Assembly: GCA_965227295.1 (NCBI GenBank)
Contig: OZ245742.1
Coordinates: 3,744,001-3,808,000, forward strand
DNA: 64,000 bases
Direction: 5' to 3'
DNA from: Leptonemataceae bacterium
GTDB taxonomy: Bacteria > Spirochaetota > Leptospiria > Leptospirales > Leptonemataceae
In this document: positions 1-64,000 of the stretch, one piece after another
Numbering within the stretch: the first letter of the stretch is position 1
How the letters are laid out: each line of letters opens with the position of its first letter
Program-made: the position numbers and the translations under genes
The notes under the pieces: generated by a model
The model's input: the letters and a program-made list of their open reading frames with translations, nothing else
The model's database searches: none
What the model was told of the DNA's origin: nothing

Positions 1-326
1 CCGCTCCAAAGCGATTGCATGCGTCGATCCAGAATGTGAAGCAGTGGATTAAAGCGAATCGGCATCTACCCATGCGCAGGTTCTTCAATCTTCTGAACTC
101 CCGGCTGCGTGGATACTATAACTATTATGGCGTCCAATGCAACTACAAGAGTATACGAAGCTTCTACTATCAGGTGGAAATGAATCTGTACAAGTGGCTC
201 AATCGGCGCAGTCAGCGCCGGAGTCTGGACTGGCAGGGGCTGAGGGATCTGATGGCGCACTACCGGATCGAAAAACCGCGCATCATGGAACGACCAGTAT
301 CTCAGTTGCGACTTACTCTGAATTGA
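1..326 (+). CDS. ltrA: Group II intron reverse transcriptase/maturase, C-terminal thumb (X) domain, 5'-partial; no endonuclease domain
   Basis: LNSRLRGYYNYYG and YKWLNRRSQR motifs; stop codon directly before domain V. Confidence 0.88.
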   Translation, partial: APKRLHASIQNVKQWIKANRHLPMRRFFNLLNSRLRGYYNYYGVQCNYKSIRSFYYQVEMNLYKWLNRRSQRRSLDWQGLRDLMAHYRIEKPRIMERPVSQLRLTLN

Positions 327-353
327 CTTTATGTGGAAGCGAGTGCTTTCGAA

Positions 354-426
354 GAGCCCGGTGCGAGAATACCGCACGCCGGGATCTGTGCGGGGGCGGC
401 CGGGCAACCGGCCGTTCTACCGCGAC
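354..426 (+). ncRNA. Group II intron domains V and VI
   Basis: GAGCCCGG-TGCG...CGCA-CG-CCGGGATC (AGC triad, 2-nt bulge); DVI stem CGGCCGG-GCAA-CCGGCCG with bulged A419 and terminal AC. Confidence 0.9.
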
Positions 427-965
427 CGGCGCTCTTTCAACTCCGCGACTACCTGGTGATGGATCGGGGGCTGATTCCGGAGGATCTGAAAGAATATCGC
501 AGGCAGTTCGCGAAGATGGCGCGGGAGTTTTTTGCGGTGATTCTGAAAGATCGGGCGATTTATGATCGGAATTATCGTTTGTGGGAGGAGGCGAATGGGA
601 TCGGGGTCGGGAAACGTGCGGGGAGCGGCGCGTCCGGGAACCCGGAAGGCAACGATCTTTCGATCGTCCACATGGATAAGATCAGCGAGGCGTCGGTTTC
701 GCTTTCGCATGAGGATCATTATCTGCTCCAGGCGTTTCGCGGGCAGCGGCTGGTGGACGTGCCGAAGAGCGCGCCGTTTCGGGCGATGGAGCGCATTGTC
801 CGGGAGAACGGCGTGGCGATCGGCGATTTGCGCGAGGCGGAGTTGCAGCACGCGGAGTTGCAGCACGCGGAGTTGCCGGAAGCGCGGCTGGGCGTTCGCG
901 TAGCGACGCGGACGACACCCGCCCCGGCCGATACACGCAAAAATCATCGTCCCACAAAATATTGA
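427..965 (+). CDS. 3' exon of an intron-interrupted hypothetical gene
   Basis: Open, protein-like frame (ALFQLRDYLVMDRGLIPEDLKEYRRQF...) starts right at the intron 3' end. Confidence 0.6.
837..876 (+). repeat. 15-bp tandem repeat (GCGGAGTTGCAGCAC x2.7) encoding AELQH
   Basis: Seen directly. Confidence 0.9.
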
Positions 966-1001
966 TTGACCATGCGTATTTTTTGATGCAATCATTCATG
1001 A

Positions 1002-3149
1002 ATGTTCCGGCAAGAAACACTTTTGATACTATGTTGTCTGTTCCTCCAGTTCTTCTTTATGAATTGCGGCGGGGTCGGTATTTTCGATCCTCTGGAAGCC
1101 CGTCCTGTGGGCGACCTCCATTCATCCACATCGAGGGACTTGAAGCCCGCGTCGCCTAAAGCCGTAAGTAAGGACAGGCTCACTGACGTCCCCTATTCGT
1201 CAGTGGTCCGAATGGAATTTGCTTTTGGAGCCGGAGAGTACAGTTGTTCCGGTACTTTGATCGAAGGTGCCGACGGAGATACCTATCTCCTGACAGCCAC
1301 TCACTGCCTTTTTGATCCCCATTCCAAGAACTGGCTGAATGAAGTGGTCATCTGTGTCGCCGCTTATAGCCGGACCGGGTGCAAAGGGGGGAGGTTCGTT
1401 CGGCCGATTGAGTACGTTTCTATTTTTACGAATGCTCAGCGTTCCGAAGATACCTATCCAGTGCCTCCAAACCACCGTCCCGAAATGGAAGTGTACGATC
1501 AGGCCATTGTTAAACTCAAGCAATCTCCGCAAGCCCGGGCACTGCGGCCTCTATTCGGGCTGAACCTGGACCAACCACAGATTCGAATGTTAGGTTATCC
1601 CGATGGCGATGATTTTCATGCCGGGACCATGTACGAGATTCAAACCAACCTGGTTTTTGCCATCGATGAAGAAAGGCAGGCGCTCCTCAGTCAACCCGCC
1701 TTCGCCGAGGGGGCGAGTGGCGGCCCCTGGATCTATCGTGATTCGAAGGGTGCTCATCGAGTGGTCGGGTTGCTCAGCAGCGGTATTCCCGGCGAAGGCG
1801 AGACCTACGAAATTTCCGGCATCTTCGGTGATAATCAAGAGCTTCTCTATGAATGCGCTACCGGAGGCCAGGGCGCGCCGTGTAAGCCGCAGCGCAGAGG
1901 CGATGGTAAGATTACACAGATGAACGATTACACGATCCAGGAGACCGGCTATTCTGTGGGAGGATCCATGATCTACCTCCAAAACGGCAGCATGGCTGTT
2001 CTTGCGGTGCGCCGGGCTCAACGGGCCTGCACGGGAAAATCCTACTCAGGATCCGGAGTCGAGCTTTCTTTTTTGCGCATCGACGATATGCCGGCGACAA
2101 TGCAGCGGCAATGCTTTGATCTCGGCAGGTGGTCCGGCCGGGATGCAAGCGATATGTTAGTCGCCAGGCTGGAAGCCGCGGACGCTTCGGAGAACTATTA
2201 CCTGATCACTGCCAACGGGACTAACGACAATCGAATCCGCCTGCACACCTTTGCCATACAGGATACGGGCCTGGTTCCTCTGGAAGAGAAGATCTGGGAT
2301 GCCGGTGAGATAGACAAGAACGTCCGTCTCCTGCAGACCGCGAACGGTTTCGCCTTCTTACGCCGCCGAAAAGGTAAGTTGTACCTGAAATCCTGGGATC
2401 TTTCATTGGAAGGGAAACTCAAGGAAGGAAAACCGAAAGCTCTCACAGGACCGAAAACAACAGCCTTCGACGCGATAGCTCTGACGGCTCCGGCACCGCC
2501 GGAAATCGGATCCTCTTTCATCAAACCTCAGGTCCTGGTGGCCGCCGTCATTGGTGGAAAGATAGAACTCTTGAGTTACTTGCTCCATGATGGGACCTGG
2601 GTCAATGGTCCTCAGTTGAAGACCGGCATTGTGGCGGAGGAGGCCCCACGGCTCGTGCAGATGGACAACGGTATGATCGCCCTCGGCTTCCTCGGGAAAG
2701 ACAGACAGGCTGCCTTTGAACTCCTTCGGGTTGACTATCGTACCTGGAATGCCGGGCACTATTTTCTCGAACGCGTCGAGGACAGTCGAACCAATGTCGT
2801 GCGTGGTTCCAAAGTGCTACAGGGGCCGGGTCTGGCGGACCTCGGCAACGGCATCCTCGGCGTTGCCGTGGCCTTGACAGACCGCACACTGCTGAACACG
2901 TTTGCCATACCTGCCCACTCGGTTCCGAGCCCTCGGAAATTAGGGGAGGCGAACATGCCGGCCTGGAACGAGTCGAACATTACGCCGCTGTACTTCGGTT
3001 CTCCTGCTCGCCCGGAGGCTACGACGATTGCTGTGGTCTATTTCGATAAGAGCAGCGGCTCCACCGACTTTCGCCTGCGTACCCTGTCGGTAGAGGGCGC
3101 GTCCGGTGTGCGTATGGATACCATCAGCTACCATTACATGTACCGCTGA
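1002..3149 (+). CDS. Lipoprotein trypsin-like (V8/glutamyl endopeptidase-like) serine protease with large unassigned C-terminal region
   Basis: Hydrophobic N-terminus with FFMNC lipobox; triad motifs TATHC, YDQAIV, GASGGP. Confidence 0.8.
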   Translation: MFRQETLLILCCLFLQFFFMNCGGVGIFDPLEARPVGDLHSSTSRDLKPASPKAVSKDRLTDVPYSSVVRMEFAFGAGEYSCSGTLIEGADGDTYLLTATHCLFDPHSKNWLNEVVICVAAYSRTGCKGGRFVRPIEYVSIFTNAQRSEDTYPVPPNHRPEMEVYDQAIVKLKQSPQARALRPLFGLNLDQPQIRMLGYPDGDDFHAGTMYEIQTNLVFAIDEERQALLSQPAFAEGASGGPWIYRDSKGAHRVVGLLSSGIPGEGETYEISGIFGDNQELLYECATGGQGAPCKPQRRGDGKITQMNDYTIQETGYSVGGSMIYLQNGSMAVLAVRRAQRACTGKSYSGSGVELSFLRIDDMPATMQRQCFDLGRWSGRDASDMLVARLEAADASENYYLITANGTNDNRIRLHTFAIQDTGLVPLEEKIWDAGEIDKNVRLLQTANGFAFLRRRKGKLYLKSWDLSLEGKLKEGKPKALTGPKTTAFDAIALTAPAPPEIGSSFIKPQVLVAAVIGGKIELLSYLLHDGTWVNGPQLKTGIVAEEAPRLVQMDNGMIALGFLGKDRQAAFELLRVDYRTWNAGHYFLERVEDSRTNVVRGSKVLQGPGLADLGNGILGVAVALTDRTLLNTFAIPAHSVPSPRKLGEANMPAWNESNITPLYFGSPARPEATTIAVVYFDKSSGSTDFRLRTLSVEGASGVRMDTISYHYMYR

Positions 3150-3289
3150 GGCGCGGCCCATCATCCAGCATGATTTTTCATCTTGCGCGCCGCGATCCAC
3201 CCTGATAATCTCGGCTGCACGGGAAATTCTGGACTCCCGCCGCGTTTCTGCCGATACTAAACGAAGCGGCAATTCGCCTGCATCCGCCT

Positions 3290-4306
3290 ATGCTCCAGTC
3301 GAAAAAACAGCAGCTCTCCGGTCGCCAGAAGGCGGCGATCTTCCTCGTGACCCTCGGTCCGGAGATCGCTTCCGAGATCTTCAAGCACCTGCGCGAGGAC
3401 GAGGTCGAGACGCTCACTTTCGAAATGGCGCGGATCGATAAGATCACGCCGGAGGACAAAGAGTCGGTCCTGGTTGAGTTCAACGAACTCATGATGGCCC
3501 AGGAGTTCATCACGACGGGCGGTATCGATTACGCCCGGGAAGTTCTGGAACGCGCCCTCGGTACTCAGAAGGCGATCGACATCATCAACCGCCTCACGTC
3601 GTCGCTCCAGGTCCGGCCGTTCGACTTCATTCGCCGCACGGACCCGCAGCATCTTTTGAACTTTATCCAGAACGAGCACCCGCAAACCATCGCTCTGATT
3701 CTCTGTTACCTCGAACCCCAGAAGGCCGCGCTCATTCTTTCGTCGTTGCCGCACCAGATCCAGGCCGACGTCGCCAAGCGCATCGCCACGATGGAACGCG
3801 TTTCGCCGGACGTTCTGCGCGAAGTCGAACGCGTTCTTGAACGCAAGCTCTCCACGCTCGCTTCGGAAGATTATACGACGGCGGGTGGTATCGACGCGGT
3901 GGTCGAGGTTCTGAACCTCGTAGACCGCGGCACGGAAAAGACCATCATCGAGGCGCTGGAAGAGGAAGACCCGGAACTCGCCGAAGAAATCAAAAAGAAG
4001 ATGTTTGTCTTCGAAGACATCGTCCTGCTCGACGACCGTGCCATTCAGCGGGTCCTCCGCGAGGTCGACAACCAGGAACTCGCGAAGGCCCTCAAGTCGG
4101 TCGACGCCGAGGTCCAGGAAAAGATCTTCAAGAACATGTCCAAACGCGCGGCCGCGTTGCTCCGCGAGGACATGGACTTCATGGGTCCGGTGCGTTTGAA
4201 AGACGTCGAGGACTGCCAGCAGAAGATTGTGAACATCATCCGCAAGCTGGAAGATGCCGGCGAGATCGTCGTCGCGCGTCACGGGGAAGAAGAGCTGGTG
4301 GTTTGA
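3290..4306 (+). CDS. fliG: Flagellar motor switch protein FliG
   Basis: GRQKAAIFL, GGIDYA, EHPQTIAL, MFVFEDI, MGPVRLKDVE. Confidence 0.97.
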   Translation: MLQSKKQQLSGRQKAAIFLVTLGPEIASEIFKHLREDEVETLTFEMARIDKITPEDKESVLVEFNELMMAQEFITTGGIDYAREVLERALGTQKAIDIINRLTSSLQVRPFDFIRRTDPQHLLNFIQNEHPQTIALILCYLEPQKAALILSSLPHQIQADVAKRIATMERVSPDVLREVERVLERKLSTLASEDYTTAGGIDAVVEVLNLVDRGTEKTIIEALEEEDPELAEEIKKKMFVFEDIVLLDDRAIQRVLREVDNQELAKALKSVDAEVQEKIFKNMSKRAAALLREDMDFMGPVRLKDVEDCQQKIVNIIRKLEDAGEIVVARHGEEELVV

Positions 4307-4337
4307 TTCGGCGTTTGCCCGGTCATTCGAAGCACAA

Positions 4338-4538
4338 ATGGCTACGATCGAAGAAATCAAGGAAGCCATAGCGGCGCTTCCGCAATCAGAACAGCAGCGT
4401 CTCCGCGATTGGTTCGTCGAGCGAGACAGTGAGTCCTGGGATCGCAAGATCGAAGATGATGCCGCGTCCGGCCGACTGGACGCTCTTGCGGACGCGGCAT
4501 TGCGCGATCACGAGACCGGACGTTCGACCAAACTGTGA
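4338..4538 (+). CDS. Small putative antitoxin (type normally upstream of a RelE/ParE-like toxin)
   Basis: MATIEEIKEAIAALP...WDRKIEDDAASGRLDALA..AL pattern. Confidence 0.6.
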   Translation: MATIEEIKEAIAALPQSEQQRLRDWFVERDSESWDRKIEDDAASGRLDALADAALRDHETGRSTKL

Positions 4539-4596
4539 GACAGTTCATATCTCGGGGTTAAGACGGGGCATTTGACGCAGAAGACTGCGGATCACC

Positions 4597-5679
4597 ATGT
4601 ACCGATACAACCCAGACAAAAACGAACTAACCGAAGTCGAAGCAACGACGTTCGCCGAGAACGGCCTGGTGGAACGAGGCCACATCGAAGAGTGGGTCCG
4701 CAAGAATCCGACGATACTTGACGAAAGCCTGCTCATCATCGCCCAGGAGTACGACGGCTTCGAGAAAGAAGGCCGCCTCGATCTCCTCGCCGTGCATTCA
4801 GAGGGCGATCTCGTCGTCATCGAACTCAAGCGGGACGCATCCGGCTCGCAGGTCGATTTCCAGGCGATGAAGTACTGCTCGTACTGTGCCACGCTGACGC
4901 CGAAGGATATCGTCGAGATCTATCAGGAGTACATCAAAAAATTCGACCTGAAACAGAACGCCCTCGAAACGCTGATGGCGCATGTCGAGGCGGAATCGGA
5001 GGAGAGCCTGAACGAAGTCCTGAATCGTTCGCAGAAAATCATCCTGGCCGGGCGACAGTTCGACGATCGCATCCTGTCGGTGGCCGCCTGGCTATGCCGG
5101 AACAATATCGATATCCGCTGCATCGAGATCCGGCCGTACAAACACGGCTCCGGCGACATACTCATCGATATCAATCAGCTTATCCCGACTCGCACGCTCG
5201 AAGACTTTGCCGTTCGCCGGGCGACGCCGTCCGGGCGGAGCGGGGATATCCAGCAGCCGCCGGAGATTCTTGCGTTCTTTCGTTCGATAGTGACGATGCT
5301 GCGGGATAAGGGCTACCGGGCGACGCCGTCGAATCGCAGACCGCAGTGTGCGGTGGCGTCCGGTGTGTCGGGCTCCATCCTGTTCAAGCTGTACTATCGC
5401 AAGCGGCGAAAGCTTTTCGAGTTCGAGGTCGAATGCAAGGACGGCAGCCTGAAAGAAAAACTCTTTGCGGCGTATGACAAACACAGCAAAGAGATTGCGG
5501 ATCTTACGGGCTTGCAGTTCGAGAAGAGCGACGGTCAGTTTAACGCAGGCTGGTCCAGGCTGACGGCCGCTCGTGATGCGGAAGAGCGGCGGACGCTGGA
5601 TGATCATCTGGAACCGATCGGTGCAAGCTTTCTCGCCATGGTGGAGAAGTTCCGGGAGATTTTTCAAGACGAGCTTTGA
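4597..5679 (+). CDS. NucS/EndoMS-like PD-(D/E)XK endonuclease with DUF4268-like C-terminus
   Basis: E-HIEEW...GRLDLLAV...LVVIELKR...FQA--Y motif. Confidence 0.75.
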   Translation: MYRYNPDKNELTEVEATTFAENGLVERGHIEEWVRKNPTILDESLLIIAQEYDGFEKEGRLDLLAVHSEGDLVVIELKRDASGSQVDFQAMKYCSYCATLTPKDIVEIYQEYIKKFDLKQNALETLMAHVEAESEESLNEVLNRSQKIILAGRQFDDRILSVAAWLCRNNIDIRCIEIRPYKHGSGDILIDINQLIPTRTLEDFAVRRATPSGRSGDIQQPPEILAFFRSIVTMLRDKGYRATPSNRRPQCAVASGVSGSILFKLYYRKRRKLFEFEVECKDGSLKEKLFAAYDKHSKEIADLTGLQFEKSDGQFNAGWSRLTAARDAEERRTLDDHLEPIGASFLAMVEKFREIFQDEL

Positions 5680-5694
5680 ACTGGAAGGGCGCTC

Positions 5695-5964
5695 ATGACG
5701 TTCGTTCCCTTAACACAAGAAGAGGTCCAGAGTCTTGAGTCAGAAATCGACGACTATTTTCTTTTCCAGCCTATACTGAATGAACTCAATGCACCACTAC
5801 TAATCCACAGGATTGAAACGGGAATCTGGAATTCACGGCTTGAGTCTGTAGCTTTCGATACTGAGAATTTTGCCCGGGAACGCACGGCTACTGGAAAACT
5901 GATTCGGGCCTATGACTGGCTGCGCTTTTTCGATCCTCAGCGATACTCGTGTTTAATGCGATAG
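5695..5964 (+). CDS. Hypothetical protein (possible fragment)
   Basis: 89-aa ORF with GAAGG upstream; AT-richer DNA. Confidence 0.4.
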   Translation: MTFVPLTQEEVQSLESEIDDYFLFQPILNELNAPLLIHRIETGIWNSRLESVAFDTENFARERTATGKLIRAYDWLRFFDPQRYSCLMR

Positions 5965-5985
5965 TTCCTATGAAATAAGTATGGC

Positions 5986-7095
5986 TCACCCGGCGTGAGA
6001 ATACCAACTCGCTATAAAACTGAATTGTCTTTTCTGATTCAGAATTGGATCTTTCACTACAAACGTGGGCAGTGGGATTGTGACTCCGAAGTGTTCTTTC
6101 AACATGTCTGTGGCTATGCCGATTGGCAGCTTCGTGCGCTCGTGCGTGACTCCCCTGCCAATGTCAATCTCACCCTCCTCACTTACCCATCCCTTAACGG
6201 CATTTTGTAGCTCCACGAATTGTCGCTTAGCTTCCAGGGCACCCTTGGCCGTAGCTTCAGCCAAACATCGATGAATGGAATGAAGCCATTGCCGAAAAAC
6301 TGTGGCATTCCTTGTATTCTTTACTTCGATCATAGCCTGGATCAACGATATTTTTTCTCTGCGTGCAGTGAGAAAAATGAACTCTTCCAGTCGAGGGAGA
6401 AGTAACTCAGAGCTGACTAATTCATGCATTGATTCAAGTAGTATTTTATCGGATTCGTCCTGAACCATCTGAAGACAATCGATAAGGATGGTACGCTGTC
6501 GTTCTGCCAATTGATCCAGGAGTTGATCCTTTGATGGGCTCAAGAAAAGCGGAGCATTGAGCAGACCTGCGAGTGTTATGTAAAACAGGAGTCGGGGTAA
6601 CGTAGGGCCTGTGTCAGCCAGGGTTGAAATAGCGAGAGCACTCTGTTGGAAGAGCGTATCATGGTAGTTCTCATAATCGCTTGTCGTAGGAAGGTCATCC
6701 CTCTGCTGGATTTCTTTTTCCAGGTTCTTGTACAGAGGATTATCGGCAATCATGTGGGTCTGGTATGCAGCGGAGTTATATACACTCTGAGGAAACTCAA
6801 CGGTTCTGATTGGTAGTGGTTGAGAAGGCAGTTCTCCATTGAGAGAGCTGGCGGCGACATGATCGATTACCAGAGTGTCATAGGCGATCATTCGACTCAG
6901 AAGTTTGACTGCATGTCTGATGGCTGGACGATTGCGAAATTCTGTTCTCATTGCCATATACACGGGTTCTGTTCGAATTGGTGTCCCCAGAAAATCACGG
7001 TGCTTCATGAGTTCTGAGATGGATGTTACATCTACGAAGGCGAAGTTCTGGTCAGGCGTAAGGCTTTGAAACTCAATTGTGGCGTTATTGATCAT
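5986..7095 (-). CDS. Hypothetical protein, AT-richer than its surroundings
   Basis: 369-aa ORF in low-GC DNA, where long chance ORFs are unlikely. Confidence 0.75.
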   Translation of the reverse strand: MINNATIEFQSLTPDQNFAFVDVTSISELMKHRDFLGTPIRTEPVYMAMRTEFRNRPAIRHAVKLLSRMIAYDTLVIDHVAASSLNGELPSQPLPIRTVEFPQSVYNSAAYQTHMIADNPLYKNLEKEIQQRDDLPTTSDYENYHDTLFQQSALAISTLADTGPTLPRLLFYITLAGLLNAPLFLSPSKDQLLDQLAERQRTILIDCLQMVQDESDKILLESMHELVSSELLLPRLEEFIFLTARREKISLIQAMIEVKNTRNATVFRQWLHSIHRCLAEATAKGALEAKRQFVELQNAVKGWVSEEGEIDIGRGVTHERTKLPIGIATDMLKEHFGVTIPLPTFVVKDPILNQKRQFSFIASWYSHAG

Positions 7096-7238
7096 TTTAT
7101 GATGTTCTGATGGCTCCGTGGTTTGTCAATTCAGTTAGCCCGGGTCGCCGACGACCAGAGGTTAGCACGGGCTCTAACTTCCCATTTCAGGCACAATTGA
7201 GCAGTGAACCTCCTCTCACCGTCCACACTGATCCCACA

Positions 7239-10142
7239 TCACCCCGTCGCTCCCAACCCCACTGCCACACTTTCAATCGTCGATACCACCAGCTTACGAA
7301 TCTGATCCATCTCTTCCTCGGACGCGTCCGCTTCTTCCAGGTCCCGATAACGTCGGAGCAATTGCGTCTGCAACAGACCCAGGCTGTCCACCCAGGGTTG
7401 TTTGAGGAGGCGGGCCGCGAGCAGGTTCGGGAAGTTGCGCCGGTAGAAATCCGCCGGGTCGCTGCCGATGCCGTGCAGGAGGTTCGCCTCGCAAGTCGCG
7501 AACTCCGTGCGGATCCGTTCGAAAATGAACTGCGCGCCGTCTTGATCCCGGGCCAGGCCGGCATAGAGTTCGCCGATGTTTAAGTTCGTCTGAGCAAGAG
7601 CTAACGCGCTGTTCTGTAAAATCGCTCGAAAAAAATTCCAGTCCGCGTACATGCGCTTCACAAAGTCTTCGCCTCCCGGTACCTCGCCGCTCAGGTCGCT
7701 CAGTCCCTGGCCGAGACCGAACCAGCCCGGCAGCATTTGCCGTGACTGAAACCAGCGAAAGACCCAGGGAATGGCGCGCAGGTCGGCCACGGTTCGCATG
7801 GCGCGCCGTCGTCCCGGCCGCGAACCGATCTTCACCAGTTCCACCTCGCGCGGCGTCGCGTCCTCGAAGTACGCCACAAAGCGCGGTTCTTCGTGAATGA
7901 GATTGCGATACGTCGCGCCGGCGTGTTCGGCCAGGCGTGCCGCGGCGGCGAGGAACTCTTCCGGCGGTTCCGGATCGGGGCGCGCGTTCTTGTCCACGGC
8001 GGCGCTGACGATGGTCTCCAGGTGCATGTCCGCGATTTCTTCGACGACGTAGTAGCGTGACAGGACCTCGCCCTGTTCGGTCAGGTCGTAACCGCTGCGT
8101 GCGGCATCGGGCGGCAGCGAGTAGGCGGCGTGACGGCTGGATGCGCCGCCCCGGCCGATGGAACCGCCGCGGCCGTAAAAGAAGCGCACGTTCTGGTTTG
8201 CGCGGCGTCCGAGGGCCAGCAGCCGTTTCTGCGCCAGGTAGATCAGCCAGTTGCTGGTAAAGTAACCGCCGTCCTTGTTGCTGTCCGAAAAACCCAGCAT
8301 AACGATTTGCCGGCGTCCCCGGGCTTCAAGCTGCGCCTGGCAGGCCGGGTCGGCAAACACGGTCTCCATAATGTCGCTGCTGCGTTCGAGGTCGTCGATC
8401 GTTTCAAACAACGGAATGATGTCCAGGGCGCTGTGCCAAACGCCGTCCAGGTTCTGATAAAACAGGCCGGCGCTTTTCAAGAGCAAGAGCGCGTGCAGGA
8501 CGTCCTCGGGACGGGAGGTCATGGTGAGAATCAGATTCGTGGTGCAGTGCGGGCCGACGAACTCGTGCGCCCGGCGCACCGCGGCGAGCATCTCGTAGAT
8601 TCGTTTCACAAACTTCCAGTCATCAAAAGTTTTGAAAAATCGCTCACCCGTTTCGCTGTCCAGCGTCAGGCGCCGGAGATCCACCGCCTTCGGATCCAGA
8701 ATTTCCCGGCTCAACAGCTCGCGGTACGCCGGATCGCCGTCGTTCGCGGGACCGCTTTCCCCGGGATCGATATCGTGGCCGGCCGCGCGCAGGGCGAGCC
8801 GCGCCGCCCGGGCAATGTGCACACTGTCCTCGCGCAGATCGAGGGAGGCCAGGTGAAAGCCGAACATGGACAAACGATCGCGCAGCGGGCGGATGCGCTC
8901 CTCCGCGGTACTCTCGAAGCCGTTGCGACGCAGGGCGGCGTCCAGCACGGCCAGGTCCGCATCGGCTTCTTCCATGTAACGATACGCAAACAGCTCGTGC
9001 CCGGATTCTCCGCCCAGACGATACTGCCGGGCCCGTTCGCATTTGCGCGACATCAGTTCGATCTTCAAACGAAAGGGTTCGCGCTGGACGAAACGCAGCA
9101 GCGGATCCGGATCCAGGCCGGCCTGCTCCATGGCCGTTAGATCATCCCGAACAGAAGTTAATAGATCCCGCGCGTCGAGATCCGGCGTCCACGCGAGACT
9201 CAGCATGGGACTGGTTTTGTTCAGGGCCTTCCCGAAGAGTTCCAGGGCCGCATCGCGCTGCAGGTCCACGGCGCGCTCGTAGACGCCGGCATTCACGAAG
9301 GGGTTGCCGTCCATATCGCCGCCGACCCAGCTACCGAACCGGAGCAGGGGCCGTTCCAGGCCGGCCGGCGATCGATCAAAGACGCGCTGAAACTCGGCGC
9401 GGACCTGTGCCGCCAGGCGCGGCCCCGCATCGTAGACGGTATTGCGAAAGTAGCCGATGACCTGGCGAACTTCGTCCAGCACCTCGGGTTTTTCCACGCG
9501 GCCGAAGCGGGTGGCCGCGGCGACGTTCAGTCGTTCCCGAACGCTCCGCACCAGTTGTGCAAAGTGCGTCTCGTCCGTGGCGTTGTACAGTTCTTTGAGC
9601 AGCGCGTACATTTCCCGTCGACCCTCGAGGATGATGCTGCGAAAGATGTTGGTCGGATGCGCCGTGGCCACGAGGCGAATCTGTACGCGCTGGAGAATGG
9701 CTCCGATTTCTTCGGCGGAGACCCCGTCGTCTCGCAGGGCGGCGATGGTGCGGCCCATGCCCATGCCTTCGGCGGCGAAACGCTGTCGTTGGTGCAGTCC
9801 TTCGGCAAGACTCAGGAGTGACAGCAGCATGCGGTAGGCCGTGGTGACGGCTTCCATGCGGGCAGGATCTTCGCCCACGGCTCGTAGAAAACTTGCGCGA
9901 CCGTCCTCGGTGAGCGTGTCCGCTCTCCCGCCGGAAGCCACCAGACGTTGTAACTCTACCCCCTCCCGTTCCCGGAGGATATCGAAGAATAATGTAAGCA
10001 AGAAACGAACCGTACGCGCGAGCGCCGGGCTAATGGATTCGGCTTCTTTTATGAAATGGAGGGACGGGTCCTCATCGTCGAGGTCCAGGCCGGTCAGGAG
10101 TTGTTCGGTGTAACGATCGAAGAGCGAGTTTCCGGCAGGCAT
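7239..10142 (-). CDS. ppc: Phosphoenolpyruvate carboxylase
   Basis: TAHPT, GSWVGGDMDGNP, SDSNKDGG, GRGGSIGRGG, LRAIPWVF. Confidence 0.95.
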   Translation of the reverse strand: MPAGNSLFDRYTEQLLTGLDLDDEDPSLHFIKEAESISPALARTVRFLLTLFFDILREREGVELQRLVASGGRADTLTEDGRASFLRAVGEDPARMEAVTTAYRMLLSLLSLAEGLHQRQRFAAEGMGMGRTIAALRDDGVSAEEIGAILQRVQIRLVATAHPTNIFRSIILEGRREMYALLKELYNATDETHFAQLVRSVRERLNVAAATRFGRVEKPEVLDEVRQVIGYFRNTVYDAGPRLAAQVRAEFQRVFDRSPAGLERPLLRFGSWVGGDMDGNPFVNAGVYERAVDLQRDAALELFGKALNKTSPMLSLAWTPDLDARDLLTSVRDDLTAMEQAGLDPDPLLRFVQREPFRLKIELMSRKCERARQYRLGGESGHELFAYRYMEEADADLAVLDAALRRNGFESTAEERIRPLRDRLSMFGFHLASLDLREDSVHIARAARLALRAAGHDIDPGESGPANDGDPAYRELLSREILDPKAVDLRRLTLDSETGERFFKTFDDWKFVKRIYEMLAAVRRAHEFVGPHCTTNLILTMTSRPEDVLHALLLLKSAGLFYQNLDGVWHSALDIIPLFETIDDLERSSDIMETVFADPACQAQLEARGRRQIVMLGFSDSNKDGGYFTSNWLIYLAQKRLLALGRRANQNVRFFYGRGGSIGRGGASSRHAAYSLPPDAARSGYDLTEQGEVLSRYYVVEEIADMHLETIVSAAVDKNARPDPEPPEEFLAAAARLAEHAGATYRNLIHEEPRFVAYFEDATPREVELVKIGSRPGRRRAMRTVADLRAIPWVFRWFQSRQMLPGWFGLGQGLSDLSGEVPGGEDFVKRMYADWNFFRAILQNSALALAQTNLNIGELYAGLARDQDGAQFIFERIRTEFATCEANLLHGIGSDPADFYRRNFPNLLAARLLKQPWVDSLGLLQTQLLRRYRDLEEADASEEEMDQIRKLVVSTIESVAVGLGATG

Positions 10143-10252
10143 GTTTGTTTTGCGCCTGTGCAACGGTGCGTGTCAAGGAAGAGAAAGGCCGGTCCGGACC
10201 AAAGCCATCGAAGATTCAGCGAATTTCGACGGAGCCGTCACCGGATCGTCAC

Positions 10253-11053
10253 TCACTCGCGTGCCATCATCAACACGCCGTGTTGTGTCTTCGCGATCAC
10301 ACTGTTCTTTTGAAACGACGACATCGCCTCGGCCATGTCCGTGTCACTGATTCGACTCATGGACGCCACCGCGTTCACCAGATAGAAGGCCTGGCCTTCG
10401 ATGCGAAAGGTGAGCACGTTGTCCTTTACGCCGGCAACGATTCGTCGCCGGCTCAGTTTTTTCAAAGCTGCGTCCGCATGACCGACGGCCTCGTACGGTT
10501 GCCGGACAAGATCGATGCGACGCAGGCCCAGAGACTCTGCCGTCAATTCTTCGACGATCAGCTTCTTGTTGAACTGACTGAAGCGCGCGTGCATGTCGAT
10601 CTGCGCTAAGAGTTGATCAATTTCACTTTGGGCGATCTCGCGTTCGTCGGGCCCCATGATGCCGCCGGTGTTGCGGACGATCAATTCACGAATGCGCTGA
10701 ACGATCTGCTGGTTTTGCGCAATCGTGCCTTCGACGTGGCGCAGATAATTACGAAAGTCGGCCGCATTCATGGACTCGCGGCGCAGCCCGCGCACCAGGC
10801 TGTCCATTTGTTCGGCGACGGCCAGGCCCGCCGGGTCGAGGCCCGCGGACGTGATGCGCTCGCCCGAAGCCAACTGGCCGGCGGTTTGATCGAGGCCGGC
10901 GTTGCGCAGGCGGCTCTGCCGTAGAATGAACTGTTGCGTGCCTTTGCGAAGCACGTAGAAGTTTGCGCCGGACGGCTGGAAGAGGGACTGGGCGCTCAGT
11001 GCGGAAGAGGCGAGGGAGCTGAGCAGCAACGTTAGTAACAGGATGCGATTCAT
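10253..11053 (-). CDS. Flagellin-like protein with predicted signal peptide
   Basis: LASGERITSAGLDPAGLAVAE, QRIRELIV, SRISDTDMAE; N-terminus MNRILLLTLLLSSLASSALSA. Confidence 0.85.
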   Translation of the reverse strand: MNRILLLTLLLSSLASSALSAQSLFQPSGANFYVLRKGTQQFILRQSRLRNAGLDQTAGQLASGERITSAGLDPAGLAVAEQMDSLVRGLRRESMNAADFRNYLRHVEGTIAQNQQIVQRIRELIVRNTGGIMGPDEREIAQSEIDQLLAQIDMHARFSQFNKKLIVEELTAESLGLRRIDLVRQPYEAVGHADAALKKLSRRRIVAGVKDNVLTFRIEGQAFYLVNAVASMSRISDTDMAEAMSSFQKNSVIAKTQHGVLMMARE

Positions 11054-11082
11054 GATTTACACTATATCTATATCTGTCGATC

Positions 11083-11886
11083 TCACTTCCGGCACGCGAT
11101 GCGCAGCGTACCCACCTGCAATTCCTCGGCCGGCAACTCGCGAAAACGCGTTGCCAGTCGTTCTGATGCCGGCGGTGACTGTTTGATGAGAGCATCCTCC
11201 GTGTTCGTAACGGAAAAGCCTGCGTCCTCGAATGCACGGACATAGTCCGATCGCCGCGCCCGGTTTAAATGAAAGCCGCCCCGCGGATTCAGCCAGGCAT
11301 TCCAGGTCCCGTCGGAGTACGCCAAAAAGCGGTACGGATCCGAGAACGCGCCGTGGTCTTTCAGGTCGATGCTATGGCAGGATATCCCGCCGTCTGCCAG
11401 CAGCGCATACGTGCGCCGAATCACCCCGGCATAATCCTTAACATGCTCCAGGCAGGAGTTACTGACGACCAGATCCGGCCGGGGTTCTACGGAGGTCGTA
11501 TCCATTTTCAGGAGGTCCGCCTGGTAAATCGAAAGGCCGTCCGCGAGCTGGTTCTCATCCAGGCCGAGTTCCCGGGCGAGGGCGCCGAGTTCGTTGAGCT
11601 GCTCCTGTTTCGAAGCGGCGTAGAGGTCCACCATGCTCACGTGTTTCGCGCCGGCGGCGAGAAAGAAACACGCCATGTAGGCCACGCGCCCGGAGCCGAT
11701 TTCCAGGACATGACGATCGGCCAGGTCGATGCCGAAAGACGTGAAGATGCTCTGGTAGTACTCAAAGACTCTTCGGGCATGCGCCACGGAGCCGGCGCTA
11801 CGGCCGCGCAGAGAGTCCGCGAGATAAAACAGACGCGGCGGAACCCAGTGTCGCACCAACGCGCGGGGAAGATCCAGAAACGACAT
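11083..11886 (-). CDS. Class I SAM-dependent methyltransferase
   Basis: VLEIGSG, DLVVSNSCLEHV, HSIDLKDH; start uncertain. Confidence 0.85.
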   Translation of the reverse strand: MSFLDLPRALVRHWVPPRLFYLADSLRGRSAGSVAHARRVFEYYQSIFTSFGIDLADRHVLEIGSGRVAYMACFFLAAGAKHVSMVDLYAASKQEQLNELGALARELGLDENQLADGLSIYQADLLKMDTTSVEPRPDLVVSNSCLEHVKDYAGVIRRTYALLADGGISCHSIDLKDHGAFSDPYRFLAYSDGTWNAWLNPRGGFHLNRARRSDYVRAFEDAGFSVTNTEDALIKQSPPASERLATRFRELPAEELQVGTLRIACRK

Positions 11887-12012
11887 CCCCGGAAGATTCC
11901 GCGCGACGCCGGCCCATGTCGATGAATTTTCCCGGTCGAAGACGGCCGTGCCCATGGAAAAAAAATTCGTCCATATGCGCGATCTTACGTTACACAGGGC
12001 AGGAGGAACCTG

Positions 12013-12456
12013 ATGCAAATCGAAGCGTTCGAATATACCCTGGCCGCGATGCCTGACGAAGCAGTGCGCCTGCTGTTACCGGATCATCGGGCGGTGCCGG
12101 GTAATTATCATTTGACCGAGGTCAGTCGGGAAGAGCGGCATACGGTGGACTGTGGTCGCGGGGTGAGTGCGGGCGGTCGCAGCGTCGTCGTACAAATTCT
12201 TGCGGGCAACGACGGAGAACCCATGAAGGCGGCGGCCATGAGCCGCATCTTTACGGAAAGCCGGAAGCTATTGGGGCAGGAAAGCTTGACCGGTGAATTG
12301 TTTTTTGAGTATGATGCGGGCGTGCTCGGTCGATATCGTGTAGGCGAAGTGTTGTCCCGGACCGACGGCCTCGCGGTGCTCCTGGAACCGTTGCATGCAG
12401 CCTGTCGGCCCGCGGAACGCATGCGCCGGAGCGGCGGCGGGCGTTGTTGTGCTTAA
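12013..12456 (+). CDS. DUF6428-like protein (often in metal/arsenic resistance loci)
   Basis: VPGNYHLTEV...VDCG, C-terminal CC; AGGAGG RBS. Confidence 0.7.
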   Translation: MQIEAFEYTLAAMPDEAVRLLLPDHRAVPGNYHLTEVSREERHTVDCGRGVSAGGRSVVVQILAGNDGEPMKAAAMSRIFTESRKLLGQESLTGELFFEYDAGVLGRYRVGEVLSRTDGLAVLLEPLHAACRPAERMRRSGGGRCCA

Positions 12457-13017
12457 ATGAGTGCGAAGATCGAACAGGCCTTTCGTGAACTACGGGAACC
12501 GCTGCTGCGTTTCGCGCGGCGGCGGTTGCGAAACGAAGAGGACGCGCTGGACATTGTGCAGGGTATCTTCCTGCGCCTGGCCGCGCAGCCGGAATTGCCG
12601 CCGGCCGGAGAACTGAGCGCGTACCTGTATCGCTCCGTCCGCAACGCGCTCATCGATCACGCCCGCCGGCGCGGTCCACAGGAAATCCCGTTTCAAGAGG
12701 ACGCCACGCCGACATCGGAAAATGAAGAACACACCATCCACGCGGAAATCGAAACGTGTCTGCGCGGCTTCGTAGATGCGCTGCCGCCGGAGGACCGGGA
12801 GTGGATTCGTGCCGTCTATCTCCGGGGTCGTTCGCAACGCGAATTGGCCGAAGAACAGCAAGTGCCGTACTCCAGTGCGAAGTCCCGCGTACAACGAGCC
12901 CGGGACCGCCTGCGCGCGGAGTTCCTGCGTTGCTGTCAGTTACAGTACGATGCGGGAGGCGCCGTCGCCGGCATGCGCGCGAACGCAAACGGTTGCCGTG
13001 ATTGCAGTCCTGGTTAA
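12457..13017 (+). CDS. ECF RNA polymerase sigma factor, SigZ-like
   Basis: DALDIVQGIF, SQRELAE...KSRVQRAR, C-terminal CC and CxxC. Confidence 0.85.
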   Translation: MSAKIEQAFRELREPLLRFARRRLRNEEDALDIVQGIFLRLAAQPELPPAGELSAYLYRSVRNALIDHARRRGPQEIPFQEDATPTSENEEHTIHAEIETCLRGFVDALPPEDREWIRAVYLRGRSQRELAEEQQVPYSSAKSRVQRARDRLRAEFLRCCQLQYDAGGAVAGMRANANGCRDCSPG

Positions 13018-13162
13018 ACGATGCCGGCTTCTTTGTTTTCCGCCCGCAAGAGATTGGGAGCCGTGCTCCGGGTAAATGCGCATCAGCTCATAAAATAGAT
13101 CGCGGTCCAGAAAGATCAACATGGCATTGCGATCCAGGGTCCGTGCGGTTGTCCCCCATATA

Positions 13163-13187
13163 CCATATACCCCTATAAGGTATATGG
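13163..13187. promoter_or_regulatory. CsoR/RcnR-type operator palindrome
   Basis: Perfect inverted repeat CCATATACC-N7-GGTATATGG upstream of the DJ-1/copA genes. Confidence 0.65.
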
Positions 13188-13188
13188 A

Positions 13189-13216
13189 TTGACAGCCATG
13201 CGGAAGGTCTTATACT
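13189..13216 (+). promoter_or_regulatory. Sigma70 promoter
   Basis: TTGACA-N16-TATACT, 7 nt before ATG 13224. Confidence 0.7.
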
Positions 13217-13223
13217 GTCCGGC

Positions 13224-13952
13224 ATGCCGACCGTCAGCATCGCCGTCGTCCTGTATGAGGGGTTCACCGCCCTGGACGCCGTGGGTCCGTACGAAGTGTT
13301 GTCGCAGGGCCCGGGGGTGGATCTGCGCTTCGTCGCCGAGCGCAAAGGCCTGGTGCGCACCGATACCGGGCATTTAAGCGTACAGGTCGACCATGACTTC
13401 GATGATGTCCCCCGGCCCGATGTCCTGCTGGTGCCCGGCTCCACCATCAGCTTCCTTCGCGAAGCTCGCAATCCGGCCATGCTGGAGTACGTGCGGCGGG
13501 CCCATGAACACACGCGGCATACGGTTTCGATTTGCACGGGTTCCCTTATCCTGGCGGCGGCCGGGATCTTGAAAGACCTGGAGGCCACGTCGCACTGGTA
13601 TCCGCGGCAACTGTTGTCCGCTTACGGAGCGAAGCCGGTGGACCGCCGCATCGTGGATCACGGGAAGATCATCACCGCGGCCGGGGTTTCCGCGGGCATC
13701 GACGCCGGGCTGCATCTCATGCGCAACCTCTGGAACGATCGCGAGGCCCGGCTCGCGCAGCTGATGATCGAATACGATCCGGAGCCGCCGTTCCCCGACG
13801 GCGGAAACGCGGGCACCGTGGATGCGGGCATCCTGCGTCGGGCGAAGCGTCGCCTGGAATGGGCATCTGTCGCCTGGCTGCGCAGACACGGCGAGTCGGT
13901 GGTCGGCTCGTTATGGCGCTACCTGGAACTCAATCTACGTTCGATCTTTTAA
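13224..13952 (+). CDS. DJ-1/PfpI family protein (isonitrile hydratase-like)
   Basis: [34 protein letters not shown]. Confidence 0.9.
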
Positions 13953-13971
13953 CTTACACTCAGAATACATT

Positions 13972-16152
13972 ATGAACACAACCACGGAAACACCCACCAT
14001 CTACACCTGCCCCATGCACCCCGAGATCGAACAGGAAGGGCCCGGTGATTGCCCGAAGTGCGGCATGGCCCTGGAGCCGAAGGGTCTCCCCGTCGACTCC
14101 GGGGACGCAACTGCGGGCGACGATCCGGAACTTGTCGATATGCGCCGTCGTTTTTACGGCGGCCTCGTCTTTACGGTTCCGCTTTTCATCCTGTCTATGG
14201 GTGAGATGATTCCCGGCGTCGACTGGAAACGATGGTTCGGCCTCGCGCCGCCACTGGCGCTGTACATTCAGTTTGCTCTGGCCACGCCGGTGGTGGTGTG
14301 GTCCGGCCTGCCGTTCTTCGTGCGCGCCTGGCGTTCCGTGTTAAATGTCAGTCCGAACATGTTTACATTGATCGGACTCGGAACCGGTGTCGCTTATGCA
14401 TATAGTGCGGTGGCGGTGTTGCGTCCCGATCTGTTCCCGCCGGAGCTGCATACCCATCACGGCCTTGTTCCGGTTTATTTTGAATCGGCCGGTGTCATCG
14501 TGGTCCTCGTCTTGCTCGGCCAGGTCCTCGAACTGCGCGCCCGGGCGCAGACGGGGGATGCATTGCGTTCCTTGCTGGACCTGCGGCCGACTACGGCACG
14601 CAAGCTGACGGACTGCGGTCACGAACACGATGTGCCGGTCGCGGACATCCAGGCAGGCGATCGATTGCGCGTGCGTCCCGGCGAAAGCATTCCCGTGGAC
14701 GGCACGCTGGAAGAAGGATCGAGCAGCGTCGACGAGTCCATGATTACCGGGGAACCCGTGCCCGTAGAAAAACAGGTTGGAGATACCGTGTCCGGCGGCA
14801 CGGTGAACGGGAACGGCTCGTTCGTGATGATTGCCGAGCGCGTCGGCGGGGACACGTTGCTCTCGCGCATCGTGGAGATGGTGGCCGAGGCCCGTCGGAG
14901 CCGGGCGCCGATCCAGCGCGTCGCGGACCTGGTTTCCGCGTACTTCGTGCCGGCCGTCGTCGCTGTCGCCGTTCTCGCTTTCATTGTATGGCTTGTGGTG
15001 GGGCCGGAGCCGCGCTTCGCGTATGCGTTGCTTGCGGCGGTGAGTGTCTTGATCATCGCCTGTCCGTGCGCCCTGGGTCTCGCCACGCCCATTTCGATTA
15101 TGGTGGGCACCGGTCGGGGAGCGCACGCCGGGGTACTTGTCCGCGACGCGGCCAGCCTGGAAAGTTTTGAACGCATCGATACCATCGTCGTCGACAAGAC
15201 GGGTACGCTCACTGAAGGCCGGCCGCGCGTCGATTCGGTAACGATTGCTAACAGTCAGTCAAAAGAATTCAGCGAAAAGGACGCCGCCGGCCTGGCGGCA
15301 GCCCTGGAGCGAGGCAGTGAGCATCCCCTGGCCGCGGCCATTCTGGAGTACGCGGAGCCGACCGGCAGGGTGCGGGACTTTGCCGCGCATACGGGCAAGG
15401 GCGTCTCCGGCGTTCTGGAAGGCGAGGGTAAGGATCGTCGTCTGGCGTTGGGCAATGAGGCATTGTTCGAAGATCGTGCGATGATGATTCCCGATGATCT
15501 CGCTGAATGCGCGCGGGAACTGCGCGGGAAGGGACGGACCGTGGTCTTTCTCGGAGTAGACGAACAGGTCGTCGCGATCCTGGCCGTCGTCGATCCGATC
15601 AAAGAAAGCACCCCCGAGGCGCTGAGGGCCCTCCGGGACCTGGGCGTGCGCATCCTCATGTTGACGGGGGACAGCGAGGGCACGGCCCGGGCCGTGGGCC
15701 GGGAACTGGGCTTCGACGACGAGGACGTACATGCCGGCGTGTTGCCGGAGGATAAGGCCCGCATCGTGAAGGACTTACAGAGTGCGGGAGCCCTGGTTGC
15801 CATGGCCGGGGACGGCGTCAACGATGCCCCGGCCCTGAGCGCCGCCACCGTCGGCATCGCCATGGGCAGCGGAACCGACGTGGCCATCGAGTCGGCCGGC
15901 ATTACGTTGCTCAAGGGGGATCTACGCGGCATTGTGCGCGCGCGGAAGTTGAGCGATGCGGTCATGCGCAACATACGCCAGAATCTGTTCTTTGCGTTCG
16001 TTTACAACGGTCTCGGCGTTCCCCTGGCGGCGGGCGTATTGTATCCGATCTTCGGACTGCTGCTGAGCCCCATGATCGCCGCGGCGGCCATGAGTTTCAG
16101 TTCGGTGTCGGTCATTGCGAACGCCCTGCGGCTGCGCGGCGTCGATCTTTAA
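13972..16152 (+). CDS. copA: Copper-translocating P1B-type ATPase
   Basis: [38 protein letters not shown] and MxxSS. Confidence 0.95.
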
Positions 16153-16164
16153 CTCTCTGTAATG

Positions 16165-18423
16165 TTAACTTAAGCGCTCGACGAGTTCGTGCATGTATCT
16201 ACGAAATTGATCCGGACGAATGGGCTTCGTTAGAAAATCGTCCATGCCGGCGGCCAGGCAGAGTTCCCGGTCTTCATTCATGGCGTTGGCGGTCAGCGCC
16301 ACGATGTAGGGTTGTTTTTCATGGGTTGCGGAGCGTTCCCTGCGAATGCGGCGCGTGGCGTCCAGGCCGTCCATCTCCGGCATTTGCACGTCCATGAAGA
16401 TCACGTCCGGTTGCAGTTCTGCATCCAGGCGCAGCGCTTCGAGGCCGTTCTCCGCCGTGCGGGCGCGATAGCCCAGCTTACGTAAGTACGCCAGAAAGAG
16501 CATTTGACCGTCGGGATTATCCTCGGCGATGAGAATCGACAGCGGATTCCGATCCGCGAGGACCATGCTTTCTCTGCCGGCCTGTCCGTCGGCGGTCTCG
16601 CCGGACTCCGGTTCGAAGAGGTTGTGCAGGGCCTCGAAGAGCGCACGCATGCGGATGGGTTTTTGGAGGACATGTTCGAAGAGCTCTTTCGTGTCCGCGA
16701 TCTTACGGACTTCGGTGCCCATGGACGGCACCAGGATCATCGGCGGGGCCGGATCCAACAGGCGCCGGATTTCCCGCGCGGAGTCGATCCCGTCCGTCCC
16801 CGGCATCTGCATATCCAGCAGTATCGCGTCGGGTCGGCTGTCCTTTAAGTACAGGACGGCTTCTTTCAGGTCGGCGGCCAGTTGGACATGCACGGCCCAC
16901 TGGGTGATGAGCCGTCGCAAAATATCACGGTTGATATGATTGTCGTCGACGACCAGGACGTGCCGACCTTCAAAGCCGATCAGATCACCGACGCTCTCCT
17001 CGCTGCCGCGCTGGAGCGGAACAACGAAGGTAAACGTGGAGCCCCGGCCGGCCTCGCTTTCCGCGCTGAGATCCCCGCCCATGATTATTGCCAGGCGCCG
17101 ACTGATGGCCAGGCCGAGCCCTGTGCCGCCGTGGGTCCGGGAAGTGGAGGCGTCGCCCTGGCGAAAGGCGGAGAAGATGCGATCCAGACGATCTGCCGGT
17201 ACGCCCATCCCGCTGTCCCGCACGGAGCAGGCGAGCACGATGGACTCCGGCGACGCCTCCCAGGTTTCCGCGCGCACCAGGATTTCGCCGGAGTTCGTAA
17301 ACTTCACCGCGTTGCTGATTAGATTGTGAAGGATCTGACCGAAGCGCAGGGAATCACCGCGCACGCGCAAAGGAACCTCCGGAGTAATATCCACCAGCAA
17401 AGCTATGTCCTTCTGCGCTGCCTTTAAGGAAAAAGTGGCCGCCGCGTCGGCAATGGCATCGTGCAGGTCGAACTCCTGTTCGGCGAGTTCCATCATGCCG
17501 GCTTCGATCTTGGAGTAGTCGAGGATGTCGTTCAGCAACGCCAGCAGATGATCGCCGTTGCGACGAACCACGGAAGCGAAGTCGCGTTGCTCCCGGTCCA
17601 GCGGGGTTTCGAGCAGCAGCCCGGTCATGCCGATGATGCCGTTTAAGGGCGTGCGAATTTCGTGGCTCATATTCGCGAGGAACTCGGACTTGGATCGATC
17701 CGCGCGGCGGGCCCGGCGGACCGCGTTTCGCGCGCGGACCACCAACTCGACGATCTCTTCGGCGAAGCGCATCATCCGCCGGTGGTTTGGATACCAGAGA
17801 AACGCGATCAACAGCAAGACGGCAATGAGAATGCTCAGCGCGGCGGCGCCGAGAACCATGTTCAGGCGATCGATGATGTGTTCGAGGCGCTCGTCGAACG
17901 AGAGGACGATGGCATCCATGATTCGCAAGAAGGTGTCCTGGCTTTCCAGGATATCGGCGAGATCGTTGGAATTGCTTCGGCCCCGGGCGAGGATGGACTC
18001 CGCGCCGGCAAGGAGGCCGGCGTGGTGCGGATCGGCGCGGGAGAACAAGACGCGAATGTGCGCGACGCCAGGTTCGGCCGGTAGCGCCGGAATCTCGAAG
18101 GCCGGATCGCCGAACTGGAGGGCCTGATGAACCTGGCGGAAGTTTGCGGTGGCCACTTGCAATGCGCGGAGCAATCGTTCACGATCCGTCGCCGGCCCGG
18201 GCAGGCTTAGCCGCGTGCTGAGATGGGTGATGCGCTGGCTGAGCATGCGCTGCCGTCCGGCCAGGTTGATGACCCGGGACTGGCTCTGGGCCCGGAGGAT
18301 CAGGTGACGGCTCCAGAAGACCTCAACCCCGAGAATCAACGCCACGAGGAGCGGCGTCATCCAGAGCGCGGCGTAGCTGCGGCCCAGGCGTCGCAGGAGA
18401 AGTTTCGGGTGAAAGGGCTGCAT
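16165..18423 (-). CDS. Hybrid sensor histidine kinase: NarX/PilJ-like sensor, HisKA, HATPase, two receiver domains
   Basis: [32 protein letters not shown], two DxQMP receivers. Confidence 0.93.
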
Positions 18424-18514
18424 GAACGTCCCGCGAAGATCCCGGACGCGGCGGTTGTGCTGGACAGCCGGGCCGGGAGCCGTAAGAAAGGATTACTCTC
18501 AGGAGATTGCATAC

Positions 18515-18898
18515 ATGAAAAGTTATTTGATGGTTTTCGGCGGAATTTTCGGAACCCTTCTGGCCGGCCTGGTTGGAATTTACCTGACGCCCCTGTTCGT
18601 CGCCCTGGCAGCGGGAGCCGGATTTTGGTACATCCTCGCAGTATTTTTTCTCGGTCTCGCATTACTCGGCCTCTTCGGGGTGCCGTTCTATACAACGATT
18701 AACTATCTGGAACCGGAGAACCCCCTGAACGGCATCACGTCTATCATCGCCATCGCGTCCGGTGCCGTCGTCGTCCTTGCGTCTCTGTTGGCTCTGATCT
18801 TTGCTTTCGGTCTGCTGCCGTTCATTACGATCCTGGGCGGCGCCCTGGTAATTGTCAGCGGATTGCTCCAGGGAGAATTTGTGGAGTGGTTTGAGTAA
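18515..18898 (+). CDS. Small multi-pass membrane protein
   Basis: AGGAGA RBS; about four hydrophobic segments. Confidence 0.7.
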   Translation: MKSYLMVFGGIFGTLLAGLVGIYLTPLFVALAAGAGFWYILAVFFLGLALLGLFGVPFYTTINYLEPENPLNGITSIIAIASGAVVVLASLLALIFAFGLLPFITILGGALVIVSGLLQGEFVEWFE

Positions 18899-18929
18899 AC
18901 GTCCCTGAGTACCCTGGTATACGGTCGGA

Positions 18930-19880
18930 ATGCAAATTAAACTATGGGGTGTGCGCGGGAGTCTTCCGACTCCCATGAGTCGCGAAGAGTACCACTCGAA
19001 GCTTTTGCACGCGCTGGCGTTTGCGAAAGACGAGTGGGGGCGGGACTCTGCGATCGAGGTGGGTGCGCTCATCGACGCCATGCACCCCGGCAATAAGTCC
19101 ATCATCGGTGGTGAGACGACCTGCGTGGAAGTCCTCCATGAAGGCGTGGAACTGATCCTCGATCTCGGAACCGGCGCCCGTCGCCTCGGTCGGGACATGA
19201 TGGAGCGCGGTCACCGCGGAGACATTCACATTCTGCTTACGCATACGCACTGGGATCACATCCAGGGCTGGCCGCACTTTGAACCGGCCTCCCAGGAAGA
19301 TAATACCGTTCACTTTTACTCGTGCCTGGAAGATCTCGAAGAGCGCCTCACGCGCCAGCAGCATTCGGAGCACGCGCCCGTATCGTTTCCCGATACGCCG
19401 TGTAACAAGCAGTTTCATTACATCCCGCCGGGCGAAACGTTTCAGATCGGTCCGTACAACATTACCACGCAACCCCTGATTCATCCCGGCGGATCCATCT
19501 CCTACAAAATCAAAGCCGGCGGCAAGGTCTTCGTTTTCGCCACGGACACCGAGTTTTACGGACCCGAAATCCACGAGCGTATGAAGGAGTACCATCGCTT
19601 TTTCAGCAACGCCGATCTTCTGGTAATGGACGCTCAGTATTCCTTAGAGGAAGCCGAGCAACGCAAGGGCTGGGGCCACACGGCTATGACGATCGCGGTG
19701 GACTGTTCCATTTACTGGGGCGTGAAAGAACTCGTGCTCACTCACCACGAACCGGCCCACCAGGACGATACCATCTGGAAACTCTTCGACGAGGCGTCGG
19801 AGTACCTCACCGAATTTTCGAGCCAGCACCCCGGTTTGAACATCTACACCGCCAAAGAAGGCGATACCTACGAGTTGTGA
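18930..19880 (+). CDS. MBL-fold metallohydrolase (PhnP-like phosphodiesterase)
   Basis: WGVRGS, THTHWDHIQG, TDTE, THHEP. Confidence 0.9.
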   Translation: MQIKLWGVRGSLPTPMSREEYHSKLLHALAFAKDEWGRDSAIEVGALIDAMHPGNKSIIGGETTCVEVLHEGVELILDLGTGARRLGRDMMERGHRGDIHILLTHTHWDHIQGWPHFEPASQEDNTVHFYSCLEDLEERLTRQQHSEHAPVSFPDTPCNKQFHYIPPGETFQIGPYNITTQPLIHPGGSISYKIKAGGKVFVFATDTEFYGPEIHERMKEYHRFFSNADLLVMDAQYSLEEAEQRKGWGHTAMTIAVDCSIYWGVKELVLTHHEPAHQDDTIWKLFDEASEYLTEFSSQHPGLNIYTAKEGDTYEL

Positions 19881-20025
19881 GTATCGCTCTCTTGATTCAC
19901 TAAGCCGGCGAATTCACAGCTCTTCGCGTCAGCGATGCGCAAGGTCGCGAAGCGAGGAGCTGGCTAAAAAGTCGCGGGCGGCGACGTCGCTAAAAAGGGT
20001 GTTGCCTGCGAACTTGCAGCTCTTC

Positions 20026-20141
20026 GCGCCAGGGATTGTAAGGGTTGCGCCGTCAGGCGCAAGTCCGAAGCGCAGCGGAGGACCGAAGGCGAAGCCGGAG
20101 CCCTGGAAAGCCCGGTCGCCGCCGAAGGCGGCGAGGCGCCC
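20026..20141 (-). repeat. Structured repeat copy A (Flavo-1-like RNA motif candidate)
   Basis: GGGCGCC...GGGCTTTCC...CAATCCCTGGCGC on the minus strand. Confidence 0.75.
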
Positions 20142-20218
20142 AAGAAAACATTACAATTTCACCAAGATTTTTAGTTAAAAGACCGATACTCTAACTTTAT
20201 ATGAAGCAATATTTGTAA

Positions 20219-20337
20219 GGGCGTTCCCCTCGCTGCGCTCGGGGCGCGCTTTGCGGGGAGGCTCCGCCTACGGCTGCGGTCCTCCGCGCTACGCGCTCCG
20301 GACTGGCGCTTCGCGCCACCCCTCCAATCGCTAACGC
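20219..20337 (+). repeat. Structured repeat copy B
   Basis: GGGCGTT...GCGCTTT...CAATCGCTAACGC. Confidence 0.75.
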
Positions 20338-20439
20338 AAGAATTGATAGGTCGCGGCCGTATTCCAATCCCCGGGCGGCATTTTTGTCAGCCCCCGAAGG
20401 CGAAACTGGAGCCTGTAGGGGAACGGCAAGAGAAGGACT

Positions 20440-21168
20440 TCACTTCCACGTATCCGCGTACTCGCCGCCGGGATAGCGCAGGTCCACGAGATCCGAAACA
20501 ATCAGCAAATTATCGAACGACAGGGCGACGTCGCCGGGTTTGCTTTTGGGATGCGAACGAATCAGCAGGCCGACGAACCGGTGTTCGCGGCGGCGTTCGA
20601 CGTTGCGTTGCATCTTCTGCAAACTTACGGGTAACGTGAGATCCAGGCGGCGCCAGCCGTGCCACAATAGATCGCCGGCCGGCACGCGGACCTCTTTGCC
20701 CTCGGCGGTTTCGAAGAGTAGTTCCAGTTTATCTCGATACATCGAAGAACGAACCCACAGCGACGCGCGAAACAATCGGCCGGGAATCATCACCGGCTCC
20801 GAAACTTCCAGGCGGTAGTGCTGGCGGCCCGGGACCTCGAACGAGGTATGCACGAACAACGTCTGCTCGCCCACGGCGTTGGTGTTCGCATGTTTCGTAA
20901 CGACCTCGAGTTCGCGCGCGAAGGCCGCTTCGTCCGGGCGCTGATAAATGTAGCGCACGTCCGACAGCATGGTGGAGTTCATCTTCGGTTCGTAGACGCG
21001 GCGGTTTTCGAAGAGGTCCACCGGATACAATCGATACCGGCCGGCGTAACTTTCGATGAGTTGGTCCAGGACTTCCACGCGTCCCTGCGCGTCGTACGGG
21101 GCGGGCAGATCGCGGGCGAATACGGCGCTCGTTAAGAAGAGCGCGCAGATCAACACAAGCCGTCGCAT
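20440..21168 (-). CDS. FlaA-family flagellar sheath protein (divergent)
   Basis: Signal peptide; IPGR..ASLWVRS, L-WHGWRRL-L-LP, FDNL, C-terminal DTW. Confidence 0.75.
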   Translation of the reverse strand: MRRLVLICALFLTSAVFARDLPAPYDAQGRVEVLDQLIESYAGRYRLYPVDLFENRRVYEPKMNSTMLSDVRYIYQRPDEAAFARELEVVTKHANTNAVGEQTLFVHTSFEVPGRQHYRLEVSEPVMIPGRLFRASLWVRSSMYRDKLELLFETAEGKEVRVPAGDLLWHGWRRLDLTLPVSLQKMQRNVERRREHRFVGLLIRSHPKSKPGDVALSFDNLLIVSDLVDLRYPGGEYADTWK

Positions 21169-21220
21169 TATATTAGAATAACGGCAAAAAGCGAAGGATG
21201 CCTGAGAGGATGATGCAGGC

Positions 21221-22132
21221 TCAGGGGTTTCTTTTGCGCTTCTTTTTTGGGCGTCTCGCCGCTGCGCGGCGACCGGGCTTTCCAGGACTCCGCCTTCGGC
21301 TTCGGTCCTCCGCTTCGCTCCGGACTTGCGGCTTCGCCGCAATCCTTCCAATCCCTGACGCGGAAGAGTTTGCATCATCCGCTTCCTTTTCGAACAACGC
21401 GAACAGATCACCCTTACACGACTGTTTCACTTCCGCAAGCACCGCCTCGAATTCCGCTGACGCGAACTCGGCCCCGGGCTGCGGCGGTGATACGCATTCC
21501 ACCGTTTCGTCGCCGAGCTGGAAGCGCAGCGCGTAGGCGTGCAGGTAGGCCCGATCTTCCTGCCTGGCGACATCGTAACGTCCGTACTGGCCGTCGCCCA
21601 GGATCGGCGCGGCGAGCGACTTCATGGCGACCCGGAGTTGATGCGTGCGGCCGGTCTTCGGATGCAATACGTAGAGCCGGAGACCCGGCCGGCGCCCGGG
21701 AATGCCGTAGCTTAAGAAACGTGTAATTGCCGGATTGTTCGTGCTGCGCGCGAGAATCCAGGCGCCGCCGCGACCGCGGATCATGTCGCCGACGATCTTG
21801 CCCTGTTTCTTTTTCGGACTCCGATCCGAGATTGCGAGGTAGATCTTGCGCACACGGCCGTGGCGAAACTCGTTGCCGAGCAGGTTGGCGTTCTTGCGTC
21901 CGCGCGCAAACACCAACAGACCGGAAGTTACGCGATCGAGGCGATGCACCGGGAAGAGTCGCGGGCCGGCGGGAATTTCGCCGGCCTCTTCCATCGCACG
22001 GAGAATCTGCACGAGGCCGCTCTCCTGTTCCTGGCCGTGAAAGGCCACGCCGGGTTCCTTGTGCACGACCAGGTAGTCGTCCGTGTTTTGAACGAGACGC
22101 AGCGGCCGGGGATTCGTATCGCCGCCGGCCAT
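21221..22132 (-). CDS. RluA-family RNA pseudouridine synthase
   Basis: VHRLDRVTSG, TGRTHQLRV, LHAYAL. Confidence 0.92.
   Translation of the reverse strand: MAGGDTNPRPLRLVQNTDDYLVVHKEPGVAFHGQEQESGLVQILRAMEEAGEIPAGPRLFPVHRLDRVTSGLLVFARGRKNANLLGNEFRHGRVRKIYLAISDRSPKKKQGKIVGDMIRGRGGAWILARSTNNPAITRFLSYGIPGRRPGLRLYVLHPKTGRTHQLRVAMKSLAAPILGDGQYGRYDVARQEDRAYLHAYALRFQLGDETVECVSPPQPGAEFASAEFEAVLAEVKQSCKGDLFALFEKEADDANSSASGIGRIAAKPQVRSEAEDRSRRRSPGKPGRRAAARRPKKKRKRNP
21249..21361 (+). repeat. Structured repeat copy C, inside the pseudouridine synthase 3' end
   Basis: GGGCGTC...GGGCTTTCC...CAATCCCTGACGC. Confidence 0.8.
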
Positions 22133-22136
22133 AGAC

Positions 22137-23609
22137 TCAGAGGACGTTGGCTTCGAGCTTTTCGCGTTCGATCTTCAGCTTGTACTTGTCCGAAAGTTTG
22201 CTCTGGATTTCCTGAACGGCCTGCTGGCGGACCTGACCTTCCAGCATGTTGCGGATGTTGTCGCGAACTTCGCCGAAGCTTTTGCCCTTGTAGCGCGTTT
22301 GCCGGCCGATCTCGTACTGCTGCCGGACCTGGGCGTCATCGATATTGATTTCCGGCATGTTGGCTTCGTAGTAAGACTGCGCCAGGGCTTCGCTGCGCTG
22401 CAGGTCCAGGACAAACTCGTACTCGTCGGAGGATGCAATGTTTTCAAAGCCGCTTTCGCCTTTCAGGAGAGTCGTCGCGACGATGACCGAGTTGGTGATC
22501 TGAATTTTCTCGGACAGGCTGACCCCTTCGGCGTATTCACCAAGCACCTCATCCAGGTCGCCGATCGTGAAGACATCATCGCCGACCTTGAAGAGCCCGG
22601 TCTCCGCGGTGTAGTCCTCCGGCTGCGGCGGGGTCTGCGGTTGCGCGGCCGGCAGAATCTCCAGATTTTTCTCTTCGCGTAACGCGTTGAGTTTCGATGT
22701 CAGCAGGCCGCGGCCTTCGTTGCGCCGCAGATGGTCGGCCTGCTGCTGCGCCAGTTGTTCAATGCGCGCTTCGTCCAGGCGAATGCGGTCCAGGGATGAA
22801 CGCTCTTCTTCCGGTAATTCCGCGCGGTACCGTTCTAAGATGCGCATGGTCTTACGATGATAGTCTTCGAAGATGGAGGTGAGGGAGTCCAGGGACCGAT
22901 TGTATGCCTTCGTCTTCCGGATGATCCACAGCGCGTCCGGCGTGCGCGTTAGAATGAAAGTCCCCGCTTCCGTTTCTTTGAGCGGACGGGTTAGGAACGC
23001 CGTCTGGTTCATGCGGCACTCGGTGCACTGCGGATCCAGGTAACCGCCGATCCAGCGGTAGCGTGCATGCTCGGAACGCTCGCGGATGAAGTCTTCGACG
23101 GCGCGTTGATCGTCTTTGATCTTGTTTAATTGAGCAACCAGGTCTTCGGCCTCGGCCAGGCGTTCGTTCGGATCGCTGCCGTCGCTGCCCGGGCGTTTGG
23201 CGGAAAGCCACAGGAATTGCATGTCGTAGAATTCGATCTCGTGATCGTCGGCCCCGCGCTGCAGCTTGAGATTGTACGCCATGAGTTTGGCCTGGCGTTC
23301 GGAAATGACCAGGCGGCGTTTTACCGCATCGGATTGGGCCAGGTTCTCGTCGCCTTCGGCCTCGGCGGCGGCAAGTTTCATCATGGCGAAGTTACTCAAT
23401 AGTTGGTTTTGTTGATCGATGGTGGCCTGTTGTTCGGCGTCCGCACCGAAGATCATTTCAAACATGAGTCGCATTTCGCCGCGGGTGATTTGCCCGCCTT
23501 CGTAGGTGGCGAGGACCTCTCCGCTGCGCCCGCAGGCGGATGTGAAACTCACGGCCATGAGTACGCATGCGCAGACGCTCAGTAGATTTGTGGAACGGAA
23601 GAATTGCAT
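22137..23609 (-). CDS. Lipoprotein, PrsA/SurA-like foldase (degenerate PPIase)
   Basis: Lipobox TSAC; VLATYEGGQIT; C-terminal FGEVRDNIR..L. Confidence 0.65.
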   Translation of the reverse strand: MQFFRSTNLLSVCACVLMAVSFTSACGRSGEVLATYEGGQITRGEMRLMFEMIFGADAEQQATIDQQNQLLSNFAMMKLAAAEAEGDENLAQSDAVKRRLVISERQAKLMAYNLKLQRGADDHEIEFYDMQFLWLSAKRPGSDGSDPNERLAEAEDLVAQLNKIKDDQRAVEDFIRERSEHARYRWIGGYLDPQCTECRMNQTAFLTRPLKETEAGTFILTRTPDALWIIRKTKAYNRSLDSLTSIFEDYHRKTMRILERYRAELPEEERSSLDRIRLDEARIEQLAQQQADHLRRNEGRGLLTSKLNALREEKNLEILPAAQPQTPPQPEDYTAETGLFKVGDDVFTIGDLDEVLGEYAEGVSLSEKIQITNSVIVATTLLKGESGFENIASSDEYEFVLDLQRSEALAQSYYEANMPEINIDDAQVRQQYEIGRQTRYKGKSFGEVRDNIRNMLEGQVRQQAVQEIQSKLSDKYKLKIEREKLEANVL

Positions 23610-23681
23610 GCGTCAAGGAGCCGGTCCGGGGGAGCCCGGTAAACCGTTTTTGCATGCTCTGGCAGCGGGCTGCCTCGGTGT

Positions 23682-24218
23682 TCAGCCCTGATCGAAAGTG
23701 AAAGGAAAGTCTTCGTCCTGGGTCTTTTGTTTCGAAGCCGTGTTCGCCGCCTTTGTCGGTGTCTCAGGAGGACTCGAGTGCGTGGCCGGTTCCCGGGAAT
23801 TTGCGGACGGTTTTGACGCAGCCGGGCGGCGCGGTTTCTCCGAGGCCTGCTCGGATTTCTCCGCGGCCGGCGCTTCCGTCTTCGCGGAACCTTTATTTTT
23901 CGAGGAGGAAGAAGGCAGAATGATTTCCGGTTCCGGGCCCGACGCGGCCTGCCTGCGCGGGCTCGGTTGCGGGGCGGGGGATTCGGCATCATCGCCGGCA
24001 AAGTCGGCCGCCAGGTTCTTCGGCGGATTGTGAATGACCTGAGAGAGTAGCGTGTTCTGTAATTGTTTGAGACGAATCGTCTCCTCCTGGAGCGACTCGC
24101 GCAGTCGGCTGCTGTACTCGCGGTCTTCCTGCAACGTGGAGCGCAGCGTGCGGATCTCGTCGAGGTCGCGCTCAATGCGTTCCATGCGGTTCAGGAGATG
24201 GATGGCCTTTAACTTCAC
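23682..24218 (-). CDS. Hypothetical protein: coiled-coil N-terminus, low-complexity tail
   Basis: Heptad-rich N-terminus; TTGACA upstream. Confidence 0.65.
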   Translation of the reverse strand: MKLKAIHLLNRMERIERDLDEIRTLRSTLQEDREYSSRLRESLQEETIRLKQLQNTLLSQVIHNPPKNLAADFAGDDAESPAPQPSPRRQAASGPEPEIILPSSSSKNKGSAKTEAPAAEKSEQASEKPRRPAASKPSANSREPATHSSPPETPTKAANTASKQKTQDEDFPFTFDQG

Positions 24219-24330
24219 ATCTTTGTTTCGGCCGTTTTACAAAGACTGTCAAGCCTGAAAATATCGCTTGAAATCTGCTGTCTGGTGACTGCACTGTCAT
24301 ACTTTCGCGGTTCCGCGAAATTCTTCCTGC

Positions 24331-25110
24331 ATGAGCGCTGTTCGCAAGTTTGTCTCCATTCAGAAAGCGCCGGCGGCCTCCGAACCGTTCAACGTGGCGC
24401 GAAAAATCTACCACGCCTTCGGCCTGGTGATTCCGCTGGTCGTGTACTTCGACGCCTTTGCGTTCTTCGCTCCCGGGCGCGAACATCTGACGCGGGAAAT
24501 TTGCATCGTCCTGCTCGCCGCGGGAATTCTGCTCATGCTGTGCGTCGACACGTTGCGTTTTCAGTTGAAACCGCTGAACCGCCTGTTCGTCAACGTTGTC
24601 GGATCTTTACTGAAAGAAGAAGAGAAGAAACGTTACAACGCCACGATTCCGTACTTCACGGCCTGCCTCCTGCTGCTCTGGTTTTTCTCCGACGTTACGG
24701 CGACCCTCGCGTGCATCTTCTTAATGGTGGGGGATCCCTTCGCGGCTTACGTCGGCGGCCATTACGGCCGGGTACGTTTCTGGAACGGTAAATCCCTGGA
24801 AGGCCTGCTGGCCTTTATGGGGGCCGGTTTCATCGGCAGCATCCTCTTTCTCGCCGTACATCTTGCGTTGGCCGGAGACGCGGCCGGGCCGTTCGCGCTG
24901 AACACCCAGGCGGCGCCGGTCATCGTGCTCGCCGGCCTCGGCTGCGCGGCCCTGGCAGAGTTTCTATCGATCGTGGCGCTGCGCGGCCTCTTCGACGATA
25001 ACCTCATCGTGCCGCTGTTCGGCGCCGGCGGCATGGCGCTCTGTGCCCTCGTCATGAACGACGTCGATGTGATGCAGCTCTACTTCGATTCCACCGGGCT
25101 CTTCGCCTGA
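24331..25110 (+). CDS. Polyprenol/phytol/dolichol kinase-family membrane protein
   Basis: ARKIYH, GDPFAA..G, KSLEG, DDNL. Confidence 0.85.
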   Translation: MSAVRKFVSIQKAPAASEPFNVARKIYHAFGLVIPLVVYFDAFAFFAPGREHLTREICIVLLAAGILLMLCVDTLRFQLKPLNRLFVNVVGSLLKEEEKKRYNATIPYFTACLLLLWFFSDVTATLACIFLMVGDPFAAYVGGHYGRVRFWNGKSLEGLLAFMGAGFIGSILFLAVHLALAGDAAGPFALNTQAAPVIVLAGLGCAALAEFLSIVALRGLFDDNLIVPLFGAGGMALCALVMNDVDVMQLYFDSTGLFA

Positions 25111-25126
25111 GTCTTTCTTCGACCGC

Positions 25127-26242
25127 ATGTCTTTCTTTCGATTGAATCTGCGCATCCTGGACCGCTACATCGGCGGCGAGTTCGTGAAATCCTTCGGCTT
25201 CGCGCTGATCGCGTTCTCGACGATCTTTCTCGCGTACGAAGCTTACGATCTAAGCCGCATTGAATCCGAGCAGCCGCAGATCCACGCGTATCTCTATCTA
25301 CTTTTTTCCGCGCCGCGCATCGTGCTGCTCATTCTGCCCGCGGCTTTGATGTTCGGAGTATGTTTCACCGTCGCTCAGTTCACGGTCTCTCGCGAGATGG
25401 TGGCGATCTTCAGTGCCGGCGGTTCCTTTTACAGGGCCATTGCTCCGTTGCTCGTGGTGAGTCTCATCACGTCTCTCGCCCAGTTCGTATTCAACGACTT
25501 CCTGGTAACGCCGGCCAACGAGGCGGCCAACGAACAGGAAGAGATCTTACGCAAGGGCACGCGCTCGGCCTCGGTAAAGGGCCTGGTGTTTCAAAAGAAC
25601 ATGCGCGGTCGTGAGGGCTATTACTTCATCTATTACTTCAATCGTGAGAAGCAGGAGATCTTCGGCGGCTTCAACTATCTCAGGGTATCCGAAGAAGGCA
25701 CGCCGCTGCGCATGTGGCAGGCCGACCGCGCCGTCTATCGCGCCGAGAACAACGACTGGGTGCTTTATAACGGGCGCGTCTTGATCTTCGGTAGCGATCT
25801 GCGCGTGCAGGAGATTCGGGTCTTTGACGAAACGGATCTCAAGTTACCGGACAGCCTGGATTTCTTCGCGAACCCCGGGCGCAATCCGAACGAGATGAAC
25901 GTCTTTGAGTTGCTCGGGGAGATTGATCGTTTGCGGGACTTCGGTTTTAACACGGTACCGTACGAAGTGCAGTTCCATTCGAACCTTTCGTTTCCTTTCA
26001 TGTGTTTGATCTTAACGATCGTCGGTTCTATTGCCGGGGCCACCGGCAACCATCGCAGCGGCGGTCCTTTGATTCGCGCCATCGTGCTTTCCACCATCGC
26101 CATGTTCGTCTATTATCTTACGTTCAGTATTACGGAAGGTCTCGGGCAGAGCGGCATCGTGCATCCGGCGCTCGCGAGCTGGGGCCCTACCGGTTTCTTT
26201 CTGGCCGCGGCGATGTTTATGGTCTGGCGGTATCGTAAGTGA
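25127..26242 (+). CDS. LptF/LptG-family LPS export permease
   Basis: ILDRYI, SREMVAIFSAGGS, 3+3 TM layout. Confidence 0.9.
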   Translation: MSFFRLNLRILDRYIGGEFVKSFGFALIAFSTIFLAYEAYDLSRIESEQPQIHAYLYLLFSAPRIVLLILPAALMFGVCFTVAQFTVSREMVAIFSAGGSFYRAIAPLLVVSLITSLAQFVFNDFLVTPANEAANEQEEILRKGTRSASVKGLVFQKNMRGREGYYFIYYFNREKQEIFGGFNYLRVSEEGTPLRMWQADRAVYRAENNDWVLYNGRVLIFGSDLRVQEIRVFDETDLKLPDSLDFFANPGRNPNEMNVFELLGEIDRLRDFGFNTVPYEVQFHSNLSFPFMCLILTIVGSIAGATGNHRSGGPLIRAIVLSTIAMFVYYLTFSITEGLGQSGIVHPALASWGPTGFFLAAAMFMVWRYRK

Positions 26243-26715
26243 GTAAGGCCCGCGCGGATTTGCCGCGCATCTTTCGATTCTTCGACGAGGCGGAACGTTG
26301 CGAGATGTATCTGCGGGGCCGCTGGTCCGGCGAGGGTACGCACGCGATCGCCGGTTATCCCGCCGATCGTCGCATGAACCTGAGTATCGACTGCGGATCC
26401 GGCCGCGCGACGACGCGCTGGTCCGGTCGGGATCCGGGGCGGGGGCTTCTTGCCAGAGTACGCGGCTGGTTTGCGAAGCGCAGCGCGCAGGAACGACGCC
26501 TGGAAGTGAAGAATAATGCCGCTCCGCCGGCGAGTCGGCGGGAAGGCGTTTTTGATTTAGGCGTCGGCGAGTACGATACGGACTTCGCACGCTTAACCAT
26601 GGATGAGTTTGAGTTAACGCTACAGGTGCTGGAAAACGTGCGGGTGCACGCGGTGCTCCGGGAGCGCAGCGGCTACGGCATTCATTTTACGGGCGTGCTG
26701 CGGAAAATACGGTAG
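26239..26715 (+). CDS. Hypothetical protein
   Basis: GTGA overlap with the upstream stop codon. Confidence 0.6.
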   Translation: MSKARADLPRIFRFFDEAERCEMYLRGRWSGEGTHAIAGYPADRRMNLSIDCGSGRATTRWSGRDPGRGLLARVRGWFAKRSAQERRLEVKNNAAPPASRREGVFDLGVGEYDTDFARLTMDEFELTLQVLENVRVHAVLRERSGYGIHFTGVLRKIR

Positions 26716-26731
26716 CAGTCGCCGGAACGAC

Positions 26732-27826
26732 TCAATCCGTATGCGGCATGTTGTAGATCTCGGTGGACTCTTTCTCCGCGAGTTCCATTTGCAGTTTCGT
26801 ATACACCTGCCGCGCCGTAATCCAGTTGAGACAGGCGAGATCGCCGCGGCGGCAGGCGCGGTCCCCGGTAATCGAACACGGGCGGCAACTGAGATCCTTC
26901 GGCGCAACTTCGATGATCGTATTCTCCGGCTGGCCGTAGGGACCGAAGCCGGAAAAGTAGTGCGTGGCGCCCCAGATCGAAAGCACCTTCTTGCCGAGTA
27001 AAGCCGCCAGGTGCATGTTGAAAGCGTCCATCGAGATCATGATGTCCATTTTTAAGATGAGCGCCATTTCTCCTTCCAGCGGTAGTTCGCCGGCCACCAG
27101 AACCGTGTTCGGAAACTTCGCCCGCATTTCGCGGAGACGGCGGATTTCTTTCTCCCCGCCGCCGAAGAGAAAGACCGTCGCGTTCATGTTGCGATGAATG
27201 AGGCTCAGGAGTTCATGGGTGTGTACCGGCGGCCAGGTTTTCTGAGGGGTGCCCGCAAACGGGGCGATGCCGATCCAGGTGTTGCGTTTGTTCTCCGTGT
27301 TGGATCGCAACCGAAACTCCTTCGCGAGGGCCCGGCACTGGGTGTCGGGATTGATGAACGGCCCGGAGCCGGCCGGCTTTGCGTGCAGGCCGGCGCGCTC
27401 GAATACGTGCATATAGCGCTCAATGACGTGGGGCAGGGGCTTCAGGATCTTGTTACGCGGCCGCGTGTGCAGGCGCTTCTCCCGCTGACCTTTGACGATC
27501 GACGCAAACTTAATCCCGGAGAAACCTAAGAAAAACTTTAGAAAACGCGAGCGAAAGGTCGCCTGAAGATCGATGCCGTGGGTGTACGGGCCGAGCTTGA
27601 GCAGTTCGCGATAAAGCCGGTAGAGACCGTAGAGACCGCGGTACTCGCGATCCAGGTCCACGCCGATGACTTCGACTCCGGGAATGTTATGAAAAAAGGC
27701 TTCGAATTCTTTGCGCGTCACCAGAATGACATGCAGATTGGAATAATCGCGAGCGAGGGCGTCGAGCACCGGCGCCAGGAGGGCGACGTCACCGAGCTTT
27801 GTGAATCGCAGTACGAGAAGACGCAT
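26732..27826 (-). CDS. Glycosyltransferase family 9 (heptosyltransferase-like)
   Basis: LRFTKLGDV, KTWP, DAFNMHLA, CRPCS. Confidence 0.92.
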   Translation of the reverse strand: MRLLVLRFTKLGDVALLAPVLDALARDYSNLHVILVTRKEFEAFFHNIPGVEVIGVDLDREYRGLYGLYRLYRELLKLGPYTHGIDLQATFRSRFLKFFLGFSGIKFASIVKGQREKRLHTRPRNKILKPLPHVIERYMHVFERAGLHAKPAGSGPFINPDTQCRALAKEFRLRSNTENKRNTWIGIAPFAGTPQKTWPPVHTHELLSLIHRNMNATVFLFGGGEKEIRRLREMRAKFPNTVLVAGELPLEGEMALILKMDIMISMDAFNMHLAALLGKKVLSIWGATHYFSGFGPYGQPENTIIEVAPKDLSCRPCSITGDRACRRGDLACLNWITARQVYTKLQMELAEKESTEIYNMPHTD

Positions 27827-27832
27827 TCGAGC

Positions 27833-28456
27833 TCAAAAACCGGAAGCTCCGGTCTTGTTGTACAACACGGGGTTCAACTGCTCGTCGTTGTACATTTTCA
27901 TTTGACGGTATACTTTCATATATCGTCGACCGGAGCGTATGTCCTCAATGAGTTCGTCCAGGCAACGACTCAGATCGCGGCGTTGTTCCAGGAGGACCTC
28001 CAGTGACGAGCGGCTGCGTTCAATGTGGTCGATGTCCACGTCCTCGCGCTCGGTCTGCTGCTGCCAGTGATAGACCTTCAACGCCAGGATCGACAGGCGG
28101 TCAATGAGCCAGGCCGGAGTCTCGGAGTTCAGCCGGGCGTCCGGTCGCCGCGGAGCGCCGAGGAACCAGTGGAGGAACCAGTCGTCGATGCGCTCGACGG
28201 TATCGGTGCGACGCTGGTTGGAGGCGTCGATGCGCCGCTTCAACTGCATGATGGTTTCGCCGGAGAGCTCCGGATGGCGAATCTCATCCTCTAAGTGCCA
28301 CTGCACCGTATCGATCCAGTTCTTGTGATACAGCAACCACTCGATGCTGCCGCCCTGTTCGGCGAAGGGATTGCGTTCCGGCTGGTCGACGTTGTCAGAA
28401 ACGTGATAGTCCGCGATGCAGCGATCGAAGATGGAATTACACAGGGCCGCGTCCAT
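27833..28456 (-). CDS. DUF4254 domain protein
   Basis: NWIDTVQWHLED, IDASNQRRTD, KVYRQMKMYND. Confidence 0.85.
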   Translation of the reverse strand: MDAALCNSIFDRCIADYHVSDNVDQPERNPFAEQGGSIEWLLYHKNWIDTVQWHLEDEIRHPELSGETIMQLKRRIDASNQRRTDTVERIDDWFLHWFLGAPRRPDARLNSETPAWLIDRLSILALKVYHWQQQTEREDVDIDHIERSRSSLEVLLEQRRDLSRCLDELIEDIRSGRRYMKVYRQMKMYNDEQLNPVLYNKTGASGF

Positions 28457-28555
28457 GAATTAGATTCAGTAAAAATGTAACATAGCTCTACCAACAAGAA
28501 CAAAACGCTCTCTCCGGGGACGCTTCGCAACCGTCGCGGGATTCTGGCATGATAA

Positions 28556-29257
28556 TTGCTTCCGAAACTGCTGAAAACCCATGTTCCTCCCGGGAGCACG
28601 GGTCGTGGGAAAGACATGAACCCTACCAGCAAATCGATCTACTCTCGGGCCCGAAGCGACGAAAAGCACCATCGACTGGACATCACCATTCAAGAAGAAG
28701 CGCCCGGACTCCGCATGAAAATCGACGCTGAGATGAATGAGGTGGGCGTCCTGTTCCGTCTCTGCGCCGTGCTGTACTCGTACGGCTGGAACATCCGTTC
28801 CGCTCGCATTCATTCCCCGGATGAGAAGCGGATCAGCGACGAATTTCACATCATTCCCGGGGAGGACCCCGCGGTCATGGATGAGGAGTCCGTGCGCAAT
28901 CTCATCGACGATCTGGAGCGCCTGCTTTTCGCCGGTGTGTCCGTGTTGGAGTTCCTGACCGAGCGGCAGGCCCGGGTGCCGCGTTACTCCCAGGAGGCCG
29001 CGGGCGGCAAGGTCAGCCTCAAGACCGGGCCGAAAAAGCGTACTTACATAGAAGTTACCGGCCCGGACCAGCGCGGCCTCCTGCTGTCGCTTTCCCAGGC
29101 CTTCTACTTGATGGACATTAACATTTTCGAGGCGGAGATCGAAACGACGAAGGAAGGAGGCATTCGCAACACCTTCTACGTGGACCCCGGCGACGCCCGC
29201 TTCCAGAGCCCGGAGTTTCAGCGCCGGCTCTGTGAAGAATTGCAAATGCTCTACTGA
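28556..29257 (+). CDS. Tandem ACT-domain protein (GlnD C-terminus-like); start uncertain
   Basis: EVGVLFRL..NIRSARI..DEF and DQRGLL...NIFEAEIET..NTFYV. Confidence 0.75.
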   Translation: MLPKLLKTHVPPGSTGRGKDMNPTSKSIYSRARSDEKHHRLDITIQEEAPGLRMKIDAEMNEVGVLFRLCAVLYSYGWNIRSARIHSPDEKRISDEFHIIPGEDPAVMDEESVRNLIDDLERLLFAGVSVLEFLTERQARVPRYSQEAAGGKVSLKTGPKKRTYIEVTGPDQRGLLLSLSQAFYLMDINIFEAEIETTKEGGIRNTFYVDPGDARFQSPEFQRRLCEELQMLY

Positions 29258-29281
29258 GCACCGTTCATTCGTGTGATCCTG

Positions 29282-30109
29282 TCAGGATGATTCGCCGGAG
29301 AGTTCCCGGCTGCGCTCCGCCGCCCGCTCTACAGCCCGCATCACAGCGCCGTGAAAGCCCGCATCCTCCAGCTCCGCCAGGCCGGCAATGGTTGTGCCCC
29401 CGGGCGAGGTGACGCGGTTCCGCCACTCATCGGGATGCTCTCCCGTGGAGCGCAGCAGTTCGGCCGCCCCCGCCACCGTGGCCCGGGCCAGTTCCAGAGC
29501 AGAATCGTAGGGCAGGCCGGCCAGGACCCCTCCCTCCGCCAGGGCCTGAATAAAGGCGAACACGTAGGCCGGACCGGACCCGGAGAGGCCGGTCACGGCG
29601 TGCATGAGCTGCTCCGACTTCAACCGGACGACGCTGCCCGTGGGCGAGAAAATCCTCTCGGTGAGTCCAAATAATTCGTCGTTCTCGCAAAAAATTCCAC
29701 AGACACCAGCGCCGACTAAAGCTGAAATATTAGGCATTACGCGCGAAATTTGTAAGTTTTGCCTGGCGCCTTCGTTAAGATGCTCTGGAAATGAGCGCCG
29801 TAGTGTATCCGTGCTCAGGCCGGCCGCGATGGAGACATATTTTTTTCCCCCGCTCAATTCACCCAGGGCCGCCGCCATATCCTGGGGTTTGACAGCCAGG
29901 ATCAAAATATCCGCGGCCCGTTCCAGTTCCGCGGCGGAGCGTACGAAGTTGATGCCGTCGCCGAGTTCCGCGCGAACGGCTTCCACCGCGCCGGGTGCCG
30001 GATCAAAGGCTGACATGGTTTGCCCGGGATGTTCACGCAGAATGCCCCCGGCGATGGAGCGTCCCATCTTACCGATGCCGAGAAAGCCGATGTGCGGTAG
30101 CGATTCCAT
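29282..30109 (-). CDS. proC: Pyrroline-5-carboxylate reductase
   Basis: GFLGIGKMG, AVKPQ, SGSGPAY, VTSPGGTT. Confidence 0.95.
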   Translation of the reverse strand: MESLPHIGFLGIGKMGRSIAGGILREHPGQTMSAFDPAPGAVEAVRAELGDGINFVRSAAELERAADILILAVKPQDMAAALGELSGGKKYVSIAAGLSTDTLRRSFPEHLNEGARQNLQISRVMPNISALVGAGVCGIFCENDELFGLTERIFSPTGSVVRLKSEQLMHAVTGLSGSGPAYVFAFIQALAEGGVLAGLPYDSALELARATVAGAAELLRSTGEHPDEWRNRVTSPGGTTIAGLAELEDAGFHGAVMRAVERAAERSRELSGESS

Positions 30110-30226
30110 ATGAGCCTCCAACATGGAGGTTCTAAGCCACGCGACAATCGAATTCCCGCAAGTCCGGTGCTGTCGGTCGCTAAAAAAAGGAATTGTCATT
30201 CCGCGGCCGGTGTGGGAGAATCATGT

Positions 30227-30580
30227 ATGGCAAATGAACAACAGTACACCACGCTGAAAGACTTCTGGCCGTTTTATCTGCGAGAGCATTCCGATTCCGT
30301 GAACCGTGGTTTTCATTACGTCGGCAGCACGCTGGTGCTCGGCATCATTGCCGCGGCGATCTACTTCGCGAATGCCTGGCTGCTGTTGCTGTGTCCGGTG
30401 GCCGGTTACGGTTTTGCCTGGGTGGGGCACTTCTTCATTGAGAAGAACCGTCCGGCGACGTTTACGTATCCCGTCTGGTCGCTCATCTCCGACTGGATCA
30501 TGTACGGTTGCTTTCTCACGGGACGCATCGGCAAAGAGTTGCGAAAAGCCGGAGCGACGAAAGAAAGCGTCGCGGCCTGA
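30227..30580 (+). CDS. DUF962 (Mpo1-like) membrane protein
   Basis: FWPFYLREH, GHFFIEKNRPATF. Confidence 0.88.
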   Translation: MANEQQYTTLKDFWPFYLREHSDSVNRGFHYVGSTLVLGIIAAAIYFANAWLLLLCPVAGYGFAWVGHFFIEKNRPATFTYPVWSLISDWIMYGCFLTGRIGKELRKAGATKESVAA

Positions 30581-30982
30581 TCACTCTGACAGATAATCTC
30601 CGCTGTCGATGAGCCGTGCGTCCGCCGGCAGCGGGTGATTGTACAGATACACCCAGGCCCGCACGATCGTTCCGTCGCTCCGACGAACCTCGCGTTGTTC
30701 GCGCACGTACTCCGCCGGCTCCGGGAACTCCGGGCCGGCCTCCTCGTAACGATCCAGGGCACGTAAGAACTCCTCGCGTTCCCGTACAATCCTGTACACC
30801 TCGCCGCGGACCACGTCGTCCTCGGTCGCGGATTCCAGGACACCCGGGTACCAGTCGATGGCGTAGAGCTTTCCCTGGAACGTTGCGGGGCCTGCGTCTT
30901 CACAGCACCGCTCAATCCAGGCATGCATGCTATGATTGGCCGCGCGGCGCAGGGATCCGTAGACGAACAGGTACTCGTTCAT
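30581..30982 (-). CDS. Gamma-glutamylcyclotransferase family protein
   Basis: LFVYGSLR, LDRYE, AWVYLY. Confidence 0.88.
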   Translation of the reverse strand: MNEYLFVYGSLRRAANHSMHAWIERCCEDAGPATFQGKLYAIDWYPGVLESATEDDVVRGEVYRIVREREEFLRALDRYEEAGPEFPEPAEYVREQREVRRSDGTIVRAWVYLYNHPLPADARLIDSGDYLSE

Positions 30983-32094
30983 GCATCGACTTTCAGCTTC
31001 GCCGCGCGCCGATGACGTTGAACCGCAAGCTGGATGAGTTCGTCCAGCAGGTCCGGGAGCGGCAGGCCGCTCAGTTCCCAGAGCTTCGGGTACATGCTGA
31101 TGTGCGTGAACCCGGGCATGGTGTTGACTTCGTTTACGTAGATGGTGCCGTTCGGCGTTAAGAACATATCGACGCGAGTTAAGCCTTCCAGGCACAACGC
31201 CCGGTACGTACGAATGGACATCTCCCGGGCCAGTTCCACCTCGGCCGCACTGAGTTTCGCCGGCAATTCCAGGGCGGCGCCGCTCTCGTCCAAATACTTC
31301 GCGTCGTACGAGTAGAAGCCGCCCGCTTTCGGGATGATCTCGCCGATCACCTGCGACGCCCGCGGCTCTTCGTTGCCGAGCACGGCGCATTCAATCTCCC
31401 GGCCGACGATGGCTTCTTCGAGGACGACCTTATCGTCGTAGAGCAGGGCCTCGGTTACGGCCGCGCGTACGGCGGCCGCGTCTTCGGCGCGGGACACACC
31501 CACCGAAGACCCCATGTTCGCCGGCTTCACATAGACCGGTGTGCCGAGTTCTTTTATGATTTCCTGGAACTCATCGTCGCCGAGCTGTTCGGCCTCACCG
31601 CGCTGATAGACGCGAAAGCGTGCGTTGGGAATGCCGGCGTCGCGAAAGAGACGTTTCATGACGTCCTTATCCATGCCCACGGAACTGCCCAGGGTATCCG
31701 GGCCGGTGTAGGGCACATCCAGGAGCTTGAGCAATCCCTGAAGGCTGCCGTCCTCGCCGAAGGGGCCGTGGAGTACGGGGACGACCGCGTCGATTTCCAG
31801 GCTGCGTCCGTCGTCGCGAAAAAAGAGCGCATTCCGACCGCTGCCGGGGCTGAAGCCCAGCTCGCGACCGCCGGCCGGATTCAGTTCCGGGAGTTGGCGG
31901 CCTTCCCGATCCACAATGATCGCTTCCGGTTGTTCCGCCGCGAACCAGCGCCCGGTCTTATCGATGCCCACGGGGACGACGTCGTACCGCGAGCGATCCA
32001 GGCCGTTCATGATGTTGCGTGCGGAGACCAGGGAGATTTCGTGCTCGGCGGAACGCCCGCCGAAAAGGACTGCTATGTTCTGTTTAGTTTGCAT
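30979..32094 (-). CDS. ddl: D-alanine--D-alanine ligase
   Basis: GGRSAEHEIS, LHGPFGEDG, NEVNTMPGFT, SMYP. Confidence 0.96.
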   Translation of the reverse strand: MQTKQNIAVLFGGRSAEHEISLVSARNIMNGLDRSRYDVVPVGIDKTGRWFAAEQPEAIIVDREGRQLPELNPAGGRELGFSPGSGRNALFFRDDGRSLEIDAVVPVLHGPFGEDGSLQGLLKLLDVPYTGPDTLGSSVGMDKDVMKRLFRDAGIPNARFRVYQRGEAEQLGDDEFQEIIKELGTPVYVKPANMGSSVGVSRAEDAAAVRAAVTEALLYDDKVVLEEAIVGREIECAVLGNEEPRASQVIGEIIPKAGGFYSYDAKYLDESGAALELPAKLSAAEVELAREMSIRTYRALCLEGLTRVDMFLTPNGTIYVNEVNTMPGFTHISMYPKLWELSGLPLPDLLDELIQLAVQRHRRAAKLKVDA

Positions 32095-32107
32095 AAGAGT
32101 TTTTTGG

Positions 32108-32238
32108 ACACCGAGGATCGAGGGACCGAGGTTTTTCGGAGAGGGCCCCACGTAGTTGAGTGTGATCGGGTAATGAAAATCGATCCAGTTGTCTTGAATC
32201 TCTCTTGATTCTTTGCTCGGTTCCTCGGTCCTCGGAGT
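32108..32238. repeat. ~125-bp inverted-repeat-bounded element, copy 1
   Basis: Arms built of CCGAGG-like triplets in inverted orientation. Confidence 0.75.
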
Positions 32239-32250
32239 GTTATTCTTGGC

Positions 32251-33213
32251 TTAGCCCGCCGTGATTCGCTCGCGCCCGTATTCGTCCGCGAAGGCTGCCT
32301 GGGCGTGGTCGAAGCCGCCCCGGCGTTCCACGTAAGCTGCGGCGCCGCCGTCGAGGGAGTGCAGGTAACGCAGGCCGGTGCGGCCGTACTCATCGCGCAC
32401 CCACTTGTCGAAATAAAATACCTCGCGTGTACGCATGCTGCGCCGGGGCGGTTCCTGGGCCGTGGAGAGAATCTCGCCCGTGAGTTCGTCAAGGCCCAGG
32501 CCGGTAAGGGCGCTGGTGCGTACGATTTTGATGCGGTCCTCCTCGCCGGGGCGCACGAAACTCAGCGCCGCCTTCAACGCGTAGTAACTCGCCCGCGCGG
32601 CATCTTCGGCGTCGGCTTTGTTCAGTACGAAGACGTCCGGGATCTCCATGATGCCGGCTTTCATAAACTGAATCCCGTCGCCACCTAAGGGTTGGAGCAC
32701 CAGATAAATGCGATCGGCGACGTACTGGATTTCGATTTCGTTTTGCCCGATGCCCACGGTTTCCACGAGCACGTAGTCGAAGAGCCGGTGCAGGAGGCGT
32801 GCCACCTGAAAAGTGCTGCGGCTCACACCGCCCAGTTCGCGGTCCGAGGCCTGGCTGCGAAAGAAGAGTCGTGGTTCGTCGAGGGCGAAGTTTACTCGCG
32901 TGCGATCTCCGAGAATGGCGCCGCCGGAGACTTCGCTTGAAGGATCCACGGCGAGCACGGCCACGGAAAGATTGCGGTCGCTCTGGATGATGCGATTGGC
33001 CAGTTCACCGATGAGCGTGGACTTGCCGGCCCCGGGAGTGCCCGTGATGCCGATAAAACGTCCGTGTTTCGCGCGTTTATCGCGGTCGAGGAGCGCGAGA
33101 ATCTCCGCGCGATTCCGGGCGGCCTCGATGTGTCGGCGGTCTTCGAAGTGCGAAATGAGTCGTCCCACCGCGAACTTCTGTCCGGCGAGTGCCTGTTCTA
33201 CGAGTTGCTGCAT
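32251..33213 (-). CDS. meaB: Mutase-associated GTPase MeaB
   Basis: GTPGAGKST, DPSS..SGGAILGDRTR, ETVGIGQ, NKAD. Confidence 0.93.
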   Translation of the reverse strand: MQQLVEQALAGQKFAVGRLISHFEDRRHIEAARNRAEILALLDRDKRAKHGRFIGITGTPGAGKSTLIGELANRIIQSDRNLSVAVLAVDPSSEVSGGAILGDRTRVNFALDEPRLFFRSQASDRELGGVSRSTFQVARLLHRLFDYVLVETVGIGQNEIEIQYVADRIYLVLQPLGGDGIQFMKAGIMEIPDVFVLNKADAEDAARASYYALKAALSFVRPGEEDRIKIVRTSALTGLGLDELTGEILSTAQEPPRRSMRTREVFYFDKWVRDEYGRTGLRYLHSLDGGAAAYVERRGGFDHAQAAFADEYGRERITAG

Positions 33214-33227
33214 TCAAATAGTCTTAA

Positions 33228-33350
33228 ACTCCGAGGACCGAGGGGCCGAGTTTTTTGGGGAGAGTGATAGTAGTTGAACTCGATCGGTTATGAACGCGAG
33301 GCTGTTAGATAAGCTCTTCTTCTGAAACTCGGTGCCTCGGTCCTCGGAGT
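33228..33350. repeat. ~125-bp inverted-repeat-bounded element, copy 2
   Basis: ACTCCGAGGACCGAGGGGCCGAG...CTCGGTGCCTCGGTCCTCGGAGT. Confidence 0.8.
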
Positions 33351-33359
33351 AATTGATTC

Positions 33360-35393
<2,034 letters not shown>

Positions 35394-35444
35394 GTCCGTC
35401 TCCCACCGCCGCAGCGTGCGGATAATTGATGATTCTTATGATAC

Positions 35445-37220
35445 TCAGCGCATTTCTTTCGCGCTGGTATACTCTTTGAGATTCTTATGCCACTCTTTAT
35501 CGAAGAAGTGCTTCGGGTCGAGGACTTCTTCGCCGTCCGTCAGCGCTCCGAATTCGGCGGAGCCCACGAGTTTCGCGTACTTGGCCGCCACGCCTCGCGT
35601 GTACTTCGGTTGCGGCGGCTGCCAGTCCCGGGAGCGCGCCATCAATTCTTCGATCGATAAGTGCACTTCCAGCAGGTTCGCGTAGGCGTCGATCGTAATC
35701 ACGTCGCCGGTGCGGATGAGCGCGATGGGGCCGCCCACGGCCGCTTCGGGAGAAACGTGGCCGACCACCATGCCGTAGGTCCCGCCGGAGAAGCGACCGT
35801 CGGTGATGAGGCCGACGCTATCGCCCAGGCCCTTGCCGATCAACGCCGACGTCGGCGAGAGCATTTCGCGCATGCCCGGGCCGCCCTTCGGGCCCTCGTA
35901 ACGAATGACGATGACGTCGCCGGCTTTGATCTCGTCGTTTAAGATGGCGTCCATGCACTCGGTCTCCGAGTCGTAGACCTTCGCCTCGCCGGTGATGGCC
36001 GGATTCTTCACGCCGGAGATCTTTGCCACCGCGCCGCCGGGGGCGATGTTGCCGCGCAGTACGACCAGGTGCCCGCGTTTGTACATCGGCTTGTGAAAGG
36101 GCAGGATGACTTCCTGATTTTCCGGAACGGAATCCGGGATGTGCTCCAGGTTTTCAGCGACGGTCATGCCGGTGACGGTCTGGCAGTCGCCGTGCAGCAG
36201 GCCTTCTTTTAAAAGCATCTTCATGACCCGGGGAATGCCGCCCACGGCGTGGAGATCCACCGCGAGAAAACGGCCGGACGGTTTCATGTCGACGATGTGC
36301 GGCGTGCGTTTGGCGATCGCCTCGAAGTCGTCCAGCTTCAGCTCAATGCCCATGCTGTGCGCGATGGCGAGCAGGTGCAGGACCGCGTTGGTCGAGCCGC
36401 CGGTGGCCATGACGACGGTGATGGCGTTCTCGAAGGCCTTGCGAGTCATGATGTCGGCGGGGCGAATATCTTTGGCGATGAGGTTCACGAGCATGCGGCC
36501 CGCGGCGTGGGTGCTATCGACGATTTCCTGGTCCGGGTTGGCCATGGTCGACGAACCGGGCAGGGCCATGCCGAGGGCCTCGATGGCCGACGACATGGTG
36601 TTCGCCGTATACATGCCGCCGCAGGAACCGGTGCCGGGGCAGGCGTGACGTTCCACGTTTTCGAATTCGTCGCGGTCGATTTTGCCGGCGCTGTAGCCGC
36701 CTACCGCTTCGAAGACCGAGACGACGTTGAGATCCCGCCCGTTCCATTTGCCGGGTTTGATGGTGCCGCCGTAAACAAAGATTGAGGGAATGTTAAGCCG
36801 GGCGATGGCGATCAAACAACCGGGCATGTTCTTATCGCAGCCGCCCAGGGCCAGCAGGCCGTCCATGGACTGGCCGCGGCAGACGGTTTCGATGGAATCG
36901 GCGATGACGTCCCGGGACATGAGCGAGAACTTCATGCCCTCGGTGCCCATGGAGATTCCGTCGGAGATGGTGATGGTTCCGAATGTTTGCGGCATGCCGC
37001 CGCCTTCGCTGATGCCGGTGACCCCTGCCCGGGCCAGGCGATCCAGGCCGGCGTTGCACGGGGTAATGGTGCTGTGTCCGCTGGCCACGGCGACAATGGG
37101 CTTTTGAAAATCGGCGTCGCTGAAGCCCACGGCTCGCAGCATGGCCCGGTTCGGCGCGCGTCGATCGCCCTCGGTGATGTTTTTAGAGTTCCAGTTGTGA
37201 TTGCCGTTTGTTTCCGCCAT
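35445..37220 (-). CDS. ilvD: Dihydroxy-acid dehydratase
   Basis: [33 protein letters not shown]. Confidence 0.96.
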
Positions 37221-37351
37221 GGTGAAGCAGGATCGGGCGGAACGGCACGGCGTCAAGTCACATCTATTTAGAAGTTGACGCTAATATACACGTGTTAAGA
37301 GCAAACGGGGTGTGTAGTTTACGGCACACCCCGCCTCGATGGATCGATCGG

Positions 37352-37720
37352 CTATTCCTCGACGGCCCACGCTTCTCCGGTTACGGAGTAGTGCGATTTC
37401 CCGAAAATAAACGGGATGTACCAGAAGACATACTCCGTGGTTACGTTTTTCAGCAGGTCGACGTCGCCGCCCTCGGTGACGTCGCGCGCGGCTTCATCGA
37501 ACAGAGTTCCCTGGCGCATGTCTCCCAGGGGGATTACGAATATCCAGTACTTCGTTGAGGTGCCGGTGACACTGTCTTCTTTTTTGACCTGCTTCTTACT
37601 GAAATCGATCTTTTGAGAAGAAAGCACGGCGAAGTTGCCGCTGGAAGAGGCGCAGCCGTTCGTGAGAACGATGCCCGCGAATAGAGTGAGGACCAGGAAT
37701 GTTTTTTTGAATCGGTTCAT
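37352..37720 (-). CDS. Small lipoprotein
   Basis: Signal with TNGC lipobox; GGAG upstream. Confidence 0.75.
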   Translation of the reverse strand: MNRFKKTFLVLTLFAGIVLTNGCASSSGNFAVLSSQKIDFSKKQVKKEDSVTGTSTKYWIFVIPLGDMRQGTLFDEAARDVTEGGDVDLLKNVTTEYVFWYIPFIFGKSHYSVTGEAWAVEE

Positions 37721-37725
37721 ATGTA

Positions 37726-38055
37726 TTACTCCTTCACCCAGCATTCGCCGGTCACCGTGTAGGTCTGGACGCCGACGCCCATGAAACCACCCTGGGCGTA
37801 CTCCAGTCGCACATTGCGGAGATACGCGCAGTTGCCCTTGTCCTGGGCTTCTTTTGTAAGCAGGCCGTAGTCTTTGAGATCGTTGGTGGGAATTCCAAAG
37901 ATGGTAATGAAACGGTGCGTTGCGTTAATGGCGCTGCTGGAAAGCTTATAGGTTCCCGCGGGAACGGGCGTGGCGCTTACCGTGCCTACCTGGGGTACCC
38001 GGCAGCCAACGGCGAAGCACAGAGCGATCAGCAGAATCATAAAAAATCTGTACAT
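37726..38055 (-). CDS. Small lipoprotein, paralogue of its neighbour
   Basis: AVGC lipobox; GGAGG RBS; shared YxVTGExW C-terminus. Confidence 0.75.
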   Translation of the reverse strand: MYRFFMILLIALCFAVGCRVPQVGTVSATPVPAGTYKLSSSAINATHRFITIFGIPTNDLKDYGLLTKEAQDKGNCAYLRNVRLEYAQGGFMGVGVQTYTVTGECWVKE

Positions 38056-38166
38056 TCAATATCCTCCATGTTTCAGGACGACATTGAACTGTCCTGCCAT
38101 AGTCAACAAATTTCCTTCCCGGGAGGAGAAATTGATAAGTATTACATAAAATTGAGGAGTTTTTGT

Positions 38167-40113
38167 TTACGTGCGGCCCTGCAACGCCGCCTCGATTTCT
38201 TCCTGGCGGAGCATGCCCAGTTCCACGAGCATCTCACCCAGGCGAATCTCGCGGCCGGTTTCCTGGCGGACGTCGAGAGCGTACTGCAGTTGCTGATCCG
38301 TAATCAAGCCGCGCACGATCAAGAGTTGCCCGATTTCCAGCTGACCGGCCAGCGCGTCGTGGAGTTGCGTCGGCGTGCAATAGCCCAGGCGAATCAATAT
38401 CTCACCGATGCGTTCGCCGATGCGCGACTCCGACTGTTGATTGAGGGCTTCGTTGAGTTGTTCCGGCGAAATGATGCCGCGCCGCGTAAGAATGCGACCG
38501 AGAAAACGATCGAGATCGTTGCTGTGAATCTGTCGCCCGTAGTCCAGGCGGATGATTTGATCGGCGACGTGGTAGTAGGCATCATCGTGACTGATGACGA
38601 TGACGATCTTACCGCGTTCCCGAAGTTCGGGGAGTATCTCTTGATAAAACAATACCCGGAAGTGCGGATCCTGGTCGGCGGCCCACTCGTCGAAGATGTA
38701 AATCGGCCGGTCCTTGAGCAAAGCTTCGAGTAAGAGCAGTCGTTTCTTCTGGCCTTCGGACAGGGCGGTGATCGTGGAATAACGGCCGTTTTCGATGCTA
38801 ACTTTCTGCGTGAGCCTCAGGCGCTCGAGGAGGTCCCGGGCGCGTTGCATGTCGTCGCCGATGATGGGCGGTGCCGGAAATAGAAACGAATCCTGGAACG
38901 TGGCGGCCACAAATTGGCGATACGTCGGAACCAGTTCCGGGGTGATGTCCACCTCGCCGTTGACCCGCACGTTGCCGCCGCTGGCCGCATACAGGCCGGC
39001 CAGAATCTTCGCCAGGGTGGATTTACCGCTGCCGTTGCCGCCGATGAGAAAGTGCACTTCACCGGATCTTAGCGTCAGGTTGATGGGGCCGAGGTCGAAG
39101 TTGCGTCGACGGTGTACGTCGAAGTACGAGTGCGTGAGGTTCTTCAGTTCAATGAGATGCGGCGTTGGTACCTGGCCGCGACGAATGTCCGCCTCGCCGT
39201 CGTCTTCCAGGCCCAGGTGTTCCTGGCGGGACAGGGCGATGTTGGCCTTCGCGTACATGGGAATGTAGGTAAAGATCCATTCAATGGGACCGCGGAGAAA
39301 GAGAATGGCGAGGCACGCGCCGGCCACGACCTCCAGGCTCAGGTTCAGGTCGTCGCGGAGAAAGTACAGCAGGAATCCGATGTACAAAAACAAGAATATG
39401 CGCCCGGCACTGCCTCCGAAGAAGAGGTACGAAAATGCCGCGACGTTGTAACCGCGATACGTCATGGCGGACTTCCGGTAATCCGTTCCGATGTAGGACT
39501 GCGTGAGTTCGGCGTCGAGCTTCAGGTCTTTGATTCCGGTGGTGAGTCCCCGAAAGTGTTCGAAGAGGGTTTCCTGCTCCAGCCGGCTGCGGCGAAAGTA
39601 CTGCAGGGCGACGCGCCGCAGGGATTCGTAAATGAACGTGCCGAGCACCAGAAAGACGACGGCCCCCGCCTGCGCTTCGACGGATAACCACGCGAGGTAC
39701 GCAAACACGCTGATGACCACCGTGGTGTTGATGACCAGTACGGGAAGATTCAGCGTGGCCTGAGAGATGGCGGAGACATCGTCCGTTAACGCGGAGTAGA
39801 GCGGTGAAGCGCCGATGCTTTCCAGTCGTGACAGCGACGACTTCAGGATGCGATCAATCAACTGTTCGCGCACGTGAAAGATGGCGTTTTGGTACAGACG
39901 TACCAGCAGGGCCTGGGAGAAGAACTCGCTGATTGTGAGAACCAGGCAGAAGAGCGCGAAGTACGTGGCGTAGTCGGATTCGGAAAGCGCCGTGACCGTT
40001 TCCTTGATGAGCACCACGAGCATGGCTCCGGAGATACCGCTGATAAGGCCCAGAATAATGGTGATGATCAGAAAGTACGGAGAGTGATTCGAGAGTAAAC
40101 GTAGGACACGCAT
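38167..40113 (-). CDS. PvdE/SyrD/YojI-family ABC exporter fused to C-terminal MshEN-like repeats
   Basis: TM domain, GGNGSGKST, LSEGQKKRL, FDEWAADQDP, then four GxxLxxxG..xxQLxxAL repeats. Confidence 0.9.
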   Translation of the reverse strand: MRVLRLLSNHSPYFLIITIILGLISGISGAMLVVLIKETVTALSESDYATYFALFCLVLTISEFFSQALLVRLYQNAIFHVREQLIDRILKSSLSRLESIGASPLYSALTDDVSAISQATLNLPVLVINTTVVISVFAYLAWLSVEAQAGAVVFLVLGTFIYESLRRVALQYFRRSRLEQETLFEHFRGLTTGIKDLKLDAELTQSYIGTDYRKSAMTYRGYNVAAFSYLFFGGSAGRIFLFLYIGFLLYFLRDDLNLSLEVVAGACLAILFLRGPIEWIFTYIPMYAKANIALSRQEHLGLEDDGEADIRRGQVPTPHLIELKNLTHSYFDVHRRRNFDLGPINLTLRSGEVHFLIGGNGSGKSTLAKILAGLYAASGGNVRVNGEVDITPELVPTYRQFVAATFQDSFLFPAPPIIGDDMQRARDLLERLRLTQKVSIENGRYSTITALSEGQKKRLLLLEALLKDRPIYIFDEWAADQDPHFRVLFYQEILPELRERGKIVIVISHDDAYYHVADQIIRLDYGRQIHSNDLDRFLGRILTRRGIISPEQLNEALNQQSESRIGERIGEILIRLGYCTPTQLHDALAGQLEIGQLLIVRGLITDQQLQYALDVRQETGREIRLGEMLVELGMLRQEEIEAALQGRT

Positions 40114-40296
40114 GGCCGAAGGTTCGCTGTCGCGATGGCACAGCCCGGAAATGCTTGTGATCCCTGAAGATGTTGCAACTAAAAAAAAGAACCAGGCTGC
40201 GAAACGCTGTTAACGAAAATCGCCGCCAGCTTCATCTTGTCTAAGGTTACGGGAGTATTCAGTTACCTGTAAGGGCCTGGTGAGCTAAAGCTAACA

Positions 40297-41229
40297 CTAT
40301 TCGCTTCGATCCCGCATGACCTCGCTTTGCGTTACGTAGTGAAGTCGATCGTTTTCTGGTTCGCCGCCGTTGATCATTACGGCCAGGGGACGTCCGTCCG
40401 GCAACCTTTGACCGGCGACGAAGTCCAGGAAGTGCCCGTCGGTATGGGGTGAGTTTCCGAAGCCCGCGATGACGTAGACGTATTCGGTGCCTTCCCGGGC
40501 TTTCGTCTCGGCGACGACCTGTTGAATGACGGCGGTCTTGCCCGCGGCGTATGGAAACGGTTCGGCGATGCGATCACTCAGCGCGCCGCCGGCATCGAGT
40601 TCCACCTGTACGCCGTGGATCCATTCCTCCGGAATGTCCAGGCTCTTCGCGGCGCCGCGCACAAAGATGTGCGGCGACGCGGAGACGATATGCGTTTCAA
40701 TGTCGTGCTCGCGCAAATGATCGAGCATCGCCACGGACGCGCTGAAGAAGTAGTGGGAGAGGGTTTCTTCGAAGTGGCGCTCCACCAGTTCCTCGAATTC
40801 CCGGGGATGCGTGCCGGCAAAGGCCTTTGGAATAAAACGATACGCCGGTTCATAACCGGCCTGAGCTTCGACGGCAGCGTAGTCCCGTTGGTAGCGGGTG
40901 AAGCCGTCGTCTCCCAGGTAACGTCCCGACAGTCCGGCTTCGATGGCGACCTGCTGTAGGCCGTGGTACACGACCTGGCCGTCTTCTTTCGTGAGCCCGT
41001 CGGTGATGTCGCCGTGGATGATGGTTCCATCGAAGTCCCAGAAGGACAAAAAGACACACTTTTCCGCGGCGCAGGGATGCTCCCCGTTGCGCGCGAACTT
41101 CTGTACGAAGAGGCGGGTTTGTTCGATGATATCCACTACTTCTTTGGCGTGCGGCTCAGAGGTCGGCAGCGGACTGCACGCTAACATACAGAGAAAAGAT
41201 CCTAACGTAAGCCCACGGATGATGCGCAT
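40297..41229 (-). CDS. HAD-superfamily hydrolase lipoprotein
   Basis: MLAC lipobox; WDFDGT, VSAS, GK, GNS..D. Confidence 0.82.
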   Translation of the reverse strand: MRIIRGLTLGSFLCMLACSPLPTSEPHAKEVVDIIEQTRLFVQKFARNGEHPCAAEKCVFLSFWDFDGTIIHGDITDGLTKEDGQVVYHGLQQVAIEAGLSGRYLGDDGFTRYQRDYAAVEAQAGYEPAYRFIPKAFAGTHPREFEELVERHFEETLSHYFFSASVAMLDHLREHDIETHIVSASPHIFVRGAAKSLDIPEEWIHGVQVELDAGGALSDRIAEPFPYAAGKTAVIQQVVAETKAREGTEYVYVIAGFGNSPHTDGHFLDFVAGQRLPDGRPLAVMINGGEPENDRLHYVTQSEVMRDRSE

Positions 41230-41303
41230 GCCCGGCCTCCACTATTCCATGATGGCGCGGGCGGAGTTTCAGGCAAGTACTATCGTTGCCCGGGGTTATA
41301 ATC

Positions 41304-43433
41304 TTACAGTTCTCTGAGCTCGTCCGCGTATCCGCCGCTGAGGATCGGAAAGCGGTACCACGTCCGCGGGTCCAGGTTTTCGTCGTCGAGATGAAAGGCC
41401 GGGGCGTAGCGTTCGCGTTTCCATTGATTGCGGGACCAGAGCTGAAAGAAGCGGCGAATGTAGTTGCGCAGGGCGTCATCCTCCGGCAGCTGTTCCGCGT
41501 CCGGCTGGGCGCGCAGGGCCTTGAATACTTCCAGCGGCGGCTTGCGGTCGCGAATGGCCAGCTTTTCGATGCGGTCGAGCAATGCGTAGGGCATGAGATC
41601 GCCTTCGTCGGTTTGTTTTTGATCGAGGGGACGCAGTTCCGCCGTGGGCTGCTGGGCATTGATGTGTGACAACTCCGGCACCGTGCCCAGGTGATCGCCG
41701 GTGTTTTCCATGAAACGCAGGAACGCCTGCACGAAGGCCTTGTCCACCCCGGCAATCGGCGCCAGCCCGCCGCTGGTATCCCCGTCCATGGTGCTGTAAC
41801 CCACGGCCGCCTCGGAGCGATTGGACGTCGTGATCAACAGTGAGTTCGTGGTGTTCGCGAGCATCCAGGCCATGGGCGATCGCACCCGCGCCTGGATGTT
41901 CTGCAACGGCAGATCGTCGTCTTCCCAGGTTAACTTACGCTCGATAACATCTTGTTCGATGATGTCGCGGTACCCGTCCATCAACGTTTGGACGTTGACC
42001 TCCCTGTGTCGGGAATGCAGGGCCCCGGCCACCGCGGCGGCGGCTTCGCGCGTGATCGTGCTGGACTGATCCGTACCCTGATAGATCGTAAAGAGCATGC
42101 GTTGTGCGATTTGAGCGGTGACGTCCGCCGCGTCGTCGTTCAGTCCGAGTTCGACCCAGAGTTCTTCCCGGCCCAGGCGTTCCAGGCAAAAGCGTGCACC
42201 CAGTTCTTCGACGGCGTAGGCCAGCATGCGCTGGACGAGCAGGGCGCACGTGGCCGAGTCCGCGCCGCCGGACAGCGAGATCACAAAACCGCGGGAACGG
42301 GATTTGCGGAGATAGTCGAAGAGGCCCAGCGTTGTCGCCCGCAAGAACTGCGTTTCTTTTTTGATGTGACCGCGCAGGTACTCCGGCACCGGTCGGTTGC
42401 TTGCGGGGCGAAGCGTTGCCGGCACGGCCTTCGTTTCTGCGTCTTCCGTGCGAAATCCAACCCGGGCTCCGGTGAACGGCATGGGGCGCTCGTCTTCGTC
42501 CAGCTTCACCACGGGATTTTCGCGTTCCAGGGCGCCGGCGGTGTCGCCCGTGGCGGCCAGTTCCTGACGCAGATGGGAGTACACGCGCGAGCGCAGCGCA
42601 CGATTGCGTTCCAGGTCCAGGGCGACCTCGTTTAAGATGTACTCGTGGAAACTTAGTCCGGGATGTTCGTGCAACATCTCGCCGCCGCTGGCGAAGAGGG
42701 ACTGACCGTCGTAAATCATGCGGCCGGCCTCGTTGCCCAGTAAGTTTACCGTAACGTAAGCTACGCCCAGGCTCCGCGACGATTCCAGGGCGATGTTGCG
42801 GCGGATGCGGTGTTTATCGAAGGCGAAGTGCGAAGCGTTGGGATTAAGTACGATTTCCACGCCACGTTTGACGTGCAGCAAGGCCGGCCGGCGCGCCACC
42901 CAGGCGTCCTCGCAGACCTCGACGGAAATCTTCGCACCGCGGTGTTCAAAGAGCAGCGGCCCGAAGGGCACGCTCTCACCGGACGGGGTGATGTACGCGC
43001 GGCGCTCCGTCTCGCGATCAGCGACGAACCAGCGCGGTTCGTAGTGCACGCCGTCGCCGGCCAGGTTGCGCTTCGGCACAATGCCGCGCACGCGTCCCTG
43101 ATACACAAAGGCCGCGCAGTTGAAGATGCGATCGTCCCTTCGAACGGGGAGGCCGAGGACGATTACGCTCTGCGGCAGGATCTTTTCCGCTTCGGCGGCA
43201 ATGTTTTGCAACGAAACAAAGGCGCGCCGGCTGAGGTCCGGGGAGTGAAAGGCATCTTCGCAGCCGTAGCCGGTGATGCTCATCTCCGGGAAGAGGACGG
43301 TATCCGGTCGTCCCGAAAAATCTTCGTTGCCCGCGGCCAGTTCGCGTAGCGCCGTGAGGATGCGCGCGGAGTTGCCGCTCCAATCCAGGGGCGTCTGATT
43401 CACGGCGGCGGTGGCGATGCGGTAGAGTTGCAT
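41304..43433 (-). CDS. nadE: Glutamine-dependent NAD+ synthetase
   Basis: Nitrilase domain (FPE, K, CED) plus SLSGGADS, QNIQAR, PTAEL. Confidence 0.96.
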   Translation of the reverse strand: MQLYRIATAAVNQTPLDWSGNSARILTALRELAAGNEDFSGRPDTVLFPEMSITGYGCEDAFHSPDLSRRAFVSLQNIAAEAEKILPQSVIVLGLPVRRDDRIFNCAAFVYQGRVRGIVPKRNLAGDGVHYEPRWFVADRETERRAYITPSGESVPFGPLLFEHRGAKISVEVCEDAWVARRPALLHVKRGVEIVLNPNASHFAFDKHRIRRNIALESSRSLGVAYVTVNLLGNEAGRMIYDGQSLFASGGEMLHEHPGLSFHEYILNEVALDLERNRALRSRVYSHLRQELAATGDTAGALERENPVVKLDEDERPMPFTGARVGFRTEDAETKAVPATLRPASNRPVPEYLRGHIKKETQFLRATTLGLFDYLRKSRSRGFVISLSGGADSATCALLVQRMLAYAVEELGARFCLERLGREELWVELGLNDDAADVTAQIAQRMLFTIYQGTDQSSTITREAAAAVAGALHSRHREVNVQTLMDGYRDIIEQDVIERKLTWEDDDLPLQNIQARVRSPMAWMLANTTNSLLITTSNRSEAAVGYSTMDGDTSGGLAPIAGVDKAFVQAFLRFMENTGDHLGTVPELSHINAQQPTAELRPLDQKQTDEGDLMPYALLDRIEKLAIRDRKPPLEVFKALRAQPDAEQLPEDDALRNYIRRFFQLWSRNQWKRERYAPAFHLDDENLDPRTWYRFPILSGGYADELREL

Positions 43434-43484
43434 AGGATTATAATTCAACCACCGAGGCACCGAGCGTGCCCCGGTGGTTATACT

Positions 43485-44162
43485 TTACACCCGCGCGGCG
43501 ACATTGGCCAGAATCGCCGCGAGGATCTCGCGGCCGTCGGTCCCGCCCACCGCGGGATCCGTGGCACGTTCGGGGTGGGGCATCATGCCCAGCACCCGCC
43601 CGCTCGCGTCGCTCACACCGGCAATGTCGTCCACGCTGCCGTTCGGATTTTCGCCGGCGTAACGAAAGACGATCTGGTTGTTATCCTGAAGCGCCTTAAG
43701 GCCGTCTTCGTCGATGCGGTAGTTGCCTTCGCCGTGAGATACCGGGACGACGTACTCGCGACTCGCATTCAGATCCCGGGCGAAGGCGTTCTCTGGATTT
43801 GCGATGAGACGCACGTCTTTGCAGATGTGCTTGAGCGAAGTATTGCGAATGAGTGCGCCCGGTAGTAACTGCGTTTCGCAGAGAATTTGAAATCCGTTGC
43901 AGATGCCGAAGGCCGGTCCGCCGCGTTTGACGTGCTCGGCCAGGGATACCATGGCCGGCGCGACGCGGGCGATGGCCCCGGCGCGCAGATAATCACCGTA
44001 GCTGAAGCCGCCCGGCACTACCAGCACGTCGAAGTTTTCGTGAATGGGCTCGCGGTACCAGAGCAGACGCGCGTCCGCGCCGAAGAATTCTTTCAGAATA
44101 TAGAGCATGTCCCGGTCGCAGTTCGATCCGGGAAAGGTGATGACGCCGGCCTTCGCTCCCAT
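43485..44162 (-). CDS. purQ: FGAM synthase subunit PurQ
   Basis: FPGSNCD, GGFSYGD, GICNGFQ, MPHPER. Confidence 0.97.
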   Translation of the reverse strand: MGAKAGVITFPGSNCDRDMLYILKEFFGADARLLWYREPIHENFDVLVVPGGFSYGDYLRAGAIARVAPAMVSLAEHVKRGGPAFGICNGFQILCETQLLPGALIRNTSLKHICKDVRLIANPENAFARDLNASREYVVPVSHGEGNYRIDEDGLKALQDNNQIVFRYAGENPNGSVDDIAGVSDASGRVLGMMPHPERATDPAVGGTDGREILAAILANVAARV

Positions 44163-44164
44163 CT

Positions 44165-44428
44165 TCAGGCGGACTCCTGCGTGAGATCGTACTCGTAGGT
44201 TTCGATGACCGGATTCGCCAGCAGGGCGTTGCAGTAGTCGTCCACCTGCTTGCGGGCGCCGTCCTCGTTCGGGGCTTCCAGACGGACCTCGATGTACTTG
44301 CCGACGCGGACGTCCCGGGCTTCACCGTGACCGAGGTTGTGCAGGGCGTGGATGACCGCCTGTCCCTGGGGATCCAGGATGGACTCTTTGAGTTTGACGT
44401 AGACTTTTGCCAGATACGTGGATGACAT
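44165..44428 (-). CDS. purS: FGAM synthase subunit PurS
   Basis: LDPQG, VRVGK, LLANPVIE. Confidence 0.96.
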   Translation of the reverse strand: MSSTYLAKVYVKLKESILDPQGQAVIHALHNLGHGEARDVRVGKYIEVRLEAPNEDGARKQVDDYCNALLANPVIETYEYDLTQESA

Positions 44429-44574
44429 AACGCCGGTCCAGACTGACGGCCCGGTGATCTGGTGCAAATCAAAAAAATGCACAGGAGTGAGCGAGGACGA
44501 GCGATCCGGGATTCCCCATCGTCTCAGTCTCCGGTGAATTCATCTTCCGATGGTACCACCCCGATATTAGAATC

Positions 44575-45048
44575 ATGCAACGCATCTGGCCAGTGCTCAT
44601 CCTCCTGTGCACGCTCTCGCTCCCGGCGGCGGACGCGCGCTTTCGGGATCGTTCGGACGGGACCGTACTGGATCTTCACAGCGGACTGGTGTGGATGAAG
44701 TGCGGCTTCGGCCAGGATTATACCGGGAGTCTGTGCAGCGGGCCGGCAGTGCGCATGACCTGGCATAACGCGAGTAAGGTTTGCGAAGAACTGGAATTCG
44801 CCGCCCGCGAATGGCGCCTGCCCGCACGCAACGAACTGAGATCGCTGATTGTCGTGCGCGAAGTGCGCCCGCATCTGAACATCGATGTCTTCGGTGCCTC
44901 GTATCCCTTTCGGTACTGGAGCGCGGATGCATTGACCGACCCGAAGGGCACCGCGGGCGAAGTTGTGAACTTTCTCGAGGCGACGACGTATGCCGACTTC
45001 GGCGGGAAGAACTACGTGCGCTGTGTGAGTGGTGGGGAAGATCTTTGA
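44575..45048 (+). CDS. Secreted DUF1566 (Lcl C-terminal) protein
   Basis: DGTVLD..SGLVW, WRLP..EL, YVRCV. Confidence 0.88.
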   Translation: MQRIWPVLILLCTLSLPAADARFRDRSDGTVLDLHSGLVWMKCGFGQDYTGSLCSGPAVRMTWHNASKVCEELEFAAREWRLPARNELRSLIVVREVRPHLNIDVFGASYPFRYWSADALTDPKGTAGEVVNFLEATTYADFGGKNYVRCVSGGEDL

Positions 45049-45097
45049 AATGGCTGCGGCCGGCCCGCCCGGGCGGCTAACTTGATCTCACCATCAT

Positions 45098-45208
45098 CTA
45101 ACTGATTACGAGTTTGCCATGGGGCGACTGAAGAAACAAATCCGCCGCCGAAGCGAGGATGCGTTCCCGCGGCCCCATCCTGTGTTCGGATTCCGTCACC
45201 GCATACAT
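45098..45208 (-). pseudogene. Truncated TetR-family regulator remnant
   Basis: RERILASAADLF followed by a stop; divergent from GST, beside palindromes. Confidence 0.55.
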
Positions 45209-45217
45209 TAAAAAGAA

Positions 45218-45267
45218 ATAGACAGCTTTGTCTATGTTGATTTGCTGTGGGTAGACCGACTTGTCTA
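45218..45267. promoter_or_regulatory. Two TetR (NemR-like) operator palindromes
   Basis: ATAGACA-GCTT-TGTCTAT (45218-45235) and TAGAC-CGACTT-GTCTA (45252-45267). Confidence 0.7.
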
Positions 45268-45283
45268 AGTTGAGGGAGGCTGA

Positions 45284-45889
45284 ATGAAACTGTACTATCA
45301 TCCCAATTCCACGTATTCGCGCCGGGTGCGCATTCTCGGTGTCGAGAAGGCGATCTCCTTCGATGAGGAAGTCGTCGCCATGGAAAAGCTGGCCCATCGC
45401 AAGAAAGACTATCTGGCGGTAAACGCCTACGGTCGCGTCCCCGTTCTTGAGGACGGCGATCTACGTCTCTGTGAGTCTAACGTCATACTGGAGTATTTAG
45501 AAGAAACACATCCGGAACCCGGACTGATGCCGGCCGATCCCGCGTCCCGGGCGCGCGTGCGCCGACACATGCATCTCTGTGACCTGGAATTCGCGCGGCA
45601 CGTGAGTACGATCGTATTTCCGAAGCGTTTTCTTCCGGAAGATCGCTGGAACAGGGACGACATGCAGGCCGCCGCGAAGAGCATCAAACGACACTTCAAG
45701 ATCCTCACGGAAGAACTCGCCGATCGGCCGTTTTTGCACGGCGACGCGTTCAGCCTGGCCGATGTCAGCTATATGCCGTTCCTGCACTTTCACGCCATCC
45801 TGGACGTGGACGTTCCCGCGAACATTCAGGCCTGGGCCGGGCGCCTGTCCGAACGTAAGAGCGCGCAAGAGACCGTGCCCGAAAGATAG
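45284..45889 (+). CDS. Glutathione S-transferase family protein
   Basis: STYSRRV, GRVPVL, ESNVILEYL, FSLADV. Confidence 0.93.
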   Translation: MKLYYHPNSTYSRRVRILGVEKAISFDEEVVAMEKLAHRKKDYLAVNAYGRVPVLEDGDLRLCESNVILEYLEETHPEPGLMPADPASRARVRRHMHLCDLEFARHVSTIVFPKRFLPEDRWNRDDMQAAAKSIKRHFKILTEELADRPFLHGDAFSLADVSYMPFLHFHAILDVDVPANIQAWAGRLSERKSAQETVPER

Positions 45890-46008
45890 GGTTTTCGTAC
45901 TATTACGGCGGGCCGGGTAGCAGTCCGTGGCCTGGACTGCCAGAAAATCCGCTGCGCATAGTTACTGCGCAGGGAGCGAGTGATGTACGCAAAATGCGCC
46001 GTTTCTTG

Positions 46009-46036
46009 TTGACGCCGCCGAACGCGGGCTTATGAT
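46009..46036 (+). promoter_or_regulatory. Sigma70 promoter candidate
   Basis: TTGACG-N16-TATGAT. Confidence 0.5.
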
Positions 46037-46168
46037 TTTCGTCTAAAAAATCGATAAGAAACTTAGAGTTTCTCAAGACGCTGTTAGCGTCCGCTTCCAC
46101 TACCCGGTCGGGCATGTTTTTTGCTCTGATTACGCAGCAAACACCCGGACGTTTTTCAGGAGGGTACC

Positions 46169-46870
46169 ATGAGCATCGATTCGCATTCCGCGAGAGGCGC
46201 CGACCACTGGAGTCGGACGTTTCGTTTTCACGTCCTGGGCCTGGAGTTTTTCCTGGCCGCTCCCGGAACATTCACGGCCGGGGTTCGTCGGCACATGTCC
46301 GCCGAAAACACGGTTTACCTGGCCGGCATGATCGCCCGGGAAACCGACTCCGCCTACCTGGAACAAATCCGGACTTACCTGGTGGAGGACCCGGAGGCCA
46401 TGGATCAGACCGTGCGCCGTCACGATCCCTATCTCGGTCACAACGCGCCGTTGGTTACGATCTCGCGCATTAACGCGGAGCACCTTACGTTGCAATTTGC
46501 CGGCGAACGCGGCGACGGCAGCCTCACCGACGTCGTCCATCTTATGGTGCCGGCGAAGTACTTCGGCATTGCCTCGTACTATTCCTTGCAGGCCGGCAAT
46601 CACGCCTTCGCGCGTATTTTCGATTTCTTTCGAAACCATCTTTCGATGATCGTGGACGTGCTCGCCGGTTACCTGGACTACCTGGAAGAGCGCGCCGGTG
46701 TGTTGCCGGAGGAAATTCCCGTGGCGGTCTGGGAACGCCTGGGCATGGACTCCAACGAACGCAATCGCCGCAAAGAATTCTGGGAGGCCGCGGGTATCAA
46801 TACTTCCCGGAAGAATCGTCTGATCCCGCTCGAGTTGCGGGAGATGCTGAACTATACGCAGCCGAATTAA
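46169..46870 (+). CDS. Hypothetical protein
   Basis: AGGAGG RBS; genome-like codon usage. Confidence 0.75.
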   Translation: MSIDSHSARGADHWSRTFRFHVLGLEFFLAAPGTFTAGVRRHMSAENTVYLAGMIARETDSAYLEQIRTYLVEDPEAMDQTVRRHDPYLGHNAPLVTISRINAEHLTLQFAGERGDGSLTDVVHLMVPAKYFGIASYYSLQAGNHAFARIFDFFRNHLSMIVDVLAGYLDYLEERAGVLPEEIPVAVWERLGMDSNERNRRKEFWEAAGINTSRKNRLIPLELREMLNYTQPN

Positions 46871-47003
46871 TTACAGTCCGGCACCGAAGATTCCTGAGAG
46901 AGCATGATGACTACCAGGATGGCCGACACGATAAACAATCGAAGCGACATGGCTGCGTACCGTAGATTCGCCGGGGTGTCATTTTACAAACGGAAAACGT
47001 CGC

Positions 47004-47720
47004 TCATTTACGGACGACGGCCATATTCTCGAACTCCATCGAAGACGTGAACTTCTTGTACATGATCAGCGGTACGTAGACCGTGCCGCGGGCAAATCCG
47101 CTTTGAAACAGGGGCGCGCCTTCCGGCGTGTTCACGAAGTGAAAGTCGAACTCGAAATCCTGTAGGCCGAACTGCAACGACGCGAACGTGCCTTTCATGT
47201 ACACGAGATTGAGATCGTCTTTCGTAAAGAACATGTCGCCCCGGAAGTAGCGCCGCCCGTTGCGCTTCGGCATGATGTGCAGGCGCCAGCACGGCGTGCC
47301 GCGAATCTTACGCGAACCCACGAGGCGAATGTTGTAGCGTTCCGCGCCGCGTTCGTCGAAGACCGGATGGGGCGGAGCCAGTTCGTAGTTCTCGAAGCTT
47401 GCCGGCGACTGCTCAACGCCGTCGAGGACGTAGCGCGTAATGTTGACGTAGGGCATGCCGTCATAGTAGTCGATGCGTTCAGCGGAGAGTTCGATCTTCT
47501 GCAACAATTCACCGCTCTTCGCATCGTAAGTGCGGATCGCCGAATGTCTTCGCGATCGCACTCCGGCAAACCTGGTATACGTTGCATGTCCCTTGCGCCG
47601 GATCTCTGCCAGAATGCGGGCCTCTTCCTCGGCCGCGGGCAGGGCGCGGACGGAGGCGAGGCCCAGTTGTTGGGGCATCACATCGCGCGGAGCGAAGATG
47701 ACGATCCATGCGCTCAACAT
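47004..47720 (-). CDS. Hypothetical secreted beta-rich protein (LolA/sorting-fold-like); start uncertain
   Basis: GTPCWRLHIMPK...GDMFFTKDDL pattern. Confidence 0.6.
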   Translation of the reverse strand: MLSAWIVIFAPRDVMPQQLGLASVRALPAAEEEARILAEIRRKGHATYTRFAGVRSRRHSAIRTYDAKSGELLQKIELSAERIDYYDGMPYVNITRYVLDGVEQSPASFENYELAPPHPVFDERGAERYNIRLVGSRKIRGTPCWRLHIMPKRNGRRYFRGDMFFTKDDLNLVYMKGTFASLQFGLQDFEFDFHFVNTPEGAPLFQSGFARGTVYVPLIMYKKFTSSMEFENMAVVRK

Positions 47721-47908
47721 GACGAACGTGTGAAGGCGTAACCTCCGTGAAAAAGAACTCAGGGGAGTGATTTTGCAGATCGGCATGGCGCCGCGAACTT
47801 GAACACAGTGTCTAAAATCGCAAGAAAATATTATGTCGCATGAGGACGGAACCATTACACAGAAATAAAACGATTGTCATTGCGTCGTCACGCCCGGAGC
47901 GTAGCGGC

Positions 47909-48667
47909 ATGTCCGTGCAATTTCACGATCACTTCTCCGGACACGCCGGCGATTATGCGAAGTTTCGCCCGGACTATCCGGAGCAGTTGTTCGAGATCAT
48001 TGCTTCGTTGCTGCCGACCGCGGAACGTAAGCGCGCCTGGGACTGCGGCACCGGAAACGGCCAGGCGGCCCGGGGGCTGGCGCCGTACTTCGAACGCGTC
48101 ATCGCCAGCGACCCGAGTGCGCAGCAAATCAAACAGGCCGAGCCCCACGATTCCATCGAGTACCATGTGTGGCCGGCGGAACGTTCCGAACTCGACGATG
48201 ACAGCGTGGACCTCGTGACCGTGGCGCAGGCCCTCCACTGGTTCGACCACGACGCGTTTTATAAAGAAGTACAGCGGGTCACGCGTCCCGGTGGCATTAT
48301 CGCTTGCTGGGGCTACGGCATCCAGGGCGTCGGCGCGGGCCTCGATCCCATCCTCACGCATTACTACCGGCGCGTGGTCGGCCCGTACTGGCCCAAAGAA
48401 CGCGCTCACATCGATGCGAACTACGGCGATATTCCGTTCCCTTTCGATCCGTTGCCCGTGCCGCCCATGCGCATGGAGCGGGAAATGAATTATCACGAAT
48501 TCCTGGGTTACCTGGGAACCTGGTCGGCCACGCGGCGCTACATGAAGGATCGCGGCGAAGACCCCATGGATCGCATCCGGGAAGATTTGCTGCGCGGCTG
48601 GGGCAATCCCGAACAGCGTCGAGTCGTAAGCTGGTCTCTGTTTATGAAATTCGGCCGCGTGTCTTGA
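47909..48667 (+). CDS. Class I SAM-dependent methyltransferase
   Basis: AWDCGTGNGQ, VAQALHWF. Confidence 0.92.
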   Translation: MSVQFHDHFSGHAGDYAKFRPDYPEQLFEIIASLLPTAERKRAWDCGTGNGQAARGLAPYFERVIASDPSAQQIKQAEPHDSIEYHVWPAERSELDDDSVDLVTVAQALHWFDHDAFYKEVQRVTRPGGIIACWGYGIQGVGAGLDPILTHYYRRVVGPYWPKERAHIDANYGDIPFPFDPLPVPPMRMEREMNYHEFLGYLGTWSATRRYMKDRGEDPMDRIREDLLRGWGNPEQRRVVSWSLFMKFGRVS

Positions 48668-48676
48668 ACATTTGCC

Positions 48677-50833
48677 ATGGCTCAGCTCGGGGAAATTCTG
48701 GTTCGTCACGGTGTCATTAGCCGGGACCAATTGATCGAAGCGTTGTACACGCAGCGGCGCATGAATGCGAACGCGTCTTTGTTGTCCGCGGCCGAGAAAT
48801 ACCTGGAAGCCGCCGAGCTCGAACGCATCATCGATCACCAACTCCACCGGGGACTAACTTTCGAAGAAGCAATATTAGATCTTGACGTGCTTTCGAAAAA
48901 ACGCGTATCGGAACTGCACCGGGAGCGCAAAGAGTTCCGCGTGCCGCTCGGAGAAATCCTGCGCCGCCGCGGCTTCCTTGATGTCGCGGAGCTGAACCGC
49001 TGGATCGAACGCTACGAAAACGAACGGGATGCCCGGGAAAATCCGGAACACCTGGCCGCGATGCTCCGCAGCATCGAAATCTTTGCAAAACTGGATGAAG
49101 CGTGCCGCCTGGAATTGTCTCAGAACGCCCACTGGAAATACTACGAGGCCGGGGATCTCATCTATGAAGAAGGCGATCCCGGCGATGCGATCTACGTTGT
49201 GGAATACGGCCTGGTCCGACTGACGACCCACGGCGCCCTGCACGACTCTCTGGAACTCGGCAGCGCGCGTTCCGGCGATCACTTCGGTTTGCCGGGGGCC
49301 CTGAGCGGACAGGATCGACTCGAACATGCGCAGGCACTCGTAAAGACCCGCTGCATTCGCATTATGGCGGAGGACCTGCAGGCCGTTCTCAGGCAACAAC
49401 CCGAGGCGGCCGTGAGTGCGGCGGAACTGCTCGGCCGGGATGTGCGTCATTACTTCGGCGGCATTCAGTCGAACGACATCCTCGTCGATACGAACGTCTA
49501 CACCCTCGTTTACGATAGTGTGCCGGACCACGACATTCTCAACGCACTCTTACAAGAACTTCGAGTGCAGCTTGAGGGTTCGGTGCAATTGTTGCATAAT
49601 CATCCCGACCTGGAACTCCCCTATTTCTCGGCCGAAGCCGGCTACGCCATGTTTGTTCCCCGTCTTTCTACGGCGGCGCACTTTCCACAGATCGTTCGTT
49701 GGATTCACGAGGAAAGCCGGCACATCGATCACCTGGTGTTTTTGATTTTTCCGGCGCAGTTCACACATACGGCGGAGGCCGCGGAACTGCTGACATTGCT
49801 GACAGCGAACAGCCGACGTACGCTGACGCTCACGAATTCAGTCAGGCCGTACTTCAACAACCTGCGCGGAGAACGTGATCGCGTGCAACTCCTGGTCGGC
49901 GATGACGTAGAACGTGATCGGGCGACCTATCTGGAATTATTGCACGTTTGTCCGGAAAGTCTCGCGCATATTAGCTTTAATAAAAAGTATCTTAACGAAA
50001 CAGCCCGGCGAACCGTCTCCGGATTCCTGGGCCGGGAGATCGCCCTCGTGCTCGGCGGCGGCGGCGCCAAAGGGGCCGCGCACATCGGTGTCCTCGAAGT
50101 ACTGGAGCGCGAAGGCATTGCGGTCGATCTGGGACTCGGCAGTAGTTCCGGTTGCGTCGTGGGCAGTCTCTGGGCGTACGGTTACGAACTCGACGAACTT
50201 CGCGAACGTTATGTGAAGGACCTGGGCAACCGCAGGGTTCGCTTTCCGGATTGGACTCTGCCTTTGCGCGGATCTCTGGCAAAAGGAGACGTGGGTCGCA
50301 AGTTTCTCTTAAAGCACATCGGGGAGATGTTTACGTTCGAGGGGCGGCGGCCGTTTCTGCCGGTATCCGTGGATCTCAAGCAGGGCGGTGATGTCGTTGT
50401 GCGCGGTTGTGAAATGTGGCGAGCCGCCTTCGCCTCCCAGGCCATTCCCGGACTACTACCCCTGGTCGAACACGACGGCATGATTCTCTCGGACGGTGCT
50501 CTGGGAAACAACGTGCCGTCGTCCCAGGCGCGTCGTTTCGGAGCGGACTTTGTAATCAGCGTAAACATCAGTCCCACACCCGCCGCGACTTCATTCAATC
50601 CGAAGTCCGTCGGCTCAAACATGTTGCGCGCCGTAGAAGTCATGATGCACCAGTCCACGTCCCGGCATCAGGATTTCACGGACGTCGAGATTCGGCCGCG
50701 GGTCTTCGAATACGGTATGTTCGATTTCGAGAAAACGGAGCTATTCATGGAACTCGGCCGGCGCGCCGCGGAAGAAAAGCTGCCCGAGCTGCGATTGCTT
50801 CTGGACCGACGTAAGACGATCACGCAACATTAA
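48677..50833 (+). CDS. Patatin-like phospholipase with N-terminal MshEN-like repeats and cNMP-binding domain
   Basis: LGEILVRHGVISRDQLIEALYTQ; IYEEGDPGDAIYVV..G; GGGGAKG, GSSSG, DGA. Confidence 0.88.
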   Translation: MAQLGEILVRHGVISRDQLIEALYTQRRMNANASLLSAAEKYLEAAELERIIDHQLHRGLTFEEAILDLDVLSKKRVSELHRERKEFRVPLGEILRRRGFLDVAELNRWIERYENERDARENPEHLAAMLRSIEIFAKLDEACRLELSQNAHWKYYEAGDLIYEEGDPGDAIYVVEYGLVRLTTHGALHDSLELGSARSGDHFGLPGALSGQDRLEHAQALVKTRCIRIMAEDLQAVLRQQPEAAVSAAELLGRDVRHYFGGIQSNDILVDTNVYTLVYDSVPDHDILNALLQELRVQLEGSVQLLHNHPDLELPYFSAEAGYAMFVPRLSTAAHFPQIVRWIHEESRHIDHLVFLIFPAQFTHTAEAAELLTLLTANSRRTLTLTNSVRPYFNNLRGERDRVQLLVGDDVERDRATYLELLHVCPESLAHISFNKKYLNETARRTVSGFLGREIALVLGGGGAKGAAHIGVLEVLEREGIAVDLGLGSSSGCVVGSLWAYGYELDELRERYVKDLGNRRVRFPDWTLPLRGSLAKGDVGRKFLLKHIGEMFTFEGRRPFLPVSVDLKQGGDVVVRGCEMWRAAFASQAIPGLLPLVEHDGMILSDGALGNNVPSSQARRFGADFVISVNISPTPAATSFNPKSVGSNMLRAVEVMMHQSTSRHQDFTDVEIRPRVFEYGMFDFEKTELFMELGRRAAEEKLPELRLLLDRRKTITQH

Positions 50834-50871
50834 GTACTTGCGAATCACGGGCGCGGGCGTTGAATAATGCC

Positions 50872-51663
50872 ATGACTTCCAGCGAAGTAAGGGGCGGAGC
50901 GGGCCGGGCCGCGTTGGTAACCGGCGGCGCGGTTCGTCTCGGTAGAGCTTTCAGCCTGGCCCTGGGACGAGCCGGCTACGACGTCGCGATCCATTACAAC
51001 AGCAGCGCCGGGGCCGCCGAGGAAACCGCCCAGGAAATTCGGAACCTCGGTCGCCGGAGTTACAGTTTCGCCTGCGACTTCAGCGTGGCCGGAGAGCGCG
51101 ACTTTGACGCCCTCCTGGATCGCGTGCTTAAAAAGCTCCCGAATTTCGACGTGCTCGTAAACAGCGCTTCGGTCTACGAACAGGGCGCCATAAAAAAGGT
51201 CGGTGCCGAAATCCTGGACCGCCAGTTCGCCGTTAACTTTCGCGCGCCGTATCTTATGACCCGTGCCTTCGCGGCGCGCATCGGCCGGGGAGACGTCGTC
51301 AACATCCTCGACAACAAGATTGCGTTTCATCAGTACCAGTACTCGGCGTATCTGCTTTCGAAAAAAGCCCTCGCCGATTTTACGAAGCTGGCCGCCGCCG
51401 AGTTCGCTCCGGAAATTCGCGTGAACGGCGTGGCCCCGGGCGTGGTCATGCCCATGGACAGTCGTACGTCGGACTATCTCGACTGGCGCGTGCAGGGCAT
51501 ACCGCTCGGTCGCCAGGGCAGCGCGGACGAAGTCACCGCCGCATTGTTGTATGCCCTCGATAACCGTTTCGTCACGGGACAGATACTCTTTGCGGACGGT
51601 GGTGAATCCCTGGGCGATCCCGGGCGCAACGCCGGCAATTTTCAGGACGGGGCGGGGCCATGA
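50872..51663 (+). CDS. SDR oxidoreductase, pteridine reductase/FolM-like
   Basis: TGGAVRLG, IHYNSS, YxxSK; overlaps folK. Confidence 0.85.
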   Translation: MTSSEVRGGAGRAALVTGGAVRLGRAFSLALGRAGYDVAIHYNSSAGAAEETAQEIRNLGRRSYSFACDFSVAGERDFDALLDRVLKKLPNFDVLVNSASVYEQGAIKKVGAEILDRQFAVNFRAPYLMTRAFAARIGRGDVVNILDNKIAFHQYQYSAYLLSKKALADFTKLAAAEFAPEIRVNGVAPGVVMPMDSRTSDYLDWRVQGIPLGRQGSADEVTAALLYALDNRFVTGQILFADGGESLGDPGRNAGNFQDGAGP

Positions 51664-52073
51664 CCTCGCCGGGTCATCGCGTGGTGCTCTCCGTGGGCTC
51701 GAACATCGATCCGGAGCGGAACGTCGAGCGTGCCGCGGAGATCCTGGATGCGGATCACGGCCTGGTCGCGCGTTCGCAATTTATCGTCACCGCTCCGGAT
51801 GGTTACCAGGATCAGGACGATTTTCTAAACGGCGCCTTTCTCGTGGAGACACAACTGAATTTCGACGCGTTCAATGCGTACTTGAAAGATGTCGAAAAAA
51901 AACTCGGCCGGGTGAAGGGTCCGATCAAGTCCGGTCCGCGGACCATGGACCTGGACATCATCATCTGGGACAGCAGCATCGTTCGGGATGAGTACTATAC
52001 CAAAGACTACACCCGTATCCCGGTGGACGAGATCCTGCATGAGCACGGCATTGAGGTCCGCCAGGAATCTTAA
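51660..52073 (+). CDS. folK: Hydroxymethyldihydropterin pyrophosphokinase
   Basis: VGSNI, FLNGA, GPRTMDLDI. Confidence 0.95.
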   Translation: MTSPGHRVVLSVGSNIDPERNVERAAEILDADHGLVARSQFIVTAPDGYQDQDDFLNGAFLVETQLNFDAFNAYLKDVEKKLGRVKGPIKSGPRTMDLDIIIWDSSIVRDEYYTKDYTRIPVDEILHEHGIEVRQES

Positions 52074-52090
52074 TCTATCTCGCTAAGATG

Positions 52091-52399
52091 TTAGCCGCCA
52101 AGAACCAGTCCACGAACGTGTTTTCCGAAGGTTTCGTAGGAAAGGCGCGTGGCGCCGGGCACATCCGTCTCTACCGCGTAGTCGAAAGAATTCGGATCCG
52201 ACAGGGGCACCGAGTAGACCGGGCAGCCGGAGTTCTGTAACTGTTCTACGATTGCTTCCTGGCCGGCAGGGGCGTAGACAGCGAGGGCCTTGCCTTCGAC
52301 GCCGGTACGGAGAATCGCGTGGAGTTTGACATCGTCCTTGAGTCGGGGAAGGGCATCGGCGGACAGAAGGATGCGCAGTGCCGGAGATTTACGTTGCAC
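52091..52399 (-). CDS. Hypothetical protein
   Basis: GAGG RBS; directly follows purC. Confidence 0.55.
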   Translation of the reverse strand: MQRKSPALRILLSADALPRLKDDVKLHAILRTGVEGKALAVYAPAGQEAIVEQLQNSGCPVYSVPLSDPNSFDYAVETDVPGATRLSYETFGKHVRGLVLGG

Positions 52400-52410
52400 G
52401 GGGAACCTCG

Positions 52411-53295
52411 TTAAGATAAAGCCGTTTCAATACGACGCTCAATTTCACGATAGAGTTGCACGGTTTTTTCGATTACCGGTGCCGGCAAGGCCGGCGGTGG
52501 TGGTTGTTTGTTCCAATCACTCTGTTCTAAGTAGTCACGCACGAACTGTTTGTCGTAGCCGGGCGGCGATGTCCCGATGCTGTAAGTGTCGGCGTTCCAG
52601 TAGCGGCTCGAGTCCGGCGTGAGCGCCTCGTCGATCAATACGATCTCGCCGTCCAGCAGGCCGAACTCGAACTTCGTGTCACAGAGTAGAATGTTCTGCG
52701 CGGCCATTTTTTCGGAGGCGAAACGGAAGATGGCCAGCGAGATTGTTGCCAGGCGTTCGGTCAGTTCTGAACCCACTGCGTTGCGCATTGTTTCTACAGT
52801 TACGTTCTCGTCGTGATTGCCGATCTCGGCCTTCGTCGCCGGCGTAAAGATGGGCTCCGGCAGTTGTTCCGCCTGCCGCAGGCCGGTCGGAAGCGTGTGT
52901 CCGCACACCGCTCCGTTCCGCTGATAATCCTTCCAGCCGGAACCGGCCAGATAACCCCGCACCACACATTCGAAGTCGATGCGTTCCGTGCGCCGGACAT
53001 GCACCGAACGTCCGGCCAGGTCCGGATGATTGCGAAAAGGATCCGGGAACGCGGCAACGTCGCCGGTGATCAGATGATCGCGAAAACGCAACTCGTCCAT
53101 GAGCCCGGAGGAACGCAGGGCCTCGAACCAACGTGTGGAGATCGCATTCAGGATGCGTCCCTTTTCCGGCACCGGTTCGCGAAAGACGACATCGAAGGCG
53201 GAAAGGCGATCGCTGGCGGCGATGATCATGGACTGCTCGTCCACGGCGTAGAGATCGCGGACCTTGCCGCGGTAGAAGGGTTCGGGAAGTTGCAT
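52411..53295 (-). CDS. purC: SAICAR synthetase
   Basis: GKVRDLY, SDRLSAFD, DTKFEFG, TPDSSR. Confidence 0.97.
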   Translation of the reverse strand: MQLPEPFYRGKVRDLYAVDEQSMIIAASDRLSAFDVVFREPVPEKGRILNAISTRWFEALRSSGLMDELRFRDHLITGDVAAFPDPFRNHPDLAGRSVHVRRTERIDFECVVRGYLAGSGWKDYQRNGAVCGHTLPTGLRQAEQLPEPIFTPATKAEIGNHDENVTVETMRNAVGSELTERLATISLAIFRFASEKMAAQNILLCDTKFEFGLLDGEIVLIDEALTPDSSRYWNADTYSIGTSPPGYDKQFVRDYLEQSDWNKQPPPPALPAPVIEKTVQLYREIERRIETALS

Positions 53296-53322
53296 GGGCT
53301 GTTAACTTTACTTGATGAAAGA

Positions 53323-53853
53323 TTAGATCATGAAGTGTCTTGTGGGATCGGGCTGGGCCTCCAGGAATTTCCGGCGGGTGCTGTTGACGCGCCGCGCCGT
53401 GGCGAGCAGGCTGAATTCGGCGCCGTCCGTACTCATAGTGCCGGGGCACTCTTTCGCCGTGGCTTCCAGCCCGGAGCGATCGGCGAACGTGGACGGCCAG
53501 AACGGGAACGAGCGACATTGGAGGGGGCGTACCGGGTAAATCGTGCAGCGATTGTCGTTGCCCAGGAATCGACAGGCCCCCGCGGTACGATGCACGAGAT
53601 AACCGTTCTCTTCGCCCTGAACGACGAGTCGCCGCAGACGGGCCTGTTCTTCGCCGCGTAGCTCTAAATAGCGGAACACGGCGTTCAGCTCGTCCGGGGT
53701 AAAAAAAACGCTTCCGGGGCCGCGGCAGCAGTTCCCGCAGCTTGTGCAGCGAAAGCGAAAGGCCTCGCCGTCCACCACGTGCCGCAGCTCTCTCGCCGTC
53801 CGATCACGAAAGAGAGGATCGTCCACGCGAACTTGTCTCGCAGCCGCCGTCAT
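53323..53853 (-). CDS. YkgJ-family cysteine-cluster protein
   Basis: CTSCGNCC, CRFL...CTIYPVRPLQCRSFPFW, CPG. Confidence 0.88.
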   Translation of the reverse strand: MTAAARQVRVDDPLFRDRTARELRHVVDGEAFRFRCTSCGNCCRGPGSVFFTPDELNAVFRYLELRGEEQARLRRLVVQGEENGYLVHRTAGACRFLGNDNRCTIYPVRPLQCRSFPFWPSTFADRSGLEATAKECPGTMSTDGAEFSLLATARRVNSTRRKFLEAQPDPTRHFMI

Positions 53854-53939
53854 GCTGCAAGTGTTTCTCGAACGCGGGTCGCCGGGGGATTTTTTCCGGA
53901 ATTCGCTCATGAAAATGTCCGATTCGGGCGAATCATGGA

Positions 53940-55703
53940 ATGATGAACCTCTTTGGTGCAACTCTGGGCGGCATGCGGACCGCCGTGATTGAGCAGGGCG
54001 CAGGCGCCGCTGACAGCATTGCGCAGGGCATGCAGAATGTCTCCACCGCCGGCCTGGCCGGCAGTACCGGCGCAAGTTTTCTGAGTCATCTCCAGCAGTC
54101 GGCGGCCCCGGCGCAAAAGCCCCCGGAGAAACCGGCGGAACGTGCGCCGGAAGAAGTGCCGGACGATCGCAAAGCGGATAACGCGCAGGACCGCCGCAGC
54201 GAAGAGAGCCGTCGTTCGGACGAACAGGCGCCGGGCACCGACCAGGCCCGTGATGATCGCGAAGTGCGTGATGCTCGCGAGGCGCGTGAAAATCGTGAAG
54301 CCCGTGAAAATCGCGAGGCACGTGAAAATCGTGAAGCCCGTGAGGAGCGCCGGACAGAAGAGAAGGCCGGTGATTCCGAATCCCGGAAGGCCGGAGAGCA
54401 GCAGGACGAGCAACGAGCGGTCGCCGAAGAACGGTCGGACCGACGCAATCATAAGAACGAAGACGAAGCGACGCCGGCGAAGGACGCCTCTGTCCAGCAG
54501 GATGGAAATGACGGTCGCAAGAAGTCCGTACGAGTCGCCGAAGATGCTCAGGACGCTCCGAAGGTCGTAAAGAACGAAGATCAACCGGCGGCGCAGGCTC
54601 CGAAGCAGGACGACGGCAAGGTGCTCCTTCGCATGCGCGGTCGTATGGCCGGTGAAGAGCAGAACGCGGAACCACACAACGAAAAAGCCGGTCGCGCAAA
54701 AGAAGGCGAGGCGGGTCTTGCGCCCGCGGCCAAAGACGTACCGACTGCCACCGCACCGAATCAGCGCGAGAAGATTCTGGACGCCGTGAAGGCCGAGCTC
54801 GCCGCAAAAACGGAACGCGAGCAGGCCGGCAAACAAGAACGGGCCGGCGAAGAGCGCAAAGCCGACACATCGCGGCGCGAACGCATTGAGCTCGACCCGA
54901 CTAAGTGGAACATTCACGGACGCGTGCAACGCGAAGGCAATACGTCGAATCAGAACGGTAGTACGATCGAAGCGCGCCTTGAAGCCATGATGCGCGAGTA
55001 TGCCGGCAAAGCAGCGAACGCAAACTCCAAATCGAAGGGAGAAGGCCGCGGGGATCGTGAAGGCGGCGAACAATCGAATCGCGGCGGCAGCCCGGTGCGG
55101 GCGAACATCAACGATCTCGGCACTTTTGCCAACGCCGTGAACGCCGACGCCACGGACGCTTTGAGCGCGAGCCGGCAAAAAGAACAACTCGTCCAGGATA
55201 ACCGGCGGCTGTTCAACGAACTCGTACAAAAAGCGAAAGTCAACGTGCAGGCCAACGGCAACTCCACGGCGAGCATCCGCATGAATCCGGAGGCCCTGGG
55301 GCGCATGACTTTGAACTTAGAAGTGCATCGCAATCAGGTACACGCCCGCATCGTAGTCGAGACAGACGCCGCGCGCAAGATGCTGATGGACGAGATGGAT
55401 CACCTGCGCCAGGAACTGGGTCGCCAGGGCATCCAGGTGGAGAGCCTGAGCATCCGCGTGCGGGAGCCGGGTTCATCGCAGTTCGGCAGCATGCAGGGTG
55501 ACGGTCAACGTCACGGCGGCGAAAGCATCGACGCCCGTTCCGGTGACAGCTCCGGGGATCGAGCACAGGACCGCGAAGAAAGCGGTAGTGACGATGTGAG
55601 CTTACGCCGGGAACAGGCCGCCGGGGACTACGACGAGCACGGTTCGGTAACGTCCGATGTGCGTGCGCGCCTGGAAGACCTGGCCGTAAATATCAGCGTA
55701 TAA
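53940..55703 (+). CDS. fliK: Flagellar hook-length control protein
   Basis: Disordered N-terminus; C-terminal IRMNPEALGRM; precedes flgD-flgE. Confidence 0.88.
   Translation: MMNLFGATLGGMRTAVIEQGAGAADSIAQGMQNVSTAGLAGSTGASFLSHLQQSAAPAQKPPEKPAERAPEEVPDDRKADNAQDRRSEESRRSDEQAPGTDQARDDREVRDAREARENREARENREARENREAREERRTEEKAGDSESRKAGEQQDEQRAVAEERSDRRNHKNEDEATPAKDASVQQDGNDGRKKSVRVAEDAQDAPKVVKNEDQPAAQAPKQDDGKVLLRMRGRMAGEEQNAEPHNEKAGRAKEGEAGLAPAAKDVPTATAPNQREKILDAVKAELAAKTEREQAGKQERAGEERKADTSRRERIELDPTKWNIHGRVQREGNTSNQNGSTIEARLEAMMREYAGKAANANSKSKGEGRGDREGGEQSNRGGSPVRANINDLGTFANAVNADATDALSASRQKEQLVQDNRRLFNELVQKAKVNVQANGNSTASIRMNPEALGRMTLNLEVHRNQVHARIVVETDAARKMLMDEMDHLRQELGRQGIQVESLSIRVREPGSSQFGSMQGDGQRHGGESIDARSGDSSGDRAQDREESGSDDVSLRREQAAGDYDEHGSVTSDVRARLEDLAVNISV
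54276..54347 (+). repeat. 18-bp in-frame tandem repeat (REAREN x4)
   Basis: Alternating CGCGAGGCRCGTGAAAAT / CGTGAAGCCCGTGA... units. Confidence 0.9.
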
Positions 55704-55737
55704 CTATTACTGAAACAAATTTAGCAGGCTACACGAT

Positions 55738-56472
55738 ATGCCCGAAAACACGATTCTCAGCACAGAACAGGCCCGGCAGAACTACCTGGGCCAGGACCGT
55801 TCCGTTAATCTCCAGAAAAACCTGGACGAACAAAAGAAGGTCCAGGAGAGCGGCCTGCAGGACATCGAGATCCGCAAGACGGCGAAGAACCTCGGCAAAG
55901 ATGACTTCCTGCAACTGTTGATCACGCAGTTGACCTATCAGGATCCGACGTCTCCGGTAAAGGATCAGCAGTTCATCGCGCAGATGGCGCAGTTTTCCTC
56001 TCTCGAACAGATGCAGAACATGGCCACGGCCGTGAACCGCATGGCCGATCGCCAGGGGCAAAATCTCATCGGCAAGTTTATCGTCGGTAAAGATTACGTT
56101 ACCGGCGACCAGGTCTCCGGCGTTGCCGGTGCTTTCTTCTTTGATGATCAGGGCGACGCCTTCTTGAAAGTGGGCGGCCGGGCTATGTCCGTGAAGGACG
56201 TCGTGCTCGTCGGCGATCCTTCGCAATTCAAGAAAGAGGTCGGTGGAACCGGCGAAGCCCCGGCAGCGAACAATGCGGCGAAGACGCAGACCGGTTCCGG
56301 CTGGGCTCCCGCCGCGGAAGCCGCGGAGCAGCAGCCTGGGGCGGAGCCGGAACAAAAGCAAACCGAGCAGAAAAAAGCCGCCGCCGGTACGGCCTACGAA
56401 AGGAACCTGGCCCCCGCAATGAACGACGGCGGTGCGGAAAAAGCCGCTCCCGGCGGGACGGAAAGGCAATAA
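55738..56472 (+). CDS. flgD: Flagellar hook capping protein
   Basis: LGKDDFLQLLITQL..QDP, AQMAQFSSLEQ. Confidence 0.95.
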   Translation: MPENTILSTEQARQNYLGQDRSVNLQKNLDEQKKVQESGLQDIEIRKTAKNLGKDDFLQLLITQLTYQDPTSPVKDQQFIAQMAQFSSLEQMQNMATAVNRMADRQGQNLIGKFIVGKDYVTGDQVSGVAGAFFFDDQGDAFLKVGGRAMSVKDVVLVGDPSQFKKEVGGTGEAPAANNAAKTQTGSGWAPAAEAAEQQPGAEPEQKQTEQKKAAAGTAYERNLAPAMNDGGAEKAAPGGTERQ

Positions 56473-56574
56473 CAATCGTAAAGATTATCGAAATAATCCC
56501 GAACCTATAAACACAAACACACGAATGTCGGTCACACAAGAATTTTCAAAGAGCACACAGGGGTACCTTAAGTT

Positions 56575-57966
56575 ATGATGCGATCGCTTTATTCCGGCGT
56601 TTCCGGTCTGAAAAACCACCAGACCCGCATGGACGTAATCGGAAACAACGTTTCGAACGTGAACACGCACGGCTTCAAGATGGAGCGCGTTACGTTCATG
56701 GATATGATTTCCCAGTCGATGGCCGGCGCTTCCGAGCCCCGGGAAAACATCGGCGGGATCAACCCGCAGCAGGTCGGCCTGGGGATGATGGTCGCTTCGA
56801 TCGACAAGATCATGACCCAGGGCTCGCTGCAAACCACCGGCAAGAACACCGACGTCGCGGTGTCCGGCGACGGTTTTTTCATTATCAAAGACGGCGACAA
56901 GGAGTTCTACACTCGCGCCGGCCAATTCAACGTGGACCGCGACGGTTTCTATGTGCATCCCGGCACCGGCCTGCGTGTACAGGGCTGGAACGCTCGTGAC
57001 GACGAGGACGGCAACAAGTTCATTAACTCCTCCTCGTCGTTGGAAAGCATTCGCATCCCCATCTACTCCAAGAAGCCTGCTAAGGCAACCCAGGAAGTAG
57101 TTTACGAATCAAACTTAAACCAGAGCGTGGAAGCGGTGCCGCCGGACGCCACTGAAGAAGACATTCAGCGTTATCTCACGGGCCCCATGCGGGACCGCCG
57201 CGGCCACGTGACGACCATCAACGTCTACGATCCCCAGGGCAACGAACACGAACTGCGCCTGGAGATGTACAAAACCGGTGAAAACCGCTGGCAGGTCCGC
57301 ACCTCGATGGAAGACGCCACGAACGTATCGGCGAACGTGATCGGCCCGGGCGGTCAGGACACGGCCATCGGCGGCAGCAACACCTTCGAGATGGGCTTTA
57401 CCTCGGACGGCCGCATCATCTCGGTCTCCGACGGCGTGGACACCGCGAACAGTGGACAGCTCGACGTGCAGCTCTCGTTCCGTATTGCCGGTAACCCGGA
57501 GACTCAGACCGTGCGCCTGAACATGGGCGAAGCCGGCGCGATGGAAGGCGTTACACAGTTCGCCTCGGACTTCACGACCCGCGCGCGTTCGCAAGACGGT
57601 TATCCCATGGGATACCTGGAGAGCTTCGCCATCGATAACACGGGCACGATCACCGGCACGTACTCCAACGGTGTGAAGGAACCCCTGGCGCGCATAGCGC
57701 TCGCGAACTTCACGAACCCGGCCGGTCTTACGAAAGAGGGCGAAACGAAGTTCAGCTACTCCATCAACTCAGGCGACCCGATCATCGGCGAAGCCGGAGT
57801 CGCCGGCCGCGGCAAGATCAACGCCGGCCTGCTGGAGATGTCGAACGTCGACCTCGCCGAGCAGTTCACCGACATGATCGTCACGCAACGCGGCTTCCAG
57901 GCCAACTCCCGGACGATCACGACGAGTGATCAGATGATCCAGGAAGTGCTGGGACTCAAACGATAA
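56575..57966 (+). CDS. flgE: Flagellar hook protein
   Basis: [33 protein letters not shown]. Confidence 0.97.
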
Positions 57967-57992
57967 GTTAACGTAACTTAGCTACCCATCGG

Positions 57993-58039
57993 AAACGGGG
58001 AGTGCTTTGGTCGAAAAGATCAGGCGCTTCCCGTTTTTT
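57993..58039 (+). terminator. Rho-independent terminator after flgE
   Basis: Long stem AAACGGGGAGTGC...GCGCTTCCCGTTT followed by a T tract. Confidence 0.75.
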
Positions 58040-58112
58040 CGTTGGTGGTTTTGTCCCATTCGTAACTTTCGAGATTCTACTTTCGCCCACTTTGATTTAA
58101 GCTTTTCCATTT

Positions 58113-58274
58113 GGGCGTTCCCCTCCGCGCTTCGCGCTTAGAGGGGAGCAACTGCCGCAGCCCCGACCAGCGGGGCTTTGGCGGTCGCGCTTTCCGGGAC
58201 TCCGCTTTCGCTACGGTCTCAGCCGCTCCGCGTCTGAGACTGGCCCTTCGGGCCATCCCTCCAATCGCTAACGC
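58113..58274 (+). repeat. Structured repeat copy D (extended)
   Basis: GGGCGTT...GCGCTTTCC...CAATCGCTAACGC. Confidence 0.75.
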
Positions 58275-58344
58275 AAGAACCGCGCCCACCCACCACCTTG
58301 AATCCTCTCTTCCTCGGTGGTAAAATCCGATCTCACGACCGCAC

Positions 58345-58384
58345 AAAAAAACCCCGGGACTCTCGCATCCCGGGGTTCGTTTTT
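58345..58384 (-). terminator. Terminator after pckA (possibly bidirectional)
   Basis: A-tract then ACCCCGGGA-loop-TCCCGGGGT. Confidence 0.8.
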
Positions 58385-58410
58385 GAACTGCTAAACTGGA
58401 GGAGTGGAGA

Positions 58411-59997
58411 TCAGCTCACCTGCGGTCCGTGAGCCGTGAAATCGAATTCGCTGCCGCCGCCCACGTACTGAGCGAAGTTCTTCACGAACATGCCGGCCAG
58501 CTTCTTCGCCTGGGCTTCGTAATCGTCGCGGCTGGACCATGATTCCCACGGATGCAGGAGGTCTTTCGCCACGTCGCCCATTTTGTCCGGAACGCTCAGA
58601 TTCAGAACTGCATGGTGCGTATACTGGTCGTGATCCAGGGAACCGTCGAAGATGCCGTCGATAATGGAACGCGTGAGTTTGATCTTCATGCGGTTGCCGA
58701 CGCCGTACGGGCCGCCGGCCCAGCCCGTGTTCACGAGATAAGCCTTAACATTGTGCTTCTTCATTTTTTCGCCGAGGAGGCGGGCGTACTTCGTCGGGTG
58801 CAGCGTCATGAACGCCGCGCCGAAGCAGGCCGAGAACGTCGCCGTCGGTTCGGTAACACCGCGCTCGGTGCCGGCCACTTTGGCCGTATAGCCGGAGAGA
58901 AAGTGATACATCGCCTGTTCCGGGCTGAGCCGTGCCACCGCCGGCAGAACGCCGAAGGCATCGCAGGTCAGGAAGATGATGTTTTCCGGATGACCGGCCA
59001 CGCCGCTTTCAATGCGGTTGGGAATGTGGAAGATGGGATAGCTGACACGGGTGTTCTCGGTCTTCGCATTGGAAGAGTAGTCCACCGCACCGTCGCCGCC
59101 GACGACCACGTTTTCGAGGAGTGCGTCTTTCTTGATGGCGTTATAGATGAGCGGTTCATCGTCCGGGTTCAGGTTGATCACTTTTGCATAGCAACCGCCT
59201 TCAAGGTTCCAGATACCTTCGTCGTCCCAGCCGTGCTCGTCGTCGCCGATGAGCGGGCGCTTGGGATCGGTGGAGAGGGTGGTCTTGCCGGTGCCGGAGA
59301 GACCGAAGAACAGTGCGGCATCGCCCTTGTCTTTGCCGACGTTGGCCGAGCAGTGCATCGTGAGGATGCCTTCCAGGGGCTTGTAGTAGTTCATTACGGA
59401 GAAGATGCCTTTCTTCATTTCCCCGCCGTACTCGGTGCCGCCGATGATGGCGATGCGTTTTGCCAGGTGAAAGAGTACGAAGACTTCGGAGTTGAGGCCG
59501 TGCTTTTGCCAGTCCTCGTTCTTCAGGCCGGAAGCGTTCAGGATGGTGAAGTCCGGTTCGAAGTTGGCGAGCTCGCTTTCTTGCGGGCGGATAAACATGT
59601 TCGTGCAGAAGTGATGCTGCCAGGCGCGTTCGGATACTACGCGCAGAGAGAGGCGGGTGCTCTTGCGCGCACCGGCGAAGCCGTCGAATACGTAGAGCGG
59701 TTTGCCGGAGAGGTGGCCGAGGACCTTGCCGTAGAGTTCGTCGAAGACTTCTTCGGAGCAGGACTTGTTAATGTCACCCCACCAGAGGTTTTCTTTGCTG
59801 GACGGCTCTTCTACGAAGAATTTGTCCTTCGGGGAGCGGCCGGTGAAAATACCGGTGTCCACGGTCATGGCGCCCTGCGCGGTCAGCGATGTTTCGCCGT
59901 TTTTCTTTTCATGTTCGAAAATGTCGTCGTAGCTCAAGTTGTGATACACAACCGGAGTGTTTTGAATTCCCGAGATTTGAATCTCCGTAGTTTTCAT
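58411..59997 (-). CDS. pckA: ATP-dependent PEP carboxykinase
   Basis: [30 protein letters not shown]. Confidence 0.97.
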
Positions 59998-60102
59998 GAA
60001 TGTACCTCGAAGTATTCCGGCCCGAACGCAGCGAACGCACACAGGGAACCGGGATGAGCAGGGTACGGCGGAAGTGTACCCTGTCAACTTCAATATAGCA
60101 CG

Positions 60103-61116
60103 TTAACGCCGTATGGAGCCACCCACGGGCAGAACGTGGATGGAATTTTTTTCCAGGCCGCGGAGGGCCGCGAGTTCCGGCAGGATGCGTGCCGGTTCGT
60201 GCACCGCTTCGTCGGCGAGGTCGAAGCAGCCCCAGTGAATGCCCAGCATGCGATCGGCCTCCAGGTCGAGGAAGGCCTGCAGGGATTCGGCGGGGTCCAC
60301 GTGGATTTCTTTCATGAGCCAGCGGGGCATGTAAGAACCGATCGGGATCAGGGCCACGTCCATCGGTCCCAGGACGGCGCGGATTTCTTTAAAGTGCGGG
60401 CCGTAGCCGGAGTCTCCGGCGAAGTAGATATGCGTACCGATTGAGCGATCCGCGACGCTCCAACTGCACCAGAGCGAACGATCCCGGTCAAACGCACCCC
60501 GGCCGGAAAAATGCTTCGCCGGCAGGCAATGGAAGGCCAGTTCCTCAAGCTCAATGAACTGCCACCAATCGAACTCGCAGACCCGGGTGAGACCCTCGGC
60601 CCGCAGCGGCGCCTCAAGGCCCAGCGGTACGAGAAAGCGCGGTCGGAAGCGGTGTTCCAGGCGGAGGAGCGAGGGCATGTCCAGGTGGTCGTAATGATCG
60701 TGCGAGATCAGGACGACGTCCACCCGGGGTAGGTCTTCGATTTCGATGGGCACGTCGTGCAGTCGACTGAGGCCGATGCCAGGAACCGGCCCGATGCGCT
60801 TGCTGAAGACCGGGTCCGTTAGGATGGTCCGCCGGCCGGAGCGGATCAGGGCTGTGGCGTGGCCGAGCCAGGTGACCTCGTACCGGTTTACCGTTCTCTG
60901 GAGCTGTTGCGGGTCGATCGGTTTCACCGGCGTGGGGTCGAAGCCCGGGAAACGAAACAGGCGGCCGGCAATCCACAGCGCGGTCTTCCATGCGGGGGGC
61001 TGCGGAACCTGCGGACCCCACGGGTTCCGATAACCGCCCTCGGACCGGTGATGGGACGTAGAATAACGGTCGTGATTGCGAATCTGGTTTTTAGGATCGA
61101 TGACTGACGCTTTCAT
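60103..61116 (-). CDS. MBL-fold hydrolase (NAPE-PLD/RomA-like)
   Basis: TWLGHA, SHDHYDHLD, AGDSGY, IHWG. Confidence 0.9.
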   Translation of the reverse strand: MKASVIDPKNQIRNHDRYSTSHHRSEGGYRNPWGPQVPQPPAWKTALWIAGRLFRFPGFDPTPVKPIDPQQLQRTVNRYEVTWLGHATALIRSGRRTILTDPVFSKRIGPVPGIGLSRLHDVPIEIEDLPRVDVVLISHDHYDHLDMPSLLRLEHRFRPRFLVPLGLEAPLRAEGLTRVCEFDWWQFIELEELAFHCLPAKHFSGRGAFDRDRSLWCSWSVADRSIGTHIYFAGDSGYGPHFKEIRAVLGPMDVALIPIGSYMPRWLMKEIHVDPAESLQAFLDLEADRMLGIHWGCFDLADEAVHEPARILPELAALRGLEKNSIHVLPVGGSIRR

Positions 61117-61411
61117 TAGCGGTTCCCGCTTTTCATACTGATGATACTACAACTGTACGGGCGGATTGTTGCGTAAATTTGACGCTCCTGAGAAGAGTTT
61201 TGTGCGCCGCAAAAAGAGTCTAGCGTGTTTTTTTCTGAAACTGTGAATTTTATGTCTCAAATGAACGCTGTTTTGCACAGGATTTCGCGTTTCCCGGAGT
61301 CGGAGTTCCTACAAAAATTGCGAAAACTCCCGCGGATCGGCGAAGAGCAGCGCACCAGGGTGTCAGTTTCTGATGAGACATAACACGTTTCACGGGAAAC
61401 CGAAACAAAGC

Positions 61412-61564
61412 GCGAACCCGCACCCGCTCCGCCCCGCGAATTGAGCGGGGCTCCGGGGTGCGGGTTCGCTTGCGGGATCTTTACGAAGAAGACACCCGCT
61501 CCGCCCCGCGGATAGAGCGGGGCTCCGGGGTGCGGATTCGCTTGCGGGATCTTTACGACGAAGA
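61412..61564. repeat. 72-bp tandem duplication of a GC-rich hairpin
   Basis: Units start at 61421 and 61493; copy 1 folds GCGAACCCGCACCC...GGGTGCGGGTTCGC. Confidence 0.88.
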
Positions 61565-61713
61565 CGCCGTTCCGGTCCGCCTTACCATGCTCCCCGGCAT
61601 GACCTCCGTTCGTCAGCTGGAACCAGTTGTGACCATAAAAGTGCGAATCGAAACTGGCCTCAACTTACACCACGATTCGGGGCGTGCTCGAACGAACAAA
61701 AGGTTCGGCGAAT

Positions 61714-63312
61714 TCAGCGCAAGTCGACCTGAACCACGTCCACCATGTTCTCGAGTTTGCCGAGTTCGGCCAGAGCGGTTTTGTCGAGGGGTTCGTCGGT
61801 GGTGACGACGCAGTAGGCCGTGCCGCCTTTCTGGTCGCGGCTGAGTTCCAGGTGGGCGATGTTGACCTTGTGGTTTCCCAGGAAACCACCGATGTTGCCG
61901 ATCATGCCGGGGAGGTCGCGGTTCTTCAGGACCACGAGAATGCCCTCGGGCTTGAACTCCAGGGGCAGGCCGAACATGGAATAAACCATCGGCTCGTTCT
62001 TGATCGCCGTGTAGCTGAGTTCGACTTTGTCGCCGTTGTTGGACTGGAACGTTACGCGCACGAAGCTGGAGAATCCTTTCGCTTCGGCGGTGTTGTTCTC
62101 GTTTACATTAATGCCGCGTTCTTTCGCGAGCACCGGGGCGTTGACGATGTTGACCTCGTCGCCCAGGGCCAGGGAAAGTGCGCCGGCGAGAACGGCCGTG
62201 GTCACCGGCTCGGTCATGAACTTCGAAATCTCACCACAATACTCAATGTGAATCGATTGCGGATCGCCTTTGACCAGGTGGCCGAGCAAACGTCCAATGG
62301 GCCCGCCGCCGGCGTAGTAGGGCTTCAGGAAGTCCATGGAATCCGGATCCACCGTCGGGAAGTTCAACGCGTTGCGGGCGACGCCTTTGCCGAAGTAATC
62401 GATCAATTCGTCGACGGTTTCCATGGCCACGGCGAACTCGGCGTCCCCCGTGGAAGCGCCGAGGTGCGGCGTGAGAATGGCGTTGTTGAATTTCGTGAGC
62501 GCGTGGCCTTCGGGTAGCGGCTCCTGGGTAAAAACGTCCAGTGCCACGGAGCCGATCTTGCCGGACTCAAGGCCCTCCACCAGGGCGTCCTCGTTGTAGA
62601 TGCCGCCGCGGGCGCAGTTGATGAGACGCACGCCGTCTTTGAGGTCTTTCAGGTTGTCCTTATTTACGAGATCGCGGGTGCTGTCGGTGAGCGGCGTGTG
62701 TACTGTAATGAAGTCGGCCTCGCGAATGATGTCTTCCACCTTCACGATGTCGATCTCCAGGCTGGCCAGGTTCGAGGCCTGGATGTAAGGATCAAAACCG
62801 AGTACGCGCATTTGCAGACCGCGGGCGCGCTTCACGACTTCTTTGCCGATGCGGCCGAGGCCGATCACACCGAGGGTTTTGCCGGTGAGCTCGACGCCTT
62901 TGAACTTCTTTTTCTCCCACTTGCCGGCGTGCATGGACTCGTTCGCCTGGGGCGTGAGTCGCGCGGAAGCGAACAACAAGGCGAGGGCCTGTTCCGCGGT
63001 GGAGACCGTGTTTCCACCGGGCGCGTTCATCACGATGATGCCGCGGCGCGAGGCCTCAAAGATGTTGATGTTATCCACACCGACGCCGGCGCGGATGACG
63101 ATTTTGAGATTCGGGGCCTTGTCCATGACCTCGGCGTCCACCGTGGTGGCCGAGCGGACGATCAGGCCGGCGGCGCGGCCGATGACGTCGTCGGAGAGGA
63201 GTTCTTCGCGGCTATGGCCACCCTTGTAAATGACTTCGAGATTGTCTTCGCCTTCGAGGCGCTTGATGCCTTCGGCATCGAATTTGTCGGATACGACGAT
63301 GACGTGCTTCAT
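61714..63312 (-). CDS. serA: D-3-phosphoglycerate dehydrogenase (long form with ACT domain)
   Basis: RAGVGVDNI, GLGRIG, NCARGG, TPHLGAST. Confidence 0.96.
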   Translation of the reverse strand: MKHVIVVSDKFDAEGIKRLEGEDNLEVIYKGGHSREELLSDDVIGRAAGLIVRSATTVDAEVMDKAPNLKIVIRAGVGVDNINIFEASRRGIIVMNAPGGNTVSTAEQALALLFASARLTPQANESMHAGKWEKKKFKGVELTGKTLGVIGLGRIGKEVVKRARGLQMRVLGFDPYIQASNLASLEIDIVKVEDIIREADFITVHTPLTDSTRDLVNKDNLKDLKDGVRLINCARGGIYNEDALVEGLESGKIGSVALDVFTQEPLPEGHALTKFNNAILTPHLGASTGDAEFAVAMETVDELIDYFGKGVARNALNFPTVDPDSMDFLKPYYAGGGPIGRLLGHLVKGDPQSIHIEYCGEISKFMTEPVTTAVLAGALSLALGDEVNIVNAPVLAKERGINVNENNTAEAKGFSSFVRVTFQSNNGDKVELSYTAIKNEPMVYSMFGLPLEFKPEGILVVLKNRDLPGMIGNIGGFLGNHKVNIAHLELSRDQKGGTAYCVVTTDEPLDKTALAELGKLENMVDVVQVDLR

Positions 63313-63385
63313 ATACGTCAGGATTCTGGTGCGGCGCACCGTGGCAAGTGGAACAAGGGAGGATCGCTAACGCGAAGAGCTGTAC

Positions 63386-63814
63386 TTACGAAGCGTGGTG
63401 CACAATCATCTTCCACGAACCATTGTGGCGGCGGTACACGTTCGTGGCATGCACGGCACCCTCAAGCACCACCGCATCGCCCGCCGCGGTTTTCGTCGGT
63501 GCGCCGGCCTCCGGGGCCGTGCGGAGAATCTCGACGCAAGATACTACGGCCAGCTCCCCGTCCACGAAGATGACCTCGTCGGCGACTTCGAACTCCATGT
63601 AGCCGGTATGCGTGAAGATGCGCGACCAGCTTTCCATGACCGCGGCGAAACCGACCAGCGGCCGCCAGCCAGGGTGGACGCATTTCACATGAACGTTTTC
63701 GAGGTCCAGCCAGCAACGGCGCATGCGTTCCACCTGCAACGATTCGAAGGCCCGGTAGAACTCGCGGTTCGCTTTGCGGACTTCTTCAATCACTGATTCG
63801 ACGGCTTCGCTCAT
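63386..63814 (-). CDS. NTF2/SnoaL-like protein
   Basis: NREFYRAFE, CVHPGW, WKMIVHHAS. Confidence 0.85.
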   Translation of the reverse strand: MSEAVESVIEEVRKANREFYRAFESLQVERMRRCWLDLENVHVKCVHPGWRPLVGFAAVMESWSRIFTHTGYMEFEVADEVIFVDGELAVVSCVEILRTAPEAGAPTKTAAGDAVVLEGAVHATNVYRRHNGSWKMIVHHAS

Positions 63815-63838
63815 AGACTGAATCCTCTTCCGCGCAAG

Positions 63839-64000
63839 CTAGCCATCCCGGCCGCTGTGAACCAGGTCTTCGGGTTTGCGCAGGACCGGCCCGCCGGCCA
63901 GCCAGCGCCGAACTCGGCCCGTAAGGCTCTCGTCTATTTCCGGTTCGTCGCGGTAATCTTCGAGGGTGTCGTTTACGAAACTCTCCACGAACCGAAAGAC
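63839..64000 (-). CDS. C-terminus of an unknown protein (runs off the window)
   Basis: Open frame VFRFVESFVNDTLEDY...RDG*. Confidence 0.5.
   Translation of the reverse strand, partial: VFRFVESFVNDTLEDYRDEPEIDESLTGRVRRWLAGGPVLRKPEDLVHSGRDG

Follow-up and report, generated by a model that had tools for sequence, protein, structure and literature searches.

To our knowledge, the flagellar type III channel is the sole export route of flagellins, and no flagellin carries a Sec signal. Spirochaete flagella are periplasmic, flagellin that escapes the growing tip remains in the periplasm, and the genes for the filament proteins FlaA and FlaB are often scattered away from the flagellar operons. In the core flagellin FlaB, the 13 residues at the very N-terminus pair, within domain D0, with the 11 at the very C-terminus. 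The sheath proteins FlaA, FcpA, FcpB, FlaAP, FlaL1 and FlaL2 carry Sec-type signals and reach the periplasmic filament from outside by the Sec route (bioRxiv 10.64898/2026.02.04.703737; PMC9254593); none of them is flagellin-like in the descriptions found. In Leptospira, Thr137 of FlaB is reported to contact the sheath protein FcpB (PMC13144727).

Three further systems bear on flagellin-type proteins outside the filament core. FlgL (HAP3) possesses flagellin-type N-terminal helices together with a full D0 and no signal. PDB entries 3k8v and 3k8w (“bacterial cell-surface flagellin”) represent a flagellin homologue in a non-motility setting, which is not spirochaetal, has extra outer domains (296-323 residues crystallised) and, as far as we know, has no Sec signal. 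Finally, a Caulobacter flagellin paralogue is described as a regulatory co-repressor acting with FlbT, its role beyond filament building being exerted in the cytoplasm while the protein is still flagellar-secreted (PMC9812332).

Here, we report on a gene within a 64,000-nucleotide stretch of a Leptonemataceae genome (hereafter the window) that encodes a flagellin homologue with a Sec-type signal-like N-terminus, and on the family to which it belongs.

The open reading frame and its departures from FlaB

The gene corresponds to a 266-aa open reading frame with an ATG start, located exactly where the first-pass annotation had placed it, and its product is 100% identical to family entry P0001. 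An in-frame stop lies two codons 5' of the ATG. Up to residue 60 just two other start codons occur, TTG (codon 9, within the hydrophobic core) and GTG (codon 34, within a conserved motif); neither is plausible, and the true start is not further downstream. The features of the locus are the following:

10253..11053, minus strand: whole coding sequence, 266 codons plus stop (ORF list and sequence)
10991..11053, minus strand: residues 1-21, MNRILLLTLLLSSLASSALSA, Sec/signal peptidase I-type signal-like N-terminus (KD10, defined below, and reading of the sequence)
10919..10990, minus strand: residues 22-45, QSLFQPSGANFYVLRKGTQQFILR, family-specific motif, predicted β-hairpin (family consensus and AlphaFold2 model)
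10562..10912, minus strand: residues 48-164, ND0 remnant and ND1a/ND1b helices (PF00669 match)
10262..10477, minus strand: residues 193-264, CD1 helix and N-terminal half of CD0, Flagellin_C-like (PF00700 match below cut-off)
11054..11082, minus strand: 29-nt AT-rich spacer from the stop of a methyltransferase gene to the ATG (sequence)

As read from the sequence, the N-terminus comprises a positive n-region (MNR), a hydrophobic core from L4 to L18 and the residues L-S-A preceding Q22, and inspection revealed neither a Cys lipobox nor a twin-Arg motif. Hydrophobicity was quantified as KD10, a 10-residue Kyte-Doolittle window before the conserved Pro, with a threshold of at least 2.2. The homologue scores 2.5 and 43 of the 47 relatives having an N-terminus reach the threshold, the four exceptions resembling short or truncated gene calls, versus none of 40 canonical spirochaete FlaBs (maximum 1.38). 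A hydrophobic N-terminus was also present in 17/17 genome loci of the family, which removes the concern, raised with the first-pass annotation, that homologues might lack the signal. By these sequence measures the signal-like N-terminus is beyond chance; the cleavage site, LSA/Q, is a prediction read off the residues themselves.

Pfam Flagellin_N (PF00669) matches residues 48-164 with 58.8 bits (cut-off 26.6, E 8.2e-16; profile positions 15-131 of 139), and Flagellin_C (PF00700) matches residues 193-264 (profile positions 4-73 of 86) with a score, 20.4 bits, that falls slightly short of the cut-off, 23. Some relatives carry PF00700, and PDB flagellins are matched in two stretches, with E 1e-27 and, for the second, E 1e-07, so that C-terminal homology is supported by sequence despite the sub-threshold Pfam score. 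The flagellin N- and C-terminal motifs announced by the first-pass annotation are thereby borne out. The closest solved relatives are the spirochaete FlaB core flagellins (E about 1e-27), represented by Leptospira FlaB1 and PDB entries 6pwb, 9lrz and 9lry, which have the same fold and form the neighbouring clade. More specific flagellin models scored far lower than their cut-offs: the best NCBIfam match reached 83.9 bits versus 352 and all 25 models listed (e.g. NF009446, Hag) were below cut-off, while TIGR02550 (FlgL/HAP3) gave 67.3 bits versus 127.2 (E 1.6e-18), in keeping with the N-terminal helices common to FlgL and the homologue. No match to the FlaA domain PF04620 was obtained at E up to 1.

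Aligned with the four FlaBs of the same genome (32-35% identity), the homologue shares with them the lack of a variable domain (D2/D3), as the first reading had largely anticipated, and differs at both ends. FlaB residues 1-13 (start MIINHN...SH) have no counterpart, and the last 11 residues (LRPQSVLQLLR) are absent, in the homologue as in the family consensus; the complete D0 of a bacterial flagellin (MxINxN... and ...VLxLLR) is thus not present. Replacement of the MxINxN start by a signal-like segment and loss of the last C-terminal D0 segment, both proposed from the letters alone, hold in this alignment. A further difference, which extends the list drawn up at that stage, is the deletion, after FNK163, of the 29-residue β-hairpin that FlaB carries in D1.

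In the place of the N-terminal half of ND0, where FlaB residues 1-13 would be, stands a motif found throughout the family, with the consensus LFxPxGANFYVYxRGxxxFIL for residues 22-45. P27 is invariant in 21 sequences, and the mean majority fraction of the motif, 0.50, is close to that of the D1 helices. AlphaFold2 (AF2) predicts strands at mature residues 2-4, 11-16 and 19-24 with a pLDDT of only 55-68. The remainder of the model, built with 49 sequences (pLDDT 83.5), shows a flagellin D1 bundle and half a D0, with helices 53-108 and 114-137 (mature numbering; pLDDT 85-97) in the Flagellin_N region and 165-215 and 219-236 in the C-terminal part. Compared with flagellins in filaments it gives Z 18-19 over 225-230 residues, including Z 18.0 with 34% identity for 9lry (Leptospira biflexa). 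D1-only crystal structures superpose with an rmsd of 1.1-1.5 over 137-160 residues, and the D1 of 3k8v/3k8w with 1.2-2.0 over 160-187 residues (Z 17.4-17.5). By this model, the D1 helical bundle fold is kept, along with the inner half of each of the two D0 helices. A first AF2 model based on 21 sequences (pLDDT 68) had placed β-strands in the C-terminal part; since they vanish with 49 sequences, we attribute them to the shallowness of that first alignment. In the ESM Atlas, with flagellin families skipped, only unnamed clusters (0.89-0.92) and one FliS co-chaperone cluster (0.84) were retrieved, giving no usable lead.

Distribution, descent and gene context of the family

Twenty near-full-length relatives were found, and among 1.84 billion protein representatives the family forms about 22 clusters at 50% identity, separated by a score gap from canonical flagellins (at most 163 bits in that search). 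Within 401 Spirochaetota genomes, 25 carry the family, with one copy each scoring at least 206 bits (canonical flagellins, at most about 132 bits), and it is absent from the other 376. In the three largest taxonomic families sampled it was not detected: 0/75 genomes in the large sister family f2 (presumably Leptospiraceae), 0/50 in f19 and 0/38 in f17. Periplasmic flagella as such can therefore do without it. The family is found only in spirochaete-labelled metagenome-assembled genomes of uncultured organisms: 16 of the 17 members on genome contigs are so labelled, for the 17th a spirochaete FlaB is present on a different contig, and all named divergent members belong to Spirochaetota. Database names are “flagellin” or “hypothetical protein”. 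The searched literature contained no description of such a protein and, with none in the 75 sister-family genomes, the caveat that it might be an already characterised leptospiral paralogue can be set aside.

An alignment of 49 relatives, some with as little as 28% identity, shows the same architecture throughout. The ratio dN/dS is 0.115 between the homologue and its orthologue at locus L007 and 0.11-0.16 in four pairs; the family is under purifying selection. In a quick LG+G4 tree, the family (49 rows) is monophyletic (SH-aLRT 97) and lies outside the FlaB clade (22 rows, SH-aLRT 98), with which it groups (SH-aLRT 97). Three rows chosen by hand fall into the same group: P0065 next to FlaB, and P0044 and P0047 next to the family. 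P0044 combines a canonical N-terminus with the lack of the D1 hairpin. The family has a long stem and long internal branches. These results lend partial support, indirect but coherent, to the first-pass proposal of a flagellin re-routed from type III export to Sec and the periplasm: the signal-like N-terminus is kept in a deep, monophyletic, selected family that has lost the D0 ends and occurs in spirochaetes only. Charge complementarity was also considered, the mature homologue having a pI of 9.7, and dropped because the family is not consistently basic (median 8.2, range 5.1-11.2; FlaB median 7.1).

Flagellar genes surround the family gene in 3 of 27 loci, the context being non-flagellar in the other 24. 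An all-against-all BLAST of ORFs across 18 loci identified FliG as the only common neighbour, in the window, L007 and L011. The fliG gene lies about 1 kb from the family gene in L007; in the window (3290-4306, plus strand) the distance is about 6 kb. At L011 the family gene comes after fliF-fliG-fliH-fliI-fliJ-SLT on the same strand; its operon membership is doubtful because it has an apparent promoter of its own directly before the ATG. The window also contains a FlaA-like gene, present in 75/75 f2 genomes, in G000 and in one of two f3 genomes, and in no other genome carrying the family; given this missing co-occurrence, it provides no signal of a partnership. Separate FlaA genes and a separate 421-aa FlgL-like gene are encoded in the same genome.

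Upstream of the gene, the 29-nt spacer has no Shine-Dalgarno-like motif, in contrast to FlaB genes, 54/54 of which have Shine-Dalgarno sites. A TATAGT at 11061-11066 lies 7 nt before the ATG, and several orthologues display TTGAAA-N17-TATATT 6-7 nt before theirs, an arrangement seen in none of the 54 FlaB genes. Leaderless-type promoters precede 6 of 26 family genes versus 0/54 FlaB genes; from their sequence, these near-ATG motifs probably function as promoters. A search with TAAA-N13-17-CCGATA, which we take to be the sigma-28-type promoter motif, was uninformative, with one weak match in 18 upstream regions and none before the four FlaB genes of the genome.

Possible roles in the periplasm

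The reading that we tentatively prefer, while placing it a little below an even chance, is that of a flagellin-fold protein of the same stock as the FlaB core flagellins that has left the type III route: Sec-exported, truncated in D0 and serving as an accessory outer-layer or end-binding subunit of the periplasmic endoflagellum. The precursor would pass through Sec and be cut near LSA/Q by signal peptidase I, leaving a soluble protein of about 27 kDa in the periplasm. Lacking half of D0, this protein would not enter the inner tube of the filament via the central channel and would therefore meet the endoflagellum from outside, along the same route as the sheath proteins, to which its fold is unrelated. 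Conserved D1 surfaces would then provide flagellin-type contacts with FlaB, while the new N-terminal hairpin might cover the exposed D0 remnant or dock onto a partner. Since the D1 β-hairpin region that carries Thr137 in FlaB is missing, the homologue could not copy FlaB's contacts with the sheath; folding alone could also account for the conserved D1 motifs. In favour of a link with the flagellum are the restriction to spirochaete-labelled genomes and the flagellar genes near the family gene at L011, at L007 and in the window; the non-flagellar surroundings at 24 of 27 loci, the absence from the three largest families sampled and the low confidence of the modelled N-terminal hairpin count against this reading. 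Sheath, cap or partner of the endoflagellum, as suggested with the first-pass annotation, are likewise candidate roles. The broader proposition, that a Sec-delivered flagellin-fold subunit joins, decorates or terminates the periplasmic filament from outside and so constitutes a second, type-III-independent route, strikes us as rather unlikely as it stands.

Two other roles each appear improbable to a similar, somewhat greater degree. The first is that the protein binds unpolymerised FlaB in the periplasm or terminates chains: a mimic devoid of D0 ends could take up the D1 contact sites, whether on stray monomers or at the filament end, and thereby block off-pathway polymerisation or limit length. 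The architecture, with D1 kept and both D0 ends removed, fits such a role, as do single-copy genes standing alone, and periplasmic quality control of FlaB exists in Borrelia, where HtrA reportedly degrades unfolded flagellin in a fliD mutant (a finding attributed to Zhang and colleagues in 2019). However, the mechanism is without precedent, and the 376 genomes that lack the family face the same problem.

The second is recruitment of the flagellin fold, off the flagellum, as a structural or binding protein of the periplasm or cell envelope. Here the predominantly non-flagellar neighbourhoods count in favour, together with the lack of a sigma-28-like motif upstream of the gene, translation signals and leaderless-type promoters unlike those of FlaB genes, the long stem and internal branches of the tree, and the existence of cell-surface flagellin homologues in the PDB (3k8v and 3k8w, by their entry titles). 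Against this weigh the confinement of the family to spirochaete-labelled genomes and the retention of the most conserved flagellin D1 motifs; the flaA and flaB genes of spirochaetes, too, often lie outside flagellar operons. The Caulobacter paralogue offers a parallel for a flagellin paralogue working beyond filament building, although it lacks the feature that sets the present protein apart, a Sec-type signal-like N-terminus in place of flagellar secretion (PMC9812332).

Less probable still is an uncleaved signal-anchor that would hold a flagellin-like domain on the periplasmic side of the inner membrane, for instance close to the motor or along the filament path. The single hydrophobic segment is N-terminal and position -3 is Leu, less typical than Ala, as such an anchor would allow; yet most relatives have short h-regions followed by the small-x-small motifs of cleaved signals (LNAQ, LSAQ, VTAK, FAAD), and the best 19-residue hydrophobicity window of the homologue, 1.69, is low for a stable membrane helix. 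A functionless, decaying FlaB paralogue or a mis-called start, which the truncated termini, the internal deletion and the Flagellin_C score might suggest, is hardly credible in view of the low dN/dS, the architecture constant across the 49 relatives, intact frames with one copy per genome, the conserved N-terminal motif and the lack of a plausible alternative start.

The finding is thus that a conserved, selected family of flagellin homologues has swapped its D0 ends for a Sec-type signal-like N-terminus, and this only in the phylum with periplasmic flagella; the family should not go on being annotated as “flagellin” or “hypothetical protein”. If the protein makes no contact with the flagellum, it would be a clear example of a flagellin fold put to use outside motility. 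If, as in our preferred reading of an accessory subunit, it does contact the endoflagellum, it would add a further, new class to the filament components known so far (FlaA, FcpA/B and the sheath proteins reported recently), and would show how a core subunit can become an accessory factor supplied from outside. Such a Sec route to the flagellum would be possible only because spirochaete flagella are periplasmic, and a subunit delivered in this way may allow some lineages to adjust the shape or length of their filaments.

A flagellin homologue with a signal-like N-terminus

The window (G+C about 59%) belongs to a genome assembled as a single contig of 5.94 Mb, and carries the gene studied here:

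Window 10253..11053, minus strand: target CDS, a 266-codon ORF with an ATG start

An in-frame stop lies two codons 5' of this ATG, and just two other start codons precede residue 60: TTG at codon 9, in a hydrophobic stretch, and GTG at codon 34, in a conserved motif; the annotated start is thus the only sensible one, and the objection that the true start lies downstream fails. Pfam Flagellin_N matches residues 48-164 (E 8e-16; profile positions 15-131 of 139), while Flagellin_C matches residues 193-264 (profile positions 4-73 of 86) at 20.4 bits, just under the cut-off of 23. The NCBIfam flagellin and FlgL models all match, far under their cut-offs (best 83.9 bits vs 352). Among solved structures, the best matches come from flagellins of about 265-286 residues (E 1e-27 to 1e-26), including Leptospira FlaB1 (6pwb) and 9lrz, the core filament of Leptospira biflexa according to its entry title. 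Six loci of the genome contain Flagellin_N, namely four canonical FlaB-type core flagellins (281-317 aa), one FlgL-like protein (421 aa) and the target.

Aligned with the four FlaBs (32-35% identity), the target displays MNRILLLTLLLSSLASSALSA followed by QSLFQPSGANFYVLRKGTQQFIL in place of FlaB residues 1-13 (MIINHNLSAINSH), ends 11 residues short of the FlaB C-terminus (LRPQSVLQLLR) and has no variable domain. The first-pass annotation had correctly described a replaced flagellin start, a lost C-terminal D0 segment and a near-absent variable domain. The alignment adds to that description the deletion of the D1 β-hairpin, a 29-residue block (about MNLLQG...RERVYIG); an additional 8-residue FlaB block is also missing.

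AlphaFold2 (AF2) modeling reached a pLDDT of 68 with 21 sequences, and of 83.5 (pTM 0.62) when 49 sequences were used and the signal was left off. The model features short strands at mature residues 2-4, 11-16 and 19-24 (pLDDT 55-68), one short helix (30-42), three long ones (53-108, 114-137 and 165-215) and a closing helix (219-236). It superimposes on flagellin subunits from filaments (Z 18-19 over 225-230 residues) and on D1-only crystal structures (rmsd 1.1-1.5 over 137-160 residues), with further flagellin matches from Foldseek on the first, 21-sequence model. The target is thus a D1 bundle in which ND0 and CD0 are each reduced to their inner half and a hairpin has been added at the N-terminus. 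Conservation in the hairpin motif, LFxPxGANFYVYxRGxxxFIL, roughly equals that of the D1 helices, and the motif's Pro is invariant in 21 sequences.

The N-terminus is present in 47 rows of a 49-row family alignment, and 43 of these display a 10-residue Kyte-Doolittle window of at least 2.2 before the invariant Pro, versus 0/40 canonical FlaBs (maximum 1.38). The four exceptions (P0004, P0008, P0014 and P0015), with just 14-22 residues before the Pro, look like truncated gene calls; L007, the genomic copy of P0004, harbors the full signal. A hydrophobic N-terminus is encoded at all 17 genome loci (L007-L023), and the signal is hence common to homologues. Usually, the hydrophobic window has K/R on its N-terminal side and small-x-small on its C-terminal side, e.g. 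LSAQ, LNAQ, VTAK or FAAD. Its character is conserved and its letters are not, a pattern typical of signal peptides; neither a lipobox Cys nor a twin-arginine motif is apparent in this stretch. Judging from sequence, it would be cleaved off, or instead be retained as an uncleaved anchor. The observation of a flagellin homologue with a signal-like N-terminus is confirmed.

Distribution, selection and descent of the family

A word-indexed search retrieved 20 near-full-length relatives (44-82% identity) and one partial, the next matches being canonical flagellins at only E 5e-11. Among 1.84 billion cluster representatives, a profile search identified about 22 clusters with a one-stretch, end-to-end match, from 407 down to about 170 bits, versus two-stretch matches of at most 163 bits for ordinary flagellins. 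Family proteins are named ‘flagellin’ or ‘hypothetical protein’ in the sources, and all taxon labels seen on them are Spirochaetota or Spirochaetes. The 17 loci found in the assembled-genome contig collection are all from MAGs, 16 of which are labeled spirochaete (Leptospirales, Spirochaetota, Spirochaetaceae or Sediminispirochaeta); the remaining one, ‘bacterium bin.39’, carries a FlaB gene on a separate contig (L062).

Among 401 sampled genomes of the phylum, family profile scores are bimodal: 25 genomes contain exactly one profile-spanning match of at least 206 bits, one more contains a fragment broken by TAG, and canonical flagellins reach no more than about 132 bits. The 25 genomes are spread over seven families, namely f1 (the genome of the window), f35 (13 of about 39 sampled genomes, by hand count), f27 (2), f53 (3), f15 (3), f50 (2) and f12 (1). 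The profile search found no member in the sampled genomes of f2 (0/75), f19 (0/50) or f17 (0/38). As f2, a large family of the same order as the window's genome, is presumably Leptospiraceae, the suspicion that the target is an already known leptospiral paralogue does not hold.

The dN/dS ratio, computable for four of six orthologue pairs, is 0.115 (window vs L007), 0.161, 0.110 and 0.137, only the last pair (L020 vs L023, dS 0.43) being far from saturation. A quick LG+G4 tree was computed from 86 rows: 49 family members, 22 of the 40 FlaBs (the first four, then alternate ones), 12 hand-picked other flagellins and three odd ones. The family holds together as a single group with a long stem (SH-aLRT 97), beside the FlaB clade (SH-aLRT 98) and not within it; the two together are set apart from most other flagellins (SH-aLRT 97), in a tree whose outgroup is not monophyletic. 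Three hand-picked sequences also fall in this joint group, P0065 beside FlaB, and P0044 and P0047 beside the family, near its base. Both P0044 and P0047 are short, have a canonical N-terminus of the type III style (MVVNVN in P0044) and lack the D1 β-hairpin; these flagellins may resemble the ancestral state of the family, as possible intermediates, and the hydrophobic extension from the annotated start of P0044 may reflect a mis-called start. Separately, the flagellin-like P0049 and P0079 (about 283 aa, starting MIIAHDI..., with non-canonical tails ...LLFGDFESKN and ...LLYSMNDKKSS) form a well-supported pair of their own among ordinary flagellins.

Gene neighborhoods and expression signals

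The following genes surround the target:

29 nt upstream of the target, same strand: methyltransferase gene
89 nt downstream of the target, same strand: PEP carboxylase gene
Window 3290-4306, plus strand: fliG paralogue, full-length FliG of 338 aa with N, M and C domains
Window 20440-21411, minus strand: FlaA-like gene, 323 aa, with a weak FlaA domain match (E 3e-10) confined to the C-terminal part

An ECF sigma factor, a DJ-1 family protein and a copper ATPase are also encoded nearby. The fliG gene is solitary, adjoining a trypsin-like peptidase gene and not fliF; FliG_C matches in the genome number three full and one partial just outside the window. Relatives of the FlaA-like protein (21-31% identity) occur in 75/75 f2 and 1/2 f3 genomes, and all other sampled families lack them. 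The protein may be a Leptospira-type sheath-associated one, and outside the window's genome its gene does not co-occur with the target family in the sample.

The context survey scanned 79 neighbors at the 17 genome loci and 31 of 64 listed neighbors at nine new metagenome loci, more distant ORFs and five metagenome loci duplicating genome loci being omitted. Flagellar neighbors were found at 3/27 loci: the window, L007, with fliG about 1 kb from the family gene, and L011, with the same-strand order fliF-fliG-fliH-fliI-fliJ, lytic transglycosylase, coiled-coil protein and family gene. With the window's genome closely related to L007, the three loci amount to two independent lineages. Across the ORFs of 18 loci, a single neighbor family, FliG, recurs at three, namely the window, L007 and L011.

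At L009 and L010 (also L092 and L094), the gene immediately upstream, on the same strand, encodes a DUF3332 protein, and a terminator-like hairpin comes after it. In this sub-lineage a pyruvate carboxylase gene is convergent downstream, its window counterpart being PEP carboxylase; this repeated anaplerotic carboxylase is probably a coincidence. At six loci (L014, L016, L019, L099, L102 and L104), cyclic-nucleotide or c-di-GMP signaling genes (cNMP-binding, GGDEF or adenylate cyclase) occur a few genes or less from the family gene; genes of this kind are abundant in spirochaete genomes.

The region upstream of the target (window 11054-11082) contains no Shine-Dalgarno-like motif, and TATAGT lies 7 nt before the ATG. 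When -35/-10 pairs ending 4-10 nt before the ATG were scored out of 12, 6/26 family genes scored at least 9, versus 0/54 FlaB genes, all 54 of which display a Shine-Dalgarno-like motif. The clearest pairs (L011, L016 and L023) consist of TTGACC or TTGAAA, N17 and TATATT 6-7 nt before the ATG; L020 has TTGAAA-N17-TATTTT. This contrast points to translation from leaderless mRNAs for many family members, and to a regulation unlike that of FlaB.

Possible roles in the periplasm

The family is conserved, selected and single-copy, and couples a flagellin fold to an N-terminus of Sec type; D0 is truncated and the D1 hairpin absent. That the target is a decaying gene can practically be set aside. We infer Sec export, cleavage and periplasmic action on the endoflagellum. 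The re-routing of a flagellin to Sec and the periplasm, proposed in the first-pass annotation, is plausible and withstands the objections of a downstream start, of homologues lacking the signal and of a known paralogue.

Without its D0 ends and arriving by Sec, the target could not be built into the inner tube via the channel. Its proposed route would be that of known sheath proteins, which reach the filament by Sec according to excerpts of two reports (bioRxiv 10.64898/2026.02.04.703737; PMC9254593). We tentatively favor an accessory or end-binding filament protein. An excerpt of another study places FlaB Thr137, in the D1 region, in contact with FcpB in Leptospira (PMC13144727). The loss of this region from the target, the mostly non-flagellar context and the lack of the family in most sampled spirochaetes make a close structural partnership with the flagellum less likely. 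A non-flagellar role is unlikely. Equally unlikely is a binder or terminator of unpolymerized FlaB; Zhang et al. 2019, judging by its title, reports that FlaB undergoes quality control in the periplasm. A membrane-anchored form, retaining the hydrophobic stretch, is quite improbable.

Full-text searches of literature outside subscription-only papers returned no homologue of flagellin that bears a Sec signal. What comes closest in the texts covered are the Sec-exported sheath proteins, which are non-flagellin, and a Caulobacter regulatory flagellin paralogue which is still a type III substrate (PMC9812332). The family was found only in spirochaete-labeled genomes, and it is in this phylum alone that a flagellin mimic exported by Sec would encounter a flagellar filament.

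Follow-up and report, generated by a model that had tools for sequence, protein, structure and literature searches.

An ABC exporter whose ATPase domain is followed by two consecutive c-di-GMP-receptor-type modules (MshEN_N) is encoded in the window, the whole 64-kb stretch of DNA that was analysed. The fusion is real and conserved, and it is very rare. It is probable that c-di-GMP gates the ATPase of this protein allosterically, with the output of the exporter set by the messenger. A c-di-GMP-gated peptide exporter had been proposed in the first-pass annotation, and the proposal is partly supported: the domains and their fusion hold, whereas ligand binding, an effect on transport and a peptide cargo are inferred. 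The gene and its parts are located as follows.

38167..40113, minus strand: ABC exporter gene with the tandem MshEN_N tail, half-size, 648 aa (open reading frame list and translation)
38167-38169, minus strand: stop codon of the ABC exporter gene
39214..40113, minus strand: transmembrane domain, residues ~1-300 (PF00664 ABC_membrane, 30.4 bits; long exporter-fold helices)
38530..39156, minus strand: nucleotide-binding domain, residues ~320-528 (PF00005 ABC_tran, 86.1 bits, residues 343-478)
38341..38502, minus strand: MshEN_N module A, residues 538-591 (NF053729; found in the same place by the whole-genome scan)
38176..38337, minus strand: MshEN_N module B, residues 593-646 (NF053729; 38179-38334 in the whole-genome scan)

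The protein matches the TIGR01194 profile (cyclic peptide export ABC transporter) over residues 3-528 with 367.3 bits against a cut-off of 286.2. The match spans profile positions 8-547 of 554 and is effectively full-length. The genome contains 32 matches to this profile, and the exporter of the window is the only one over the cut-off. TIGR01194 is a subfamily model and not an equivalog; the YojI equivalog NF007813 (multidrug/microcin exporter) gave 356.9 bits and did not reach the 604 needed. The ATPase motifs are intact in the translation: Walker A (GGNGSGKST), the signature (LSEGQ), Walker B with the catalytic Glu (FDEW) and the H-loop His are all present, and G358-K364, D475, E476 and H509 form invariant columns in a 66-row alignment. 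A linker of ~9 residues separates the ATPase domain from the tail. The AlphaFold2 model of the full protein (mean pLDDT 88.0; 61-91 per 10-residue block in the tail) has helices across residues 2-299, and Foldseek placed the exporter model with MsbA, PCAT1, TM287/288 and Sav1866 at target-normalised TM-scores of 0.73-0.80. No solved structure was found for a close TIGR01194 member, the best PDB sequence match being a half of ABCB1 (E 1e-23). The protein is best read as an ABC half-transporter with the exporter fold that works as a homodimer and belongs to the cyclic-peptide/YojI-type subfamily.

TIGR01194 takes in the textbook exporters SyrD, PvdE and YojI, and its named members typically sit with non-ribosomal peptide or siderophore gene clusters. 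The exporter resembles them in its full-length match over the cut-off, in its fold and in its 38-42% identity to hundreds of subfamily members of 530-580 aa. Unlike them, it bears the ~110-residue MshEN tail, falls into a tree group formed by the double-module clusters and has no adjoining NRPS. As the first-pass annotation had remarked, no NRPS lies near the gene; no siderophore cluster adjoins it either, and the sole condensation-domain match in the genome (G000:C1:4886164-4887399) is ~1.1 Mb away. Membership of TIGR01194 stands nevertheless, because NRPS association is not a defining property of the HMM family.

The only NRPS-type megasynthase of the genome bears two PilZ modules. A bold reading is that the pump was recruited to carry the product of this enzyme out of the cell, which would place synthesis and export under the same messenger. 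This reading is disfavoured, since both same-genus genomes (G001 and G002) keep the PilZ-bearing megasynthase and lack the pump. Among 40 relatives, condensation domains occur in 12 and the pump in none, and a functional link between the pump and the megasynthase was judged weak on these grounds.

The gene stands alone in a variable slot, where each of the two same-genus genomes searched has another gene in its place, and it looks horizontally acquired. Its neighbours are ilvD, two small lipoprotein genes, a HAD-family lipoprotein gene and the gene for NAD synthase; the exporter gene forms a unit by itself and shares no operon with them. A joint operon with the two small lipoprotein genes downstream was considered and rejected, because G002 has these two next to each other at a different locus with no ABC gene. 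A promoter scan of positions 37200-40400 returned no sigma-70-like site, and none of the five terminator-like sites in this interval (2.9 expected) is usefully placed. Signalling by c-di-GMP is represented in the genome as a whole, with 15 GGDEF matches and 13 PilZ matches, 12 of the latter over the cut-off. No GGDEF gene is present in the 64-kb window, the nearest match being ~225 kb off.

The fusion is accepted as real because two sequencing runs agree on it and three other divergent clusters share the build. Contigs of runs X1 and X2 cover the gene and cross the junction with 0 differences, and the three further protein clusters are 36-39% identical over the whole protein. An assembly artefact, the concern raised in the first-pass annotation, is ruled out by these two observations. 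The tail identity among the four fused proteins is 37-42%, comparable with that of the whole proteins, which argues for constraint on the tail. In P0002 and in P0121 (a cluster of 4 members), TIGR01194 and NF053729 are both matched above cut-off. A tree of the ABC part alone groups the three double-module clusters with an SH-aLRT of 84, and P0001 and P0121 are joined at 99.

Fused proteins account for four of the 150 best representatives in a search of 1.84 billion and for four of the 120 best tail-like proteins in a search of 5.8 billion. The fusion was detected in none of the 40 relatives and in none of 400 genomes of the phylum. The remaining 146 of the 150 representatives match the query no further than residue 545, near the end of the ATPase, in agreement with the earlier statement that exporters of this type normally end there; a few of these 146 have a fusion partner of another kind (M28 peptidase, aminotransferase, cytochrome c, FAD monooxygenase). 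A word-index search with the tail only (531-648) found the query alone, a result that marks the limit of sensitivity of the method. Three pattern scans recovered no fused relative among the loci examined. The scan of genome contigs with ATPase-end patterns (A1) gave 79 loci, and at the three with the longest matches the reading frames end at or soon after the ATPase. Among the 80 loci of a second scan of genome contigs (A2), tblastn with the ABC part hit one, an unrelated ATPase ~5.7 kb from the MshEN match and on the opposite strand; the ABC part matched at none of the 80 A2 loci from metagenome contigs. As the family is tiny, the fusion is possibly a short-lived evolutionary experiment.

The ABC exporter-MshEN fusion is apparently undescribed, as the first-pass annotation had supposed. 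No description was found in the literature searched, at the level mostly of titles and of some passages, and the word 'transporter' is absent from the main text and two supplementary files of Wang et al. 2016 in their text form, in which drawings are not searchable.

The tail was identified with the NCBIfam model NF053729, which has 53 positions and a cut-off of 38 bits and is named 'cyclic di-GMP-binding domain-containing protein, MshE-related'. Module A (residues ~538-591) alone scored 66.0 bits (E 1.9e-18; 66.6 bits in the scan of its own genome), module B (residues ~593-646) alone 48.0 bits (E 8e-13; 46.2 bits in the same scan) and both jointly 106 bits. Each module exceeds the cut-off, as the exporter part does with its 367 bits, and the initial identification of an ABC exporter with an MshEN-motif tail is confirmed. 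The four 24-residue strings first quoted as motifs all occur in the C-terminus of the translation in the order given, and the span assigned to them, 38167-38515, covers residues ~533-648 and the stop codon. A phmmer search of PDB sequences aligned the tail with V. cholerae MshE (5htl, E 1.8e-8) and with the GSPII domains of T. thermophilus PilF, a resemblance well outside what chance would give; module B is matched best by PilF residues 302-357 (GSPII-C). Weak matches of the tail to the NfrB models NF008411 and NF012033 lie in the MshEN region. Pfam T2SSE_N (PF05157) gave no match even at E up to 10 in the tail, its halves or the whole protein. The protein stops 2 residues past module B, and the MshEN_C alpha/beta subdomain is absent. 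The sequence supports a tail of two bona fide MshEN_N-type four-helix modules only. The claim of two MshEN domains stands for the MshEN_N modules and is qualified beyond them, with MshEN_C absent, PF05157 unmatched, the motif I Arg missing in both and Arg replacing Gln in module B.

The predicted structures are consistent with this assignment. The full-protein and tail-only models (pLDDT 82.5 for the latter) each place eight helices in the tail, arranged in two bundles: 533-544, 550-562, 569-575 and 581-591 in module A, and 594-600, 606-619, 625-631 and 637-645 in module B. All of the top 12 Foldseek matches of the tail in the PDB are MshE or PilF GSPII chains (rmsd 1.0-2.0 A over 53-55 columns, identity 33-47%), with weak E-values of 0.06-1.6; the best superposition on an MshE/PilF GSPII-type structure gave 1.0 A rmsd over 55 columns. 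A predicted complex of two tail copies with four c-di-GMP molecules scored 0.11 (mark 0.42), which says nothing either way on binding.

In MshE, the MshEN_N subdomain is built of two 24-residue motifs with a 5-residue spacer, forming a four-helix bundle (Wang et al. 2016). Aligned with residues 4-73 of 5htl, module A retains the equivalents of G11, G18, L25, L29 and Q32 and, in the second motif, of R38, G40, G47, L54, L58 and Q61. The key residues of Wang et al. 2016 are kept in it or conservatively replaced, with the sole exception of R9, which is Phe. Motifs I and II begin with FLG and RIG in module A and with EIG and RLG in module B, and the spacer is 7 residues long in both modules. Positions 3 and 10 are Gly in all four motifs (the equivalents of MshE G11, G18, G40 and G47). 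The Leu triads (L10/L54/L58 and L25/L29/L39) read L,L,L and L,L,I in module A and I,I,L and L,L,L in module B, all replacements being conservative. The two motifs of module A have F and R at position 1 and Q at position 24 in each case; those of module B have E and R at position 1, and R at position 24 of both where the consensus has Gln. The consensus Arg is therefore missing from motif I of both modules. It is absent from motif I of every fused protein (F/A/S/T in module A, E/G/G in module B), and these residues lie outside the relaxed position-1 pattern [RKPN] of Wang et al. 2016. P0002 and P0224 carry Asn, Lys or His at the motif I turn glycine (position 10); in MshE, Leu or Ile at this glycine considerably reduced binding (Wang et al. 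2016).

The tail would be expected to bind c-di-GMP, and the points that weaken this expectation are the position-1 Arg, the module B Gln, the 5-residue spacer and MshEN_C, all of which deviate or are absent. The tail could instead be a degenerate MshEN-like helical module that does not bind c-di-GMP and extends the ATPase for structural support, dimerisation or the docking of a partner, a role that the XpsE/GspE N-terminal domain has in type II secretion. We regard this as unlikely, though as a serious alternative. The motif I Arg lacking throughout the fused proteins would fit it, as would the score of just 48 bits for module B, whose two position-24 residues are Arg and not Gln. Loss of binding is on record for the MshEN-like domains of XpsE and of PilF GSPII-A; C-terminal extensions are also reported to matter for ABC exporter activity generally (PMC11774805, on BmrA). 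However, the loss in XpsE involved eight altered key positions (Wang et al. 2016), and module A has one altered; it keeps all four glycines, both Leu triads with one Leu replaced by Ile, and both Gln, and both modules pass the curated threshold of a profile made for the c-di-GMP motif. The absence of Arg at position 1 of motif I and the 7-residue spacer have parallels in proven binders. GSPII-B of PilF has Lys and Leu for the two position-1 arginines and an affinity of 6 nM; GSPII-C has Pro opening motif II and an affinity of ~460 nM, and its spacer in the alignment is 7 residues, as in the exporter tail. Changes of R9 or Q32 in MshE shifted the affinity less than fivefold, and isolated MshEN_N (residues 1-62) without MshEN_C bound c-di-GMP with a KD of 0.35 uM, Asp108 of MshEN_C being a further ligand contact (Wang et al. 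2016).

Still less probable is that the modules recognise another nucleotide messenger, such as 3'3'-cGAMP, and that the pump answers that signal. V. cholerae MshEN accepts cGAMP too, with lower affinity (Wang et al. 2016), and the altered residues at positions 1 and 24 could shift specificity. Against this, guanine O6/N7 is recognised in MshEN via backbone amides at the conserved Gly, with c-di-AMP excluded (Wang et al. 2016); this Gly is kept in all four motifs, and c-di-GMP enzymes are abundant in the genome.

In the favoured reading, that of allosteric gating by c-di-GMP, each ATPase domain would lead through the short linker into its two MshEN_N bundles, and each bundle would take up one c-di-GMP, so that a dimer would have as many as four sites just below its two ATPase domains. 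Occupancy of these sites would reposition the tails relative to the ATPase domains and alter the ease with which the latter close on ATP, so that export of the substrate would follow the c-di-GMP level of the cell post-translationally. By analogy with MshE and NfrB, activation at high c-di-GMP is slightly favoured over inhibition.

There is a small chance that c-di-GMP is bound and the output is other than gating of the protein's own transport, namely recruitment or localisation of a partner or buffering of the messenger at the membrane. P0268 (455 aa) consists of many MshEN-type repeats and nothing else, which indicates that an MshEN module can act without an attached enzyme, and up to four sites per dimer would be a sizeable sink if the protein were abundant. 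However, all four divergent clusters attach the tail to the ATPase in one register and through a short linker, and in MshE, PilB and NfrB the module controls the enzyme attached to it (for NfrB, PMC10211494). Least probable of all, and very much so, is that the pump carries c-di-GMP itself, with the four MshEN sites gauging the substrate and switching export on only at high messenger. Such a pump would act as a self-regulating relief valve for the messenger; for c-di-GMP, no transporter of this sort is known.

Allosteric gating can be set beside several known systems. MshE MshEN_N (5htl) and PilF GSPII-B/C (8pdk and others) share with the tail the two 24-residue motifs, the four-helix bundle and the key Gly and Leu residues. 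Their modules are N-terminal on a PilB/GspE secretion ATPase, whereas those of the exporter are C-terminal on an ABC exporter and consist of two tandem N-subdomains with neither MshEN_C nor a PF05157 match; compared with MshE, motif I is without Arg, the spacers have 7 residues, and module B has Arg for Gln. MalK, MetN, ModC and OpuCA (with c-di-AMP-binding CBS) are ABC transporters with ligand-binding C-terminal regulatory domains. In these, the domain after the ATPase alters closure once occupied by ligand, and the comparison with the exporter tail is one of working principle only: they are importers with unrelated folds whose ligands are the substrate or c-di-AMP, unlike the exporter fold, four-helix bundle and presumed c-di-GMP considered here. 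NfrB is an E. coli glycosyltransferase with a C-terminal MshEN, which is activated allosterically by c-di-GMP and works with DgcJ (PMC10211494). NfrB and the exporter are both inner-membrane, export-linked proteins with C-terminal MshEN. The exporter differs in being an ABC ATPase/permease, in having two modules and not one, and in having no diguanylate cyclase nearby.

The known control targets of c-di-GMP are secretion ATPases (pili, type II secretion), polysaccharide synthases and transcription, and within the papers searched no ABC exporter was found whose own ATPase bears a receptor domain for c-di-GMP. The weight of the finding is limited by the rarity of the fusion, which is confined to four protein clusters, all from uncultured organisms. 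If the tail binds c-di-GMP and gates transport, the protein would represent a minimal one-polypeptide system for messenger control of ABC-exporter closure. The outputs of c-di-GMP would then widen to small-molecule or peptide export, and the ~110-residue tail would constitute a portable 'c-di-GMP switch' module.

The following gene, encoding the 648-aa protein P0001, was analysed.

38167..40113, minus strand: ABC exporter with an MshEN tail, a single open frame of 648 codons

The Pfam profiles ABC_membrane and ABC_tran were both matched, and residues 3-528 correspond to the NCBIfam exporter subfamily TIGR01194 ("cyclic peptide export ABC transporter") with 367.3 bits (cut-off 286.2). The score for the YojI equivalog NF007813 was below the NCBIfam threshold (356.9 vs 604). 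Inspection of the translation and a 66-row alignment found Walker A, the signature motif, Walker B with the catalytic Glu and the H-loop His, none missing. The AlphaFold2 model, computed with a 66-row alignment as input, has a mean pLDDT of 88.0 and features the exporter fold with its long helices, a canonical ATPase domain and, in the tail, eight helices grouped four plus four. Foldseek matched the whole model to MsbA, PCAT1, TM287/288 and Sav1866. A profile scan of the 5.94-Mb genome returned this exporter as the sole TIGR01194 member.

The first-pass annotation had placed four MshEN motifs after the ATPase domain, and all four quoted 24-residue strings were located exactly in the tail. The last ~110 residues contain two matches to NF053729, a 53-position NCBI model of the MshE-type c-di-GMP motif.

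Residues ~538-591, minus strand: MshEN_N module A, NF053729 66.0 bits when scanned apart (cut-off 38)
Residues ~593-646, minus strand: MshEN_N module B, NF053729 48.0 bits when scanned apart (cut-off 38)

The linker from the ATPase domain to module A is about nine residues long, and one residue lies between the modules. The Pfam model T2SSE_N (PF05157) was unmatched by the exporter or its tail. The 12 best PDB matches of a tail-only model (pLDDT 82.5) were Vibrio cholerae MshE (5htl, c-di-GMP-bound) and the PilF GSPII domains of Thermus thermophilus, with an rmsd of 1.0-2.0 Å over 53-55 columns and Foldseek E-values of only 0.06-1.6, since the unit is short. The tail is identified from its sequence as a pair of MshEN_N helical subdomains that lacks MshEN_C.

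The fusion is real. Read support, which the first-pass annotation had left to be checked, comes from assembled contigs of two public runs of one study, possibly the genome's own source. Contigs of both runs bridge the junction and cover 37900-40300 with zero differences; one 25.6-kb contig spans the whole interval, and a 773-base contig of the second run (38290-39062) joins the ATPase to the tail. More tellingly, the same predicted build recurs in independent, divergent protein clusters: P0002 (662 aa, 39% identical to the exporter) and P0121 (649 aa, 38%, a four-member cluster) carry both modules, and P0224 (611 aa, 36%) carries one. P0002 and P0121 score above the NCBIfam cut-off for each of the two models. 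Among the fused proteins the tail is conserved equally with the rest, at 37-42% identity vs 36-39% for the whole protein. When the ABC part alone was used for a maximum-likelihood tree (66 rows), the three double-module clusters came out as a single group (SH-aLRT 84), with P0001 and P0121 joined at 99, and P0224 was placed outside it in a position without clear support. All the fused proteins, P0224 included, may have one origin.

When 1.84 billion representatives were searched in full with HMMER, 146 of the best 150 hits stopped by query residue 545, in agreement with the earlier statement that such exporters normally end at the ATPase domain; the tail was covered in four (P0001, P0002, P0121 and P0224). 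A profile built from the four tails was searched against the 208-2000-aa proteins of a 5.8-billion-cluster collection, and ABC_tran was present in 4 of the best 120 matches, the same four clusters. The remainder of these 120 were PilB/GspE ATPases, CheA kinases, NfrB-like glycosyltransferases, TPR Ser/Thr kinases, a C39-peptidase protein and pure MshEN-repeat proteins. No exporter homologue was found at E ≤ 1e-30 in 40 relatives (2 from the same genus, 22 from the same family and 16 from the same order) or at E ≤ 1e-40 in a sample of 400 other genomes of the phylum, for each of which only three candidates were scored.

Other architectures were also noted. P0268 (455 aa) is apparently a row of many MshEN-type motifs, and in P0277 (506 aa) a C39-type peptidase domain comes after several such motifs. 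The TIGR01194-like exporters P0133, P0170, P0180 and P0155 carry fused enzymes, C-terminal (M28 peptidase, class I/II aminotransferase, cytochrome c) or N-terminal (FAD monooxygenase). Many of the best hits are ~1100-aa forms in which two stretches match the exporter.

The accessible text of Wang et al. 2016 gives ATPase, glycosyltransferase, REC, HD-GYP, CheA, CheX, cyclase and Ser/Thr kinase as MshEN fusion partners, and "transporter" is found nowhere in its accessible main or supplementary text (the architecture figures are images, outside a word search). In the accessible parts of two MshEN papers (PMC12448109, PMC10211494), mentions of ABC refer to a ComFB fusion and a reference title, not to ABC-MshEN. 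The Leptospira interrogans census paper, in its accessible part, lists one MshEN protein, GspE, and has neither "ABC" nor "transporter" in its text. None of the titles listed for MshEN and transporters pointed to an ABC-MshEN protein. As far as this literature was searched, partly by titles and passages, the fusion is undescribed. Both the ABC exporter and MshEN are already known, as is the logic behind their joining, and the combination appears to be new; hence the protein is a variation on known kinds.

According to the accessible text of Wang et al. 2016, each of two 24-residue motifs binds half of c-di-GMP, with contacts made mainly by the Leu triads, by Gln and by backbone amides at the conserved Gly. 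Module A aligns to MshE with E 1.8e-8 and retains the equivalents of L10, G11, G18, L25, L29, Q32, R38, L39 (as Ile), G40, G47, L54, L58 and Q61; the sole changed key residue is R9, replaced by Phe. In module B, position 1 of motif I is Glu and position 24 is Arg in both motifs; the spacer is 7 residues in both modules. These departures from the consensus are tolerated in proven binders. In the passages available, changes of MshE R9 and Q32 shift affinity less than fivefold (Wang et al. 2016), PilF GSPII-B binds at 6 nM despite Lys and Leu at two position-1 sites, and GSPII-C binds at ~460 nM with Pro at position 1 (PMC11731258); aligned with the exporter tail, GSPII-C also has a 7-residue spacer. 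The same part of Wang et al. 2016 reports 0.35 µM binding by MshEN_N alone, without MshEN_C, and mentions tandem MshEN_N arrangements. Dead look-alikes exist, namely XpsE (Wang et al. 2016) and PilF GSPII-A (PMC11731258), in the sections available, and the lack of Arg in motif I of all fused proteins counts against binding. Genome-wide, 15 GGDEF matches, 13 PilZ matches (12 over the cut-off) and one more full MshEN match, within a 576-codon open frame, indicate that the organism uses c-di-GMP. Binding by at least module A is predicted and appears quite likely.

The minus-strand gene order is NAD synthase, HAD-family lipoprotein, a 183-bp gap, the exporter, a 111-bp gap, two small lipoproteins and ilvD.

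37352..38055, minus strand: small lipoprotein genes in a pair, encoding 109 aa and about 122 aa, both with a lipobox Cys

The two same-genus genomes, G001 and G002, have syntenic flanks (66-77% DNA identity). Between ilvD and the HAD gene lies a slot (window ~37260-40300) that varies within the genus: it measures ~1.9 kb in both of them vs ~3.1 kb here, and in G001 an unrelated ORF of up to 590 aa occupies it (L085, G001:C2:5832800-5835900). The second lipoprotein has a weak DUF6567 likeness (17.2 bits, below cut-off). The pair lies side by side again at G002:C18:671922-672618 (44-46% identity), where there is no ABC gene, and turned up in none of the other members of the 40-relative set. Because the slot varies and the pair recurs without an ABC gene, the exporter looks like a single-gene insertion, probably horizontally acquired. 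Its neighbours are uninformative on the substrate.

Elsewhere in the window, at 48677..50833 on the plus strand, a 718-aa protein combines cNMP-binding (56.6 bits) and patatin-like phospholipase (85.6 bits) domains. At its N-terminus, ~30 residues make up one MshEN-type half motif (NF053729 35.1 bits, slightly below the cut-off of 38), with a second look-alike ~60 residues further on; the protein may be a lipase reading two nucleotide signals.

The subfamily name suggests peptides as cargo. The earlier observation that no NRPS is nearby holds, as the genome's only condensation domain is ~1.1 Mb off.

G000:C1:4884031-4887399 (the window's own genome), minus strand: condensation-domain frame of 3247 codons, the genome's only condensation domain

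This frame also has two PilZ matches above cut-off, and the pairing of condensation and PilZ domains recurs in G001 (3268-codon frame) and G002 (2870-codon frame). It is tempting to suppose that synthesis by this PilZ-bearing megasynthase and export would be under coordinated control. Counting against this, the megasynthase is present in G001 and G002 and the exporter in neither, and condensation domains occur in 12 of the 40 relatives and the exporter in none.

Half-transporters of the exporter fold work as homodimers whose ATPase domains have to close on ATP. Because two ligand-binding bundles follow each ATPase domain, the dimer would have up to four c-di-GMP sites, immediately under the ATPase interface, and allosteric gating of ATPase closure by c-di-GMP would be the most economical reading. 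MalK, MetN and ModC bear C-terminal regulatory domains and OpuCA a c-di-AMP-binding CBS pair; the proposed gating would be similar. It would also be like that of NfrB, whose attached enzyme is activated by a C-terminal MshEN module (accessible part of PMC10211494). Since MshE and NfrB, both characterised MshEN effectors, are turned on by ligand, we lean, by analogy, towards activation rather than inhibition. As regards the c-di-GMP-gated peptide exporter originally put forward, the domain identity, the fusion and its rarity stand; binding, gating and cargo we infer, and such gating seems somewhat probable. The ABC-MshEN exporter is a very rare architecture, found in uncultured bacteria, that is both neat and testable.
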